Shown piece by piece: positions 1-64,000 of a stretch of 64,000 nucleotides of DNA; the first letter of the stretch is position 1, and the number at the start of each line of letters is the position of its first letter. The translations under genes were made by a program, and so were the position numbers. Under the pieces are notes generated by a model. It searched no databases. It saw only the letters and a list, made by a program, of their open reading frames with translations, and was not told the DNA's origin. This DNA is from an uncultured Nitrospiraceae bacterium (GTDB lineage Bacteria; Nitrospirota; Thermodesulfovibrionia; Thermodesulfovibrionales; UBA6898), in the NCBI GenBank assembly GCA_963811165.1, contig CAWEQH010000010.1, positions 128,001 through 192,000 on the forward strand, given 5' to 3'.

Positions 1-81
1 ATTACTATCGACACCGAAAGACTCACTCCGGAGGCGGCTCTTGCGAAGATTATCGAGCTTAAAAAGAAGGCAAAATTTTAA
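1..81 (+). CDS. 3' end of a gene truncated by the window edge (C-terminus resembles small P-loop kinases such as APS kinase)
   Basis: Frame 1 reads ITIDTERLTPEAALAKIIELKKKAKF*. The IDT-x-x-L-T-P-E pattern is typical of nucleotide/APS kinase C-termini, but the fragment is too short to assign. Confidence 0.35.
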   Translation: MTIDTERLTPEAALAKIIELKKKAKF

Positions 82-101
82 TTTCCCTCCGGCGTTTTTA
101 A

Positions 102-110
102 TGGTATAGT
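102..110 (+). promoter_or_regulatory. extended -10 promoter element upstream of gcvH
   Basis: TGGTATAGT matches TGnTATAAT at 5/6 in the hexamer, in an AT-rich intergenic region. Confidence 0.4.
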
Positions 111-202
111 AGAGTAACTTAAAGGTTTCACCATTTTTCTACAAGACTAAAAGGCCTGAGAAAGTAATCGCAATATTGAACATGACCAAGGAGGAGGAGG
201 CA

Positions 203-589
203 ATGAACCCCGAAGATTTCAGGTACCACAAGGAGCATACATGGGTAAAAGTCTCAGGGAAAAAAGGGACGATCGGAATTACTGATTATGCGCAAGACTC
301 GTTGGGAGACATAGTATATGTCGACCTCCCGGAAGTGGATGAGACGGTCGAGGCGAACAGTGAAATTTCAGAGATCGAGTCGACGAAGGCCACGTCTTCC
401 GTCATAGCTCCTGTGGGCGGCAGGATTATCAAGGTAAACGAAGAACTGTCGGAGTCGCCTGAAATAATCAATGAGGACCCTTACGGCAAGGGATGGATAG
501 CCGTGATCGAACTGGACAACCCCACTGAGGTCGAAGACCTGATGGACTCCTCGGAGTATGAGAAATATGTTGAAGAGGAAGCGAAGTGA
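203..589 (+). CDS. gcvH: glycine cleavage system H protein (lipoyl carrier)
   Basis: YHKEHTWV, GITDYAQDSLGDIVYV, lipoyl-Lys motif IESTKA, INEDPYGKGWI; strong RBS GGAGGAGG before ATG 203. Confidence 0.95.
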   Translation: MNPEDFRYHKEHTWVKVSGKKGTIGITDYAQDSLGDIVYVDLPEVDETVEANSEISEIESTKATSSVIAPVGGRIIKVNEELSESPEIINEDPYGKGWIAVIELDNPTEVEDLMDSSEYEKYVEEEAK

Positions 590-1971
590 GACTCATTGTC
601 GTCGGCAGCGGTCCCGGCGGATACGTTGCGGCGATAAAGGCGGCCCAGCTGGGGGCGCAAGTAACGGTCATAGAGGACACCGAGGTCGGAGGCACGTGTC
701 TGAACCGGGGATGTATCCCTACGAAGACGATGATCGCGTCCTGCGACGTGCTTTCAAAGACCAGGGAACTCGATAAGTTCGGACTTGAGTTAAGCGGCAC
801 GGTCGTCCCCAACCTTACGAAGATCATCGAGAGAAAAAACAGGGTCGTCGGTATCCAGGTGAAGGGTATCAGGGGACTTTTCAAAAGTTGGGGTATCGGC
901 GTAAAGGAAGGCAGGGGTGTTCTCACTTCATCCCGCAGCATCGAAGTGACGATGAAGGACGGCGGTAAAGAGAAGGTTGAAGCAGACAAGATCATTATCG
1001 CAACCGGCTCGAGACCGGCGGAGATACCGGTTTTTCCCTTTGATGGAAAAAAGATCCTTTCCTCTACCGATGCGCTTGAACTTACCGAAATTCCGAAGAG
1101 TCTTTTAGTTGTCGGGGCTGGGGTCATAGGCTCCGAATTCGCCTGTATCTATAGAGAACTGGGGACGGAGGTCACGATGGTAGAGATGATGAACAGGGCT
1201 GTCGCTACCGAAGATATTGAGATCTCCGGGCTGCTTGAAAAGGAATTGAAGAAGAAAAAGATCAAACTCTTTACCGGAGTGAGCGTCGAAAAGGTCGAGC
1301 GGAGGGACGATGGGGTCCACTCTTTCATTTCGGGAGGCGGGGAGATTGTCTCGGAGAAGGTCCTCGTGGCTGTCGGCAGGGCACTTAACAGCGACCATAT
1401 AGGACTGGAGGAAGCAGGGGTAGAAAAGGGAAGGCGCGGGGAAATACTGGTGAACGAAAAGATGGAAACGAGCGTCCCGGGTATCTATGCGATCGGCGAC
1501 GTCAGGGGCGGCATGCTCCTTGCGCATCTGGCATCGAAAGAAGGAAAAGTCGCCGCAGAAAACAGCATGGGGGGCGATGAGGTCATAGATTATCAGGTAG
1601 TGCCTGCGGCGATCTTCACCTCTCCCGAAATCGCATCGGTAGGTCTGAGGGAGTTCCAGGCAGAGGAAAAAGGCATCAGGATAAAGACGGGGCATTTCGA
1701 GTTCAGGGCGCTGGGAAAGGCCCACGCGATGGGCGAGATTTCCGGTTTTGTCAAGATCATAGCTGAAGAGCGCACTGACAGGATAGTGGGCGCCCATATC
1801 ATCGGCCCGCATGCCTCCGACCTTATCCATGAGGTTGCCGTGGCGATGAAGACGGGTCGGACGGTTGCGGACATCGCCGGTACGATCCATGCCCATCCTA
1901 CGCTTTCAGAGGGCGTCATGGAAGCGGCGGAAGACGTCCATGGCGAGTCTGTCCATGTGCCCAAGAGATGA
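586..1971 (+). CDS. lpdA: dihydrolipoyl dehydrogenase
   Basis: GSGPGGYVAA FAD motif, GGTCLNRGCIPTK redox disulfide, C-terminal HAHPTLSE. Confidence 0.95.
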   Translation: MRLIVVGSGPGGYVAAIKAAQLGAQVTVIEDTEVGGTCLNRGCIPTKTMIASCDVLSKTRELDKFGLELSGTVVPNLTKIIERKNRVVGIQVKGIRGLFKSWGIGVKEGRGVLTSSRSIEVTMKDGGKEKVEADKIIIATGSRPAEIPVFPFDGKKILSSTDALELTEIPKSLLVVGAGVIGSEFACIYRELGTEVTMVEMMNRAVATEDIEISGLLEKELKKKKIKLFTGVSVEKVERRDDGVHSFISGGGEIVSEKVLVAVGRALNSDHIGLEEAGVEKGRRGEILVNEKMETSVPGIYAIGDVRGGMLLAHLASKEGKVAAENSMGGDEVIDYQVVPAAIFTSPEIASVGLREFQAEEKGIRIKTGHFEFRALGKAHAMGEISGFVKIIAEERTDRIVGAHIIGPHASDLIHEVAVAMKTGRTVADIAGTIHAHPTLSEGVMEAAEDVHGESVHVPKR

Positions 1972-1980
1972 GCGCGAGAT

Positions 1981-3372
1981 ATGACTCCCATGATGCGGAA
2001 AGAGGAAAAGGAGGAATGGGTCGGAGATTCGAAAAAGGCGCACCATCGGCTCTTTTCGGAACTCGACGTCCTTCTGCGCGCCCTTGACCGCTTCTTCAAC
2101 ATCGATGACCTGATAAGTGCGGGCGATGACGTAACGAACAGGAATTTCTATGAGGAACTCGTTACGGTACGGGATACGATCCTCCGCGTCCTGGGCGTTT
2201 TGGAGGTTGTCGTACCTGAGAACAAGAAAAACGCTTACTGGTTTCAGAAATTTGCCGAAACAAAACTGCTTTCCGCTCAGGGCAGGGACGATTTCCGCGA
2301 AGACCTTTACCGGCAGGACACACCCGAAAAGGGCCTTTATCTCCTTTACGACTCGTTCATAAATCTGAAGGGCGTTATCTCCGACCTTATCCGGACGGGA
2401 ACGATATCGTACATGGGCTTCATGAATATCGGGCATATGATCGGCAAGGAAATAAGGGAGAATATATATTTCAGTCCTTTCCGAAAGAACTTAAATCCCG
2501 AATTCGATACCATTACCAGCCCGAAAATCTCCGGTATCGTTAGGTCGATCGGGCAGAAAGAGGCGAGGAAGCATCTGTCGGTCATCTATATCTATCTTTT
2601 CAGACTCATCCGATATATGGGGTTCATCGACATCGAAACGCAACGTCCTATATCGCTTAATGTTTCCCTCATCATCCTTATCCTCCTGAAGTCCGAGATA
2701 GCGGCGTTTCAGGGATATGTCGAAAAAGCGCTCAAAAAGATCGACGACCCTGAACTAGAAGGTCTCCTGAGGGCGGTCTCATATCAGTTTTCGATGGAAA
2801 ACAGGAGGGTCTATCTCCAGGAACTAAGGGACATACAGCGAAAGAAAGCGTCGCCTCATTTCAGGGGCAGGATAGAAAACTGCCACGGCATTCTCAGGAA
2901 CCTGACCGAACAGACCGTCGTCCAGTTGGCACAGCATTTCAGGCCCGACATAGAAGGGGAAGAGATATTTGCGAGTTTTGTGACGAAGATACAGCAATCG
3001 ATTCGCCTTAGGGAGGACATCGTGGTCCTTCACAGGTTTATTGCGATGATCCGGGAAAAGGCGGCCAACCCCGGGGAGCGGCTGAAGGTTTTTGAATCAA
3101 TGAGGGGCTATATGTTATATTTTGAAAGTTTTACATTCAGATTGCTCAGGCATGATGATTATGAGGAGTTTATCATGTTCTTCAATGAGATACATTCCGC
3201 CAGGAGGGATGTAATCATGGGTCCCGGGTTCAAGAAACTGCTGGACATGATCCGGCATTTCGATGTCTATCTGGAGACGACGTTGCGACACATCGCCAAC
3301 AGACCAGAACTTGGCGATAAAGTGATCGATATGGAGAGGGTCGAGGGTCTCATAGGGCAGTATATGGGATAA
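1981..3372 (+). CDS. hypothetical, predicted largely alpha-helical cytoplasmic protein (463 aa)
   Basis: Long ORF tightly packed between lpdA and eno with host-like codon usage; no motif recognised. Confidence 0.8.
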   Translation: MTPMMRKEEKEEWVGDSKKAHHRLFSELDVLLRALDRFFNIDDLISAGDDVTNRNFYEELVTVRDTILRVLGVLEVVVPENKKNAYWFQKFAETKLLSAQGRDDFREDLYRQDTPEKGLYLLYDSFINLKGVISDLIRTGTISYMGFMNIGHMIGKEIRENIYFSPFRKNLNPEFDTITSPKISGIVRSIGQKEARKHLSVIYIYLFRLIRYMGFIDIETQRPISLNVSLIILILLKSEIAAFQGYVEKALKKIDDPELEGLLRAVSYQFSMENRRVYLQELRDIQRKKASPHFRGRIENCHGILRNLTEQTVVQLAQHFRPDIEGEEIFASFVTKIQQSIRLREDIVVLHRFIAMIREKAANPGERLKVFESMRGYMLYFESFTFRLLRHDDYEEFIMFFNEIHSARRDVIMGPGFKKLLDMIRHFDVYLETTLRHIANRPELGDKVIDMERVEGLIGQYMG

Positions 3373-3414
3373 CCTGCACGATATCTTACTTCTTACAGGC
3401 ACAGGGAGGCGTAA

Positions 3415-4688
<1,274 letters not shown>

Positions 4689-4689
<1 letters not shown>

Positions 4690-5012
4690 TGAGCACCAAT
4701 AATCTTTTGCGAAAACAGGTCGTCTCCGAGGTCAAGAAGCGAAGACTGATATTCTTCACTTTCGTAGTCCTCAGTTTCTTATACCTTACGATAAGTCTGC
4801 TTTTTGGCGATGTGGGGCTCCTTCGGTATATCGAACTCAATAGAACAAAGAAGGGCCTCGAAAAACAACTGGTCGAGATAAATATGCAAAATGAACAGAT
4901 ACGGACGCAGATCAGGCTCCTCAAAGAAGACCCGTTTTACAAAGAGAAGTTGGCGAGGGAGGAATTCGGACTAGCGAGGCCCGACGAGTATATATTCCAG
5001 TATGACAGATAA
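4689..5012 (+). CDS. ftsB: septum formation initiator FtsB/DivIC family
   Basis: One TM helix, then LLFGDVGL, coiled coil and EKLAREEFGLARPDE; classic eno-ftsB synteny; ATG overlaps the eno stop. Confidence 0.85.
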
Positions 5013-7182
5013 TCCCCTGCACGTTGCCTTCGTCTGGCATATGCACCAGCCTTATTATAAGGATCCGCTGAGCGGGTATTACCGGCTCCCTTGGGTGAGA
5101 CTTCACGGCACGAAAGATTATCTCGATATGGTAGAGATACTTAAGGACTTCCCCTCGATCCGCCAGAACTTCAATCTCGTGCCTTCGCTGCTTGAACAGC
5201 TCATGGACTATTCAGAAGGCAGCGCAAAGGACCTTTACCTCGAGATAAGCAGGAAGAACGCGAAGGAACTGGGTGAGGACGAAAAGATCTTCATCCTGGA
5301 GAATTTTTTTCTCGCCCACTGGAACAATATGATCAGGCCGTTTCCGAGGTATCACGAACTCCTTGTGAAACGGGGAACACGCGTCATAAAAAGTGACCTG
5401 GCAAGGGCGATGAAATATTTTACCGACGACGATTTCCTCGACCTGCAGGTCTTTTTTAACCTCTGCTGGATAGACCCGCTCTTCAGGGAGAAGGACCCCT
5501 TTCTCAGGGTGTTGTCGGAGAAAGGTCATGGCTTTACCGAAGAGGAAAAGGCGCTTTTACTCCAAAAACAGCTCGAGATTGTGGGCCGGATCATTCCGAC
5601 CTATAAGGAGATGGCCTTAGGGGGGCAGATCGAGCTTTCCTTTTCGCCTTTTTATCACCCGATTCTGCCGCTCCTTTGTGACACTGATGCCTCGCGCGTG
5701 GCGATGCCGAACGTGCCGCTTCCAAGACAGCGTTTCTTGCATCCTGAGGACGCCGAGGCGCAGATAAGGACGGGGATTGAATACTTCGGGAAGGTTTTCG
5801 GGTTCAGACCGGCCGGCATGTGGCCGTCTGAGGGATCGGTGAGTGAGGACGTGGTCAGGCTTGCAGCACGGAACGGGGTCCGGTGGCTTGCCACTGATGA
5901 GGGGATACTCTCCAATTCCCTGAACAAGCGCCTCAGGGACAACTCCGGCAATCTGACCGGGCCGGACCTGCTTTACAGGCCGTATACCTATGAAGGAGTT
6001 TCTCTTGTGTTCAGGGACCACGTGATCTCGGACCTTCTGGGTTTCGTATATTCACAGTGGGACCCTAAAAAGGCCGCTGAGGACCTGATAAGCAGGCTCC
6101 GGACCATCAGGAATTCCCTGCGCGGACGATAAGCCGTCGTCTTGGTATCGATAATCCTCGACGGCGAGAATGCGTGGGAGCATTATAAGAATGACGGCCG
6201 GGACTTTTTTCTCTATCTCTACGAAGGCCTGTCGAGGGAAGAGAGGATAAAGACGACTACCGTCTCAGGCTTCATCAATGAATTTGGCGGGGGGGACAGG
6301 CTTGAACACGTATTCCCCGGCTCCTGGATAAACTCGAATTTCGGGATATGGCTGGGCCACGAGGAAGATAATCTTGCCTGGGACTATCTATCGGAAACAA
6401 GAGACAAGCTCCAGGAAATTCAGAATCAGGACCCCTCTTTAGACACTACGGATGCCTGGAAGGCGCTTTATGTGGCGGAGGGGAGCGACTGGAACTGGTG
6501 GTACGGCGATGAACATTCGACGGAGACGCAGGAGGATTTTGACGAGCTCTTCAGGTTTAACCTGATGAAGGTCTTTAAAGAGCTCGGCAGAGACGTTCCG
6601 TCCCAGCTCTTCGTTCCCATTCTGCGTCATGACAGGAGCGTCTCTCCGGCGCTTCTGATCAGGGGGTTCATCAAACCCAGGATCGACGGGCTCGTCACGA
6701 GCTATTATGAGTGGTATCAGGGTGCCCAGTTGGATGTGAAGAAATCGGGCGGCAGCATGCATAAGTCCGAGAGTCTTATCGATACGGTCTATTACGGCTT
6801 TGACAAGGATACGCTTTTCCTCAGGATAGACCCCAGGATACCCTTCGCCGAGTTCGACGAGGACGTGGAGTTCCTGATCATCACCTCCAGGCCTGCCGAC
6901 ATCAAAATAGCATACCCGCTCAGAGGGAAAAAGAAGGCGGCTGAACTTTTCGAAAAGACGGGCGAAGAATGGAAGATGATAAAAGAGATCAACGAAGTCG
7001 CCGCGCTGGACGTATTCGAGATCGGCGTCTCCTTTGCCGACATGAAGGCCAGGGAAAAAGACGAGATCGACCTCTTCCTCTCCATCAGGAAAGGCGGCGA
7101 GGAGGTCGAACGTTGTCCCTGGAGGGGGCATATCAGCGTTATCGTGCCGACGGAAGACTTTGAAGCGCTGATGTGGTATTGA
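5002..7182 (+). CDS. glycoside hydrolase family 57 (amylopullulanase-like), interrupted by an in-frame TAA at 6130-6132 (probable sequence error)
   Basis: WHMHQPYY, HPILPL, GMWPSEG (nucleophile) in ORF 5002-6132; ILDGENAWE (acid/base) and AEGSDWNWW in ORF 6142-7182; both halves are in the same frame. Confidence 0.88.
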
Positions 7183-7228
7183 CGTCTGCCGGAGGGTCTT
7201 TGCATTCATAAAAGCAGTGCAGAGTTCG

Positions 7229-7798
7229 CTACCGGCCGAAGCGGATGAACATATAAAACCCTATGAGAAAAGGTTCAAACCGTATCGCCATGTTGTCGGT
7301 AAAGCTCCAGAGGAACTGGGCAATGAACAGCTGCGGTGCGCTTTCTTTTTCGATACCCCTCTGAATAAGGACCTCGGTCAACGTCTTTAACTCCAGAGAA
7401 AATACATAGAGCAAATGTATCGCAAGGAGAATCAGAAGGGCCTCGGCATAGGCCCGCTTTCTTTTTCTGATAAAAAGAAACAGCGCGGCCATGAAAGAAA
7501 AGGTCAACGGCGCGTTGAACGTATAGGAAGACGTCTTGACGGGAATGTCAATGAGTACTTCCCTCTGACTGGAAGGCGCGAATGTTGCCTCAACGATATC
7601 TCCGTTACGGGTCCTCTCCTCAAAGCCGACATTCTTCACCAGGGTGATAAGTTTGGATGCGGTAACGGTGACGGCTGTTCCGTAGAGGTCTTTTACCTGG
7701 ATCCAGAGGAAAAGGAAAACGACATACGAAACGAAAAAGATGACGACGGCCCCAAAGACCTTTTTCCTACGAAGCGGCCGCTGTTTCGGTTCTTGCAT
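7229..7798 (-). CDS. exosortase-associated membrane protein
   Basis: Several hydrophobic segments; overlaps the 3' end of the exosortase gene; start taken at MQEPK. Confidence 0.65.
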   Translation of the reverse strand: MQEPKQRPLRRKKVFGAVVIFFVSYVVFLFLWIQVKDLYGTAVTVTASKLITLVKNVGFEERTRNGDIVEATFAPSSQREVLIDIPVKTSSYTFNAPLTFSFMAALFLFIRKRKRAYAEALLILLAIHLLYVFSLELKTLTEVLIQRGIEKESAPQLFIAQFLWSFTDNMAIRFEPFLIGFYMFIRFGR

Positions 7799-8336
7799 AA
7801 TGGAGATAAAGGAAAAATACGGCAAGGGAGACCGCGATCATCATGCCCTGAGCAATATAGATATGGATAATTTCGAAGAGGCCCCTGAAATGGATCCCGG
7901 AATAGGCCAACGAGGCGATCCTCAGAATATTTACCGCCTGAATAACGGCGAAGCCCGCCATAATGCCGATCAGCTTGTTCTTCAATGTGGAGGGAAACGC
8001 GACTACCGCAACGGAATAGATCATTACGGCCTCAAGGCCGTTACATCCGAATTTGATGTCGAGCGAAATCGAAGGGAGATTGATAATGGATCCCTGATAT
8101 GTACAGGGTATATTCAGTACGCCGAGGAGTTTCGACGCGGCCAGCACGACCCAGGTGGTATAGACCCCGTTAAGATCGATAATGTCTTGAATAGGTTTGA
8201 ATCCTATAAGTACGAAAAAGGCCCCCATAAGGGCAAGATAGGTGAGCGCGAAACGTTTGACGCTGATGGAGGCGCCTTTCGGCACCCGGACATCGGCGTT
8301 ACTTTTATTTGTCTCCTGTCTGGATTTTTTTGACAA
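7767..8336 (-). CDS. exosortase/archaeosortase family transpeptidase (exosortase H-like)
   Basis: Cys-Arg-His triad context: FGCNGLEA, VNILRI, IIHIY; about 190 aa, multi-TM. Confidence 0.85.
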   Translation of the reverse strand: MSKKSRQETNKSNADVRVPKGASISVKRFALTYLALMGAFFVLIGFKPIQDIIDLNGVYTTWVVLAASKLLGVLNIPCTYQGSIINLPSISLDIKFGCNGLEAVMIYSVAVVAFPSTLKNKLIGIMAGFAVIQAVNILRIASLAYSGIHFRGLFEIIHIYIAQGMMIAVSLAVFFLYLHYARTETAAAS

Positions 8337-8411
8337 GTTCGCTCTCCAAATAATGCGTTCTATTTATATCATAGCCCGAGGTATTAAGTAAACTTTTTTG
8401 GACCCATCACC

Positions 8412-8575
8412 GTACGGCTTCAGTTACGAGTAAGATTATGTTATGCAGGCCGTCATGCCGGACTTGATCCGGCATCCAGCGACTTTAAGGCCACGTCACT
8501 GGATTCCGGCTCAACACACTGCCGGAATGACAGACAGAAGAGTCAATGGCTTTTGACCCATAACTGAAGCCTTAC
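8412..8575. mobile_element. MITE-like element, copy 1 (164 bp) with 9-bp target site duplication
   Basis: Imperfect 20-bp TIRs GTACGGCTTCAGTTACGAGT / ACCCATAACTGAAGCCTTAC (17/20); CCCATCACC on both sides (8403-8411, 8576-8584); near-identical copy at 26795-26988. Confidence 0.88.
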
Positions 8576-8653
8576 CCCATCACCGTCATTTTCTATTTTA
8601 TTGATATCATTAATCTTCTATAATAGTGAAACAAATTTGAGGAGAACCGAATA

Positions 8654-9193
8654 ATGGCGGAAGAAAAAAAGGAAAAGTGGCTGAACTATCTTGCGCTGAC
8701 AACAGTGATTCTGGCTGTCTGCGCTACCTTGTCTACCTTCAAGGGCGGCAATTTCTCAACCTTGGCCGTCATGAGCCAGAGCAGGGCGTCCGACCAATGG
8801 TCGTATTACCAAGCCAAGAGTATAAAGGGCTATGTCTATGAGATACAGAAGGAAAAGCTCGAACTCGAGCTGAAGGGGATGGGTCCGAGGGCCTCGAAGT
8901 CCCTGGCAGAGGGGTATGAGAAGAAGATAGATGAGTATGCAAAAAAGACGAAAAAATACGACGGGGAAAGGGCGAAGATAGACAATGACGCCAGGGAGCT
9001 TGAGAGGATCAGGGACGACGCGCAGAAGCATTCCAGGGCCTTCGGCATGGCGGTGATATTCCTGCAGATAGCGATCCTCCTGTCTTCCATCGCGGCCCTG
9101 ATGAAGAAAAAACTTCTCTGGCTGCTCGGCTGCCTCGTGGGCATCTTCGGGATCGTATATTTTGCGAATGGATTTTTCCTCTTCATAAGATAG
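8654..9193 (+). CDS. DUF4337-type membrane protein
   Basis: N-terminal TM, ASDQWSYYQAKSIK motif, coiled coil, two C-terminal TMs. Confidence 0.8.
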   Translation: MAEEKKEKWLNYLALTTVILAVCATLSTFKGGNFSTLAVMSQSRASDQWSYYQAKSIKGYVYEIQKEKLELELKGMGPRASKSLAEGYEKKIDEYAKKTKKYDGERAKIDNDARELERIRDDAQKHSRAFGMAVIFLQIAILLSSIAALMKKKLLWLLGCLVGIFGIVYFANGFFLFIR

Positions 9194-9200
9194 GAAGGAC

Positions 9201-10382
9201 ATGGGAAGCGGTGCTATGAAGAAGGTCCACCTAAAAAGGACGAAAAGGATTCTGGGGGGACACCTGTGGGTGTTTTCCAACGAGGTATATGAAACGATGC
9301 GGGGGTATGTTCCGGGTTCACTCGTAGAGCTTTTTGACCGGCAGGAGAACTTTCTCGGGATCGGGTACATTAACCCCAACAGTCTTATTTCGATAAGGAT
9401 ACTTTCCCGGGAGCGTGTGGAGATAGACCGCGAGTTTCTCAGAGGGAGGCTGCGCGCGGCATTAGACCTGAGGGAGAAACTTTTCGAAGGCAGGGAGGCC
9501 CTGAGGCTTGTCTACAGCGAGGGGGATTATCTTCCCGGACTGATCGTAGACAAGTACGGCAAGTGCATCGTCCTACAGTTCCTTACTTATGGCATCGAGA
9601 GTTTTAAAGACCTGATTATCGAACTGCTCGATGAGATGCTCGACCCGGACACAATAGTGCTTAAGAATGAAAGCCGTTCCCGTTTGCTCGAGGGGCTTTC
9701 CCTCTATAAGGAAGTGGTGAAGGGCTCACTCGAAAAACTTCCCGTGATTGCGGAAAACGGGGTGTCTGTCGAAGTAGATCCCTATGGCGGGCAGAAGACC
9801 GGCTTTTTTTTGGACCAGAAGGAAAACAGAAGGACACTGAGGCGATACGTAAGAGGAGGGAAGGGGCTGGATCTTTTTTGTTACACCGGCGCGTGGTCTC
9901 TCAATCTCGCGTTCTCGGGTGCCGAGGTAACGGGGGTAGATGAGTCGGAGAGGGCGATAGGACAGGCAGTAAAAAACGCTGTGATGAATGCCCTTCAGGA
10001 CAGGGCGACGTTCGTGCGTGATGAAGTCTTCTCTTTTTTAAGGAGGAAGGCGGCGGAGGAAGGGAACAGAAATGATTTCATCGTATGTGATCCGCCCGCA
10101 TTTGTGAAAAGCTCAGCGAAGATCAAAGAGGCGGTAAAAGCCTATCGGGAGCTCAACGGCCTATGTATGAGGCTTCTGAAGCCCGGTGGTCTTCTTGCGA
10201 CTTCCTCTTGCTCCTATCACCTCGGGAGGGAGATGTTTCTCGAAATGCTCCGGGACGCATCGAGGGACGCACGGAGAGGACTGAGATTGATTGAACTCCG
10301 TTCACAGGACAGGGACCATCCGGTCCTCCTTTCAATGCCCGAGACCGAATATCTGAAATGCGCCTTTTTGGTTGTGGACTAG
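9201..10382 (+). CDS. rlmI: 23S rRNA m5C methyltransferase, RlmI-like
   Basis: GHLWVFSNE PUA-like start, SEGDYLPGLIVD, GQKTGFFLDQ, DPPAF, TSSCS, PETEYLK. Confidence 0.88.
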   Translation: MGSGAMKKVHLKRTKRILGGHLWVFSNEVYETMRGYVPGSLVELFDRQENFLGIGYINPNSLISIRILSRERVEIDREFLRGRLRAALDLREKLFEGREALRLVYSEGDYLPGLIVDKYGKCIVLQFLTYGIESFKDLIIELLDEMLDPDTIVLKNESRSRLLEGLSLYKEVVKGSLEKLPVIAENGVSVEVDPYGGQKTGFFLDQKENRRTLRRYVRGGKGLDLFCYTGAWSLNLAFSGAEVTGVDESERAIGQAVKNAVMNALQDRATFVRDEVFSFLRRKAAEEGNRNDFIVCDPPAFVKSSAKIKEAVKAYRELNGLCMRLLKPGGLLATSSCSYHLGREMFLEMLRDASRDARRGLRLIELRSQDRDHPVLLSMPETEYLKCAFLVVD

Positions 10383-10568
10383 ATAATGAAAAGTTTCTCA
10401 AGAGACTTTAACTTGAAATATGCATTTAATCCAGGAACATGTTCCGAAAAACTTTATAATGTCGCAATCGGAGGGTCAAGGAATTGGAAAACCACTTGGA
10501 TGGAGACCTCCGCCCTTCAAAGTGACATACCCCTTTCGAAGGTGGCGCAGATAAAGATTTTTCTCCAC

Positions 10569-11090
10569 ATGCTCCTGCATTCCTTTGTTTTGGCAGCGCT
10601 GCTGTTCGGTTTTAGCGAAAGGGCTGTTGCGGAGTTAAGAGATAACGCCGGAGATGCCGCGAGGGTTATGCGGGTGAACGACGGCGATACGGTCACTGTT
10701 ACGCTCAATGGACGCCGCGAGAAGATAAGACTGATCGGGATCGATGCCCCTGAGATGGGGCAGGGCTCCTGGGGTGAGAGGGCAAAGAGACATCTCGAAG
10801 ATATCCTCCATTCGTCAAGGAATGTGTATGTAGAGTATGATGTCGAAAGACGTGACAAGTACGGCCGTCTCCTTGCGTATGTAAGAACGACCGGCGGCAG
10901 ATTGGTAAACGCCGAGATGCTTAAGGACGGCTACGCGGTGTTATTTACATTCCCTCCCAACGTGAAGCGTGTGGAGGAGTTTACTTCAGCCCAGAGGCAG
11001 GCGAGAGAGAGTAAACGGGGGATCTGGGGCAAGGACGGTCTGTCGCAGTTGCCGGTACAGTACAGGAGGACGCATCCGAGAAGGCTATAA
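10569..11090 (+). CDS. thermonuclease (staphylococcal nuclease family), secreted
   Basis: VNDGDT, IRLIGIDAPE, DKYGRLLAY, RGIWG; signal-like hydrophobic N-terminus; start uncertain. Confidence 0.9.
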   Translation: MLLHSFVLAALLFGFSERAVAELRDNAGDAARVMRVNDGDTVTVTLNGRREKIRLIGIDAPEMGQGSWGERAKRHLEDILHSSRNVYVEYDVERRDKYGRLLAYVRTTGGRLVNAEMLKDGYAVLFTFPPNVKRVEEFTSAQRQARESKRGIWGKDGLSQLPVQYRRTHPRRL

Positions 11091-11096
11091 AAAGGG

Positions 11097-11942
11097 TTAC
11101 GCTATTTTTCCCCTCTTTATCGCGTCCGCGACCTTTGCGACCTTCGCCATTTCTTTGACATCGTGAACGCGGACGATATTGGCCCCTTTTATGATCGAAA
11201 TCGCTACGGCGGCCGCAGTACCCTCCAGACGTTCGGTCGCAGGGGCGTTGTCAAGGACCTTGCCTATGAATGCCTTCCTCGACGGCCCAACGAGAATCGG
11301 CCTGCCCAGGGAGGTGAATTTGTCCAGGTTGTGCAGTATCTCCAGGTTATGGTCGAACGTCTTTCCGAATCCCAGGCCCGGATCGATTACTATCCTGCCC
11401 TCCGGTATCCCGGCGTTCACTGCAAAGGCGATCCTCGTTTTCATGAATTCCAATATCTCTGGAATCAGCGCGGCATAAGAGGGGGCCTGCTGCATATTTT
11501 TCGGGCTTCCCTTCATATGCATGATCACGACAGGGACCCCGTAGTGCGAAATAACGGCCGGCATCTCCGGGTCGAACCTCAGGCCGCTTATGTCATTGAC
11601 GATTGAGGCGCCCGCATCGATCGCCCTTCGGGCCACGTCCGCCTTGTAGGTGTCTATGGAGATAGGGACCTTCACTTGAGATGCGAGTGACTCAATCACC
11701 GGAAGGGTCCGGCGGAGTTCTTCCTCTAGTGACACCGGTTCAGAACCCGGCCGTGTCGACTCACCGCCGATATCGAGGATGTCGGCGCCGTCGCCGACCA
11801 TGCGCAGGCCGCTTTCGACGGCACTGGGTCCGGCAAAGTGGACCCCTCCGTCTGAAAAGGAATCCGGGGTAATGTTAAGGATCCCCATGATACAGGTTTT
11901 GCGGGAGAGGTTTAGAAAAAAATTGTTCCAGGTAAGGTTCAC
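11097..11942 (-). CDS. folP: dihydropteroate synthase
   Basis: GILNITPDSFSDGG, GGESTRPG, DPGLGFGK, SRKAFI, VRVHDV. Confidence 0.97.
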   Translation of the reverse strand: MNLTWNNFFLNLSRKTCIMGILNITPDSFSDGGVHFAGPSAVESGLRMVGDGADILDIGGESTRPGSEPVSLEEELRRTLPVIESLASQVKVPISIDTYKADVARRAIDAGASIVNDISGLRFDPEMPAVISHYGVPVVIMHMKGSPKNMQQAPSYAALIPEILEFMKTRIAFAVNAGIPEGRIVIDPGLGFGKTFDHNLEILHNLDKFTSLGRPILVGPSRKAFIGKVLDNAPATERLEGTAAAVAISIIKGANIVRVHDVKEMAKVAKVADAIKRGKIA

Positions 11943-11959
11943 TGTCCGGCCCTCAAAGC

Positions 11960-13759
11960 CTAGGCAGTCTGTGTTTCGAATTCCTGGATCATCTCCTCTA
12001 TTTCGGGGCCGTCCATCGTCTCTTTTTCGAGGAGGTGCTTTGCAAACGTATCGAGCAGCCCATACTTGTCTTTCAGCAGGTTCTTTGAGGCCTCATATGC
12101 CTCAAAGATTATCTTTTTTACCTCATCGTCGATATCGATCGCGGTCTTCTCGCTATAGTCCTTGTGTTGTGCGATCTCCCTCCCAAGGAATATCTGCTCA
12201 TCTTTTTTACCGTAAGAAAGCGGACCGAGTTTCTCGCTCATACCCCAGACGGTGACCATTTTTCGGGCAAGTTCAGTGGCCCGTTCGATATCGTTTCCCG
12301 CACCGGTGGTCATATGGTTCAGTGCAAGTTCTTCGGCGACCCTTCCACCCATGAGCACCCTGAGCGTTTTGATCAAATAGTCCTTGGAATAGGTATATCT
12401 GTCGTCTATCGGCAGCTGCTGTGTTACGCCGAGGGCCCTTCCTCTGGGGATTATGCTCACTTTGTGGATCGGGTCAGTCCCGGGCGTAAGCTTGGCGACG
12501 AGGGCATGCCCCGCCTCATGGTAGGCGGTGTTCTTTTTCTCTGAGTCGCTGATGATCATACTCTTTCTCTCCACACCCATGAGCACCTTGTCCTTTGCAG
12601 ATTCGAAGTCGTGGTTTTCGACCTTTGTCTTGGACTGCCTGGCCGCAAGGAGCGCCGCCTCGTTTACAAGATTGGCCAGGTCGGCACCCGAAAATCCGGG
12701 AGTTCCTCTTGAGATCTTATCGAGGTTGACCTTCTCATCAAGCGGTATGTTCCTGGTATGTACCTTCAATATCTCAAGCCTGCCCTTTACGTCGGGCAGA
12801 GAAACGACTACCTGACGGTCGAACCTTCCCGGCCTGAGAAGGGCCGGGTCTAAGACATCAGGCCTGTTTGTGGCAGCGATAATGATGACTCCCTCGGTGC
12901 CTTCGAAGCCGTCCATTTCGACAAGGAGCTGGTTGAGTGTCTGCTCGCGCTCGTCATGTCCGCCGCCGAGGCCTGCACCTCTGTGCCTTCCCACTGCATC
13001 TATCTCGTCTATGAAAATAATGCAGGGTGCGTTTTTCTTGGCCTGCTCGAAAAGGTCCCTCACTCTTGAGGCGCCGACGCCTACGAACATCTCGACGAAG
13101 TCAGAACCGCTTATACTGAAGAAAGGCACGCCGGCCTCTCCTGCGATGGCCTTTGCAAGAAGCGTCTTGCCCGTACCGGGCGAGCCGACTAGAAGTACCC
13201 CTTTGGGTATCTTCCCTCCCAATTTCTGGAATTTCTGCGGGTCCTTGAGGAAGTCTATGATCTCCTGTACTTCACCCTTGGCCTCCTCGACGCCGGCCAC
13301 ATCGGCAAACGTAACTTTTACCGATTTTTCTGAGATCAGCCTGGCCTTCGACTTCCCGAACGACAATGCCTTGTTCCCGCCGCTTTGCATCTGCCGCATA
13401 AAAAAGATCCAGATGACTGCGATAAAGATTATCGGTCCCCAGGTGAAAAAGAGGTTGACGTACCACGGGTTCTGGTCCGGCGGTTTGACGGTTATCTTGA
13501 CGTTCTGCGCGCGGAGGGCCTTCATGAGGTCGGGGTAATCCGTATAATAGGTCTTGAATTTGGCGCCGTCCTTAAAGCGTCCTGTGATGGTGTTTTCTTT
13601 TATCGTGACTTCGTCTAGCTGCGCAGCTTCGAGTTTCGTCATAAAATCGGAAAAGATTATCTCTTCCGATGATTTTTTCGGGGCGTTCAGAAGATTGAAG
13701 AGCAATATCACCATCAATCCTATGAGGAGCCATATAAAGAGGCTTCTATACGTGTTCAA
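11960..13759 (-). CDS. ftsH: ATP-dependent zinc metalloprotease FtsH
   Basis: Two TMs, Walker [25 protein letters not shown]. Confidence 0.98.
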
Positions 13760-13784
13760 TTCAATTCCTCCATAATATCTGTTT

Positions 13785-13793
13785 ATTCTACCA
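13785..13793 (-). promoter_or_regulatory. extended -10 element upstream of ftsH
   Basis: Minus strand reads TGGTAGAAT about 25 nt before the start codon. Confidence 0.4.
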
Positions 13794-13871
13794 TATTACT
13801 TACAAAAATAATAAACTTCAGATATCCCTTCAGTCGCAAAATGGAAATACACCAAGATCCGGGAAGAAGGC

Positions 13872-13921
13872 TTCCCGACCTTGCTGCCGGCAGGCAGGTG
13901 TGATTTACTTGCGGGAATGAC
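13872..13921. repeat. REP-like palindromic repeat (TTCCCGAC...CTTGCGGGAATGAC) with internal GCCGGC palindrome
   Basis: Same frame sequences recur at 60290-60340; internal palindrome recurs at 53040-53061. Confidence 0.7.
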
Positions 13922-13972
13922 AGAAAAAGCTCTTCCACTCGATGATTATCATTCCGGAATTTTTCTCCTTCT

Positions 13973-14710
13973 TTAAATAGACAGGGGATACGGACCGTCC
14001 GCAATCAGCCCCTTTTGAAGGGAGATGAGTCTTGCGATACCCTCTTTGGACAACCGGAGCAAATTTTCGAGGGTTTCCGTCGAAAAAGGATGCCCCTCCG
14101 CCGTGCCCTGGATCTCGACGAGCTGTTCCTTTCCCGTCATCACAATGTTCATGTCCACGTCAGCGGCCGAGTCTTCCTGGTAACAGAGGTCCAGCATATT
14201 TTCCCCGTTGACGATGCCGATGCTCACTGCGGCGAGGTAGTCCTTTATCGGGTTCTTCTGAATGAGCCCTTTCCTGACGGCAAGCCCGCAGGCGTCCGCA
14301 AGACAGATAAAGGCTCCGGTGATCGCAGCGGTCCTTGTGCCGCCGTCTGCCTGGATCACGTCGCAATCTATCCAGAAGGTCTTTTGACCGATGCTCCCCA
14401 AGTCGACGACCGACCTAAGAGACCTGCCGATGAGTCTTTGGATCTCATGGGTCCGGCCGCTGATTCTCCCTGCTGTCGATTCCCTCAGGGTCCTTATCTG
14501 GGTGGCCCTTGGAAGCATCGAATATTCCGCCGTTACCCATCCCCTGTTCTGGTCTTTAAGAAAGGGGGGGACCCTGTCCTCGACTGTGGCCGTACAGATG
14601 ACGCGCGTCTTGCCCAGTTCCATCAAAACGGAACCCTCCGCAGTGCTGATAAAATCGCGTGTTATTTTTACCTCACGCAATTCGTTGTATTGTCTCCCAT
14701 CAGGCCTCAT
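13973..14710 (-). CDS. rph: ribonuclease PH
   Basis: MRPDGR start, [42 protein letters not shown]. Confidence 0.98.
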
Positions 14711-14713
14711 CTG

Positions 14714-15529
14714 CTACACCTCCGGTTCTAATTCGATTTTTCTTATAAACTCAATCTTCCTGCCGATGAACCGCTCGCCGATTTCGATGAATTTGTCGGG
14801 CGAATCCGTCACATAAAATTCCCTGGCGATATCGCCCGAAGCCGGCTTGAGCAGCGACAAACGGCCGAGGGTCTCTTTGATCTCTGCGGCCGTTTCTATC
14901 GCAGAGTCTATGAGGGTAACGCCGGGCCCCATAATTTTTGATAAGACGTTTTTTAAGAGAGGATAGTGAGTACAGCCGAGGACGAGCGTGTCGATCCCCT
15001 TTTCCCTCACGTCCCCGAGGTATCGTTCGGCCGTCATCTCGACAATCGGGCCGTCGGTCCAACCCTCCTCGACAAGGGGGACAAAAAGCGGGCAGGACAT
15101 GGGGAAGACTTCGACGGAGGAATCGGCCGCAAGTATCGCCTTCGTATAGGAACCGCTCCTGATCGTGGCCGACGTCCCTATCACCGCCACTCTTTTATTT
15201 TTTGTCGCATTGACCGCGGCCTTTGCTCCGGGCTCTATGACCCCAATGACAGGGATGCCGACGGACTTTTTGATTGCCTCGAGGCTGACCGCAGAGACCG
15301 TATTGCAGGCCACAACGAGCATCTTTATTCCTCGTGAAGAAAGAAACCTGGTATTTTCGAAGGAATACCGCGTAACGGTTTCCGGCGACCGTATGCCGTA
15401 CGGGACCCTTGCGGTGTCGCCGAGGTAGGCCGTGCTTTCCAGTGGGAGTTTATCGAGTATCTCCTTCAACACCGTCAGCCCCCCGATACCTGAATCAAAC
15501 ACCCCTATGGGTTTTGCATGCTCATTCAT
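14714..15529 (-). CDS. murI: glutamate racemase
   Basis: FDSGIGGLTV, VACNT, LGCTHYP. Confidence 0.97.
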   Translation of the reverse strand: MNEHAKPIGVFDSGIGGLTVLKEILDKLPLESTAYLGDTARVPYGIRSPETVTRYSFENTRFLSSRGIKMLVVACNTVSAVSLEAIKKSVGIPVIGVIEPGAKAAVNATKNKRVAVIGTSATIRSGSYTKAILAADSSVEVFPMSCPLFVPLVEEGWTDGPIVEMTAERYLGDVREKGIDTLVLGCTHYPLLKNVLSKIMGPGVTLIDSAIETAAEIKETLGRLSLLKPASGDIAREFYVTDSPDKFIEIGERFIGRKIEFIRKIELEPEV

Positions 15530-16118
15530 CGGAGACCCTGGAGTCGCCTTTAAACTCATAGGCCACCGTATTTTTTAAGGGATATTTAAGATAGACATGG
15601 CCGCCGAGCGTTTCGGCCTCCTTCCCTTCGATGAGTATCTTTATGTCCTGGACATCCTGGAGGTTAGAGATAAGGCTTTCGTAAACGCCTTTAAGCAGCA
15701 GATATTCACTCAGTGCGTCTCCCTGAAAATTTCGGCGCAGTTCATCGGAGAGGTCTACGTAAAGCATCTGCGAAGCGTCCCTGTAGAGGCCAAGCAACTT
15801 TACATTTTGCGGGAACTGAGGGGATTTGCCGTTGCCCGGCCCCTTGAGGTATTCCTCGACGACAGCACCGGCCATTGTAAGCTGCTTTGTCCTTCTGGAG
15901 ACCTTCTTTTCAGTGAGCACCAGCCGGCCATCGACGGGGTAATAGAACCTAAGGGCAATGACTTCATCCGCACCCTGCGGGACGTTGTCCTGAACAGACC
16001 CGGTCGTCTCTGCGGGCTTTTCCTTTAAAGTAAACTTTTTAAAAAGAAAGAAGCCGCCCGAAGCTCCGGCCAAAAAAAAGAGCACCACCAGAATGACCCA
16101 AATTCTTTTACTGTTCAT
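15522..16118 (-). CDS. GerMN domain membrane-anchored protein
   Basis: N-terminal TM, EYLKGP, YVDLS, ILIEG..ETLGGH; amidase-GerMN-murI-rph synteny. Confidence 0.8.
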   Translation of the reverse strand: MNSKRIWVILVVLFFLAGASGGFFLFKKFTLKEKPAETTGSVQDNVPQGADEVIALRFYYPVDGRLVLTEKKVSRRTKQLTMAGAVVEEYLKGPGNGKSPQFPQNVKLLGLYRDASQMLYVDLSDELRRNFQGDALSEYLLLKGVYESLISNLQDVQDIKILIEGKEAETLGGHVYLKYPLKNTVAYEFKGDSRVSDE

Positions 16119-17181
16119 AGCCTGAAACGCCTTTAAGGATTGAAGCGACAAACTTCTCACGCATTTTTTGGTCCGACGCGTACGTTTTCAGCGAAGGATA
16201 TTCTATCATTATCGCGGGTGCGTTGAGGGAATTGAGGACCGGCAGAGGCAGTTCCCTCAGCACGACCTCGGCATTGAAGTCCCTTTTGAGATTTAAGGCG
16301 ATTACCTTCGCCGCCTCTTTGCTCCTGGAGAGGTGCATGCCCTGCCTTGACGACAGACCATAGAGTTTGATCGCCGAGTCGACATTTACGTCTTCCATGG
16401 CGGAAACATACACGACGAAGCCGTTTCCCAACGCGGCATGGATACTTATGAAAAGATCAGGGGTCTTGCCGTTGGCAAAATTTATTCTTTCACTAATCGG
16501 TACAGACTGGTCGACCTTGCGGCCAAGAAAGACCGTAAACCCTTTCTTTGCCATGGCGGTACTAAGGTCCTTCGACAAAGCCAGGTTGACGTCCTTCTCT
16601 CTTGTGTCCTCAGACACGATGCCGTAATCGTAGCCGCCGTGGCCGGGATCAAGGACGATCACTCTTTTTTTATTGGTCTTCTCGACCGGTTTGGCAGGCG
16701 GCGGCAGCTGCTGTTTTTGAGCGGTCTGGGGCGGCTGCGGTACGGCCGCGGATGGCGGTCCCGGGCTCACGATCGGCCCGAAGTTTTGAGGGATCTTTTG
16801 TTCAGGCTTGGGCGGCGCCTCTTTTTGGGCCTTTGCCGACAGGGTAAGGTCGAAAACGAGTCTTGAGGGCGCAGAGAGATACGACGATTTTACTTCGACG
16901 ACGTCTTTAAGAAAGATGTACAAAGAGCGGCCCCTTTTTGCGGTCTCGTAGAAAAAATCCTTGGGCTTTCTGATATCAAACGCAAAGGGGAAATCTATCT
17001 TTATTGCAGCCGCGGAGGCCGATACGTGAGAGTTCTTTATAGAATCGTCGTCCGCCTCGAGCACAATGCGCATCGTCGCGTTTTGCCTGCTGTACCTCAG
17101 AGATACATCAGCCGTCTTTTCAGCGGACAATCGGAAGGCCCCAAAGAGCAGGATAATCGAGATAAGAATAATTCTTTTCAT
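16108..17181 (-). CDS. N-acetylmuramoyl-L-alanine amidase (Amidase_3)
   Basis: Signal peptide, Pro/Gln linker, LDPGHGG, EKDVNL, FISIHA, IMIE. Confidence 0.9.
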   Translation of the reverse strand: MKRIILISIILLFGAFRLSAEKTADVSLRYSRQNATMRIVLEADDDSIKNSHVSASAAAIKIDFPFAFDIRKPKDFFYETAKRGRSLYIFLKDVVEVKSSYLSAPSRLVFDLTLSAKAQKEAPPKPEQKIPQNFGPIVSPGPPSAAVPQPPQTAQKQQLPPPAKPVEKTNKKRVIVLDPGHGGYDYGIVSEDTREKDVNLALSKDLSTAMAKKGFTVFLGRKVDQSVPISERINFANGKTPDLFISIHAALGNGFVVYVSAMEDVNVDSAIKLYGLSSRQGMHLSRSKEAAKVIALNLKRDFNAEVVLRELPLPVLNSLNAPAIMIEYPSLKTYASDQKMREKFVASILKGVSGYEQ

Positions 17182-17303
17182 TGTCGTTGTTCATACATTT
17201 TCCATATATGCGGGACCTTTTGCAATATCACCGCTTTTTTGGGACCGGGGACGAATCGCCCGGTGGAGTTCATATCGGCAGAGAAAAACATGAGCACAGG
17301 AGC

Positions 17304-17336
17304 TTGACAAAACATATAAACGTATGGTTATATGTT
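17304..17336 (+). promoter_or_regulatory. sigma70 -35 (TTGACA) and ArsR-type operator inverted repeat
   Basis: TTGACA at 17304-17309; perfect IR AACATATAA-N8-TTATATGTT (17311-17336) ends 3 nt before the ATG. Confidence 0.7.
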
Positions 17337-17339
17337 GAT

Positions 17340-17738
17340 ATGAAAAGTATCGCAAGGACGATGAAACTCCTCTCTGACACCGCGCGCCTGAGGATCCTGA
17401 TGGTTCTCACGAAACGTGAGTTGTGCGTATGCCAGATCATGGGGGTGCTCGGCATCTCGCAGCCGCTGGTTTCCCGCAACCTCGCACTTCTCAAGGACGC
17501 CGGTTTGCTCGACGAGCGAAAAGACGGAAAACTCGTCTTTTATTCCATAAAGAAGGACATGGCGCCCACCCACAGGAAGATCGTGGGTGTATTGAGGGAG
17601 GCCATGAAGTCTGATAGGATTTTATCAGAGGACCTCAGGTCCCTTATGGACTGCGAAGAATTCCGGAAAAAGACGGGCAGATGCGACATGAAGACCTTTT
17701 CCGATTTTGTGAAGAGGAGGAGGGCGAGGGCAACATAA
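17340..17738 (+). CDS. ArsR/SmtB family transcriptional repressor
   Basis: LSDTARLRIL, ELCVCQI, SQPLVSRNLALL, RKDGKLVFY. Confidence 0.92.
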   Translation: MKSIARTMKLLSDTARLRILMVLTKRELCVCQIMGVLGISQPLVSRNLALLKDAGLLDERKDGKLVFYSIKKDMAPTHRKIVGVLREAMKSDRILSEDLRSLMDCEEFRKKTGRCDMKTFSDFVKRRRARAT

Positions 17739-19111
17739 TGACAGGTCGGGGGGTTACATCAATGACTATCAGATTAGTGAAGACACTGCCGGCGGTGTTT
17801 TTTCTTATCGGCATTCTGGCGTCTTCGGCAGGCGCCAAGGAAAGAACGCTGTCCCTAAGAGAGGTGCTTGCGCTTATTCGGACGGGGAATCCGGAAATAA
17901 GGGCGATGTACCAGTCGGTGCTGGCGTCGAAGGAGGACATCGGCATTGCACAGAGCCTGCTGCTGCCGAAGCTCAGCTTCGAAGAGCGATTCATGAGGAC
18001 CAACAATCCGACGTATTCCTTTATGGCTAAGCTCAACCAGTCCCGCTTTGATCAGGACGACTTTGCGATTTCATCGTTAAATCATCCTTCGCCGGTCAGC
18101 GATTTTCAGACCGGTCTTTTCTTTGAACAGCCTTTGTTCGTTCCGAAGGCTTATATTGCGGTCGACATGGCCAGGAAGGAGTCCGCCGCAAAGGCCGTGG
18201 ATTTCGGGCGTAAGCAGGAGGACGTCGCCTTCCGCGCCGTGAAAACCTATCTTGGCGTCCAGACCGCAAAGGAGTTTGTCGGCGTGGCGGAGAAGGGCGT
18301 GGAAGACGCCAAGGAGCACCTGAGAATAGCAGAGGCGAGATACCATGCCGATCTCGGACTATTCTCGGACATGCTGAGGGCACAGGTGGCCCTATCCTCA
18401 GCACAGGAGAGGCTTGTGTCCGCTAAGAAAAACCTGGAGGTCGCAAAAAGGGCGCTCGGCCTGACTATCGGGCTGACTGAATCAGTGGATGTAGAGGAAG
18501 AGAGACCGGCCTTTGAGGTAAAGGACCTCCAATACTATTGCGCCGCTGCGCTTTCAAGAAAGGACGTGAAGTCGCTCGAAACACGGCACAAGAATGCCGA
18601 GAACGCACTGAAGATGGCTGATGCCGGATATTGGCCTATGTTCGGGGTAGGGGGCTCATATCAGATCAACAGCCACCGAGCTCCCTTCGGAGAGGAAGGG
18701 GACAGCTGGCAGATATCTGCGTTCATGAGGTGGGAACTCTTCGACGGCGCAAGGAGGGAAAGTGAGAGACAAAAGGCGAAATACACAATCGGCGAGACGG
18801 CCGAATATCTGGACGGCCTGAAAAAGAGGGTCTCCTTCGAGGTCTACGAGGCATATCTGAGCATCGAAGAGGCCAGAAAGGGCCTCGACCTTGCCAGGTC
18901 GGCCGTGAAGGCGGCGGAAGAGGGCAGTCGGCTTGTGAGGGCAAGGTATGAGAACTCGCTCTCGACTATTGTGGACCTTCTCGATGTGCAGACGGGACTT
19001 GACGGCGCCAGGGCCGACGTCGCGAACAAAGAAGGGGCCTATATGACCGCCATAGTGAACCTTGGGTTTCAGAGCGGCACAATACAGAAGGACCTCGGTC
19101 TTCAGGACTGA
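17738..19111 (+). CDS. TolC family outer membrane efflux protein
   Basis: Signal peptide, two OEP-like repeats, WELFDG, RYENSLSTIVDLLD; start uncertain. Confidence 0.9.
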   Translation: MTGRGVTSMTIRLVKTLPAVFFLIGILASSAGAKERTLSLREVLALIRTGNPEIRAMYQSVLASKEDIGIAQSLLLPKLSFEERFMRTNNPTYSFMAKLNQSRFDQDDFAISSLNHPSPVSDFQTGLFFEQPLFVPKAYIAVDMARKESAAKAVDFGRKQEDVAFRAVKTYLGVQTAKEFVGVAEKGVEDAKEHLRIAEARYHADLGLFSDMLRAQVALSSAQERLVSAKKNLEVAKRALGLTIGLTESVDVEEERPAFEVKDLQYYCAAALSRKDVKSLETRHKNAENALKMADAGYWPMFGVGGSYQINSHRAPFGEEGDSWQISAFMRWELFDGARRESERQKAKYTIGETAEYLDGLKKRVSFEVYEAYLSIEEARKGLDLARSAVKAAEEGSRLVRARYENSLSTIVDLLDVQTGLDGARADVANKEGAYMTAIVNLGFQSGTIQKDLGLQD

Positions 19112-19150
19112 GGTCCGGCGGTGCGAACATGATTCGATCGGAGGACTGAC

Positions 19151-20272
19151 ATGAGGAAGGCGGGTCTGCTGTTTCTATTCGTACTTATGGTCGTTTTCGG
19201 CTGCAAAGAGAAGATCAAGCCCGGGGCGGAAAAGGTCGTAAGGCCTGTTATATCCGGAGTTAAGGTCATGGCTATAGAGCATTCATCCGTGGACGATTAT
19301 TACGATACATCAGGCACTGTGAGGGCAAAGACGATAAGCGTCGTAGCGAGCCGCGTGATGGGGACGGTGACGGCGATACAGGTGAAAGAAGGCGACCGTG
19401 TCACAGCGGGTCATGTCCTTCTTGCCATAGACGACAGCGATGTCGCTATGAAGCTTAAGGGTGCCCAGGACGGTTACCGGGAGGCGCAAAAAGCGCTGGA
19501 GGCCGCAGGGGAGAGCAGAAGACTGGCCGATATAACCTATCAGCGATACGGCAAACTGTATGACGAAAAGGCGCTTTCAGGACAGGAGTTCGACCAGATA
19601 AAGACGCAGAAGCGGATGGCTGATATCGAGTATGAGAGGGTTAAGGCGTCGGTCGGCAGGGCCGAGGCCGGCCTGAACGAGGTGAAGGTATACCGGGGGT
19701 TCACCCGCGTGACGTCACCTGTGGCCGGAGTCGTTACCGAGAAGAAGGTTGAGCTCGGGAGCATGGCGGTCCCCGGGATGCCCCTTATGACCGTTGAAGA
19801 CAACTCCTCTTACCGTGTCGATATCAACGCAGACGAAAGGCTTGTGGGCAGGATAAGGCCGGGCATGGAGGCGGAGATTTTTCTGGAGTCGGTAAACAGG
19901 AATCTCAAAGGATCGGTGACGGAGGTCGTCCCTTCTGTCGATCCGGCCAGCAGGAGTTTTCTGGTCAAGATAGCCTTGAAGGCCGAGGGTCTGAAAAACG
20001 GCTTTTATGCGAGAGTGTCGATTCCGGTGGGTAAGAGGGAGACCCTTTTGGTGCCGAAAGGGTCCATCGTAGAGAAGGGGCAGCTCACAGGTCTTTATGT
20101 GGTGGGTAAGGACTCGGTCATTACCTACCGGCTGGTCAGGACGGGACGGGAATACGGCGATAAGGTGGAGATAATGACCGGTCTCAACCCCGGAGAAAGC
20201 GTGATAGTGGAAGGCGTCGAAAAGGCGACGGACGGAGGTCTGGCAGCGGGGCCGCTTAAGGATGAGAAGTGA
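19151..20272 (+). CDS. RND efflux membrane fusion protein (lipoprotein)
   Basis: Lipobox VFGC, VKEGDRV lipoyl-like half, helical hairpin, SPVAGVV, VDPASRS. Confidence 0.92.
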   Translation: MRKAGLLFLFVLMVVFGCKEKIKPGAEKVVRPVISGVKVMAIEHSSVDDYYDTSGTVRAKTISVVASRVMGTVTAIQVKEGDRVTAGHVLLAIDDSDVAMKLKGAQDGYREAQKALEAAGESRRLADITYQRYGKLYDEKALSGQEFDQIKTQKRMADIEYERVKASVGRAEAGLNEVKVYRGFTRVTSPVAGVVTEKKVELGSMAVPGMPLMTVEDNSSYRVDINADERLVGRIRPGMEAEIFLESVNRNLKGSVTEVVPSVDPASRSFLVKIALKAEGLKNGFYARVSIPVGKRETLLVPKGSIVEKGQLTGLYVVGKDSVITYRLVRTGREYGDKVEIMTGLNPGESVIVEGVEKATDGGLAAGPLKDEK

Positions 20273-20300
20273 TACGGCGGACAGGGATTAGGGTGGACCC

Positions 20301-23300
20301 ATGAACGGAATCGGAATATCGGGAAGGATAGCGAAGTATTTTATCAAATCGAAGCTTACGCCGCTGATCGTTGTGGCCGCGCTTTTGTCGGGTGTCTTTG
20401 CCGTGATCGTGACCCCCAGGGAAGAAGAGCCGCAGATCGTGGTGCCGATGATCGATGTGATGGTCGCCTATCCCGGGGCGTCGGCCAAAGAGGTGGAATC
20501 GCGCGTAACGGGACCCGTGGAGAAGCTGCTGTGGGAGATAAAAGGCGTCGAATACGTCTATTCGATCACAAAGCCGGGCATGAGCCTGACGATCGTGCGC
20601 TTTTATGTCGGCGAGAACGTGGAAGACAGCATCGTGAAGCTTTATAATAAGCTGATGTCCCATTATGACATCATCCCTCCCGGCGTTTCGCAGCCGCTGG
20701 TAAAGCCGAAGTCGATTGACGACGTCCCGATCGCCTCGTTTACGCTCTGGAGCGACCGCTACAGCGGCTATGAGTTACGCCGCATCGCCTTTGAGGTCTG
20801 CGACGAGATAAAGAAGGACAAAAATGTCTCTGAAACGATGGTCATCGGAGGGCAGAGAAGGCAGGTGAAGATCGCCCTCGACCCGGCCCGGCTGAAGGCG
20901 CATGGCGCCTCCGCGTTTCAGATTATGGGAGTGCTCCAAAAGGCCAATTTCATGATGCCCTCGGGTGCGTTTTCAACCGGCAACAGGGAATATCTTGTTG
21001 ATACCGGCGGTTTTCTGAAAAATGCGGATGAGGTCGGCGCGTTGGTTGTCGAAGTCTTTAACGGCAGGCCGGTGTATCTGAGGGATGTTGCGGCCATTTC
21101 CGATGGGCCTGAGGAGCCGGCGAATTATGTTTTTATGGGTCTGGGACCCGCTGCTTCCGATAAGGGAATCAGTGCGAAATATTCGAAAACAGGACAATAC
21201 GAGGCGGTCACGGTCACGGTCTCGAAGAAGAAGGGCTCGAATGCGAGTATCGTTGCCGATGAAGCGATAAGGAAGATCGCTGCCCTTGCGCGGGACCTAT
21301 ATCCCCTCCGGCGTCGAGGTCACGACCACAAGGAATTACGGCGAGACAGCAAAGGAGAAATCCGATGAGCTGCTCGAACATCTTTTGATCGCTTCTCTTT
21401 CCGTCATCATACTGATCGCGCTCGTGCTGGGATGGAGGGAGTCCGTTGTGGTGGCCGTTGCCGTCCCGGTGACCCTTGCCCTTACCCTTTTGATCAATTA
21501 TCTTTACGGGTATACCCTCAACAGGGTGACCCTCTTTGCCCTTATCTTTTCCATCGGTATCCTTGTGGACGATGCGATCGTCGTGGTAGAAAACATCCAC
21601 AGGCATTTCAAGCTCCACAAGATCGACCCGCTGACCGCAGTGCTCGCGGTGGATGAGGTGGGCAACCCGACCATTCTCGCGACGTTCACCGTGATCGCCG
21701 CGCTTCTGCCGATGGCCTTCGTGACGGGCCTTATGGGTCCTTATATGAGGCCGATCCCGGTCGGGTGCGTCTGCGGCAATGATATTTTCCCTGCTGATAG
21801 CCTTTATCGTGAGCCCATGGATGAGTTATAAGGTCCTGAAGGATGTAAAGACCGGCGGTCATACCGAAGAGGGCGGGAAACTCCATCATCTATATGAAAA
21901 GAATGCTCGGCCGCTGATCGAAAGCAAGAGGAAGCGCATTATAGCGCTTGCCGTTGTGCTTGGGCTCCTGGGACTGTCGCTTCTCCTGATCCCTTAAAAG
22001 GGGTGAAACTGAAGATGCTTCCCTTCGACAACAAGAGCGAACTGCAGGTGATCGTGGACATGCCGGAAGGGGTAACGCTTGAAGAAAGCGCAGCGCTCGG
22101 CAAGGGAGATCGGCGATTATCTAAAGACCGTGCCTGAAGTGACGGACTATCAGACTCTATGTCGGGACTGCGGCCCCGTATAATTTCAATGGTCTCGTAA
22201 GACATTATTTCCTCCGCTCCGGAAGCAACGTCGTCGATTTACAGGTCAACTTCGTGGGGAAAGAAGAACGTTCCGCACAAAGCCATGAGATCGCCAAAAG
22301 GATGAGGCCCGGGAACGAAAAGATAGGACTAAGGTACGGTGCAAGGATAAAGATCGCCGAGATCCCGCCCGGCCCGCCTGTGCTGAGTACCCTTGTTGCC
22401 GAGATATACGGACCTGATGAAGACGGGCAGATCGGGACGGCAAGGGATGTAAAAAGAATATTCGAGACTACCGCAGGCGTTGTGGACGTGGACTGGTACG
22501 TCGAGGACGATCAAAAAAAATTCACCTTTGATGTCGACAAGGAGAAGGCTGCTGAAAACGGCATATCCACCGAAGCGGTCATCCCAAACACTGAGGACCG
22601 CGCTCGGGCGGGATGACTGCGGGACTTGCGCATATGGCGAGAGAGAAAGAGCCCGTGGAACTGTTCCTGAGGATGCCCCTCGCCGAACGGTCATCCGTAA
22701 GTGCACTACACGAGGTTTCGGTGGCCTCTTCGACCGGCAGGCTCGTCCCGCTTTCTGACATAGTCAGGACCAAAGAGGGGACAGAAGAGAAGACGATTTA
22801 TCATAAGAACCTCAAGAGGGTCGTGTATGTATAGGGGATGTTGCGGGAGGGGCCGAAAGCCCTGCTTACGCGATACTTGCGATGAAGGACAGGATCAAGA
22901 ATCTGAAACTTGCCGAAGGCTATGAGCTCACGCAGTATTATGCGCATCAGCCTTGGCTTGAAAATAAATATGCCATGAAGTGGGACGGGGAGTGGCAAAT
23001 TACGTACGAAGTATTCAGGGACCTCGGCATCGCCTTTGCCGCTGTGCTCATTCTGATATATATACTGGTGGTCGCATGGTTCAGGAATTTCGTGACACCG
23101 CTGATCATCATGGCGCCGATACCGCTGACGCTTGTGGGCATACTCCCGGGGCATTGGATATTCGGCGCGTTTTTTACGGCGACGTCCATGATAGGGTTTA
23201 TCGCGCTTGCCGGCATCATTGTTCGAAATTCGATCCTCCTTATAGATTTCGTCCAGTTGGAGTGGAGGGAGTGCGGGGGATTGAAAGAAGCGCTTATACG

Positions 23301-23556
23301 TGCCGGCGCGGTCCGTTTCAGACCTATCGTCCTGACGGCCGCAGCAGTGGTCGTCGGGTCTTTTGTGATGCTTTTCGACCCCATATTCCAGGGGCTTGCG
23401 ATCGCGATGATGTTCGGGGCCGTTGCTGCAACAGCGCTCACCTTGGTAGCGGTGCCGCTTCTGTACTATGAATTTTTCAAGGAGCGCGTCTGCCCGCTTA
23501 GGGTTGAGGAGTTCGAGCAGAAGAAGGAAGACGCGGAAGTGCAGAAAGAAGGGTGA
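20301..23556 (+). pseudogene. AcrB/CzcA-type RND transporter split by about 8 single-base indels (pseudogene or sequencing error)
   Basis: [48 protein letters not shown] found in successive frames; breaks near 21285, 21763, 21995, 22099, 22155, 22581, 22607, 22830. Confidence 0.85.
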
Positions 23557-23573
23557 TTTTTTACCGGGGATTC

Positions 23574-23582
23574 TGCTATAAT
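23574..23582 (+). promoter_or_regulatory. consensus extended -10 promoter
   Basis: TGCTATAAT about 50 nt upstream of ATG 23633. Confidence 0.6.
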
Positions 23583-23632
23583 TAAGAAATACTGCAACTA
23601 GGCAACAGTTGATTATAAAGGAGGATTACGTG

Positions 23633-23824
23633 ATGTCATATAACAGGTGTAAATGCCAGAAATGCGGAAGCGAGTTTGCGACCTTGCTCGACAATGATCT
23701 CGAACTTCAAAAAGAGAAATGCCCAAAGTGCGGGGAGAGAGAGCTGAAATTGTCCGGTGCCCTGAGTTTTTCTGAGATGAGCAATCTGTTTTCGGGAGGC
23801 GGCTGAAGCCCCAGGGGTTGCTGA
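23633..23824 (+). CDS. FmdB-like zinc-ribbon protein, probable selenoprotein (UGA 23804-23806 read as Sec; otherwise ends at 23806)
   Basis: RBS AAGGAGG; CQKC...CPKC; tail SGGG-(TGA)-SPRGC-(TGA); SECIS-like hairpin 23823-23839. Confidence 0.7.
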
Positions 23825-23858
23825 GACCGGTCGGGTCTCCTAAGAAGATAAATAACGG

Positions 23859-23895
23859 AAGGGCGTGCCTGATATGGGCACGCCCTTTATTTTTA
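23859..23895 (+). terminator. intrinsic terminator
   Basis: AAGGGCGTGCC-N7-GGCACGCCCTT followed by TATTTTT. Confidence 0.85.
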
Positions 23896-23941
23896 TCGCG
23901 CTTCGTGTTTATTTTATATATACAATCTCAGCGGAGGGCCT

Positions 23942-25480
23942 ATGAAACGGTTTATGCCGGTTTTAATTTCGCTTGCGCTTTTTGTGTTATTTCTCACGCC
24001 GGCAAGGGGTGGGCAGCATCTCCTTAGGATACTTTATGTGAATGATTTTCACGGCTTTGCAGAGCCGTACACGCCGCTCGGTTCTGACAAGCTTCAAGGA
24101 GGTATTGCGTATCTTGCCGGCGAAGTCGGGAGGCTCCGTGCGGAGAAGCCGTCTCTCCTGCTGGCAGCGGGAGACATGATACAGGGCAATAACTGGACGA
24201 ACTTTTTCAAAGGTGAGTCCGCTATCGAGGTTATGAACGCCATGCGGTTCGATGCGATGGTGGTGGGCAATCATGAATTCGATTTTGGAAAGGATGTGCT
24301 CAGAAAAAGGATAGCAGAGGCAAAATTTCCTGTGCTCGGCGCAGACGTCGAAGGTCTTGGTTTGCTCAAGCCCTATGTGGTAAAGGAAATAGGCGGCCTG
24401 AGAGTGGGGATAATCGGGGTAGTGACGGAGGACACCCCGGTAGCCACCCATCCCAGGAATATAGCAGGACTGAAATTTGTTTCGCCCTCAGAGTCGGTTC
24501 TCAGGTATGTAGGAGAACTTAAGGGGAGGGTCGATGTGATCATCGTACTTTCCCATATCGGCTATGCCGCCGACAGGGCTCTTGCCGAAAGCGTAAAGGG
24601 GATAGATGTTATTGTGGGCGGGCATTCCCACACAAAGCTGGACAGACCCGTGACCGTGGGCGATACGATTATAGTTCAGGCGTGGGAGCACGCCAAGGCG
24701 CTCGGAGTGCTCGATCTTTCCGTTGAAGATGGTAAGGTCGCAGGATTTACAGGAAGACTTGATGAGATCTTCCCCTCGCCGGGAAAAGAAGACAAGACCG
24801 TAATGGCGATAGTCGATAAATATGAAAATAAGACAGATGCAGTTTTTGGTGAAGTTATCGGAGCGGCAGGGGTCGACCTCGACGGAGAGAACGTGCGAAA
24901 GAGAGAAACAAATCTCGGGGACCTCATTGCCGATATCATGAGGCAGATGTCGGGAGCGGATGCCGCAATAATAAACGGAGGCGGGATAAGGACCAGTATC
25001 CACAGAGGGCCGATACGGGTGAAAGACGTGTATTCGGTTCTGCCGTTTGACAATTATGTCGTTTCCGTCAAGCTTACGGGCGCCCAGCTCAGGCAGGTGC
25101 TCGAACACGGCGTGTCTGCGGTCGAACAGGGCGAGGGAAGGTTCCCCCAGGTCTCGGGCATTGCGTTTTCTTTCGATCCATCAGCGCCCGCAGGGTCGAG
25201 GGTCCGGGAGATCGCCGTCGACGGCCGTCCGCTCGATGCCGGCAGGGAATATTCGGTTGCGACAAACGACTTCCTTGCCGCAGGAGGTGACGGGTACAAG
25301 GTGTTCGGAGATGCGGTAAGAGAGTCAAAGGACTTTGCGGTAGCGGGCGGCATGATGAAGGGAGAGAAACTCCTCTATAACGATTCGGGGCGATGGCTGA
25401 GGGACATGGTGATCGAATACATTAAGGAGCATGAGATGATTGAGCCTGCGGTTGAGGGCAGGATTAAAGATGTCCGCTGA
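23942..25480 (+). CDS. periplasmic 5'-nucleotidase / bifunctional metallophosphatase
   Basis: Signal peptide, NDFHG, AGD, GNHEFD, LSH, GGHSH, NGGGIR, FPQVSG. Confidence 0.93.
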   Translation: MKRFMPVLISLALFVLFLTPARGGQHLLRILYVNDFHGFAEPYTPLGSDKLQGGIAYLAGEVGRLRAEKPSLLLAAGDMIQGNNWTNFFKGESAIEVMNAMRFDAMVVGNHEFDFGKDVLRKRIAEAKFPVLGADVEGLGLLKPYVVKEIGGLRVGIIGVVTEDTPVATHPRNIAGLKFVSPSESVLRYVGELKGRVDVIIVLSHIGYAADRALAESVKGIDVIVGGHSHTKLDRPVTVGDTIIVQAWEHAKALGVLDLSVEDGKVAGFTGRLDEIFPSPGKEDKTVMAIVDKYENKTDAVFGEVIGAAGVDLDGENVRKRETNLGDLIADIMRQMSGADAAIINGGGIRTSIHRGPIRVKDVYSVLPFDNYVVSVKLTGAQLRQVLEHGVSAVEQGEGRFPQVSGIAFSFDPSAPAGSRVREIAVDGRPLDAGREYSVATNDFLAAGGDGYKVFGDAVRESKDFAVAGGMMKGEKLLYNDSGRWLRDMVIEYIKEHEMIEPAVEGRIKDVR

Positions 25481-25492
25481 AGCTATTTTTTG

Positions 25493-25672
25493 ATGAGGGT
25501 CTACGTAAACAATAAGCCGGTCGAAATCCTGCGAGGCATGAAGGTCAAACACGCCCTCCTCAGTTCGGGTCTGCTGCGTGAGGTAGGTCCGAAAAAGGTC
25601 TGTGACGAGTGGGGCAACGAGATCGGTCTTGACGGTGCGCTCAGAGAGGGAATGAAGATTTATGTGAAGTGA
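25493..25672 (+). CDS. small beta-grasp/ThiS-like hypothetical protein lacking the C-terminal GG
   Basis: MRVYVNNKPVEI...LREGMKIYVK pattern; directly follows the nucleotidase gene. Confidence 0.6.
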   Translation: MRVYVNNKPVEILRGMKVKHALLSSGLLREVGPKKVCDEWGNEIGLDGALREGMKIYVK

Positions 25673-25828
25673 ATTCTTTGGTAGTGTCCCGCTTTGAGAG
25701 GCGCTGCCCATTCTTGCTGAATTTTGTATCGGCGACGGTAAAAACTGTTATACTACGTACGACATACATCGTTAGTCGTTGTCTTTTATGTGTTCGCATT
25801 TTCCGGTGATCATTGAGAAAGGGTGAAA

Positions 25829-26269
25829 ATGAATAAGGGCGTTAAGCATAAAGAAAAGGTCGATAAGTTTGAAGGCGTGCGGAAAAAGCTGACCGCAATG
25901 CGGCAGGATATCATGAAAGAGGCAAAGGCGGAGGTCGATCAGATCCTCAATGAAGAAGATAGGTACAATGGCGTTTCCGACGACGGAGATTTTGCGGATG
26001 TCGCATCCAGGGACGCGGTGCAGGCCTCGAAATTGGCGCGGCACCGGTCCCGATTGAAAGTTATAGAAGAAGCGCTCCGCAAGATCGACGCAGGCACCTA
26101 CGGCATTTGTGACGACTGCGAGGAAGAAATCCCGGCAGGAAGACTGAATGTCATGCCCTTTGCATTACGGTGTGTTGACTGTCAGGAAAAGCACGAGATA
26201 ATGATTTCGGAGGGTGAAGATACGGTTGTATCGTTACCCGTAGCTGCAGAGGAGGAAAAGGCTGATTAA
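25829..26269 (+). CDS. DksA/TraR family C4 zinc-finger protein
   Basis: Coiled coil with DFADVA (DxxDxA), GTYGICDDC...RL...CVDC. Confidence 0.92.
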   Translation: MNKGVKHKEKVDKFEGVRKKLTAMRQDIMKEAKAEVDQILNEEDRYNGVSDDGDFADVASRDAVQASKLARHRSRLKVIEEALRKIDAGTYGICDDCEEEIPAGRLNVMPFALRCVDCQEKHEIMISEGEDTVVSLPVAAEEEKAD

Positions 26270-26438
26270 GTCCGGACAACAGGACGAATGTGAGCCCCGT
26301 ATTCCATGGACCGGTTATATTGCACACATACGCAATACGCCCTGGCTTTTTTTATCGACTCAGGCGGTACATGCGGTAAGAGGTAAGCATTGAAGCGATG
26401 AAACAATAATTTCCATGGGTGCGATGCAGGGAGGAAGT

Positions 26439-26678
26439 ATGACCGATACGGCCCAAAAAATTATGGAATTATTTACACGACACGGCAAGACGGAGCCGGG
26501 AATGGTTATCCCTTCCTACGACTTGACCTCCAATGCGAAGAAGTGGGGGCAAAATCATTTCAAAAAACTTCGGGATGCGATGGAAGAACTGAAACAGGAG
26601 GGACATGTTATCATCACTCCTTCCGGCGGGCTGGAGCTTACCGAAGAAGGCTATAATTACCTTTTTAACGAAGTCTGA
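26439..26678 (+). CDS. small hypothetical protein, winged-helix-like
   Basis: RBS GGAGG; AMEELKQEGHV...LELTEEG pattern. Confidence 0.6.
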   Translation: MTDTAQKIMELFTRHGKTEPGMVIPSYDLTSNAKKWGQNHFKKLRDAMEELKQEGHVIITPSGGLELTEEGYNYLFNEV

Positions 26679-26794
26679 TTTTTTTTATTTTCCTCAGCCA
26701 GGTACACCTACCGGAGAATATCTTTCTCTGAAATCAATGCTCCATGGTATCCATTCAGTTGTGGGTTATAAAGACACGGCACTTGAAGACACGG

Positions 26795-26988
26795 GTACGG
26801 CTTCAGTTACGAGTAAGATTATGGTATGTATGCCGTCATGCCGGACTAGATCCGGCATCCAGCGACTTTTCCGCGTTCCGGCGGATTCGCCGAGGTGAAA
26901 AGGCCAGGTCACTGGATTCCGGCTCAACACACTGCCGGAATGACTGACAGAAGAGTCAATGCCTTTTGACCCATAACTGAAGTCTTAC
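26795..26988. mobile_element. MITE-like element, copy 2 (194 bp; about 30 bp extra internal hairpin; no target duplication)
   Basis: Colinear with 8412-8575 including both TIRs; insertion around 26870-26899 contains CGGCG-GATT-CGCCG. Confidence 0.85.
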
Positions 26989-27046
26989 GCATCGTAGGGC
27001 AGTCAGCGTGTATAGCAGTCCTTTTTTATGTTATTATTAATGCCTT

Positions 27047-27778
27047 ATGCAACAGAGACTTCAGAAGATAATCGCTGAGATGGGCATTGCCTCCCGCAGG
27101 AAGGCAGAGGAATTGATTATAGAGGGGCGGGTCAGGGTAAACGGGCAGGTTGCGACCATAGGAATGAAGGCCGACCTTCTCAGGGACCATGTAAAAGTGG
27201 ACGGGAAACTGCTTACCCGGCCAGAAAAAAAAGTCTATTACATCTTTAACAAGCCGCGCGGCGTGGTCACCTCGATGAGCGACCCCCAGGGCAGGCCGAC
27301 GGTCAATGATTTTCTGAGGGGGATCAAGCAGAGGGTCTATCCGGTCGGAAGGCTCGATTACGATTCCGAAGGAATGCTCATCCTTACAAACGACGGCGAA
27401 CTGGCGTATGCCATCCTTCATCCTTCGAAAAAGATCCCCAAGACCTACCTGGTGAAGGCCAAGGGGGTACTCGAAGACGCAGACATCGAAAAGTTATCGA
27501 AAGGGATGAAGCTTGACGGGGTCATGACTGCGCCCGCGAAGGTGAGGCGGCTTAGGAAGACGGAGAATAATTCCTGGCTCGAAATGACGATTTACGAGGG
27601 CAGGAAGCGGCAGATCAGGAAGATGCTTGAGAGAGTGGGGCATCCTGTCATAAGGCTGATGAGGGTCAGGATCAACGGTCTTGAGATGGGGGAACTCAGC
27701 CCCGGGGCATTTCGGCGGCTGACGCAGGAGGAAATGAAGAAGCTCGGCAAGGAATTGCATTTATGGGAGGCGGCATGA
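27047..27778 (+). CDS. rluB: rRNA pseudouridine synthase, RluB/RsuA family
   Basis: S4 domain [33 protein letters not shown]. Confidence 0.88.
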
Positions 27779-29559
27779 TTCGCAATAAGGGCTGCGGTGA
27801 AATCCGCGAGACAGATATACATTCCGTGATGACCATCGCCGGATGGGTATTCAGGCGGAGGGACCACGGCGGACTCATATTTATAGACTTAAGGGACAGA
27901 AGCGGCATCTGCCAGGTGGTCTTCAGTCCGGATGTCGCGGCCGAGGCCCACGAGAGGGCCCATGACCTGAGGTCAGAATACGTAATCGCGGTCAAAGGGG
28001 AGATAAGGAAAAGGCCGGAAGGTACTGAAAACACGGGCATGCCGACCGGCATGGTAGAGTTATACATACAGACCCTTGAGGTACTGAACGAGTCGGCTCC
28101 TCTGCCCTACAGCATGGAAGAAGCGGCTGAGGCGGGCGAAGCTCTGCGTCTTAAACACCGGTATCTCGACCTGCGAAGGCCGGAGATGCAGGGGAACCTT
28201 ATCATGCGCCACCGCGTCGCAAAGGCCATGAGGGACTTCCTCGATGAGAAGGGTTTTCTCGAGATCGAGACCCCCATGCTTACGAAGTCTACTCCCGAGG
28301 GCGCACGCGATTACCTTGTGCCGAGCCGCTTAAACCCAGGACATTTTTATGCGCTTCCCCAGTCGCCTCAGCTGTTTAAACAGATACTGATGGTCGCCGG
28401 CATGGAGAGGTATTTTCAGGTAGTGAAGTGCTTCCGCGACGAAGACCTCAGGGCCGACCGCCAGCCGGAATTTACCCAGGTCGATCTTGAGATGTCATTT
28501 ATCGATAGGGAAGACATCCTTTCCCTTATTGAGGAGATGATGAAGAGCCTTTTCAATAACGTCCTCGGCGTTGATCTCAAAACACCGTTTGAGAGGCTGA
28601 GTTACCAGGAGTCAATGGACAGGTTCGGCAACGATAAGCCCGACCTCAGGTTCGGCCTCGAGCTCAGAGACATGGCCGATCTGGCCGCGAGGGGGACGTT
28701 CAAGGTTTTTCTTGACGCGCTTCAGGGTGGGGGCATGGTGAAGGCGATAAACGGCAAGGGTATGGCGGGGCTGTCGAGGAAAGAGATAGATACGCTTACT
28801 GCCGAGGCCCAGTCCTTTGGCGCAAAGGGGCTCGCATGGATAAAGATGAAAAACGGGTTCGAATCCCCGATCGCGAAGTTTTTCCCTGAAGAGGTGCTGA
28901 AGGAAATGTCCGGCAGACTGGGGGCGGAGGAAGGCGATTTGATGCTCTTCGTGGCCGACAAGGCAAAGGTTGTCTATGATGTCCTGAGCCGTATGAGACT
29001 TGAACTCGGCAAAAAGCTCAATCTTGTGCAGGGAGGGTTCAGGTTTGTATGGGTGCTCGATTTCCCTCTCCTTGAATGGGACGAAGAGGAAGAGAGGTTC
29101 CAGGCGATGCACCATCCGTTCACATCTCCTCTTGACGACGATATCGCCAGGATGAAAGAAGGTGCCGGGGAAAGGAGCACGCTCTCTTTGCTGAAGGCGA
29201 AGGCATATGACATCGTCCTAAACGGCTACGAGATCGGCGGGGGGAGTATCCGTATCCACAGGCCCGATGTGCAGAGGAGTATGTTCGAGATACTGGGGAT
29301 TTCCGAGGAGGACGCCAGAGTGAAATTCGGGTTTTTGCTTGATGCATTGCAATACGGCGCGCCGCCGCACGGCGGGCTTGCGCTGGGACTCGACAGGCTC
29401 GTGATGCTGATGGTAGGGGCCACATCCATAAGGGACGTGATCGCCTTCCCAAAGACGCAGAAGGCGTTTTGCATGATGTCGGGCGCCCCTTCGACCGTAG
29501 ATCCGAAGCAGCTCAAGGAACTTCATATCAAGACCGATATCGTTGTCGATAAGACGTAA
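27763..29559 (+). CDS. aspS: aspartate--tRNA ligase
   Basis: [46 protein letters not shown]. Confidence 0.98.
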
Positions 29560-29752
29560 GGTTATCTCAAAATATCAGCCGGTAGAGGTGGTTCCGGGCG
29601 AGAAGTATAGCCACAACTTCGCATTTTCCAAGTCGGTAGATGGCTCTCAATTTACGAGATGAATGATGCACTGCTGCCGTTATGATGTCCGATTGAAAAG
29701 AGGTAAACCAGCGAGCTTCAACCTTGCATCTACCAATATCTCACCATTTTTT

Positions 29753-30685
29753 TCATAAAGCTTTCTCCTCCACTACCACACAACTTACTTCAACCCGGTT
29801 TCGCCCCTTCTCTTTCGCCCGGTAGAGGGCTGTGTCGGCTTCCCGGATGAGAGAGTCCATATCAGCTCTCTTTCGTCCTCCGCTTAATGCAGCCCCCAAA
29901 CTCATGCTACAGGATATCATCCCCTCTGGCGTGTCCATTTTGTCGCGGCATATGCATATGCACAGCCTTTCGGCAAGATCGAAGATACTCTTGTCGTCAC
30001 ACCCCGGCGCCACAAGGAGGAATTCCTCTCCGCCATAGCGGCCGATGGCATCGTACGGCCGCATTACTGCGGTCATTCGCTTTGCGGTGAGACGAAGCAC
30101 CGCATCCCCGGCCTGATGGCCATAGGTGTCATTGACTGTCTTGAAGTGATCGAGGTCGGCCATTAGCACGCCTACGCATGTCCCCTGCCGCGCGGCCCTT
30201 TCCATCTCGATCCCGAGGATTCGGAGGATCTCCTCATGGTTGCAAAGACCCGTAAGCGGATCGTGGCTTGCCTTTGCCCGGAGCGCTTCGCGGGCTTCGA
30301 TGAGTTCATCCTGGAGTTCGATAATCCGCCTCCCCGCCCTCAGGCGAACCCTGAGCTCATTGGATCTGAAGGGCTTGGTGATATAGTCGTCGGCCCCTGC
30401 CTCCATCCCTATTACTATATCTTCTTCCCTCTGGAGTGTCGTGAGAAGGATTATATATGTATAAGGTTCCCTTGATTCCTTTCTGACTCTTCGGCAAACC
30501 TCTACCCCGTCGATTCCCGGCATCATCCAATCAAGTACCGCCATACTCGGAGCATACTTGGCTCTGAGGGTATCCCACGCCTCTTCACCGTTGCAGGTAA
30601 TGACCACATCATAGCCCCACTTGGCCAGTTTGGCTTCGAGAAGACGCCGTGAAACAGCGTCATCCTCCGCGATCAGTATTCTCAT
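29753..30685 (-). CDS. response-regulator diguanylate cyclase (REC-GGDEF)
   Basis: AEDD/LDWMMP receiver; RYGGEEF active site with RPYD I-site. Confidence 0.95.
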   Translation of the reverse strand: MRILIAEDDAVSRRLLEAKLAKWGYDVVITCNGEEAWDTLRAKYAPSMAVLDWMMPGIDGVEVCRRVRKESREPYTYIILLTTLQREEDIVIGMEAGADDYITKPFRSNELRVRLRAGRRIIELQDELIEAREALRAKASHDPLTGLCNHEEILRILGIEMERAARQGTCVGVLMADLDHFKTVNDTYGHQAGDAVLRLTAKRMTAVMRPYDAIGRYGGEEFLLVAPGCDDKSIFDLAERLCICICRDKMDTPEGMISCSMSLGAALSGGRKRADMDSLIREADTALYRAKEKGRNRVEVSCVVVEEKAL

Positions 30686-33600
30686 ATTCCTTTCCTCCTG
30701 CAAATTGATCAAGCGCCCGAAGCAGTCGCTCGATTTCCTTTTCAAGGGAAGCCAGACCTTCCTTCGCTCCGGCAAGGTCTCCTTTCTTGCCCATCATCTC
30801 AAGGGCCATGGCACGCTCCCGGACCACAGGGGCGCCGAAGTTCCCGACCGCGCCTTTCAATCCGTGAGCCGCGCGGCTGAGCGCAACCGGGCTCCCCTCG
30901 CCGACAGCGAAACGGATCTCCGAGACCAGGACCGGGCACTCCTGGGCAAAAATCTTCACCACCTCCCCAAGTAGCACTCTGTCTCCGTCCACGGAGGCGA
31001 GGGCGGTTTCCATATCGAAGACGTGCATTTCAACTGCTTCGGGCCCTGGTGCGGCACTTTCTGCGTGTGCCGGGAGTCCCGGAATAAGCCCTTCGATGAC
31101 GGAGAATAGCTCAGCGGCCTTGAGGGGTTTGGAGACATAGCCGTCCATGCCAGCGTTCAGGCACATCTCTCTGTCCCCTTTCATGGCGTGTGCAGTAAGA
31201 GCGATGATCGGGACGTGTCCTCCCGCAGCCTTTTCTTTTTCGCGAATGACCGCGGTCGCCTCGATCCCGTCCATCTCCGGCATTTGTATATCCATGAGGA
31301 TGAGATCAAAGGGTTTGTCGTTTTCAACCGCGGAGGCCGCTTTTTTTCCATCTTCTGCGACAACCACCGCATGACCGCGTTTTTCAAGCATAGACACGGC
31401 TATTTTGCGGTTTACCGCGTTGTCTTCGGCAAGGAGCACCCTCAAACAGCCCGGGCCCTCCCGCAGAGTGTGACGGGTAACGAGGCGCGTTTGGTCTTCC
31501 TCTTGACATGAGCCCAGCACAGTCATGATCGCATCCAGGAGAGACGATTGTTTGATCGGCTTGGTCAGATAGGCCGCCACGCCCAGCTCCCGGCAGCGCA
31601 CAGCGTCGCCTCTTTGGCCGGAGGAGGTGAGCATCATGATCGTCGTCTTTCCTGGCTCGTTGTTTTGACGTATCCTCTCCACGAGTTCGAAGCCGTCCAT
31701 AACGGGCATATTGACATCGAGGAGAAGGAGGCGGAACGCTTCCCCTCTCCGCGCTGCCTCCTCAATCATCATAAGCGCCGACTGGCCGCTGTCTGCGATA
31801 CAAGGTTTCATGCGCCAATTTCTGAGCACATCTTCAAGAATGCGCCTGTTCGTTGCGTTATCGTCCACTACGAGCACTGCCAGGTCCTGGAGATTCGCAC
31901 GCTCTTCAGGTATCCGCTTCTGGAGGGGAACCTTCTGGAGTCCGAACCGAATGGTGAAGTGGAAGGCGCTTCCCTTGTCGGCTTCGCTTTTCACCCATAT
32001 GCGGCCCCCCATCATTTCGACCAGCCGGGAAGATATGGTGAGCCCGAGGCCGGTGCCGCCATACCTGCGAGAGGTGGAGGCGTCAGCCTGGGCAAAGGCG
32101 TCAAAGATGCGTCTCTGTTTCTCAGGCGAGATGCCGATTCCCGTGTCGGCGACTGTAAAGCGAAGCACAACATTGTCTTCAGTCTTCTCCTCCAAACTTA
32201 CGGACACTACCACCTCACCCTTTTCGGTAAATTTTATGGCATTTCCCACAAGGTTGATGATGATCTGTCTTAGCCTGCCCGGGTCTCCAATCACCGCGTC
32301 AGGGATCTGCGGCGGAACATGATAAGCGAGCTCAAGACCCTTTTCCGAGGCCCGCAGCGCAAGGGTGTTCAATATATCGCCTATGCCGTCACGGAGGTTG
32401 AAGCCGGTGTTGTCAATCTCGAGTTTCCGGGCCTCGATCTTCGAGAAATCGAGGATATCGTTTATTACGGACATCAATGATTCCGCGGACATATTTACAG
32501 CCTTCACATACTCCATCTGTTCCTTCGTAAGATCGGTATCCATGAGCAGATCTGTCATGCCGATGACGCCGTTCATGGGTGTCCTGATTTCATGACTCAT
32601 GTTGGCGAGAAACTCACTCTTGAGCCGGTTGGCCTCCTCCGACTCCTCCTTTGCGATACGCAGTTCCTCCTCTGCTCTTTTGCGTTCAGTGATATCTTGG
32701 GCCACGTAAACTATCCCTTCAATAAGATTATTGTCGGCCCGCATAACTGAGGCTGAAAGCAATACAGGTATTTTTTTGCCGTCTTTTGCTAAGTATATCT
32801 TTTCAATGTTGCTGACGAAGCCCTTTTCGAGCGCTGTATTTATAAAACTCTCCCCCTGCGGTTCTTCCCTGAGAATGCTTTTAAATGGCTGCCCGACAAG
32901 TTCTTCTTCTTTATACCCTAAAAGTGCAGAGGCGGCAGTATTCGCTCTCATGATCTTATTATCCGGAGAGGCAACTATCAGAGTGTCGGTCATGCTTTTA
33001 ATGATGTTATCCACATAATCTTTTGAAACGGTAGTCTTGTCCAATTCCTCGGCCATCTGATTAAAACTGTAGAGCATCATTTGCACCTCCCCTGCAGCAT
33101 TAATCTCAACCCTGGTTGAGAGATCCCCTTTAGCAAGACGGGTAGAAGCATGGGCAAGCTCCCTAATCGGGTCCAGTATCAGTTTTTTTGACGCACCAAA
33201 CAAACCGGAGCCAAGTGCGAACGCGACAACCAGATTGAGGACAACGACAAATAGTATGGACATTAAAATTTGATGGCGCACCCTATGTTTTGACATGCCG
33301 ATGGTAACTTTGCCGATAACATCGGCGTCTACTATGACCGGAACGGAAATCTCCTCAACGGCCTCCCTGTTTTTGATGGCTGATAGGATATCCTGCAAGT
33401 CTGCCTCTTTTGAAATCTCTGACAGAATGACTTTCAGTCTCTGAGATTGATAATTGATACTGGCATATTGGGAAGTGACGAGGTTTCCCTTAACGTCCCG
33501 GATAACGGTATACATAATGTCTTCATCTCTATTCGCTTCGTTTACAATGGAATCCAACTGCATGCCGTCCTTCATGATCAGAGGGTCCTGGCCAAGCTTG

Positions 33601-33770
33601 GCGATGTAGGATGCGAGTCCTTGCCCCTTGGTTATTAGGGAATGCTTTAGAATATTTCTTTCGTTTATTGCAATGATGGTGCTTAATATAAAGGTGCCGG
33701 CAATGAGAATGACGGCGATGATGCCCAAGAACCTGAACCTTATGCTTTGTCGCGATTTAGAGATACACAT
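30660..33770 (-). CDS. membrane hybrid histidine kinase (HAMP-PAS-HisKA-HATPase-REC-REC-Hpt)
   Basis: Two TMs, MSHEIRTPMN, GNAIKFT, DTGIG, GGTGLGL, two receivers, AHGLKG Hpt. Confidence 0.95.
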   Translation of the reverse strand: MCISKSRQSIRFRFLGIIAVILIAGTFILSTIIAINERNILKHSLITKGQGLASYIAKLGQDPLIMKDGMQLDSIVNEANRDEDIMYTVIRDVKGNLVTSQYASINYQSQRLKVILSEISKEADLQDILSAIKNREAVEEISVPVIVDADVIGKVTIGMSKHRVRHQILMSILFVVVLNLVVAFALGSGLFGASKKLILDPIRELAHASTRLAKGDLSTRVEINAAGEVQMMLYSFNQMAEELDKTTVSKDYVDNIIKSMTDTLIVASPDNKIMRANTAASALLGYKEEELVGQPFKSILREEPQGESFINTALEKGFVSNIEKIYLAKDGKKIPVLLSASVMRADNNLIEGIVYVAQDITERKRAEEELRIAKEESEEANRLKSEFLANMSHEIRTPMNGVIGMTDLLMDTDLTKEQMEYVKAVNMSAESLMSVINDILDFSKIEARKLEIDNTGFNLRDGIGDILNTLALRASEKGLELAYHVPPQIPDAVIGDPGRLRQIIINLVGNAIKFTEKGEVVVSVSLEEKTEDNVVLRFTVADTGIGISPEKQRRIFDAFAQADASTSRRYGGTGLGLTISSRLVEMMGGRIWVKSEADKGSAFHFTIRFGLQKVPLQKRIPEERANLQDLAVLVVDDNATNRRILEDVLRNWRMKPCIADSGQSALMMIEEAARRGEAFRLLLLDVNMPVMDGFELVERIRQNNEPGKTTIMMLTSSGQRGDAVRCRELGVAAYLTKPIKQSSLLDAIMTVLGSCQEEDQTRLVTRHTLREGPGCLRVLLAEDNAVNRKIAVSMLEKRGHAVVVAEDGKKAASAVENDKPFDLILMDIQMPEMDGIEATAVIREKEKAAGGHVPIIALTAHAMKGDREMCLNAGMDGYVSKPLKAAELFSVIEGLIPGLPAHAESAAPGPEAVEMHVFDMETALASVDGDRVLLGEVVKIFAQECPVLVSEIRFAVGEGSPVALSRAAHGLKGAVGNFGAPVVRERAMALEMMGKKGDLAGAKEGLASLEKEIERLLRALDQFAGGKEYENTDRGG

Positions 33771-33820
33771 TTCGGCTCTATCCTCCTCCCCTTATTAACA
33801 CTGGGCCTTTCGCTGCACAA

Positions 33821-34840
33821 TTACTCGATGACCCTTGTTACCGATTTCATAAAAGACCGCGGAATCTGAAACTGTCCTGCCTTGGCCGTCTTCATGTTAA
33901 TGATCAAATCCATTTTTTTTAGCGGCTCTATCGGAATAGACGACGGCTTTACACCCTTCAATATCTCTACTGCTTTTTCCCCTGCCAGACGGCCTACCGC
34001 ATAGGCGTCTACCGTAATTCCTAAGAGGGCGCCCCGTTCCACGTGGTCTTCTGATTGAGATGCGGTAATCACCTTGGCTTTTGTCGCTATGTCAACTATT
34101 GTAGGGAGACTTTCTCCTACCACACTGCTTCCAGTCAAACAGATAGCTTCTACCGAACGTACGACTTGGGTTAAAACAGATGCCACCGCTTCCTTATTGC
34201 TTAACGGAACCCGAACAATCTTGATGTTGAAATTCCTTTGTTCCGCTTCAAACTCTTTGACCTGAATTTCAGAGTTCCTCTCGCCCATGGTGTACAGGAC
34301 CGCCACCCGCTTTACCCCAGCAAGCTCGTTTACTGCTCTTAATAGTTTTGACGCGGAAGTTTTGGAACTGGCGCCCGTAGTGTTGTTACCGGAGCTCTTC
34401 CAGCCCTCGGCAATTTTTGACTCCACAGGGTCCCAAACCATGACAAAGACAATCGGGATGTTCTTAATCTCGTTAGCAGCGGCTACTGCCGCAGAAGTAC
34501 CGACAGGTATAACTATATCCATTTTTTCAGCGACAAATTTGCGCGCTAACTCTGCAGCCTTTGCCTTGTTGCCACCTGCATTTTCTATCCTGAACTTTAC
34601 CATGGGCTCTCCAAAACCATTTTGTTTTAGCTGATTAATGACCCCGTTTTTATTCTCCATGTAGCGAGGTTGCTCATTAAATAAAAGAAAACCGATCTTT
34701 TTTGGGGCTATGGCCTCTGCAGAATGCAGCGTAAGAGTCGAAAAAGCCAAGAAGATGACACACAATTTTATAACTATCCACATATGTTTATTCTTTTTCT
34801 GTTCTCTCGATTCCAAAGTTGCATGGTTTATTCTTTTCAT
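33821..34840 (-). CDS. ABC-type substrate-binding protein (ABC_sub_bind / Trp-Tyr-type), no cognate permease nearby
   Basis: IPIVFVMVWDPV, NNTTG, ILKGVKPSSIPIE, INMKTAK; RBS GAGGAGG; start uncertain. Confidence 0.88.
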   Translation of the reverse strand: MKRINHATLESREQKKNKHMWIVIKLCVIFLAFSTLTLHSAEAIAPKKIGFLLFNEQPRYMENKNGVINQLKQNGFGEPMVKFRIENAGGNKAKAAELARKFVAEKMDIVIPVGTSAAVAAANEIKNIPIVFVMVWDPVESKIAEGWKSSGNNTTGASSKTSASKLLRAVNELAGVKRVAVLYTMGERNSEIQVKEFEAEQRNFNIKIVRVPLSNKEAVASVLTQVVRSVEAICLTGSSVVGESLPTIVDIATKAKVITASQSEDHVERGALLGITVDAYAVGRLAGEKAVEILKGVKPSSIPIEPLKKMDLIINMKTAKAGQFQIPRSFMKSVTRVIE

Positions 34841-35110
34841 TTCATATGCCTCCTCAGTTCCCGAATGTTGAGGTAAATAAGTGCGGGGTCGCTCCGGTCC
34901 TCCAGAGATTTTTCGTCTTTCTACCTCCATCGGTGTACCAGTTGGTGTCAACGTATCCGCCATTGTTCAGCCGTGACTCCGACATTATCGGAAAAATGCC
35001 GCCTGAAAGATGGTTCCCCATGCATCCCCCCCCGAATAAAGTATCGTCCTTTAAAAAAAAAATGCAGAAGTGAGGAAAAAGCAACCGGGCAGGATGGTAA
35101 AAGAAGTAAC

Positions 35111-38100
35111 TCAGGAAGCTAAGCATATACCCTTTTTGGGCAACTTTTCGATATCGCCTGTCTTGTCCTCATTCAGCGCGCTCCTTACCTTTTTCAAAAG
35201 ATTTACCGGTGAAATGGGCTTGTAGACCACCGGCTCGTTACTTTCGAGCAGTGCCTTCTGCTGGATTATGTCCGGAGCATATCCACTCAAAAAGATAACT
35301 CTCATGTCAGATTTAATTCTCTTAATCTCGTCATAGGCCTCTTTTCCGGTCTTTTTCGGCATAACGATATCGAACAGGAGAAGCTGTATCCTGTCCTCGT
35401 TCTCTATGTATTTCTTCACTGCGTCTTCGCCGTCAACCGCAACGATGACCTTGTATCCGAACTCCTGAAGTACCGAGACCGTTAGCTCTCTCAACGATTC
35501 GTCATCCTCGGCAAGCAGTATGGTCTCCGTGCCTATTTCTGGATAGTCAACCTTCTCTGCCTTTTTCTCTTCCATAATTTCCGACGCAACAAGAGGCAGG
35601 TATATCCTCAATGACGTACCCTTGCCAGGTTCGCTGTACACATTGATATAGCCCTCATGCTGTTTGATAATGCCGTAGACAACCGCCATCCCGAGCCCAG
35701 TGCCTTTTCCCACTTCTTTTGTCGTGAAGAAGGGCTCAAATATTCTCCGGCGTGCATGTTCATCCATGCCTATGCCCGTGTCTGCCATTGTTATCATCGC
35801 ATACATGCCAGGGTTACCGTATCCATGGATTGAGACGAACTCCTTATCGAGCATAATCTGTTCCGTGGCAATGGTAAGCATACCCCCCTTCGGCATGGCA
35901 TCCCGTGCGTTCGCCGCAAGGTTCATAAGTACCTGCTCAAGCTGATGCATATCGGCGAGGACCGGTATGGGCCCATCATGTAATATCGTTTTAAATGCGA
36001 TATCCTCTCCGATGACTCTGGCCAGGAACTTTTCCACGGTCCTGATGATTCCGTTGAAGTCCACAGGACTTCTGTAGCTGACCTGTTTCCTACTGAAAAG
36101 GAGGAGATCCTTCGTAAGATGCGCCGCCCTGTCGGCCGCCGCAAGCATCTGCTCGATGTTGTATTTGAGGGGATCGTCCTTTACCATTTTCATGAGGGTA
36201 ACATGGCCATAACCGATTATCGCGGAAAGGATATTGTTGAAGTCATGAGCTATGCCACCGGCCAGCTGACCTACTGCCTCCATCTTCTGGGAGTGACGGA
36301 GTTGGACTTCAAGCTTCCGGTGTTCGGTGACATCAGTTCCGATACTGGCTACCCCTGCAACTTTTCCATCGGAATTCCGCAGCATGGAATTGTTCCAAAC
36401 AATAATCTTTAGCGTCCCTTCACGCGTTATTATTGGATTTTCATAGTGTAAGGGTATAGTGCCATCTGATATACCTGAAGAATACATTGAATAGACTGTT
36501 TTCCTTACATCTTTAGGAAGAAACAATTCAAACCAGTTTCTATTTAGCACTTCATCTCTTGTCCAGCCGGTAAGATGAAGGAAAAAGTCATTGCAAAAAG
36601 TAATGTTTCCGTCAAAATCAAGCATTATTGCAACGAGCTTAATCGTTTCAAGGAGATCCCTGAACTTCTTTTCGGAAGAACGAAAGGCTTCTTCCGAGCG
36701 CTTGAGTTCGGTGATGTCCATATACGTTCCGAGTACTCCGCTAATCTCCCCCGTTGATGTTCGCAGGGGCAGCTTGCTCGTAAGAAGCGTAATGGTGGCC
36801 CCTTCGGGGGTCGTCTGGGGTTCTTCCATGAGGAACTTGGATACGCCGCTCTCGATTACCTGGCGGTCATCGCTGCGATACAATTCCGCTTGATCACGCC
36901 ATCCCATCTGGAAATCGTCTCTCCCGATGATGTCCTTCGGATCGGCGAATCCCGCGTCGCGAGCGAATACCGCATTGCATCCTAAGTAAACGAGATTTTT
37001 GTCCTTCCAAAATACCCTCACAGGTATTGCGTTGATAATCCCTTCGAGGATTTGTCGTGATGCACGCAGCTCCTCCACCATTATCTTGCGCTCGCTGACA
37101 TCGCGGGCTACGCTGAGAATCGCCGGTTTGCCTTCGTATTCGATAGCGCGCGCGCCGATCTCGGTTGGAATAATCCTGCCATCTCGCGTTATCCAAGCTG
37201 TCTCAAAGATCGCGCTTCCGTTCCGCTTTACCTCGGCGAGCTGTTCACTTATCTTTGCCGCATATTCAGGAGTGTCGAAAGCGCGCGGAGTCATTTTCAA
37301 AAGTTCGTCCCGCCTATATCCCAACCGTTGGTAGGTGATACTGTTGGCTTCCAGAATGCGACCTTGAGGATCTACAACCATGATGGCATCGTTCACTGCG
37401 TCGAGCAGTGCCTTTAATTTTTTCTCGGAGGCCTCAATCACTCCTTCTGCCTTCTTGCGCTCGGTGATGTCGAGGACAATTCCCGACATTGCGGCGGGAT
37501 TGCCATTGTCATCGAGGATCACCTTTCCCTGCAACTGCACGAAGCGTTCTGAACAGTCAGGTAAGACGATGCGATGGTCGATATTGAAGGGTTCTCCCTC
37601 AGAGAGGGTCCTGGCAACGCGAAGATTCACATACTCCCTATCGTCCGGATGGACTGAATTGAAAAAGGCTTCAAGGGTCATCCCAAACTCCACTTGCTGG
37701 ACCCCGAAGATACGGGCGACCTCGGCAGACCCTCGAAAATCGTCCTTCTTGATGTCCCAGCACCAGTTCCCGAGGTGGGCAACCCGCTGTGCGTCGGCAA
37801 GACTTGCCTCGCTCCTGCGCAAGGCGTCTTCGGCCTCTTTTCTTGTCGTCACGTCCCTCACCACACAGACAAGCCCACCTCCTTCAATGGCTGTCAGCGA
37901 TAGTTCCTGATCGAAATGGGATCCATCGCACCTTTTGCCTATTGCTTCTCCGCGCCATCTGCCGTTTCTGAAGACTGTCGGCATGATCCCCTGCTCGAAT
38001 CTCTTCAGTTCCCGGTCATCGTAAAGAATTTTCCAACTCCTGCCGATAAGCCCTAGCTGGGAGCTGTATCCGTAGACTTCAGCGTGCGCCTTGTTTACGT

Positions 38101-38215
38101 AGATATACTCCCCCTCCGCGTTAAGGATCGCAATCCCATCCATCGAAGCCTCTATCGCCGCCACATGACTTACCGGAGGAGCGGATTTTTTTTCCGTTTC
38201 ATTGATCTCTTTCAT
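35111..38215 (-). CDS. cytoplasmic multi-PAS hybrid histidine kinase
   Basis: About five PAS/PAC repeats, GGIAHDFNN, NARDAM, FFTTK..GTGLG, C-terminal receiver. Confidence 0.95.
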   Translation of the reverse strand: MKEINETEKKSAPPVSHVAAIEASMDGIAILNAEGEYIYVNKAHAEVYGYSSQLGLIGRSWKILYDDRELKRFEQGIMPTVFRNGRWRGEAIGKRCDGSHFDQELSLTAIEGGGLVCVVRDVTTRKEAEDALRRSEASLADAQRVAHLGNWCWDIKKDDFRGSAEVARIFGVQQVEFGMTLEAFFNSVHPDDREYVNLRVARTLSEGEPFNIDHRIVLPDCSERFVQLQGKVILDDNGNPAAMSGIVLDITERKKAEGVIEASEKKLKALLDAVNDAIMVVDPQGRILEANSITYQRLGYRRDELLKMTPRAFDTPEYAAKISEQLAEVKRNGSAIFETAWITRDGRIIPTEIGARAIEYEGKPAILSVARDVSERKIMVEELRASRQILEGIINAIPVRVFWKDKNLVYLGCNAVFARDAGFADPKDIIGRDDFQMGWRDQAELYRSDDRQVIESGVSKFLMEEPQTTPEGATITLLTSKLPLRTSTGEISGVLGTYMDITELKRSEEAFRSSEKKFRDLLETIKLVAIMLDFDGNITFCNDFFLHLTGWTRDEVLNRNWFELFLPKDVRKTVYSMYSSGISDGTIPLHYENPIITREGTLKIIVWNNSMLRNSDGKVAGVASIGTDVTEHRKLEVQLRHSQKMEAVGQLAGGIAHDFNNILSAIIGYGHVTLMKMVKDDPLKYNIEQMLAAADRAAHLTKDLLLFSRKQVSYRSPVDFNGIIRTVEKFLARVIGEDIAFKTILHDGPIPVLADMHQLEQVLMNLAANARDAMPKGGMLTIATEQIMLDKEFVSIHGYGNPGMYAMITMADTGIGMDEHARRRIFEPFFTTKEVGKGTGLGMAVVYGIIKQHEGYINVYSEPGKGTSLRIYLPLVASEIMEEKKAEKVDYPEIGTETILLAEDDESLRELTVSVLQEFGYKVIVAVDGEDAVKKYIENEDRIQLLLFDIVMPKKTGKEAYDEIKRIKSDMRVIFLSGYAPDIIQQKALLESNEPVVYKPISPVNLLKKVRSALNEDKTGDIEKLPKKGICLAS

Positions 38216-38358
38216 GTAAAGCCTCTTTAACCCTTTTTAAGAGGTTATTGTTTACCGGAGTGTCCTGAATGTTGTGGGATGAGGAGCCACTATTATTCCT
38301 CATCTTTCTCAATAAAGAAAAAACTCACCCGCGAGAACACTCAGGTCCTACTACCTTC

Positions 38359-38387
38359 TTATCGACACTCACGAACCGTTTCTTTAG
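38359..38387 (-). promoter_or_regulatory. possible sigma-28 (FliA)-type promoter
   Basis: Minus strand CTAAA-N16-GTCGATAA about 145 nt upstream of the kinase gene. Confidence 0.45.
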
Positions 38388-38685
38388 CTGGCTGATAAGA
38401 ACTTCCGGCAAACAGTACAGCACGTGCATAAAAAAACAGCTATCTCGTGAAGTGAGAGGCAGATAGTGTCGCGCTTTTGAAGGCAATCCACTATTCAATT
38501 GAACGCCAAAGGCTATTGACGAAATTCGAGGATAAGTTGAGGGAAATCAGAAGACTCGAAAGGGAGCGCAAAAGCATTCTCTCCATGTAGTAACAGTCCC
38601 ATACGGCACGTTTTCCATGCCGCACGTTTATATTACTTGAGTTGGGGAGCTTCAAGATGTGTTTGAATTCTGATACAATTGCCTT

Positions 38686-40206
38686 ATGGATCCCGACCGC
38701 ATTAAAATCGTAGACGATTGCGAATTGCATCTTCCGGGTCCGTTCTGTCTTATCCTTTTCGGCGCCTCCGGAGACCTTTCAAAAAGGAAGATCATCCCTT
38801 CTCTTTACCGGCTAAGTAAGGACGAATTGCTTCCCGAAAGTTTTTTTATTTTGGGCGCGGCGCGGACTGAGATGGACCGGTCCTCTTTTCGTGCAATGAT
38901 GAAGGACGCGGTTAAGGAGGCGTTTCCGGAGGAGTTCGAAACAGGGGCCTGGCATACATTTGAAGGAAAACTGTATTTCAAGAGAGTGGAATACGATAAC
39001 GTCGATGATTATCGATCGGTAAAAGAGTCGATGGTCTCCATCGAGAAGGAACACGAAACCTTGGGCAACCGCATTTTTTATCTTGCCGTTCCGCCCGGGG
39101 TATACGAGACCGTGATAGAGAACCTTGGGAAAACCGGGCTTTCCGGGGAAGAACGGGGTTATACAAGGATAATCATCGAAAAGCCGATAGGCAATGATCT
39201 CCCATCTGCAAGAAAGCTGAACACGGTGCTGCGAAGTTCTTTCTCCGAAAGACAGGTATACCGGATGGACCACTATCTTGCCAAGGAGACCGTTCAGAAT
39301 ATTCTTATGCTCAGGTTCGCCAACGCCGTTTTCGAGCCCCTCTGGAACAGAAGGTACATAGACCATGTACAAATAACTGTCGCCGAGGCACTTGGAGTAG
39401 AACACAGGGCCGGCTATTACGACCGGGCGGGTGTGATAAGGGACATGTTCCAGAACCACCTGTTTCAGCTTCTGGCCCTGACGGCGATGGAACCCCCGTC
39501 GGCGTTCGAGGCCGAGCGTGTGAGGGACGAAAGGATGAAGGTGTTCAGCTCCGTCAGACCTTTCCCTGAGGAAGGGCTGAAAGATTTTGTCGTACTCGGC
39601 CAGTACGGAGAAGGCGAGATCGATGGAAAAGGGGTCGCCGGGTACAGAAGCGAGCCGGGGATACCGGCGGATTCGGTCACCCCTACGTACGCAGCGCTAA
39701 AGGTCCATATCGACAACTGGAGATGGGACGGCGTGCCCTTTTATCTTCGTTCCGGAAAGAGACTTGCGGAACGAAAGGCGGAGATATCCGTACATTTCAA
39801 GTCGGTGCCGCATCTCATGTTCGCCAGGACCCTTCAAGAGCGGATAGAGCCCAATACGATCGTGATAAGGGTCCAGCCCGACGAAGGGATCAACCTCATT
39901 TTTCAGACGAAAACACAGGGCACGAGGGTCTGCCTGAGCACCTCGACAATGGACTTTGTCTACCGAAAGATGTTTTCTGTGAGCGATTATGAGAGGATAT
40001 TGCTTGACTGTATGGAGGGAGATCAGATGCTCTTTGTGAGAGGGGACGGCGTGGAAAAGACATGGGAAATACTTTCGCCTCTTCTTACATGGCTGGACTT
40101 GGGTGCGGGTGTGATGGAGTTCCCGAATTATGCGGCAGGGACATCGGGTCCTGCCGAGGCGGATGCGCTTATAGCGAAGGATGACCGCGCATGGAGGGCC
40201 CTCTGA
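38686..40206 (+). CDS. zwf: glucose-6-phosphate 1-dehydrogenase
   Basis: FGASGDL, EKP, RMDHYLAKE, RDMFQNH, WDGVPFYLRSGK. Confidence 0.97.
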   Translation: MDPDRIKIVDDCELHLPGPFCLILFGASGDLSKRKIIPSLYRLSKDELLPESFFILGAARTEMDRSSFRAMMKDAVKEAFPEEFETGAWHTFEGKLYFKRVEYDNVDDYRSVKESMVSIEKEHETLGNRIFYLAVPPGVYETVIENLGKTGLSGEERGYTRIIIEKPIGNDLPSARKLNTVLRSSFSERQVYRMDHYLAKETVQNILMLRFANAVFEPLWNRRYIDHVQITVAEALGVEHRAGYYDRAGVIRDMFQNHLFQLLALTAMEPPSAFEAERVRDERMKVFSSVRPFPEEGLKDFVVLGQYGEGEIDGKGVAGYRSEPGIPADSVTPTYAALKVHIDNWRWDGVPFYLRSGKRLAERKAEISVHFKSVPHLMFARTLQERIEPNTIVIRVQPDEGINLIFQTKTQGTRVCLSTSTMDFVYRKMFSVSDYERILLDCMEGDQMLFVRGDGVEKTWEILSPLLTWLDLGAGVMEFPNYAAGTSGPAEADALIAKDDRAWRAL

Positions 40207-40240
40207 GCACAATGAAGCATGCTGCGGGGCATTGAAGTCA

Positions 40241-41032
40241 GTGCCGGGGGATGAACTCATTATCAGGACAGCTTTTTTTTGGGGCGGGTTCGTGTTATTT
40301 TTATCACTCGAACTCCTGATGCCGTATAGATCTAATACGGTCTCAAAATTGAGGCGTGTCGCCATCAATCTTGCGATTGCGTTATTAAACGGCGTCATCG
40401 TGACTCTGCTTTTCGGGGCATTGACGATGAAGGCAGTTTTATATGCAAACGAGGCACGTTTCGGGTTAGTCAACATGGTCGCCCTCCCTTATTGGGGAAG
40501 GCTGTTTGCCACTGTAGTAGTCATGGATTTTGTCCTCTATATCTGGCACCTGCTTAACCATGAGATGCCCTTGTTGTGGCGTTTTCACCAAGTCCACCAC
40601 AGCGATCTCAATATGGATGTATCTACCGCGTCACGTTTTCATATAGGTGAGATCATGATGTCGTCAGCGGTCAAAATTGCTCTCATCTATTTCCTTGGTG
40701 CGGAGATCACCGGGGTCATCGTCTTTGAGTGTCTTTTGGTTTTTGCGGCCCAGTTTCAACACAGCAGCGTGAAGGTGCCGGCAGGGTTTGAGCGCATCTT
40801 CTGGTTTCTTTTTGTCCCCCCTTCGATGCACCGCATCCACCATTCGGTCGTTATCGGGGAGCGAAATACTAATTACGGGACTATCTTTTCGCTTTGGGAC
40901 AGAATATTCGGCACACTTCTCAAAGGAGTCGATCAGAAGAAGATTGTGATCGGTCTCGGTGCGTATCGCGATCCTAAAGAGCTTTTTATCAATCATTTGC
41001 TATTGATGCCGCTTGGGAGGCCTGCCAGATGA
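40241..41032 (+). CDS. sterol desaturase / fatty acid hydroxylase family membrane protein
   Basis: His boxes WHLLNH, HQVHH, QH, HRIHH; NYG...WDRIFGT; start uncertain. Confidence 0.9.
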   Translation: MPGDELIIRTAFFWGGFVLFLSLELLMPYRSNTVSKLRRVAINLAIALLNGVIVTLLFGALTMKAVLYANEARFGLVNMVALPYWGRLFATVVVMDFVLYIWHLLNHEMPLLWRFHQVHHSDLNMDVSTASRFHIGEIMMSSAVKIALIYFLGAEITGVIVFECLLVFAAQFQHSSVKVPAGFERIFWFLFVPPSMHRIHHSVVIGERNTNYGTIFSLWDRIFGTLLKGVDQKKIVIGLGAYRDPKELFINHLLLMPLGRPAR

Positions 41033-41703
41033 TATCGGTTATCGTCCCGACCCTAAACGAGGCCGGGAATATTCGGGGATGCATCGAAAGCGTAAAGGCC
41101 GAGGATATAGATCTTGAGATAATCGTCTGCGACGGCGGCAGCTCAGACGCGACTGTTCAAATTGTGAGAGAGTACGATGATGCGATATTGATAGGGTCGG
41201 CGAAGGGTCGGGGTTTGCAGATGAACAGAGGCGCTGCGGTTGCAGGTGCAGGGGTGCTTCTGTTTCTCCATGCAGATACAAAACTTGAGAGAGGGTGGTC
41301 GCGAGAACTGCTTTCTGTGCTTGCTGATGAATCGGTCGCCGGCGGTGCATTTACTTTTAAGATAGACAACCCGGCCGTTCAATACAGGCTCATTGAGTTT
41401 TGGGTAACACTCAGGTGCTCTCTCGGCAGCCTTCCTTACGGCGACCAGGGCATATTTGTCCGCAGGGACGTCTTCGATAAGATCGGCGGATACCGGGACA
41501 TACCGCTCATGGAGGATGTGGAAATCATCGGCAGGCTGAAAAAGGAAGGGCGTCTGGTGCTTCTGGAAAAATGTGCCGTTACCGACGCCCGAAGGTGGAC
41601 CGAGAAGGGCTGGATACGGACGTCCGTCTCGAACCAGATGGTGATGCTTATGTATAAGCTGGGCATAGACCCGCATACTCTGGCAAGGTTCTACTATCGG
41701 TGA
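41029..41703 (+). CDS. GT2 glycosyltransferase, TIGR04283-type
   Basis: ISVIVPTLNE, DGGS, QMNRGA, LFLHADT, PYGDQG, PLMEDV. Confidence 0.88.
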   Translation: MISVIVPTLNEAGNIRGCIESVKAEDIDLEIIVCDGGSSDATVQIVREYDDAILIGSAKGRGLQMNRGAAVAGAGVLLFLHADTKLERGWSRELLSVLADESVAGGAFTFKIDNPAVQYRLIEFWVTLRCSLGSLPYGDQGIFVRRDVFDKIGGYRDIPLMEDVEIIGRLKKEGRLVLLEKCAVTDARRWTEKGWIRTSVSNQMVMLMYKLGIDPHTLARFYYR

Positions 41704-42311
41704 TGAGAAACCGCTTCGGCCTCCTTGCCAAGTACCCTGAAGCAGGGAAAGTAAAGACGCGGCTTGCGCGGGACATCGGCGCGGAAGGTGCGGCAATAAT
41801 TTACAAAACCATCGCGGAACGCGTATTCCGAAATACTTCTCCGGACGGTGATTCCGATTTCGAGAGGATGATTTTTTATTCGCCTCCTGAAGATAAGGAC
41901 CGGGTTGAATCCTGGATACCCGGCGAGAAGTTGCTTCCTCAAAGGGGAAGGGACATTGGAAATATTATGCAAAATGCCTTAAAGGACCTGTTTGATCTTG
42001 GGACGTCTAAAGCGGTCATCGCCGGCGTGGACATACCGGATCTCGACAGGACCATCATCTGCGATGCTTTTCTCAAACTGGAGAATGCCGATGCGGTTAT
42101 AGGGCCCGCAGAGGACGGAGGATACTATCTTATCGGGATGAAGGCAGTATATCCTGCAATTTTTCGGGGCATCTCATGGTCCACCGGGAAGGTCTTCGAT
42201 CAAACGGTCCGGACTATCGAGAAGATGGGACTCAGTTATTCGACTGTAAGGACGTTGTCTGACGTTGACAGGATCGAGGATATCGCGGGAAAAGATTTTA
42301 TATCAGAGTAG
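41700..42311 (+). CDS. TIGR04282-type (DUF2064, CofC-like) transferase
   Basis: AKYPEAGKVKTRL, QRGRDIG, GPAEDGGYYLIG, ISWST, DVD. Confidence 0.88.
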   Translation: MMRNRFGLLAKYPEAGKVKTRLARDIGAEGAAIIYKTIAERVFRNTSPDGDSDFERMIFYSPPEDKDRVESWIPGEKLLPQRGRDIGNIMQNALKDLFDLGTSKAVIAGVDIPDLDRTIICDAFLKLENADAVIGPAEDGGYYLIGMKAVYPAIFRGISWSTGKVFDQTVRTIEKMGLSYSTVRTLSDVDRIEDIAGKDFISE

Positions 42312-42499
42312 TCCGGATTATTTACGGATGCGCATGGGACAGTATTTTCGCTCATTCTTGCCCCGCTGAATCGGGACTCCGAGGTCATAGGGAGCAAAGT
42401 TGCCGCATTATAATTTTTTTTTGGAGCGTGTCCCTGCAATAATTCTCGGGGAAGATATGATGCCGATAAGTGAGAAGAGGGTCTCCGCCCCCACATAGG

Positions 42500-43465
42500 C
42501 TAGCCGACTTGAGAAGACGTTAGCTCCCTCAGCGCTTCGATTATTTGCCGCATATCTTCAGGCAGTCCGCTTCTGAATTTCATGTAGTGACCGTTTACGG
42601 GATGAGTGAACCCCAGGAGTTCGGCATGGAGCATCTGCCGGGGAAAAACTATCTTCCTCCGGTCGGCTTCCAGCTGGGTCTTTCTGCCGTAAGTCAGATC
42701 TCCAAGTACAGGGTGCCCGATGGATGCGAAGTGTACCCTTATCTGATGTGTCCTGCCGGTACCCAATTTCGCCTCGATCAGCGTTGCACCGCGAAACCGC
42801 TCGACGACATTCCACGACGTGATCGCCTCTTTCCCTTTTTTTATTCTCGTAGACATTTTTTTCCTGTCCGACTCGGATCTCCCTATCCGGAGGGAGATTT
42901 CTCCGCGATCTTCCTGCAGGTTTCCGTAGACAAGGGCCTTGTATCTCCTGTCGATCGTACGCCTCCTGAACTGCTCAACTAGTCCGTAGTAGGCGCCGTC
43001 ATCGAGTGCAACGACCATGATGCCGGAGGTGTCCTTATCGAGACGGTGCACAACGCCCGGCCTCAGGGGTCCGCCGACAGAGGCAAGCTTACCGCTGTGA
43101 TATGCCACGGCATTCATCAGAGTGCCGCTGGCGTGGCCGGCGGCAGGATAGACGACCATGCCCGCGGGCTTGTCGAGGACAATGAGAAAGTCGTCCTTAA
43201 ACAGTATTTCAACGGCAAGGTCCTCTTTTATAAGTTTCTGTTCCTCGACAGGGACACGGATGGAAATAACGTCACCGGACTTCGCCCGGTAATTAGGTTT
43301 TGTTTCCCGGGAGTTGACGGTAAGGAGGCCCTTTTCGATGAGATGATGTATCTGAGAGCGCGATATACCGGACAGCTGGGACGAAAGGACATCTAAACGT
43401 TTACCCGCATTGTCCTCGTCGATTTGAAATCCGCGGTGAAAGACAGAATGAACATCCGTTTCCAT
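42500..43465 (-). CDS. rluD: RluA/RluD family pseudouridine synthase
   Basis: S4 domain, KPAGMVV, RPGVVHRLDKDTSG, TGRTHQIRVH, QMLHA. Confidence 0.9.
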   Translation of the reverse strand: METDVHSVFHRGFQIDEDNAGKRLDVLSSQLSGISRSQIHHLIEKGLLTVNSRETKPNYRAKSGDVISIRVPVEEQKLIKEDLAVEILFKDDFLIVLDKPAGMVVYPAAGHASGTLMNAVAYHSGKLASVGGPLRPGVVHRLDKDTSGIMVVALDDGAYYGLVEQFRRRTIDRRYKALVYGNLQEDRGEISLRIGRSESDRKKMSTRIKKGKEAITSWNVVERFRGATLIEAKLGTGRTHQIRVHFASIGHPVLGDLTYGRKTQLEADRRKIVFPRQMLHAELLGFTHPVNGHYMKFRSGLPEDMRQIIEALRELTSSQVG

Positions 43466-43562
43466 GACTATAAAGCGTAAAACAAGCAGTGTAAGATATG
43501 CAACAGGCTGGCAAATCTGCCCCCTGTGTCCCCCCTCGGAAATCATAACGCCCCTGGGGGCG

Positions 43563-44084
43563 TTATTTGCCTCCTCTCAGTTCCATCACGATAATGTCTC
43601 CGTCGTATCCGACTGTTTCAAACCCGAGCTTTCTCCAGAAGCAGTACGCCGGCTCATTGTCTTTTCTGACCCTCGCAATAAAGGTATTTGCAAACGTTGC
43701 CGTGAATTTATTTCGGGACAGCATCTTAAACGCGCGCGTGCCATATCCTCTCCGTCTAAAAGAGGGATCGAACAAGACAAGAGAAAGCTCCGAGGACTCT
43801 CCTGGTACTAAATTGAAAAGCCCGATAAATCCGATTGTCCGGGACTCGCGTTCAATGCAATACGCTGCGAAAAAAATCTTTCGAAGCCGCCAGTAAAATT
43901 TTATCCACGAGGTCCTCCGGGGCCTGCAGACCCTGCTTGATATGCAGGTCTTGCAGACCCTGCTTGATTCCAGGATATCTTCCCGCTTCAGGGTTTCCGA
44001 TAATAAGGGCCCATCCGATATTCTCAGATGCCTGAGCGTCAGGTCCCGCTGCGTGATGTATCTGGGCAAGGAGGTGATCAGCAT
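43563..44084 (-). CDS. GNAT family N-acetyltransferase
   Basis: FRRRGYGT acetyl-CoA motif, N..A..FWRKLGF; start uncertain. Confidence 0.8.
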   Translation of the reverse strand: MLITSLPRYITQRDLTLRHLRISDGPLLSETLKREDILESSRVCKTCISSRVCRPRRTSWIKFYWRLRKIFFAAYCIERESRTIGFIGLFNLVPGESSELSLVLFDPSFRRRGYGTRAFKMLSRNKFTATFANTFIARVRKDNEPAYCFWRKLGFETVGYDGDIIVMELRGGK

Positions 44085-44264
44085 GCAAACATTCCGATAT
44101 GCGAAAATAGTATCATTTATTGACGCAATGTTCAACGTCGAAAATGCATCGTAACTTCCTCGCGGCGTCGTTAAAAAGCATCTTTTTGATGGTAAACGAT
44201 ATAGTAGTATCAGTATCTTACGGGCTTTTTTGCTGCTTACACTTAAAAGTCCTGCCGCTTCACA

Positions 44265-45810
44265 TTAGACCGTAATAGTCGTCCCTATAATATTCATGGC
44301 TGCTTTAATGCCGTCGGCGCCGCTCGATATTATGCCGCCTGAGCATCCGCTGCCTTCTCCGACCAGATAAAGGTTTTTAAAGCCGGTGCAACGGCAGTCC
44401 TTTTCCCTCAGGGCCTGGATCGGAGATGAAGTCTTGCTCTCAAGCCCCATAATACTGCCTGTTTCAAAGCCCCTTATTTTTCTGCTGAAATCCTTCAGGC
44501 CTTCTCTGATTGAGCCGCTTACTTCAACAGGAAGTAAGTCCCATAAGGCAGCTGGTTCTAATCCCGGGGCATAACTTGATTCAACGAATTTTGGAAGGGC
44601 CTTTTTTGTTTATGAACCCTTGTATGTCTGAAAAAGGGGCCTTAAAGCCATCTGAATATCTGTAAAAACTTTTTTCAAGGGCTTCCAGCCAGTCAAGGGC
44701 CTCAAGTGGAGTTGCCTGCCTGCCGATGAGTTTGTCGGGATGGACCCCTGCTACGCAGCCGGCGTTTGCGAATTTGCCGTTTCTTTGGTATCTGCTCATT
44801 CCATTGACTATGTTGGTGTTTTCATATGCGGTTGCAGGGACAACAACTCCGCCCGGACACATGCAAAATGTATACACAGGGAGATTGCCGTCTCCTTTGG
44901 ATGTGAGACGGTATTCAGCAGCCTTAACTCCCGGCAGACTCTCTACGCCCCATTGCGCCCTGTTGATGATTTCCTGGGGGTGTTCCACCCTGCTGCCAAG
45001 TGCAAAGTTCTTTGTGCGGAAGGCAACACCCCTCCTGATTAACATCCTGTATGTCTCAAAGGCAGAATGACCGGGGGCGATAATAAAATAATCCGCTTCA
45101 ATCCCCCCTGATGCAGTTATTGCTTCAATGACTTTGCCATCTTCAATTTTCAGGTCTTCCAGCATGGTCTCAAACAGCACGCTGCCGCCGATATGTATGA
45201 ATTGATCTCTGAGGTTCCTCACAATTGTCCTGAGATTGTCCGTTCCCAGGTGAGGATGTGCCATATATCCAATTTCTTCAGGGCCGCCGGCGCCTATGTA
45301 ACTGGATAATATGAACTGCCTTTCTTTTGATATATGCTTGGACCTTGAAGTGAGCTTTCCATCAGAAAAGGTCCCTGCGCCGCCCTCGCCGAAGGCGTAA
45401 TTGCTGACTGGATCAAAAGCACCGGTCTTCTCAAAATCCTTGATCCCCTCAACCCTTTTATGGAGCTCCGAGCCCCTCTCGATGATCGTGGTAGTAATGC
45501 CTGCTTTCTGAAGCACGAAAGCTGCAAAGAACCCGGCAGGACCGCTTCCTACCACCAGTGCTTTCTCTCCTCTGTTTCGATACGGAATAACCAGAGGCGG
45601 AGAGATTTCCGGAGCATCCCCGGTAATTTCCCCGGATAACACTGAAACCCGGAGCAGCCAGTGGATAGTATCTTTTCTCCTTGCGTCGAGACTCTTATTT
45701 TCTATCTGAAAGGAGAATTCCTTTATGCCCAGTTCTTTTTCGATTCTTTTTTTGAGTTCGTCTCCCTGAAAATCAGTCGGCAGTTGTAACACAATTTCTC
45801 TGTATCCCAT
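44265..45810 (-). CDS. NAD(P)/FAD-dependent oxidoreductase (COG2509-like) with a +1 frameshift near 44588
   Basis: VGSGPAG, GEGGAGTFSDGKL, FCMCPGG; after the shift reads VESSYAPGL...ESKTSSP...GEGSGCSGGIISSGADG. Confidence 0.85.
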
Positions 45811-45991
45811 TTGCTTAGTTAACCCTGAAGCAGCGAAATAACGGAAAGTTACCTCTTAGGGTATAATCATTATTCATGAGATCCCCGGGGCTCAGCATAA
45901 AAGGTATTTTTTTTGTCGCCATAATCCTCGTCATTGCCATAGCGATTGCCTCCAGGGGCTGCCGGGGGGTCAGGGTAAGAAATAAGATAGT

Positions 45992-46216
45992 TCAGTTCCC
46001 CGTCAACTCGACTGTCGGCAATATCTTGCCTGCCAGTTTTGGGTATTCCTGATTTACAAGGTCCAGAACCTTCTCGAATTCATCTACCGACATCACACCG
46101 AAGTTTTTAGACTCCACGATGACGCCCGCCTCGTCGATGATCTCCCCCATAACTGTGCCGCCTGCCAAACGACGGAAACAGAATGTTACCTTGTCTTTGC
46201 CCGACTTCTCCACCAA
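45992..46216 (-). CDS. hypothetical protein
   Basis: 74-aa ORF filling the gap, plausible composition; no motif. Confidence 0.5.
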   Translation of the reverse strand: MVEKSGKDKVTFCFRRLAGGTVMGEIIDEAGVIVESKNFGVMSVDEFEKVLDLVNQEYPKLAGKILPTVELTGN

Positions 46217-46243
46217 CTTAGTATAGCATTTGAGCGGTGAGAG

Positions 46244-46813
46244 TCAGTAGTTTGTCATGTTCTCTATGATCTTCAGCTGGGCGTCGACATTGCGCCAGAT
46301 TATCTGGATGGAATCCTCCGAGAGGCTTTTCCACCGCTGCCGGGTGGGCTGATAAAGATGGGATTCTACGGGGAAACGGTATTTAAATACGATCTGCTCG
46401 ACGTCCTGTCCCACGTAGATACGTCCCTTGGGAACGAAATCAAAGGGGGCAAATTCCAATTTGTACTTCCATAAGAGCAGGCCGTCCTGGTACATCGCCA
46501 GGAGGTCCGCGTAGGCATTCAGGAGTTCTTTATCTTCCTTCGAGGTAACCTTGTCTTTTAATGCCGTTATTCCCGCAGAGAGACTCTGGACCTTTTCAGC
46601 AAGCTGCGGGTAAGACGCGCCGGCCGCAAGCGAGGTTTTCACCGCACGAGCCGCCTCGTTTAACTTTGTGAATTTGCCCTTGTCGATTCCCGGTTCGAAG
46701 GAGCACGACGCAGCGATAAGAAATAGTATCAGGAGTATTGCCGAACCGTTTTTCCGTATTCCTGTTTGGAGGTACGCTACAAAACTAAAATCAGATAGTC
46801 TATCGTTTCTCAC
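46244..46813 (-). CDS. hypothetical lipoprotein
   Basis: Hydrophobic stretch ending in IAASC lipobox; start uncertain. Confidence 0.65.
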   Translation of the reverse strand: MRNDRLSDFSFVAYLQTGIRKNGSAILLILFLIAASCSFEPGIDKGKFTKLNEAARAVKTSLAAGASYPQLAEKVQSLSAGITALKDKVTSKEDKELLNAYADLLAMYQDGLLLWKYKLEFAPFDFVPKGRIYVGQDVEQIVFKYRFPVESHLYQPTRQRWKSLSEDSIQIIWRNVDAQLKIIENMTNY

Positions 46814-46948
46814 TCAGTGAAAGTTTACCATTATGGAGTTGAAAATACCAACATTCTGCATTTATTAAAAAATACCGGGCGGCACCGGAGGCGGGGCTGC
46901 TTTATGGTAGAATAATTGAATTTCTTCGACCAATCGAGAGGCTATTGT

Positions 46949-47620
46949 ATGCTCAAAATTATTATCTTCGATCTTGACGGAACGCTCGTGGATTCGAGCG
47001 TGGATATCACCAATTCCCTCAATTATGCGATGGGACCTTATGGCATAGGAAAGATCACCGTCGAAGAGACGATAGGTTTGGTGGGAGAGGGACTCACCAG
47101 GCTGATAGAGAAGGTCCTCGGCAATGAGAGGGCTGCGCTCGTCCCCGAGGTGCTGGACCGTTTTATCGCCTATTATTCGGAACATCTGGTTGATTTCACG
47201 CGCCCTTACCGGGGTGTCCCTGAGACACTCGAACGCCTCGGCAACTATAGGAAAGCGGTAATCTCGAACAAACGGGAGTTTCTTTCGAGGGAACTTCTCG
47301 CTAGGCTCGGCCTTGCGAAATATTTTGATATTATCCTCGGCAGTGACAGCGCAGAAGAGAAGAAGCCGTCTCCCAAGCCCGTCATTAAGGTCCTGGAATC
47401 CTTTTCTGTCGGGCCCGACGAAGCCGTGATCGTGGGCGACAGCAACTACGACATCGATGCGGGCAAGGCCGCCGGTACGAAGACGATAGCGGTTTCTTAC
47501 GGGTACAGGGAGGCCGGCTTGCTTAAAGGGGCGGATTTCATAATCGGTGATATTACAGAGCTGTTTCAGGTGCTGGCCGAAATCGATTCGGGCGGTTGCA
47601 ATGCACCGCGGGCGTTGTAA
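46949..47620 (+). CDS. HAD hydrolase, phosphoglycolate phosphatase-like
   Basis: FDLDGTLVDS, ISNK, KKPSP, VGDSNYD. Confidence 0.9.
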   Translation: MLKIIIFDLDGTLVDSSVDITNSLNYAMGPYGIGKITVEETIGLVGEGLTRLIEKVLGNERAALVPEVLDRFIAYYSEHLVDFTRPYRGVPETLERLGNYRKAVISNKREFLSRELLARLGLAKYFDIILGSDSAEEKKPSPKPVIKVLESFSVGPDEAVIVGDSNYDIDAGKAAGTKTIAVSYGYREAGLLKGADFIIGDITELFQVLAEIDSGGCNAPRAL

Positions 47621-47628
47621 GGGGGCCT

Positions 47629-48339
47629 GTGGAAACAACCCTTGACGGAATTCGCGATATAAAGCTGTATCAGCGCAAGCAGGGGTACAGGTTTTCGGTG
47701 GATGCACTTCTTCTGTATTCGTTTGTGAACGTCCGGTACGTCAAAGATGCGGTAGATCTCGGCGCGGGGTCGGGAGTGATCGGTCTTTTGCTCGCCAGAA
47801 AATATCCGGGCGCAAAGGTCCTTCTTGTGGAGCTTCAGCAGACGCTTTACAGGCTCGCGGAAAGAAACATCGAACTCAATGGCCTTGGTGACCGGGTAAG
47901 TGCGGTCCTCAGGGACATATCGTCTTTGCATGAGCTATACCCGGCCATGTCGTATGATCTCGCCGTATCCAATCCTCCTTTCAGAAAACCCACTTCGGGG
48001 CGTTTGAGTCAGGCAGAGGAAAGGGCGGTTGCCCGGCATGAAATCAGACTTCGCCTCCCTGAGCTTGCGAAATGCGCATCGCATCTTTTGAGGTCGAGGG
48101 GCCGGTTCTTCATGATATTCCATCCCGAAAGGGCGATCGAAATGATAGATACGCTAAGGACCGAACAGCTGGAGCCGAAGCGGATCAGGTTTGTCCATAA
48201 CGATATCGATTCGGTCTCGAAGATAGTGCTTGTCGAGGCGGTCAAGGGCGGCAAGGCAGGACTGAAGGTGGAGAAGCCTCTGATACTTTATCGAAAAGAC
48301 GGATCATATACCGATGAGGTGAAGGCGATGTACAGATAG
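47629..48339 (+). CDS. tRNA1(Val) A37 N6-methyltransferase (TrmN6/YfiC-like)
   Basis: GYRFSVDALLL, DLGAGSG, SNPPF, ARHE. Confidence 0.88.
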   Translation: METTLDGIRDIKLYQRKQGYRFSVDALLLYSFVNVRYVKDAVDLGAGSGVIGLLLARKYPGAKVLLVELQQTLYRLAERNIELNGLGDRVSAVLRDISSLHELYPAMSYDLAVSNPPFRKPTSGRLSQAEERAVARHEIRLRLPELAKCASHLLRSRGRFFMIFHPERAIEMIDTLRTEQLEPKRIRFVHNDIDSVSKIVLVEAVKGGKAGLKVEKPLILYRKDGSYTDEVKAMYR

Positions 48340-48360
48340 AAGTTGCGAATAGTCGCCGGC

Positions 48361-49032
48361 TCAAACGGAAAGTTCAGTCACTACCCCGTTGCTCATCTTA
48401 AGCTGCCTCTGCGTCTTTGACGCAATGTCTTTGTTGTGGGTGACTATAATGAAGGTCACCTGCCGTTCCGCGTTCATCCGGGAGAAGAGCCTTATGATCT
48501 CTTCCTCGGAGTCTTCATCAAGGTCTCCGGTCGGCTCGTCAGCCAGCACTATCTCCGGTCGGTTGATGAAGGCGCGCGCGATAGCGACCCTTCTTTGCTG
48601 CCCCCCGGAAAGGTGTGCAGGATAGGAGTTTGTCTTGTCCCTGAGTCCGACCAGACCGAGAAGTTCCATTGCATATTCCTCCGTGTCCGCACCATAGTGC
48701 CCGAAGGCGGTGGGCAGCATTATGTTTTCAAGGGAAGTGAGCGTAGGGATAAGACTGGCGAACTGGTAGATAAAACTCATCTTTCGGTTTCTGAATTCGG
48801 AAAGGTTGTTGTCCCCCATCGACCAGATATTGGTGTCGTCTATCAAGACTTCTCCAGAGTCAGGCCTCGTCAGTCCTCCTATGAGGCTAAGGAGGGTCGT
48901 CTTGCCGCTTCCCGAGTGTCCGATTATGGAGACCACCTCGCCTTTTTTTATGGAAAAAGAGACACCGTCGACCGCCTTTAAGGTCTGGCTGTCTATCGTG
49001 TAATTCTTGGTGATATTCCTTATGTCTATCAA
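48361..49032 (-). CDS. ABC transporter ATPase (LolD/MacB-like)
   Basis: GHSGSGKT, LSGGQQRR, ADEPTGDLD, VTH. Confidence 0.95.
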   Translation of the reverse strand: MIDIRNITKNYTIDSQTLKAVDGVSFSIKKGEVVSIIGHSGSGKTTLLSLIGGLTRPDSGEVLIDDTNIWSMGDNNLSEFRNRKMSFIYQFASLIPTLTSLENIMLPTAFGHYGADTEEYAMELLGLVGLRDKTNSYPAHLSGGQQRRVAIARAFINRPEIVLADEPTGDLDEDSEEEIIRLFSRMNAERQVTFIIVTHNKDIASKTQRQLKMSNGVVTELSV

Positions 49033-49057
49033 ATCTCCTCCACCTCAGTTCACGACA

Positions 49058-49687
49058 TTAGGACGCGTGTTCGATCTCTTTAAGGAGGTCCGCCGCAGCG
49101 CCCTCGTCGAATTCCTTCAATGCCTCGTACTCCTTTGTGGCCGCCTTCTTGTTATTCATCTTGAGATAAGTCATGCCCAGGTTGTATCTTGCGGCGGTAT
49201 AGTGTGGCCTCAGTCTGACCGCCTTTTTCAGGGATTCTACCTCCTCAGCGTACTTGCCGAGTTTACCGTAGGCGACCCCCATATTGTTGTAAAGGACGGG
49301 ATTCTTCGGCATATACTTTTGCGCCTCCTTGAAGGTCTTTACCGCTTCGGAGGGGTTGTTCATGCGATCGTATACCGTACCCATCTTGAAATACGCGTAG
49401 GCCATATCGGGCTTCACTTTGATCACCTTCTTGTACGCGTCAACAGCCTCTTTATACTGGGAATTGCGATCGTAGAGGTCCGCAAGGCGATAGAGCAAAT
49501 CAGGGTCGTTGGGGTCCGCCTGGAGCTTCCTTTTTACCTCGTCGAAGGTGGATTCGTTAGAGTAAGGGTTGAGCGCAGGTCCGGACGTCGTTTCTGTATG
49601 CTGTTCGGACTTCTTGCAAGAAGTTACGGAGGCAAGAAGAAAAAGTACTACTGCCAGGGCTGATGATATCTGTTTCCTCGTTCTCAT
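49058..49687 (-). CDS. TPR-repeat lipoprotein
   Basis: Lipobox VTSC, about four TPR repeats. Confidence 0.88.
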   Translation of the reverse strand: MRTRKQISSALAVVLFLLASVTSCKKSEQHTETTSGPALNPYSNESTFDEVKRKLQADPNDPDLLYRLADLYDRNSQYKEAVDAYKKVIKVKPDMAYAYFKMGTVYDRMNNPSEAVKTFKEAQKYMPKNPVLYNNMGVAYGKLGKYAEEVESLKKAVRLRPHYTAARYNLGMTYLKMNNKKAATKEYEALKEFDEGAAADLLKEIEHAS

Positions 49688-49697
49688 TTTTTCTCCT

Positions 49698-50903
49698 TTA
49701 TTCCCCTTTTCGAATGGCCTCATAAGGTTCCATCTTGCTTGCCGAGGATGCAGGCAGCAGCGAGGAAAGGAGCCCTGTGACAATGGAGAATATGACGGCC
49801 CCTATTACAAGCTCTGCAAGCACACTTACGGAAGGCAGAAGATAAGGCAATTTCAGGCTCTTGACTATCAGGTCCTGGAAGGAAAGCAAGAGGGAAAAGC
49901 CGACGCCAATGCCGAAAAGACCGCCGGTGACCGAGATAAGCACGGCTTCGGTCACGATCAGGGCAAATATCTGTCCTCTTTTTGCACCCATTGCGCGAAG
50001 CAGGCCGAGCTCGCGCTGCCTCTCGTTGACGATCATATAAAACGCAAAGCCCATCATAAGAAGGGCAAGGACCCACAGCACGGCGCTGATGGCGAGTATG
50101 CCTTTGAGCAGGCCGGCAAGCTGCCGCCTGACGGTGCTGACGACCTCGTCGGAGGCGATGGCCTTTACGCCGTCCACCGCGTGCTCGATCCGTATTGCGA
50201 TCCTGTCGGGGGTGAAATTCTCCTGCACCTGGACCATGACCGCAGAGATCCTGTTCCTGTCGATGTCAATAGGCTGCATAGACTTTGTCTTTGAGTTGGC
50301 GGCCATTACATAGGCCGCGTCCATGGTCATAAACACGGACTGGTCAAAAAATTTCATGCCGGTCGGCTCCATAGTGCCGACGACCGTAAACATCGTCCCG
50401 AAGAAGGGAAGAGAGTCTCCCTTGAGTATGGGCAGTGCACTGCCGGCGATGACCTCGTTGCCGACAAGCGGCTTTCTAAGGTTCTTTTGAAGCCAGGGGG
50501 TCACCGTGAAATCGGTTTCCGGGTCGAAGGCGACAAGGAATACATCCACGTTATAACAGCAGGTGAAGGAGGCGGGTTTTATGAAAAGCTGAGGGGACGC
50601 GTGCTTTACCCCCTCTACGTTTTTGACCGCATCATAGACGGAGCGGTCCATATAAAAACTCGTGGGCTCTCCGGAAAGAAGCGCTGCCTTTGCCTGCGCC
50701 TCGTTTTTTTCAGGCACTACCAGCACGTCCGCTCCCAGCCTGTAGGTGCCTATCTTAAGTGCATTTCTCATGCCGCTTATGAATATGGTGGTGCCCAGGA
50801 GCGTACCGGTAACCACCGCGACCAGGAGAAGCAAAACCGCGGTGCGGATATATTTCCTTCTGAGGTTCTTTACCGCAAGGCCGAAGATCTTTATTTTTTT
50901 CAT
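49698..50903 (-). CDS. MacB/FtsX-type ABC permease with periplasmic Cys-Cys motif
   Basis: RLGADVLVVP, ASFTCCY, NERQRELGLLRAMGA, four TMs, ASKMEPYEAIR. Confidence 0.92.
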   Translation of the reverse strand: MKKIKIFGLAVKNLRRKYIRTAVLLLLVAVVTGTLLGTTIFISGMRNALKIGTYRLGADVLVVPEKNEAQAKAALLSGEPTSFYMDRSVYDAVKNVEGVKHASPQLFIKPASFTCCYNVDVFLVAFDPETDFTVTPWLQKNLRKPLVGNEVIAGSALPILKGDSLPFFGTMFTVVGTMEPTGMKFFDQSVFMTMDAAYVMAANSKTKSMQPIDIDRNRISAVMVQVQENFTPDRIAIRIEHAVDGVKAIASDEVVSTVRRQLAGLLKGILAISAVLWVLALLMMGFAFYMIVNERQRELGLLRAMGAKRGQIFALIVTEAVLISVTGGLFGIGVGFSLLLSFQDLIVKSLKLPYLLPSVSVLAELVIGAVIFSIVTGLLSSLLPASSASKMEPYEAIRKGE

Positions 50904-51014
50904 TGTTATTTATTATAAGTTTGATGCGGCCAAATGTCTAATTATTACCGGCTTACCCCGGCGGGAAAGCCCCGACGCGGCATTGCAGGCAGGGATAATT
51001 TCCCATAAAAAAGG

Positions 51015-51056
51015 CAAAGAAAAGGGCCGGGCAGATGAGTTATTCTTCCCGGCCCA
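51015..51056 (-). terminator. intrinsic terminator after the beta-propeller gene
   Basis: Minus strand GGGCCGGG...CCCGGCCC followed by TTTTCTTT. Confidence 0.7.
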
Positions 51057-51077
51057 TAGATGACAGTTACAAATGTG

Positions 51078-52157
51078 TTATTTGCTGGCGTGCCAGTCGA
51101 TCTCTATGCCGCAGAGCAGGGGCGAACCCTTGTCGATTTTTACGGTCACTCCAGCTTCCTTATGACAGGATGCACATGCTGAAACGGTTTCAACCAGGTC
51201 GTAATTTTTCATGTCCATGACGTTTAACGTGCTGTCATCGCCGTACGTCCTCGAAGAAACGAACGCGTATTTGCCGTCTTTTGTAAAGGCAAAGTCGTGA
51301 GGCCTTACGTTATCCGGCAGGACAATGCGTTTTACGATTTCGTCCGTCTTGGTGTCGATCACTATAATCTGGCTCTTGTGCGTTCCCGGCTTAAGACCGG
51401 GATCGAATTCGTTCGGAGCGCTGACCCAGAGATATTTTCCGTCAGGGGTCATCCTCGCCTGATGGATGAAGGTCATCTCAGGGCTCGTGATCTGCTTTAT
51501 CTCTTTCTTTTTCTTCCAGTCGTAGACATACACAATGCCGGTAGGCATATCAGTGATATATGCCTTGGCGGCGTTCTTTGTCCACTGGATTCCGCAGACG
51601 GCCTTTCCTATAGGCATCTTATCGACGGTCTTCAGGGTCTTTGCGTCCCAGACATATACGTTGCCGTCGGCCATGTCTTCGAAGTAGAACTTACCGTCGG
51701 GGCCGACAATGGCTCCGCAGAACTTCTCCCCGACCTTGTAAGGTCCGGTTTTCTTGCCGGTTTTCAGGTTGACCTTGTATACATCGCCGTTTAGTGTGCC
51801 GGCAACAAGGACTTTTTCGCCCTTCTCCGTAATGATGGACTGCCCGTGCGTTCCTCCGGCCTTCTTGACTTCTTCGAAACTCATCCCGGCAATCTTGCCT
51901 TCCATTTCGGAACCGGCTTCTGTGAGTACGATTCTCCCTTTTTCCATGTCTGTGGGCGGCTTCATTGTCTTCATGTCGATTACTGCGATATGGCCGCCGT
52001 GACCTGCTATGTAAGCGGTAGCATTAAACATAGGAGCCTTTGCTGCGGTTACTACCTTTGCATCGATTACCTGTACCTTGTCGGCTGAAGCAATCATAAC
52101 GCTGTATCCAATGACAACCAGAAGCAGAACCAGTAACACCGTAAATGTCTTTTTCAT
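51078..52157 (-). CDS. secreted YncE/cytochrome cd1-like beta-propeller with a single CxxCH
   Basis: Signal peptide; repeated PDGK/TKDGK blade motifs; CASCH near the C-terminus. Confidence 0.85.
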   Translation of the reverse strand: MKKTFTVLLVLLLVVIGYSVMIASADKVQVIDAKVVTAAKAPMFNATAYIAGHGGHIAVIDMKTMKPPTDMEKGRIVLTEAGSEMEGKIAGMSFEEVKKAGGTHGQSIITEKGEKVLVAGTLNGDVYKVNLKTGKKTGPYKVGEKFCGAIVGPDGKFYFEDMADGNVYVWDAKTLKTVDKMPIGKAVCGIQWTKNAAKAYITDMPTGIVYVYDWKKKKEIKQITSPEMTFIHQARMTPDGKYLWVSAPNEFDPGLKPGTHKSQIIVIDTKTDEIVKRIVLPDNVRPHDFAFTKDGKYAFVSSRTYGDDSTLNVMDMKNYDLVETVSACASCHKEAGVTVKIDKGSPLLCGIEIDWHASK

Positions 52158-52386
52158 TCTTTCTCCCCTTCTCACTATCTTTTTTTGGTATCTTCGTAAA
52201 TCCATTCTTCCTTAACCCGAAACCGTCATGTCCGTTGTCTCAGCTCTTCACCTCCTTTGTCAATGGCGAATTTCCTATACGGCTTTCTTGCACTAGTATA
52301 AGAAACCCGCCGCTGCATATTCAACATGAATTTCTAACTTTAGATACGTTAAATCTCAGCATTTATAGGAATAAAGGTCTCGGACC

Positions 52387-52872
52387 TTATCGCCCTATGT
52401 GACGGTCCTCAGGGGCAAAGGCTTTCCTGTCGAGCAGTTCACGAATGGTTTTGCACAAAACGGGATGGACCCTCTCCGGCGCTATCTCCGACAGGGGCCT
52501 GAGCACGAACTCTCTTTCGTGCATCAGGGGGTGAGGGATTGTAAGCTCATCTCCATTCATTCGCATATTTTCGTATAGAAGGATATCGATGTCAATTACC
52601 CGCGGGCCCCACTTTTTTTCGGCCAGCCTTCCCATGTCACTTTCTATTTTTTTAATGAGCGACAGAAGTTCATGCGGCGAAACGTCCGTTTCCGCCTCCA
52701 CCGCCATGTTGATGAATCGCGGCTGGTCTTTTACGCCCCACGGCTCGGTTTCATACATCGCCGAGCGCCTTGTAATCTTCAGCCCGTTCTCTTCGAGAAG
52801 CGATACGGCCCTCAGGCAGTTGTCCTGTCGGCTGCCGAGGTTGGAGCCTAATCCCAAATACACAGTGGGCAT
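52387..52872 (-). CDS. folK: 2-amino-4-hydroxy-6-hydroxymethyldihydropteridine diphosphokinase
   Basis: YLGLGSNLG, YETEPWG, WGPRVIDIDIL, IPHP..REFVL. Confidence 0.97.
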   Translation of the reverse strand: MPTVYLGLGSNLGSRQDNCLRAVSLLEENGLKITRRSAMYETEPWGVKDQPRFINMAVEAETDVSPHELLSLIKKIESDMGRLAEKKWGPRVIDIDILLYENMRMNGDELTIPHPLMHEREFVLRPLSEIAPERVHPVLCKTIRELLDRKAFAPEDRHIGR

Positions 52873-53039
52873 TTCATTCAACCCGCGATCTCCCCCATCT
52901 AAACCGGAGCGTTATATATCAAACATCTCAATAGGACCGATTCCCAAAGGAGGGGCATAATATTTTCGCTCATTCCCGGTCCCGGGAAACCGGTACCTCC
53001 GGGGCTTTTGCCTCTTGATACCAGGGATGCTCCAGGAAT

Positions 53040-53061
53040 ACCTGCCCGCCGGCAGGCAGGT
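53040..53061. repeat. short palindromic repeat ACCTGCCCGCCGGCAGGCAGGT
   Basis: Near-perfect palindrome; related copies at 13878-13899 and about 60297-60315. Confidence 0.65.
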
Positions 53062-53108
53062 CGGCAAAAGGATCCGCTCAAATACCATGCCCCTCCTCGC
53101 AGCTGCTT

Positions 53109-54284
53109 TTAAAGAACTTTCCTTATGCGCCCGACCGCTTCGCGTATCCTGTCGACGGTCACGGTGAGCGCAAAACGGACGTATCCTTCGCCGGGAGCGC
53201 CGAAACCGTTTCCGGGGGTCGCCAGCACGCCCGCCTTTTCAAGCATAAGGGCAACAAAGCCGGAAGAATCAAAGCCCCCGGGTACCTTTGCCCAGAGGTA
53301 GAAACTCGCTTTCGGTTTCTTCAGTTCGATCCCGATGCCCTTTAACCCTTCATACAGTACATCTCTTCTTTCCTGGTATGTAGTTCTGATGCCCGACAAG
53401 ATCGTGTCATCGCTCTGAAGGGCGACGGAACCCGCTTCCTGCACGGCCTGGAAAATACCGGAATCGAGGTTGGATTTTATCTTGCCGAGCCCCGCCAGCA
53501 CGTCCTTGTTGCCGACCGCAAACCCGATCCGCCAGCCCGTCATGTTGTATGTCTTGGAAAGGGAATGAAATTCGATACCCACAGACTTTGCCCCTTCGAC
53601 TTCCATAAAACTCAGGGGCTTCTCTCCATCAAAATAGATCTCGCTGTATGCCGCATCGTGACAGACAATGAAATTATATTTCTCCGCCAAACGGATTACT
53701 TCTTCGAAGAAGCCCTTCGGGGCGACCGCCGAGGTAGGGTTGTTCGGATAATTGATAAACATCAGCTTTGCCTTCCTTAACGCGCTCTCCGGTATTGCGT
53801 TAAGGTCGGGGAGAAACCCATTGGCCTCGGTCAGCGGCATGATGAAGCTTTCGCCGCCTGCAAAGAGGGTACTTACCGGATATACGGGATAACCGGGGGA
53901 CGGTACGAGCACCGTATCTCCAGGTTCTACAAAGGCGAGGGGGATATGACCGATCCCTTCCTTCGAGCCTATCAGAGAGAGTACCTCGTCAGAGGGGTCG
54001 AGTGAGACATGAAAGCGGTTTCCGTACCAGTCTGAAACACTCCGTCTGAAGGAGAGCATGCCCTCGTAGGAAGGATACCGGTGATGCTCGGGTTTTTCTA
54101 CGGCCTTCTTCATGGCTTCTACGATATGGGAGGGAGTAGGAATGTCGGGGTCACCGATGCTCATATCTATGAGATCGACCCCTTTTGCCCTGGCCTCCTG
54201 TTTCATCTTGTCGATGGTTGCAAAAAGGTATGGCGGCAGGCTTCTTACACGAGACGCCATCTCGACAAAGACTTTCGGTTTCAC
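53109..54284 (-). CDS. dapL: LL-diaminopimelate aminotransferase
   Basis: LPPYLFA, GSKEG, NYPNNPT, HDAAY, SLSKTYNMTGWRIG, KSNLDSG. Confidence 0.88.
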   Translation of the reverse strand: MKPKVFVEMASRVRSLPPYLFATIDKMKQEARAKGVDLIDMSIGDPDIPTPSHIVEAMKKAVEKPEHHRYPSYEGMLSFRRSVSDWYGNRFHVSLDPSDEVLSLIGSKEGIGHIPLAFVEPGDTVLVPSPGYPVYPVSTLFAGGESFIMPLTEANGFLPDLNAIPESALRKAKLMFINYPNNPTSAVAPKGFFEEVIRLAEKYNFIVCHDAAYSEIYFDGEKPLSFMEVEGAKSVGIEFHSLSKTYNMTGWRIGFAVGNKDVLAGLGKIKSNLDSGIFQAVQEAGSVALQSDDTILSGIRTTYQERRDVLYEGLKGIGIELKKPKASFYLWAKVPGGFDSSGFVALMLEKAGVLATPGNGFGAPGEGYVRFALTVTVDRIREAVGRIRKVL

Positions 54285-54491
54285 TAGTTACCTCCTGATT
54301 TTTTTTTACTATTATATAATATTAGGGATGTCATGTGTGCCCGGCTGCTTGTAAATGGGGACCGTAATGCGGTTTGTTAAAAAAAAATCGACAAAAAGAC
54401 CGATTTGCATATTTAACGAACGATGAATTGATGGGGGGGTCCGGCGTATCTCCTTTTTGATAATGGCCGGGTTTTTCTGTTAATATTCCCA

Positions 54492-55394
54492 GTGCTTCTG
54501 CAACAGGTGATCAATGGTCTTACCCTCGGGAGCGTCTACGCGCTGATTGCGCTCGGGTACACCATGGTTTACGGCATACTCGAACTGATCAATTTTGCCC
54601 ATGGTGAAATATATATGCTCGGGGCCTATCTGGGGATTATCCTCCTGGGGTTCTTTACCGCCATCGGACTTACCGCGTACAGCCTTCCCCTGGCGATCGT
54701 TCTGGTGCTTGTACTCACCGTGATGTTCTGCTCATCTTACGGATTCACTATCGAAAAGATCGCATATAAACCTCTCAGGAAGGCGCCGAGGCTCAGCCCG
54801 CTGATCAGCGCGATAGGGGTCTCAATCTTCCTGCAAAATTACGTGATGCTGACTCAGGGGGCGACCGACAAGGTATTCCCCTCCCTCTTCGGGCAAGGAG
54901 GGTTTACGTTTCTTTCAACGAGCGTCACCTATCTGCAGGCGGCCATAATTGCCGTCTCTGCGCTGATGATGTTGCTTCTCCATGCCTTCGTAATGAAGAC
55001 CAAGACGGGCAAGTCCATGCGCGCGGTCGCCCAGGACAAGACGATGGCCTCGCTCTTGGGCATAAACGTAGATGCGGTGATATCGGTCACCTTTGTCATC
55101 GGTTCGGGACTTGCTGCGATCGCCGGCGTGATGGTTGCGGCCTATTACGGGCTCGTAAACTACTATATCGGATATATCGCCGGGATCAAGGCCTTTACCG
55201 CTGCGGTGCTGGGCGGCATAGGCAGCATCCCGGGGGCGATGTTCGGCGGCATCCTCTTGGGACTTGTCGAAAGTCTCGGCGCCAGTTACGTATCGAGTGA
55301 ATACAAGGACGCCTATGCGTTCCTTATCCTGATCGTCATTTTGCTTGTCAAACCCGAGGGCCTCCTCGGAAAAACGCCGGAGGAAAAAATATAG
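54492..55394 (+). CDS. livH: branched-chain amino acid ABC permease
   Basis: GSVYALIALGYTMVYG..INFAHG, KAFTAAVLGGIG. Confidence 0.93.
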   Translation: MLLQQVINGLTLGSVYALIALGYTMVYGILELINFAHGEIYMLGAYLGIILLGFFTAIGLTAYSLPLAIVLVLVLTVMFCSSYGFTIEKIAYKPLRKAPRLSPLISAIGVSIFLQNYVMLTQGATDKVFPSLFGQGGFTFLSTSVTYLQAAIIAVSALMMLLLHAFVMKTKTGKSMRAVAQDKTMASLLGINVDAVISVTFVIGSGLAAIAGVMVAAYYGLVNYYIGYIAGIKAFTAAVLGGIGSIPGAMFGGILLGLVESLGASYVSSEYKDAYAFLILIVILLVKPEGLLGKTPEEKI

Positions 55395-55419
55395 TCGCAT
55401 GGGCGTTGAGGAAAAAACA

Positions 55420-56526
55420 ATGAAGCGTTTCCTGATGCCTGCAGCTACGGCCCTCTGGCTTTCGTTTCTCTTTCTGCCTTTTAAAGGATTGAAGGCCGCA
55501 TCCCTGCTTTTCCTCGTTTTGGTTGTGGCTGTTCCTCTGGCAAAAGTCGTATCGGTCATGATACGTAAGGCATGGCCTTATCTTGAAAGGGTGAGCAGGC
55601 TTATCCCGCGCGACAAAAGATTTATATATGTTCTCTTGGTCCCAGTACTGCTCCTCCCCTTTGTGGCCGAGGACTATGTCGTGGATGTGGCGGTCATATC
55701 CGGCATCTATATCATCCTTGCCCTCGGTCTTAATGTCGTTGTCGGCTATACCGGCCTTCTTAATCTGGGGTTTGTTGCGTACTACGCTATCGGAGCATAC
55801 AGCTATGCGCTTCTCAATACGAAACTCGGGATGGGTTTTTGGACCGCACTGCCGGTATCGGTAGTTGTTACGACCCTTGCCGGTTTTTTGTTCGCGGTCC
55901 CGGCGTTAAGACTGAAAGGCGATTATCTTGCCATAGTAACCCTCGGCTTCGGAGAGATAGTCCGCCTTGTGTTCAACAACTGGGACAGTTTCACAAAAGG
56001 GCCCAACGGCATATCGGGCATCGCCCCGCCGTCTCTTGGGGACATGGTTATCGGGAAGATTTCGCACTACTATTTCCTCGTCTTTTTTTTCGTAATCCTG
56101 ACCGTTTTCGTCATGAGGCGGGTGCAGGATTCGAAGATCGGCAGGGCCTGGATCGCGATACGCGAGGACGGGATCGCGTCGTCCGCGATGGGGATCAATA
56201 CGATGATGTACAAGCTCTATTCAGTCGCTTTCGGGGCCTTCTGGGCCGGGCTGGCTGGCTGCTTATTTGCGGCCAAGATGAGGTTTGTCTCACCCGAGAG
56301 TTTTACCTTCATGGAATCGGTCCTCATCTTATGCATGGTCATCATAGGGGGAATAGGGAGCATCGCCGGGGTAATAGTCGGCGCAATAGTGCTTGTTTTT
56401 TTGCCTGAGGTTCTCAGAGATGCGCAGATGTACCGGATGCTCGCGGTGGGCTGCGGACTGGTCTTTCTGATGGTATTTAGGCCGCAGGGACTTTTCGGGA
56501 GGAAAAGTGTTTCTCTTGGAGGTTAA
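55420..56526 (+). CDS. livM: branched-chain amino acid ABC permease
   Basis: GLNVVVGYTGLLNLG, LKGDYLAIVTLGFGE, RPQG. Confidence 0.93.
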   Translation: MKRFLMPAATALWLSFLFLPFKGLKAASLLFLVLVVAVPLAKVVSVMIRKAWPYLERVSRLIPRDKRFIYVLLVPVLLLPFVAEDYVVDVAVISGIYIILALGLNVVVGYTGLLNLGFVAYYAIGAYSYALLNTKLGMGFWTALPVSVVVTTLAGFLFAVPALRLKGDYLAIVTLGFGEIVRLVFNNWDSFTKGPNGISGIAPPSLGDMVIGKISHYYFLVFFFVILTVFVMRRVQDSKIGRAWIAIREDGIASSAMGINTMMYKLYSVAFGAFWAGLAGCLFAAKMRFVSPESFTFMESVLILCMVIIGGIGSIAGVIVGAIVLVFLPEVLRDAQMYRMLAVGCGLVFLMVFRPQGLFGRKSVSLGG

Positions 56527-57268
56527 GTCTCTTTCGAAACACTTCGGGGGCATCAGGGCGATCGAAGATATAAGTTTTTCTGTGCGGGGCGGCGCCATCA
56601 TGAGCATCATAGGGCCCAACGGCGCCGGGAAGACGACCCTATTTAACTGTCTCACGGGTTTTATTAAACCCACGAAGGGCAGCGTCACTCTTCATGAAAG
56701 AAACATCACGGGCATTTCCGCAGACAGGATCACCCGTCTTGGGATATCGAGGACCTTCCAAAACATACGGCTGTTCAGGGAGATGTCTGTGGTCGAAAAT
56801 ATAATGGTCGCCCAGCACTCAAGGATACGCTCGGGCCTCCTGGGGGCCGTCCTTAGACTTCCGGCGTTTGGCAAAGAGGAGAGGGAAGTGCGGCAGAAGT
56901 CCTGCGAATATCTCGAACTCCTCGGATTAGAAACGCTGGCCGGAAATACTGCCGGCAGTCTGGCTTACGGCATCCAGAGGAAGATCGAGATCGCCAGGGC
57001 ACTGGCCACCGAAGCCGGCGTACTATTGCTCGACGAACCGACTGCCGGAATGAACCCTCAGGAGACGGACGAGATGATGATCATCATCAAGAAGCTGAAA
57101 CAACTCGGAAAGACCATACTCCTCATCGAACACGATATGAAAGTCGTTATGGGGATCTCGGAACGCATTATCGTCCTGGACCACGGGGTGAAGATCGCCG
57201 AAGGCATGCCTAAGGAGATAAGGACCGACCCGCTGGTGATCGAGGCCTATCTCGGAAAGGAGATGTAG
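56507..57268 (+). CDS. livG: branched-chain amino acid ABC ATPase
   Basis: GPNGAGKTT, RTFQNIRLF, LDEPTAG, IEHDM, EAYLG. Confidence 0.93.
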   Translation: MFLLEVKSLSKHFGGIRAIEDISFSVRGGAIMSIIGPNGAGKTTLFNCLTGFIKPTKGSVTLHERNITGISADRITRLGISRTFQNIRLFREMSVVENIMVAQHSRIRSGLLGAVLRLPAFGKEEREVRQKSCEYLELLGLETLAGNTAGSLAYGIQRKIEIARALATEAGVLLLDEPTAGMNPQETDEMMIIIKKLKQLGKTILLIEHDMKVVMGISERIIVLDHGVKIAEGMPKEIRTDPLVIEAYLGKEM

Positions 57269-57274
57269 CAGAGG

Positions 57275-57973
57275 ATGCTGAGGCTCGAAAAGGTACATAC
57301 GCATTACGGACCGATAGAGGCGCTCAAGGGCGTCGACATAGAGATAAAAAAAGGGGAAATCGTCTCGCTAATCGGCAGCAACGGGGCCGGCAAATCTACC
57401 TGCCTCATGACGATATCCGGTGTCCTTACGCCTTCCTCGGGGAGCATTAGGGTAAACGGGACGGCCATATCGGGAATGCCTGCGCACAGGACAGTAGAGA
57501 TAGGGATAAGCCAGGTGCCGGAAGGAAGAAGGATCTTTCCTAAACTGACGGTCATGGAGAACCTCGAGATGGGCGCCTTCCTCGGCCGGGGCGATTTTTC
57601 GGCGCTGCTCGAAGACGTATTCAGGCTCTTCCCGATCCTGAAAGAGAGATCGAAGCAGTACGGCGGGACCCTTAGCGGAGGGGAGCAGCAGATGCTTGCG
57701 ATAGGGAGGGCGCTTATGTCGAAGCCCGAGATACTCCTGCTCGATGAACCCTCACTCGGTCTTGCGCCTATCATGGTGACGAAGATCTTCAGGACGATCC
57801 AGGAGATCAACAAAGAGGGGGTAACGGTCCTCCTTGTAGAACAAAACGCACGGGCAGCCCTCAAGCTCTCAGACAGGGGATACGTCCTTGAAAACGGCGC
57901 GGTCACGCTCTCGGGCGACAGCGAATCCCTCCTAAATAATGAAAAAGTGAGACACGCCTATCTGGGGGAATAA
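57275..57973 (+). CDS. livF: branched-chain amino acid ABC ATPase
   Basis: VPEGRRIF, LSGGEQQML, DEPSLGLAP, VEQNA. Confidence 0.93.
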   Translation: MLRLEKVHTHYGPIEALKGVDIEIKKGEIVSLIGSNGAGKSTCLMTISGVLTPSSGSIRVNGTAISGMPAHRTVEIGISQVPEGRRIFPKLTVMENLEMGAFLGRGDFSALLEDVFRLFPILKERSKQYGGTLSGGEQQMLAIGRALMSKPEILLLDEPSLGLAPIMVTKIFRTIQEINKEGVTVLLVEQNARAALKLSDRGYVLENGAVTLSGDSESLLNNEKVRHAYLGE

Positions 57974-58093
57974 GACGCTGAAAAAACGATTTGACGGGTG
58001 TATTACGGTCCATACGGATGCAAGTTGCATATCTTGTCATTTTGTTTTCTTGTTGGCTATACTGGCTATTATTTCTCTCAGGAGGGAACCTAT

Positions 58094-58525
58094 ATGAGGG
58101 TGAGAACTTATTGTTATGTTTTTGTTGTAGCGGTAACTCTTACTATTTTTTCACAGGCGACGGCCTTTGCGGACGCCGGCTTTGAAAAAAAGGCGGTGGC
58201 TGCCGCGGATTCGTGGCTGAGACTTATCGATAACGGAAAATATACGGAGAGCTGGGAAGCCGCTTCAGAGCTCTTCAGGGCGGCGGGCGAAAAAGGGCAG
58301 TGGGGCCGGCAAGTCGGAGCGGTTCGCGGGCCGTTAGGCAAGGTGTTACAAAGAAAACTTAAATCGAAGCAATTTATGACGAGCCTGCCGGGTGCACCTG
58401 ACGGCAAGTATGTAGTTATCCGGTATGATACGTGGTTTGAAAACAAGAAGGCCGCAGTCGAGACGGTCACGCCGATGCTTGATAAAGACGGCAAATGGCG
58501 GGTCTCGGGATATTACATCAGGTAA
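58094..58525 (+). CDS. DUF4019-type secreted protein
   Basis: Signal peptide AFA; WLRLID, LPGAPDGKY, ETVTP, WRVSGYYI. Confidence 0.85.
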   Translation: MRVRTYCYVFVVAVTLTIFSQATAFADAGFEKKAVAAADSWLRLIDNGKYTESWEAASELFRAAGEKGQWGRQVGAVRGPLGKVLQRKLKSKQFMTSLPGAPDGKYVVIRYDTWFENKKAAVETVTPMLDKDGKWRVSGYYIR

Positions 58526-58670
58526 CCTTATTCAGTAATTATCCAATAACAGATTTTGATGAGCGTCTGCTTATGGGTGCGGTGTTTTTGCCGTGTTTGT
58601 CATTCCGGCTGATATGTATTAAACCTGTCAAGTGGATAAGCCGGTCTTTTCATTTTTTCTTTTTTTTGTT

Positions 58671-58875
58671 CATGCCGTGCATCATGGTCAGGGCACAAGA
58701 ACTTAGACGACGGTAGATCATTCTGATATACGCGGGTTGGCTACCGCATGACTTGTCTTCGTCGTGGAGCTGCCTCTGTCTTGTGTCGAGGGTCATCCTT
58801 ATTTCAGGAGCCTCAAGCCGGAATCGAGGATTCTCCATACCTGTTCTTTGAACCCTGGCCGGGATACGCGGCATG
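58671..58875 (-). ncRNA. predicted bridge/seek RNA in the 3' non-coding end of the IS
   Basis: Long basal stem (58671-58702 with 58843-58875) enclosing two stem/internal-loop domains whose loops match the target and donor junction; folded by eye. Confidence 0.8.
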
Positions 58876-58976
58876 TGGTAAAAAACCTGTTGTCTGCAGG
58901 GGCGAAGAAACCCCGCATAACTTTCGAAGCCCCGTAAGACAATTTCCTTTGTTCTTTTTTCCGTCATCAGTCCCTT

Positions 58977-60107
58977 TTATCCGTTCAGCACAACACTGAT
59001 ATTGCCTTTTCCCATAACTTCGCAGGCAATGGCCCAGATAAAGCCAACCAATTCCCGGGCCACCGCCGTACAACTCTTAACCGGGAGTTTACCTTTATTA
59101 ATCAAATACCAGTATCGACTGCAAAGTCTCTTCTGAGCTTTCCAGGCGATCTCCTGGACAGCCTTGCTGGTCTTCTCAGCCTTTCGTCTCAAATGGGCGG
59201 TCTTGCGAGCCGGTAGGCGATAGCACCAAGATGCCTCTATCAGCACTCGCCTTACGTGACCGTTTCCGGTCTTTGTAATTCCACCCCGCTTTTGCCGCTC
59301 TCCGCTTGAATGTTCCGACGGCACTAGCCCCAGGTGTGACATCAGCTGACCGGCTGTTGCGAAGCGGCTGAGGTCCCCGAGTTCGGCAACTATCGTCATC
59401 GCAGCCACAAGGTCAATACCTCGCAACGCCACTAGTCCCTCGACTATCGGCTTCAGCGTCCAACCTCTCAGAGCCTTCCTTATTTCCTCCTCCATGGAAG
59501 CTACCCGCTCCTGTGTATGCTTAACCATATCTATATATTCCTGAAACACTATCTGTTGGGCTGCCGTCTCAAATCGTAAACTCTCAAGCCACCTAAAATA
59601 TATTTTCGTCCATTTGCTCCGGCCGGGATAAATCTTCCCGTGTCTCAATAAAAATCCTCCAAGACGCTGCCGGCTCGTCCGCTCCATCCCCTTCATGTCT
59701 TCCCGCGCTCGCGTCAGGTCCCTCATCGCTTCCTGCTCTTTATCAGGCACCCAGATCGGGGTGAGTTCTCCAGCCCTCAGTAGACGCGCAAGACTTACTG
59801 CGTCTCTCCGGTCCGTCTTCACCCTGTCTCCCGCTTTCTTCGGTATCAGAGACGGCGCAATCACAACGCAATCATACCCGGCTTTCGACAGTCGTCGATA
59901 AATCTCATATCCGCACGGCCCGGCCTCGTAACAGAACAATACTTGCTCTCCTCCCTTGCTCAGCTTCTTCGCAAGTTTCAGGTAGGCATGGGGTGCGTTA
60001 TCTATTGCCCCGTAAAAGCCCGCCTCTCCTCTGTCAGCATCCGCAGTGCCTACAGAAATATCCGCCTTGTGTACATCCAGTCCTATAAATTTGCTATACT
60101 TCTTCAT
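58977..60107 (-). CDS. IS110-family DEDD recombinase/transposase
   Basis: GLDVHK, CYEAGP, KTDRRDA (D-E-D-D); C-terminal GLVPSEHSSG with catalytic Ser; GITKTGN. Confidence 0.97.
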   Translation of the reverse strand: MKKYSKFIGLDVHKADISVGTADADRGEAGFYGAIDNAPHAYLKLAKKLSKGGEQVLFCYEAGPCGYEIYRRLSKAGYDCVVIAPSLIPKKAGDRVKTDRRDAVSLARLLRAGELTPIWVPDKEQEAMRDLTRAREDMKGMERTSRQRLGGFLLRHGKIYPGRSKWTKIYFRWLESLRFETAAQQIVFQEYIDMVKHTQERVASMEEEIRKALRGWTLKPIVEGLVALRGIDLVAAMTIVAELGDLSRFATAGQLMSHLGLVPSEHSSGERQKRGGITKTGNGHVRRVLIEASWCYRLPARKTAHLRRKAEKTSKAVQEIAWKAQKRLCSRYWYLINKGKLPVKSCTAVARELVGFIWAIACEVMGKGNISVVLNG

Positions 60108-60211
60108 AACCTGTCCTCCTTAATGTGGCTCTGAGCCTCTGGTTTCTCGACCTTTAGCTTAACCCACGTCCTTTAAGGTAGGACAGGTTTAATACATTAT
60201 GTCTTGTCCGA

Positions 60212-60340
60212 TAACCCCTCCCTGCCTCCCCTTATCAGGGGAGGATCCGCTCCTTCCCCCTTGATAAGGGGGGATAGAGGGGGGTTGGTTTCCCGACCTC
60301 CCTACCGGACAGGTCGGCGCACTTCGCTTGCGGGAATGAC
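60212..60340. repeat. composite REP-like palindromes
   Basis: Hairpins CCTCCCCTTATCAGGGGAGG and CCCCCTTGATAAGGGGG inside AACCCC...GGGGTT, then TTCCCGAC...CTTGCGGGAATGAC. Confidence 0.75.
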
Positions 60341-60374
60341 GGCTTCTACACCTTCAGGTAATATTGAACAGACT

Positions 60375-61385
60375 CTATTTCGACACGTCATTGAGCGCCT
60401 TAAGTATGTTTTGTTCCGTGATGTCCTTCGAGCCGACCAACTGGATCCTCTTTTTCGTCTTTGTGTTATTCACCACGACTATCGGGGTGGATTTGACCCC
60501 GAACGCCTTGGCCGTCTCATCGAAGTACTGTGATCCCTTTGTCATTGCCAGGAAGGGCAGCGGTCTGTAGGTTACGCCAAGAGGAGCTATTGTTTTCTGC
60601 ACCTCTTCGGGTCCGGGCTCCTTTGACGTGAGGGAGAGAGCTACAAGCGCCTTCCTCAACGCCAGATATTTGCCCTTTTCATTGAGGAGAAAGGAAAGGT
60701 TATAAGGCATGTAGTTAAAAGATTCGGCGTGGATGGGCACGTCGATAAAGATGATTTTTGCCTTCTTAATTGTTGCGGAGACGGCCTTTTCGATCTCCGG
60801 CTCCGCCTTGCGGCAGTGAGGACAGAACCAATCCGTGAAGATATATAACTCCTGGGCGCTGCTTTCATTTCCCAGGAAAAAATTCATGGCCTTATCCTGG
60901 GCCTCGCTCTTGTGCGCGCCCTTAAAGGCTATCAAAAAGCCTGCGATTACCACTAAAACGATCAGCGATACCTTCTTAAAAAAAATCATAGTTATGTCAC
61001 TCCTGTCTTTTGAGATCGATAAAGCATCTTTTGCTTCGGCATAATATGCCAGGAGCGCCAGCAGATAGACCGCTGCCGCAACCCCGACGCATAACGGACA
61101 CCATTCTTTTATCACATATTTCTGGATCCAGAGGAATGCGATCTCCGCGCCGACTGCGGCCGAGATCATTATAACAAAAAAGGTTGAGAATACCCTGCGG
61201 GTGCGTCCGATTTCGAACGAGGCCCACGCGGCCGGGAAAAAAACAATTCCAAAAAAAGTAAAGGGAAGCCCCAGCAGGACGTACCTGTGTGTTTCTGCGC
61301 ATGCCGAGGTCCCGCACATATCCAGCAGCGAGGCCAGAGAGAGAACGAGCCCCGCAAGAAGGGCGGCTCTTGTGAGATAACGCAT
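60375..61385 (-). CDS. VKOR-like membrane domain fused to a DsbA/thioredoxin domain
   Basis: CGTSAC loop Cys pair, WCPLC in a TM region, soluble WFCPHC and cis-Pro STP. Confidence 0.85.
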   Translation of the reverse strand: MRYLTRAALLAGLVLSLASLLDMCGTSACAETHRYVLLGLPFTFFGIVFFPAAWASFEIGRTRRVFSTFFVIMISAAVGAEIAFLWIQKYVIKEWCPLCVGVAAAVYLLALLAYYAEAKDALSISKDRSDITMIFFKKVSLIVLVVIAGFLIAFKGAHKSEAQDKAMNFFLGNESSAQELYIFTDWFCPHCRKAEPEIEKAVSATIKKAKIIFIDVPIHAESFNYMPYNLSFLLNEKGKYLALRKALVALSLTSKEPGPEEVQKTIAPLGVTYRPLPFLAMTKGSQYFDETAKAFGVKSTPIVVVNNTKTKKRIQLVGSKDITEQNILKALNDVSK

Positions 61386-61605
61386 TTTCAATTCTGTTTT
61401 CTTCTCCCTCTTTTTCCACTGTCCGCTCAGTAAATGCCGTATTTATAATTTTAACATATATATCTTCCTCAGACCATTGAGACGCTAATCATGAGGAACA
61501 ATTCAGCCCTGGGCAGTTCTTTGCTAAGACGATAACCCGGCTTCCCTGGTAATGGTATTGTCGTCAGAGAGATTATTGTCAGGTATTTTATAGTACAATA
61601 CCCCT

Positions 61606-62928
61606 ATGTCAAAACCTGTAGTCGTAATAGTAGGCAGACCAAATGTGGGGAAATCCACTCTTTTTAACCGTATGACCGGGACGCATTCCGCGATAGTGGA
61701 GGACATCCCGGGCGTAACGAGGGACAGGAACTACCTCGACGCAAAATGGGAAGAGAAGGTTTTCATGGTGGTCGATACCGGCGGCTTTTATCCGGACCCC
61801 CCTGAAGACATTTTCGCCCAGGCCAAGGAGCAGGCGATCTTTGCGGTAGAGGAAGGGGACATCATAATCCATCTCCTCGACGGAAAAGACGGGCTGACGC
61901 CTGCCGATATGGAACTTGCACGGCTCCTTCGCGCCTCCGGAAAAAAGATACTCTGGGCTGCAAACAAGATAGACGCCCCCACGAAGGAAGACAGGCTTTA
62001 TGATTTCTTCAGGATAGGAACGGAGGAACTCTGGCCGGTCTCGGCCGCAACGGGACACGGGTACGAGGAATTCATGGACAGGCTCGCCCAGTTGCTTCCT
62101 GAGTATCAGGAAGAAGTCATCGAACATACCAAGATCGCGGTGGTGGGAAGACCGAACGTCGGGAAGTCCACACTTGTGAACGCTCTTTTGGGAAAGAAGA
62201 GGATGCTCGTCAGCCCGGTGGCGGGAACGACGAGGGACTCCATAGACAGCATATGTACGTATCACGCAAAGAAGTATCTGGTGATCGATACTGCGGGGTT
62301 ACGGAAGAAGGGCAGGGTGGGTTATTCGATAGAGAGGTTTGCGCTGGTCAGGGCCGTCAGGAGCATAGAGAGATGCGATGTCGCGCTCATAGTCCTCGAC
62401 GCTTCCGAGGGGGTCACGGAGCAGGACGTAAAGATCGCGGGTATTGTAAAGGAATACGGGAAGGGCGCGATTTTCCTCCTGAACAAATGGGACCTTATCG
62501 AAGGGGCGGAAGAAGTTTTCAAAGAGATCATTCCCGAACTTACAAGAAAGATGTGGTTTTCGCCCTATGCCCCGGTAATTACTATCTCAGGCTTGGTCAG
62601 GAAGCGGATCACGAAGGTTTTTCCGGTCATCGACCGCATCATTGACGAAAGGAACAAGCGCATACCGACCGGCGAACTGAACAGGTTTTTCGGGGACTTT
62701 GTCGGGAAGATGAATCTTCCTATGTATCGCGGAAAGGCGGTAAAACTGTATTACATGACACAGGTGAGGGAAGAGCCGCCGGGTTTCGTGATTTTCTGTA
62801 ATTATCCTGAGGCGGTCAAAGAGCAGCAGCTTCGCTTTATAGAGAAGGGGCTGAGGGACAATTTTTCATTCGAGGGAACACCGTTGAAGATCTACATCAG
62901 GCCGCGGAAAAAAAACACAGCGCCGTGA
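61606..62928 (+). CDS. der: ribosome biogenesis GTPase Der (EngA)
   Basis: Two GRPNVGKS G-domains, DTGG/DTAG, NKID/NKWD, KH-like C-terminus. Confidence 0.98.
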   Translation: MSKPVVVIVGRPNVGKSTLFNRMTGTHSAIVEDIPGVTRDRNYLDAKWEEKVFMVVDTGGFYPDPPEDIFAQAKEQAIFAVEEGDIIIHLLDGKDGLTPADMELARLLRASGKKILWAANKIDAPTKEDRLYDFFRIGTEELWPVSAATGHGYEEFMDRLAQLLPEYQEEVIEHTKIAVVGRPNVGKSTLVNALLGKKRMLVSPVAGTTRDSIDSICTYHAKKYLVIDTAGLRKKGRVGYSIERFALVRAVRSIERCDVALIVLDASEGVTEQDVKIAGIVKEYGKGAIFLLNKWDLIEGAEEVFKEIIPELTRKMWFSPYAPVITISGLVRKRITKVFPVIDRIIDERNKRIPTGELNRFFGDFVGKMNLPMYRGKAVKLYYMTQVREEPPGFVIFCNYPEAVKEQQLRFIEKGLRDNFSFEGTPLKIYIRPRKKNTAP

Positions 62929-63746
62929 GGTTCCTGAGGGTGCTTGGCAAAAGCGCTGTCGACTTTTACAGGGATGGAGGGCTGATGCTGGCAGGCTCGT
63001 TGTCCTATTTTATCGTAACTGCCCTTGTCCCGTTCTGCATGTTCCTGATGACCATTCTGGGGTATCTCCTGGGACATTATCCGCAATTCTACGCATTTGT
63101 CGTGGGCAGGCTGACAAACCTTTTCCCCTCGGTCACCGCGGGCATAACGCAGGAGATTGTCAAGCTTATCTCCTATAAAGGGATTGGGAAGATAGGCATT
63201 CTTCTTTACGGCTTTTTGTCCTACCAGGTCTTTGCATCGATCGAGAATTCCCTGAATGTCGTGTTTAAGGTCAAGCAAAAGAGAAATATCGCCTGTTCGG
63301 TCCTTATCTCGCTTATGGTGGTGACGAGTATCATCGTGCTTCTCATCTTTTCTTTCGGCGCTGCATCCGCGATACCCCTCCTCAATATACTCAAACCTTA
63401 TCTTCCTGATCTGAAGATAGGCAGGGTTACGGCCTTTATCATACGGTTCGTGCTGCCCTTTGTCCTTGTCATGTTGACGGTCACGCTCGTGTACAAACTC
63501 CTTCCCAGGGCGAAGGTCAGGTTGTCGGATGCGGTACGGGGGGGCTTCTTTACTGCCCTTTTTCTCGAACTGGCGAAGTACCTTTTTACATGGTACGTGG
63601 TGTCGATAATCCACCTCGGAAAGATTTACGGCCCTATGACGGCGTTCATCTTGTTTCTGCTTTGGATGTTTTATTCTTCCTGCATCTTTTTGATAGGCGC
63701 GGAGATGGTCCATAACCTGGGCCGGCCGAATACAAAAAAAACTTAG
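62925..63746 (+). CDS. YihY/virulence factor BrkB family membrane protein
   Basis: AGSLSYF, YKLLP, IYG....ILFLLWMFY...LIGAE. Confidence 0.92.
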   Translation: MRFLRVLGKSAVDFYRDGGLMLAGSLSYFIVTALVPFCMFLMTILGYLLGHYPQFYAFVVGRLTNLFPSVTAGITQEIVKLISYKGIGKIGILLYGFLSYQVFASIENSLNVVFKVKQKRNIACSVLISLMVVTSIIVLLIFSFGAASAIPLLNILKPYLPDLKIGRVTAFIIRFVLPFVLVMLTVTLVYKLLPRAKVRLSDAVRGGFFTALFLELAKYLFTWYVVSIIHLGKIYGPMTAFILFLLWMFYSSCIFLIGAEMVHNLGRPNTKKT

Positions 63747-63753
63747 GAGGAAT

Positions 63754-63918
63754 ATGGTAGATCTGATCGGCAAGGTTGTTGAAGTGGTCACTCCTGAGAC
63801 TTCATATTTCGGGAGGCTGGTCGAGGTCAACGAAGAGGAGGTATACCTTGAGACCGACTCCGGCTGGGTCGTCGTCCCCATCGATAAGATCGCGTATATA
63901 CGGGAGCCGGAGGATTAG
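63754..63918 (+). CDS. small Sm-like-fold hypothetical protein (54 aa, below the ORF track cut-off)
   Basis: RBS AGGAGG; MVDLIGKVVEVVTPETSYFGRLVEVNEEEVYLETDSGWVVVPIDKIAYIREPED. Confidence 0.75.
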   Translation: MVDLIGKVVEVVTPETSYFGRLVEVNEEEVYLETDSGWVVVPIDKIAYIREPED

Positions 63919-64000
63919 GCTTTTCTTTTTCTCTCATTAAAGGTGACATTGAGGCGGGGCGCCTGGTATATTCAATGGTCGCAGAGATTAACGGCTGAAA

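Follow-up and report, generated by a model that had tools for sequence, protein, structure and literature searches.

A predicted bridge/seek RNA and its IS110-family recombinase at a REP-like repeat in the genome of an uncultured Nitrospiraceae bacterium

The window analysed here, a 64,000-nucleotide stretch from the genome of an uncultured Nitrospiraceae bacterium, carries between two CT dinucleotides what is, as judged from its sequence, an intact IS110-family element of IS1111-type layout belonging to the ISSfr2/ISCARN28 clade (Table 1). The recombinase scored 259.8 bits against NF033542 ('IS110 family RNA-guided transposase'; cut-off 140). Its N-terminal DEDD RuvC-like domain is present, with PF01548 above the cut-off and residues D11, E61, D99 and D102, and the C-terminal Tnp domain (PF02371) carries the G--P----SG motif as GLVPSEHSSG at residues 260-269, in which S268, located via alignment to ISCro4, is the SG serine. 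A search of solved structures returned the distant ISCro4 as the only match (E = 4.7e-08). Approximately 366 bp of non-coding sequence lie downstream of the gene, compared with 95 bp upstream. A promoter scan of the linear element yielded 2 sites against 1.5 expected, none of them specific to the RNA; a promoter is predicted only as two hexamers at opposite ends of the element.

Two genes, for a DUF4019 protein and a VKOR-thioredoxin (DsbA-like) fusion (57998-58525 and 60375-61391), converge from either side on the repeat that the element interrupts, and 54492-57973 holds what we take, by eye, to be a branched-chain amino acid ABC transporter operon of the Liv type. The repeat itself is a TGTC-tagged REP-like repeat whose traits fit those of the CGTC/TGTC REP families (PMC3733652), the common traits being the TGTC tag, a stem starting with AT, a 5-base loop and frequent dimers. 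A search by term of the accessible portion of that paper (Di Nocera et al. 2013) returned no Nitrospira-type organisms and no IS110. The repeat arm motif is present in 82 copies in the genome, and near-identical empty copies of the composite repeat were found on contigs C1, C4 and C5. A GC-rich hairpin repeat (60213-60283), which has many partial copies genome-wide, is nested in the REP-like dimer. Three further TGTC/AGTC-tagged REP-like arms in the window (8531, 13921, 26944 (minus)) have other loops, and 0/3 match the guide described below.

According to the initial annotation, removal of the element restores its target; the 15-mer of this empty site does exist, in 8 exact occurrences in the 3.66-Mb genome, and for a guide-derived 12-mer 9 occurrences compare with the 0.44 that base composition would predict. 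A second copy of the element is present on contig C9 (14967-16562), with a protein 88.6% identical to that of the window copy; it interrupts a copy of this repeat at the identical base and has the same orientation. The RNA core of the two copies is 96% identical. The gene is only 83% identical, and neither copy is therefore a recent daughter of the other.

Table 1. Coordinates (window numbering) of the element, its predicted RNA and the interrupted repeat.
Feature	Position	Strand	Remarks
IS110-family insertion sequence	58611-60202	minus	1592 bp between two CT cores; 1594 bp with one core
Recombinase/transposase gene, 376 aa	58977-60107	minus	PF01548, PF02371, NF033542
CT core, right-end junction	58609-58610	plus	
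CT core, left-end junction	60203-60204	plus	
Sub-terminal inverted repeat, right end	58614-58629		perfect 16-bp match to 60182-60197; 3 bp inside end
Sub-terminal inverted repeat, left end	60182-60197		7 bp inside end, core counted
Predicted circle-junction promoter, -35 hexamer TTGACA	58626-58631	minus	motif only
Predicted circle-junction promoter, -10 hexamer CATAAT	60196-60201	minus	18-bp spacer once ends are joined; motif only
Predicted bridge/seek RNA core	~58676-58866	minus	77-RNA alignment, pair counts, model R1 (190 bits); ends approximate
Target-binding domain (domain 1)	58773-58836	minus	stems 58836-58833, 58829-58826/58776-58773, 58815-58811/58791-58787
Donor-binding domain (domain 2)	58707-58765	minus	outer stem 58765-58760/58712-58707, inner stem 58748-58744/58735-58731
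Left target guide, UUCCGG + core CU	58816-58823	minus	identical to target plus strand; covariation
Right target guide, ACA + AG	58780-58784	minus	complementary to core and right target; covariation
Handshake dinucleotide AC, target loop	58778-58779	minus	complementary to donor bases adjoining core
Left donor guide (putative), short, degenerate: AAGUC vs donor ATGTC	58750-58754	minus	weak covariation
Right donor guide, AUAUC + AG	58723-58729	minus	tracks right-end sequence, 6 end classes
Left part of interrupted TGTC-tagged REP-like repeat (left target)	58598-58608	plus	
Remainder of composite repeat	60205-60340	plus	right target, GC-rich hairpin ~60213-60283, inverted closing arm 60330-60340

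The 3' non-coding region had been annotated as encoding a structured RNA of two domains, in which ATTCCGGCTTG (58824-58814), ACAAG (58784-58780) and ATATCAGA (58729-58722) were the proposed guides; all three motifs are present on the minus strand. For the 205-nt stretch the predicted folding energy is -76 kcal/mol (z = -4.5), and none of 200 shuffles was as stable. Relatives were collected from 73 genome loci and the best 80 of 277 metagenome loci; among 155 loci the right end could be called in 129 and both ends in 103, and 26 had no end call. We then aligned 77 of the 82 unique RNAs (alignment A3), excluding 5 with an insertion. Three REP-targeting relatives (L121, L124, L125) have an insertion of ~27 nt within the RNA. 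In a structure drawn by hand over the 77 RNAs, the helices were 94.4% paired, compared with 36-48% in slid controls, and 12 of 32 pairs showed two-sided changes; the drawing started from the window's own fold, so that these pair counts lean towards it. Unguided RNAalifold gave a partial and different fold, with the basal stem and the inner hairpin of the donor domain but none of the target-domain helices. As a model, the two-loop fold thus appears well supported, though not independently proved. Domain 2 was the most conserved part of the RNA in this alignment.

A search with model R1 recognised the RNA in 55 of 60 further loci, ISSfr2 (90 bits) among them, with protein identity as low as 46%; another search with the same model matched 3 of 60 relatives. 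In this genome, where 150 of 599 candidates were scored, the model found the two full elements only and no stand-alone copy of the RNA. An Rfam scan of 58500-60400 returned nothing at the gathering score, and 5 weak matches at chance level.

Tested on the window sequence alone, the guide matches were mostly weak against shuffles, and the case therefore rests on relatives. The 11-nt left target match did beat chance (1 of 2000 dinucleotide shuffles). The opposite-strand target match was not significant by itself, its longest form being 6 nt and lying in domain 2 (494 of 2000 shuffles). As a target guide this segment, GACAAG, was rejected: REP-targeting L101 and L111 have GATAAG there, and non-REP L134 has GACAAG.

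For the comparison of guides with insertion sites, we used elements of at least 55% protein identity and removed L071 (wrong end call) and L074 (misaligned), which left 96. The left guide matched the flank at a mean of 4.65 of 6 positions (48 unique guides from 94 elements); the shuffled mean was 1.87 and the maximum 2.55, so that none of 20,000 shuffles came up to the observed mean. The right guide matched at a mean of 2.98 of 4 positions, compared with 1.49 when shuffled (30 unique guides from 72 elements), and again 0 of 20,000 shuffles reached it, although such counts overstate the significance since kin are not independent. Both target guides therefore co-vary with the insertion sites of homologues, a test that the initial annotation had called for, and it is by covariation only that ACAAG, its opposite-strand target guide, proves real. 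Insertions at unrelated sites were also looked for, and all 34 elements that share the window's register matched their flank at 6/6 positions. In 7 of these 34, which come from different branches, the guide differs from the common form and the flank is changed equally. Four misfits (L105, L127, L150, L031) match their own site at only 2/6, and L116, placed in the wrong register by rule, was scored 0 in this test and later reassigned by hand.

Two loci of relative G002 (L161 and L165, on contigs C46 and C10; with L166 and L167) carry left guides that match each other's right flank and not their own, and right guides that fit both left flanks found. An assembly swap is the simplest reading of these sequences, the alternative being cross-mobilisation by the sibling's RNA. 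L162 (G054:C84:3492-3702) has an intact donor domain and an expanded, disrupted target domain. L161, L162 and L165 were among 5 loci fetched late. In L004 (~1385-1402) the left flank resembles another right end, suggesting either that copies lie in tandem or that a circle junction was the insertion site.

In the transposase sense, the top-strand-pairing segment (58823-58816) precedes the bottom-strand-pairing one (58784-58780). The left guide occurs in two registers, one base apart, within a 9-base loop. Register 1, that of the window, comprises 6 nt followed by C or CT and is that of a REP-targeting clade of 20 members (support 96 in a quick tree) and, separately, of L136 and L116, while register 2, with 5 nt followed by CT and A, is found in most other elements. 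The first loop base (58824) matches the target in only 22 of 34 window-register elements and in 16 of 50 unique pairs of the other register, because of which it is probably not a guide and behaves as a linker; in the second genome copy this base is T, though the insertion site is the same. The UG at 58815-58814 opens the conserved inner stem, being TG in 58 of the 77 aligned RNAs with many different targets. With UG belonging to the stem and 58824 probably outside the guide, we take 58823-58816 (6 nt plus core) as the working left guide. Thus, the left target guide of the initial annotation stands as a match of 11 nt, but just 7-8 nt of it would work as a guide.

In domain 2, the segment proposed to pair with the donor junction follows the right end of the element. 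Across 92 elements with both ends called, it matched at 4.75 of 5 positions, compared with 3.24 when shuffled, over 6 end classes (88 of 20,000 shuffles); in the window by itself, the 8-nt match was equalled in 86 of 2000 shuffles. A distant subgroup from Alphaproteobacteria (L053-L061, L070) has repeated palindromic flanks and a different right end with a matching right donor guide. No clean left donor guide had been evident to the initial annotation, and the signal is indeed weak, at 2.23 of 4 compared with 1.75 when shuffled over 13 classes (49 of 20,000 shuffles; 1 of 20,000 when two registers were allowed, a choice made post hoc). Nevertheless, this covariation points to a short left donor guide that probably does exist, approximately GUC at 58752-58750 and perhaps the whole of 58754-58750. 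In one metagenome contig (L085; 900-925, 2345-2365), the 5-bp extension of the left end has been swapped for target-like bases, apparently via a shared AATG, and the guide is changed from GUC to GGC to match.

The first base of the target-loop handshake is the same as the initial base of the left end in 91 of 92 elements, among them 4, from at least two lineages, in which it is switched from A to T. We also considered a handshake of the donor loop with the target, as in IS621, and rejected it: the corresponding base in the donor loop agrees with the first target base in only 28 of 91 elements, and with the donor base in 65 of 91.

Taken together, these results indicate that the locus very probably holds an RNA-guided IS110-family element whose two-loop RNA names both target and donor. 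The covariation across relatives and the second copy at the same site bear out the earlier assignment to an IS110/IS1111-type recombinase with a bridge/seek RNA. By analogy with known systems, the element would excise as a circle, the joined ends would create a sigma-70-type promoter from which the recombinase and then the 3' RNA are transcribed, and the RNA would bind the recombinase. The covariation indicates that domain 1 pairs with both strands of the 11-bp target TTCCGG-CT-TGT, and domain 2 with the right end of the element and the core. A left donor guide of 3-5 nt, weakly shown, may contribute, and the remaining recognition of the ends would fall to the protein, through the 16-bp inverted repeats. 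Strand exchange would occur at the CT core, aided by the handshake of the target loop with the donor, and a guide set to a repeated extragenic palindrome would offer many landing sites outside genes.

It is unlikely, if not negligibly so, that the RNA is a real guide in a copy that is no longer active. At least 8 exact targets are empty and the two genome copies are just 83% identical over the gene, which would fit such a copy; however, both copies retain full open frames, the window copy keeps its catalytic residues, has perfect inverted repeats and carries a guide that agrees with its present site, and near-identical copies can drop out of assemblies. We consider it far less probable that domain 1 acts alone as a processed short seekRNA, with the ends read by protein and domain 2 vestigial or structural. 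An 82-nt seekRNA does suffice for ISEc11 (PMC11187229), the left donor guide is merely 3-5 nt long and the donor-loop handshake is missing, but a vestigial domain would have to be reconciled with the finding that domain 2 is the most conserved, that the sequence of its 3' side tracks the right end over 6 end classes and that, in one case (L085), a changed left end goes with the GUC-to-GGC change. The reading of the matches as chance, or as non-guiding remnants of target DNA picked up on insertion, is hardly credible and on the sequences already largely refuted. Although the 5-nt and the 8-nt match are each weak when taken singly (494 and 86 of 2000 shuffles), variable segments at fixed positions of a conserved scaffold track 48 different guides, and where a single base of the guide is changed, the flank is changed with it.

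Returning to an RNA that names both target and donor, we tentatively raise the possibility, to which we give somewhat less than even weight, that this clade uses a lopsided form of bridging. In this joint proposal, the left target guide would be accommodated in either register, the donor would be read mainly on the right, the handshake would involve the target loop only, and long protein-bound inverted repeats would replace most of the left donor guide. If true, this would bring the 'seek' and 'bridge' views into agreement where elements have inverted repeats, and would provide a recombinase with a natural panel of ~48 guides.

Bridge/seek systems have been known since 2024, and there is no new mechanism here. 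What the locus appears to provide is a well-supported, apparently intact recombinase-RNA pair whose clade is distant from the IS621/ISCro4 enzymes already studied. Its guide positions are mapped through natural reprogramming, making it a ready candidate for ortholog screens; a screen of orthologs in human cells drew on the IS621-like clade (10.1101/2025.05.14.653916). The pair also bears directly on how elements with long sub-terminal repeats recognise their ends, be it through RNA, through protein or through the two together. The suggestion that the pair is possibly uncharacterised overstated its novelty: the clade holds ISSfr2 and ISCARN28, the latter with a bridge RNA predicted in 2024.

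The comparisons that follow draw on portions of the papers cited. ISSfr2 was the nearest named relative among the 50 best plasmid matches, with none closer named there. Its protein is 53% identical over 365 aa, and the same RNA scaffold lies 3' of its gene (90 bits). It has an AG core and 7/3 inverted repeats, with a 10-point inverted-repeat match compared with 16 bp in the window element. The closest relatives of the window element are in Nitrospirota genome bins, and one clade member (L043) comes from an archaeal bin (Thermoplasmatota) although its nearest neighbours in the tree, at very short distance, are from Eisenbacteria bins, reflecting either transfer or a binning error. A published matrix (PMC11187229) gives ISSfr2 45-60% identity to a cluster that includes ISCARN28 (~50%), ISEc45 and ISPye17; ISCARN28 may be placed in the same clade by this matrix and a reading of its sequence, not by direct alignment. 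For ISCARN28, a bridge RNA with LTG, RTG, LDG and RDG has been predicted (Durrant 2024; PMC11208160, Extended Data Fig. 10). The window element differs from the ISSfr2/ISCARN28/ISEc45/ISPye17 clade in its target, a TGTC-tagged REP-like repeat, and in a shifted register of the left guide. Searches for the clade's names yielded only resistance-genomics papers and Durrant 2024, and no experimental study of the ISSfr2/ISCARN28 clade was found in the literature searched, which lay outside paywalled papers and ISfinder.

ISSfr2 is ~19-26% identical to core IS1111 proteins, yet it is labelled IS1111 in the Fig. 8b sheet of PMC11187229. We accordingly describe the class as IS1111-type layout rather than core IS1111, the window protein being placed via ISSfr2 and not by alignment to IS1111. 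Predicted bridge RNAs are reported in 93% of IS1111 elements (Durrant et al., PMC11208160). The IS1111-type seekRNA elements ISEc11, ISKpn4, ISPst6 and ISPa11 (Siddiquee et al. 2024, PMC11187229) have 7/3 sub-terminal repeats, as found here, and share with the window element a downstream non-coding region, a top-strand guide that comes first and a junction promoter, here a predicted one. Their proteins are 330-350 aa long, compared with 376 aa here, and whereas the portion of PMC11187229 used describes target matches only, the donor-binding domain has covariation support here. Targeting of REP sequences is known for ISPa11 (PMC11187229), IS621 and ISPpu9 (PMC12288879).

Relative to IS621 and ISCro4 (IS622) (PMC11208160, PMC11208158, PMC13626964), the window element differs in having its RNA in the right end and not the left, long inverted repeats and shorter guides. 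The donor-loop handshake seen in IS621 (PMC11208158) is absent from its clade. The CT core and the two internal loops with left and right guides are common to all three, as are a left donor guide, putative in the window element, with a final C and an unpaired A after it (IS621: PMC11208158) and a handshake adjoining the right target guide.
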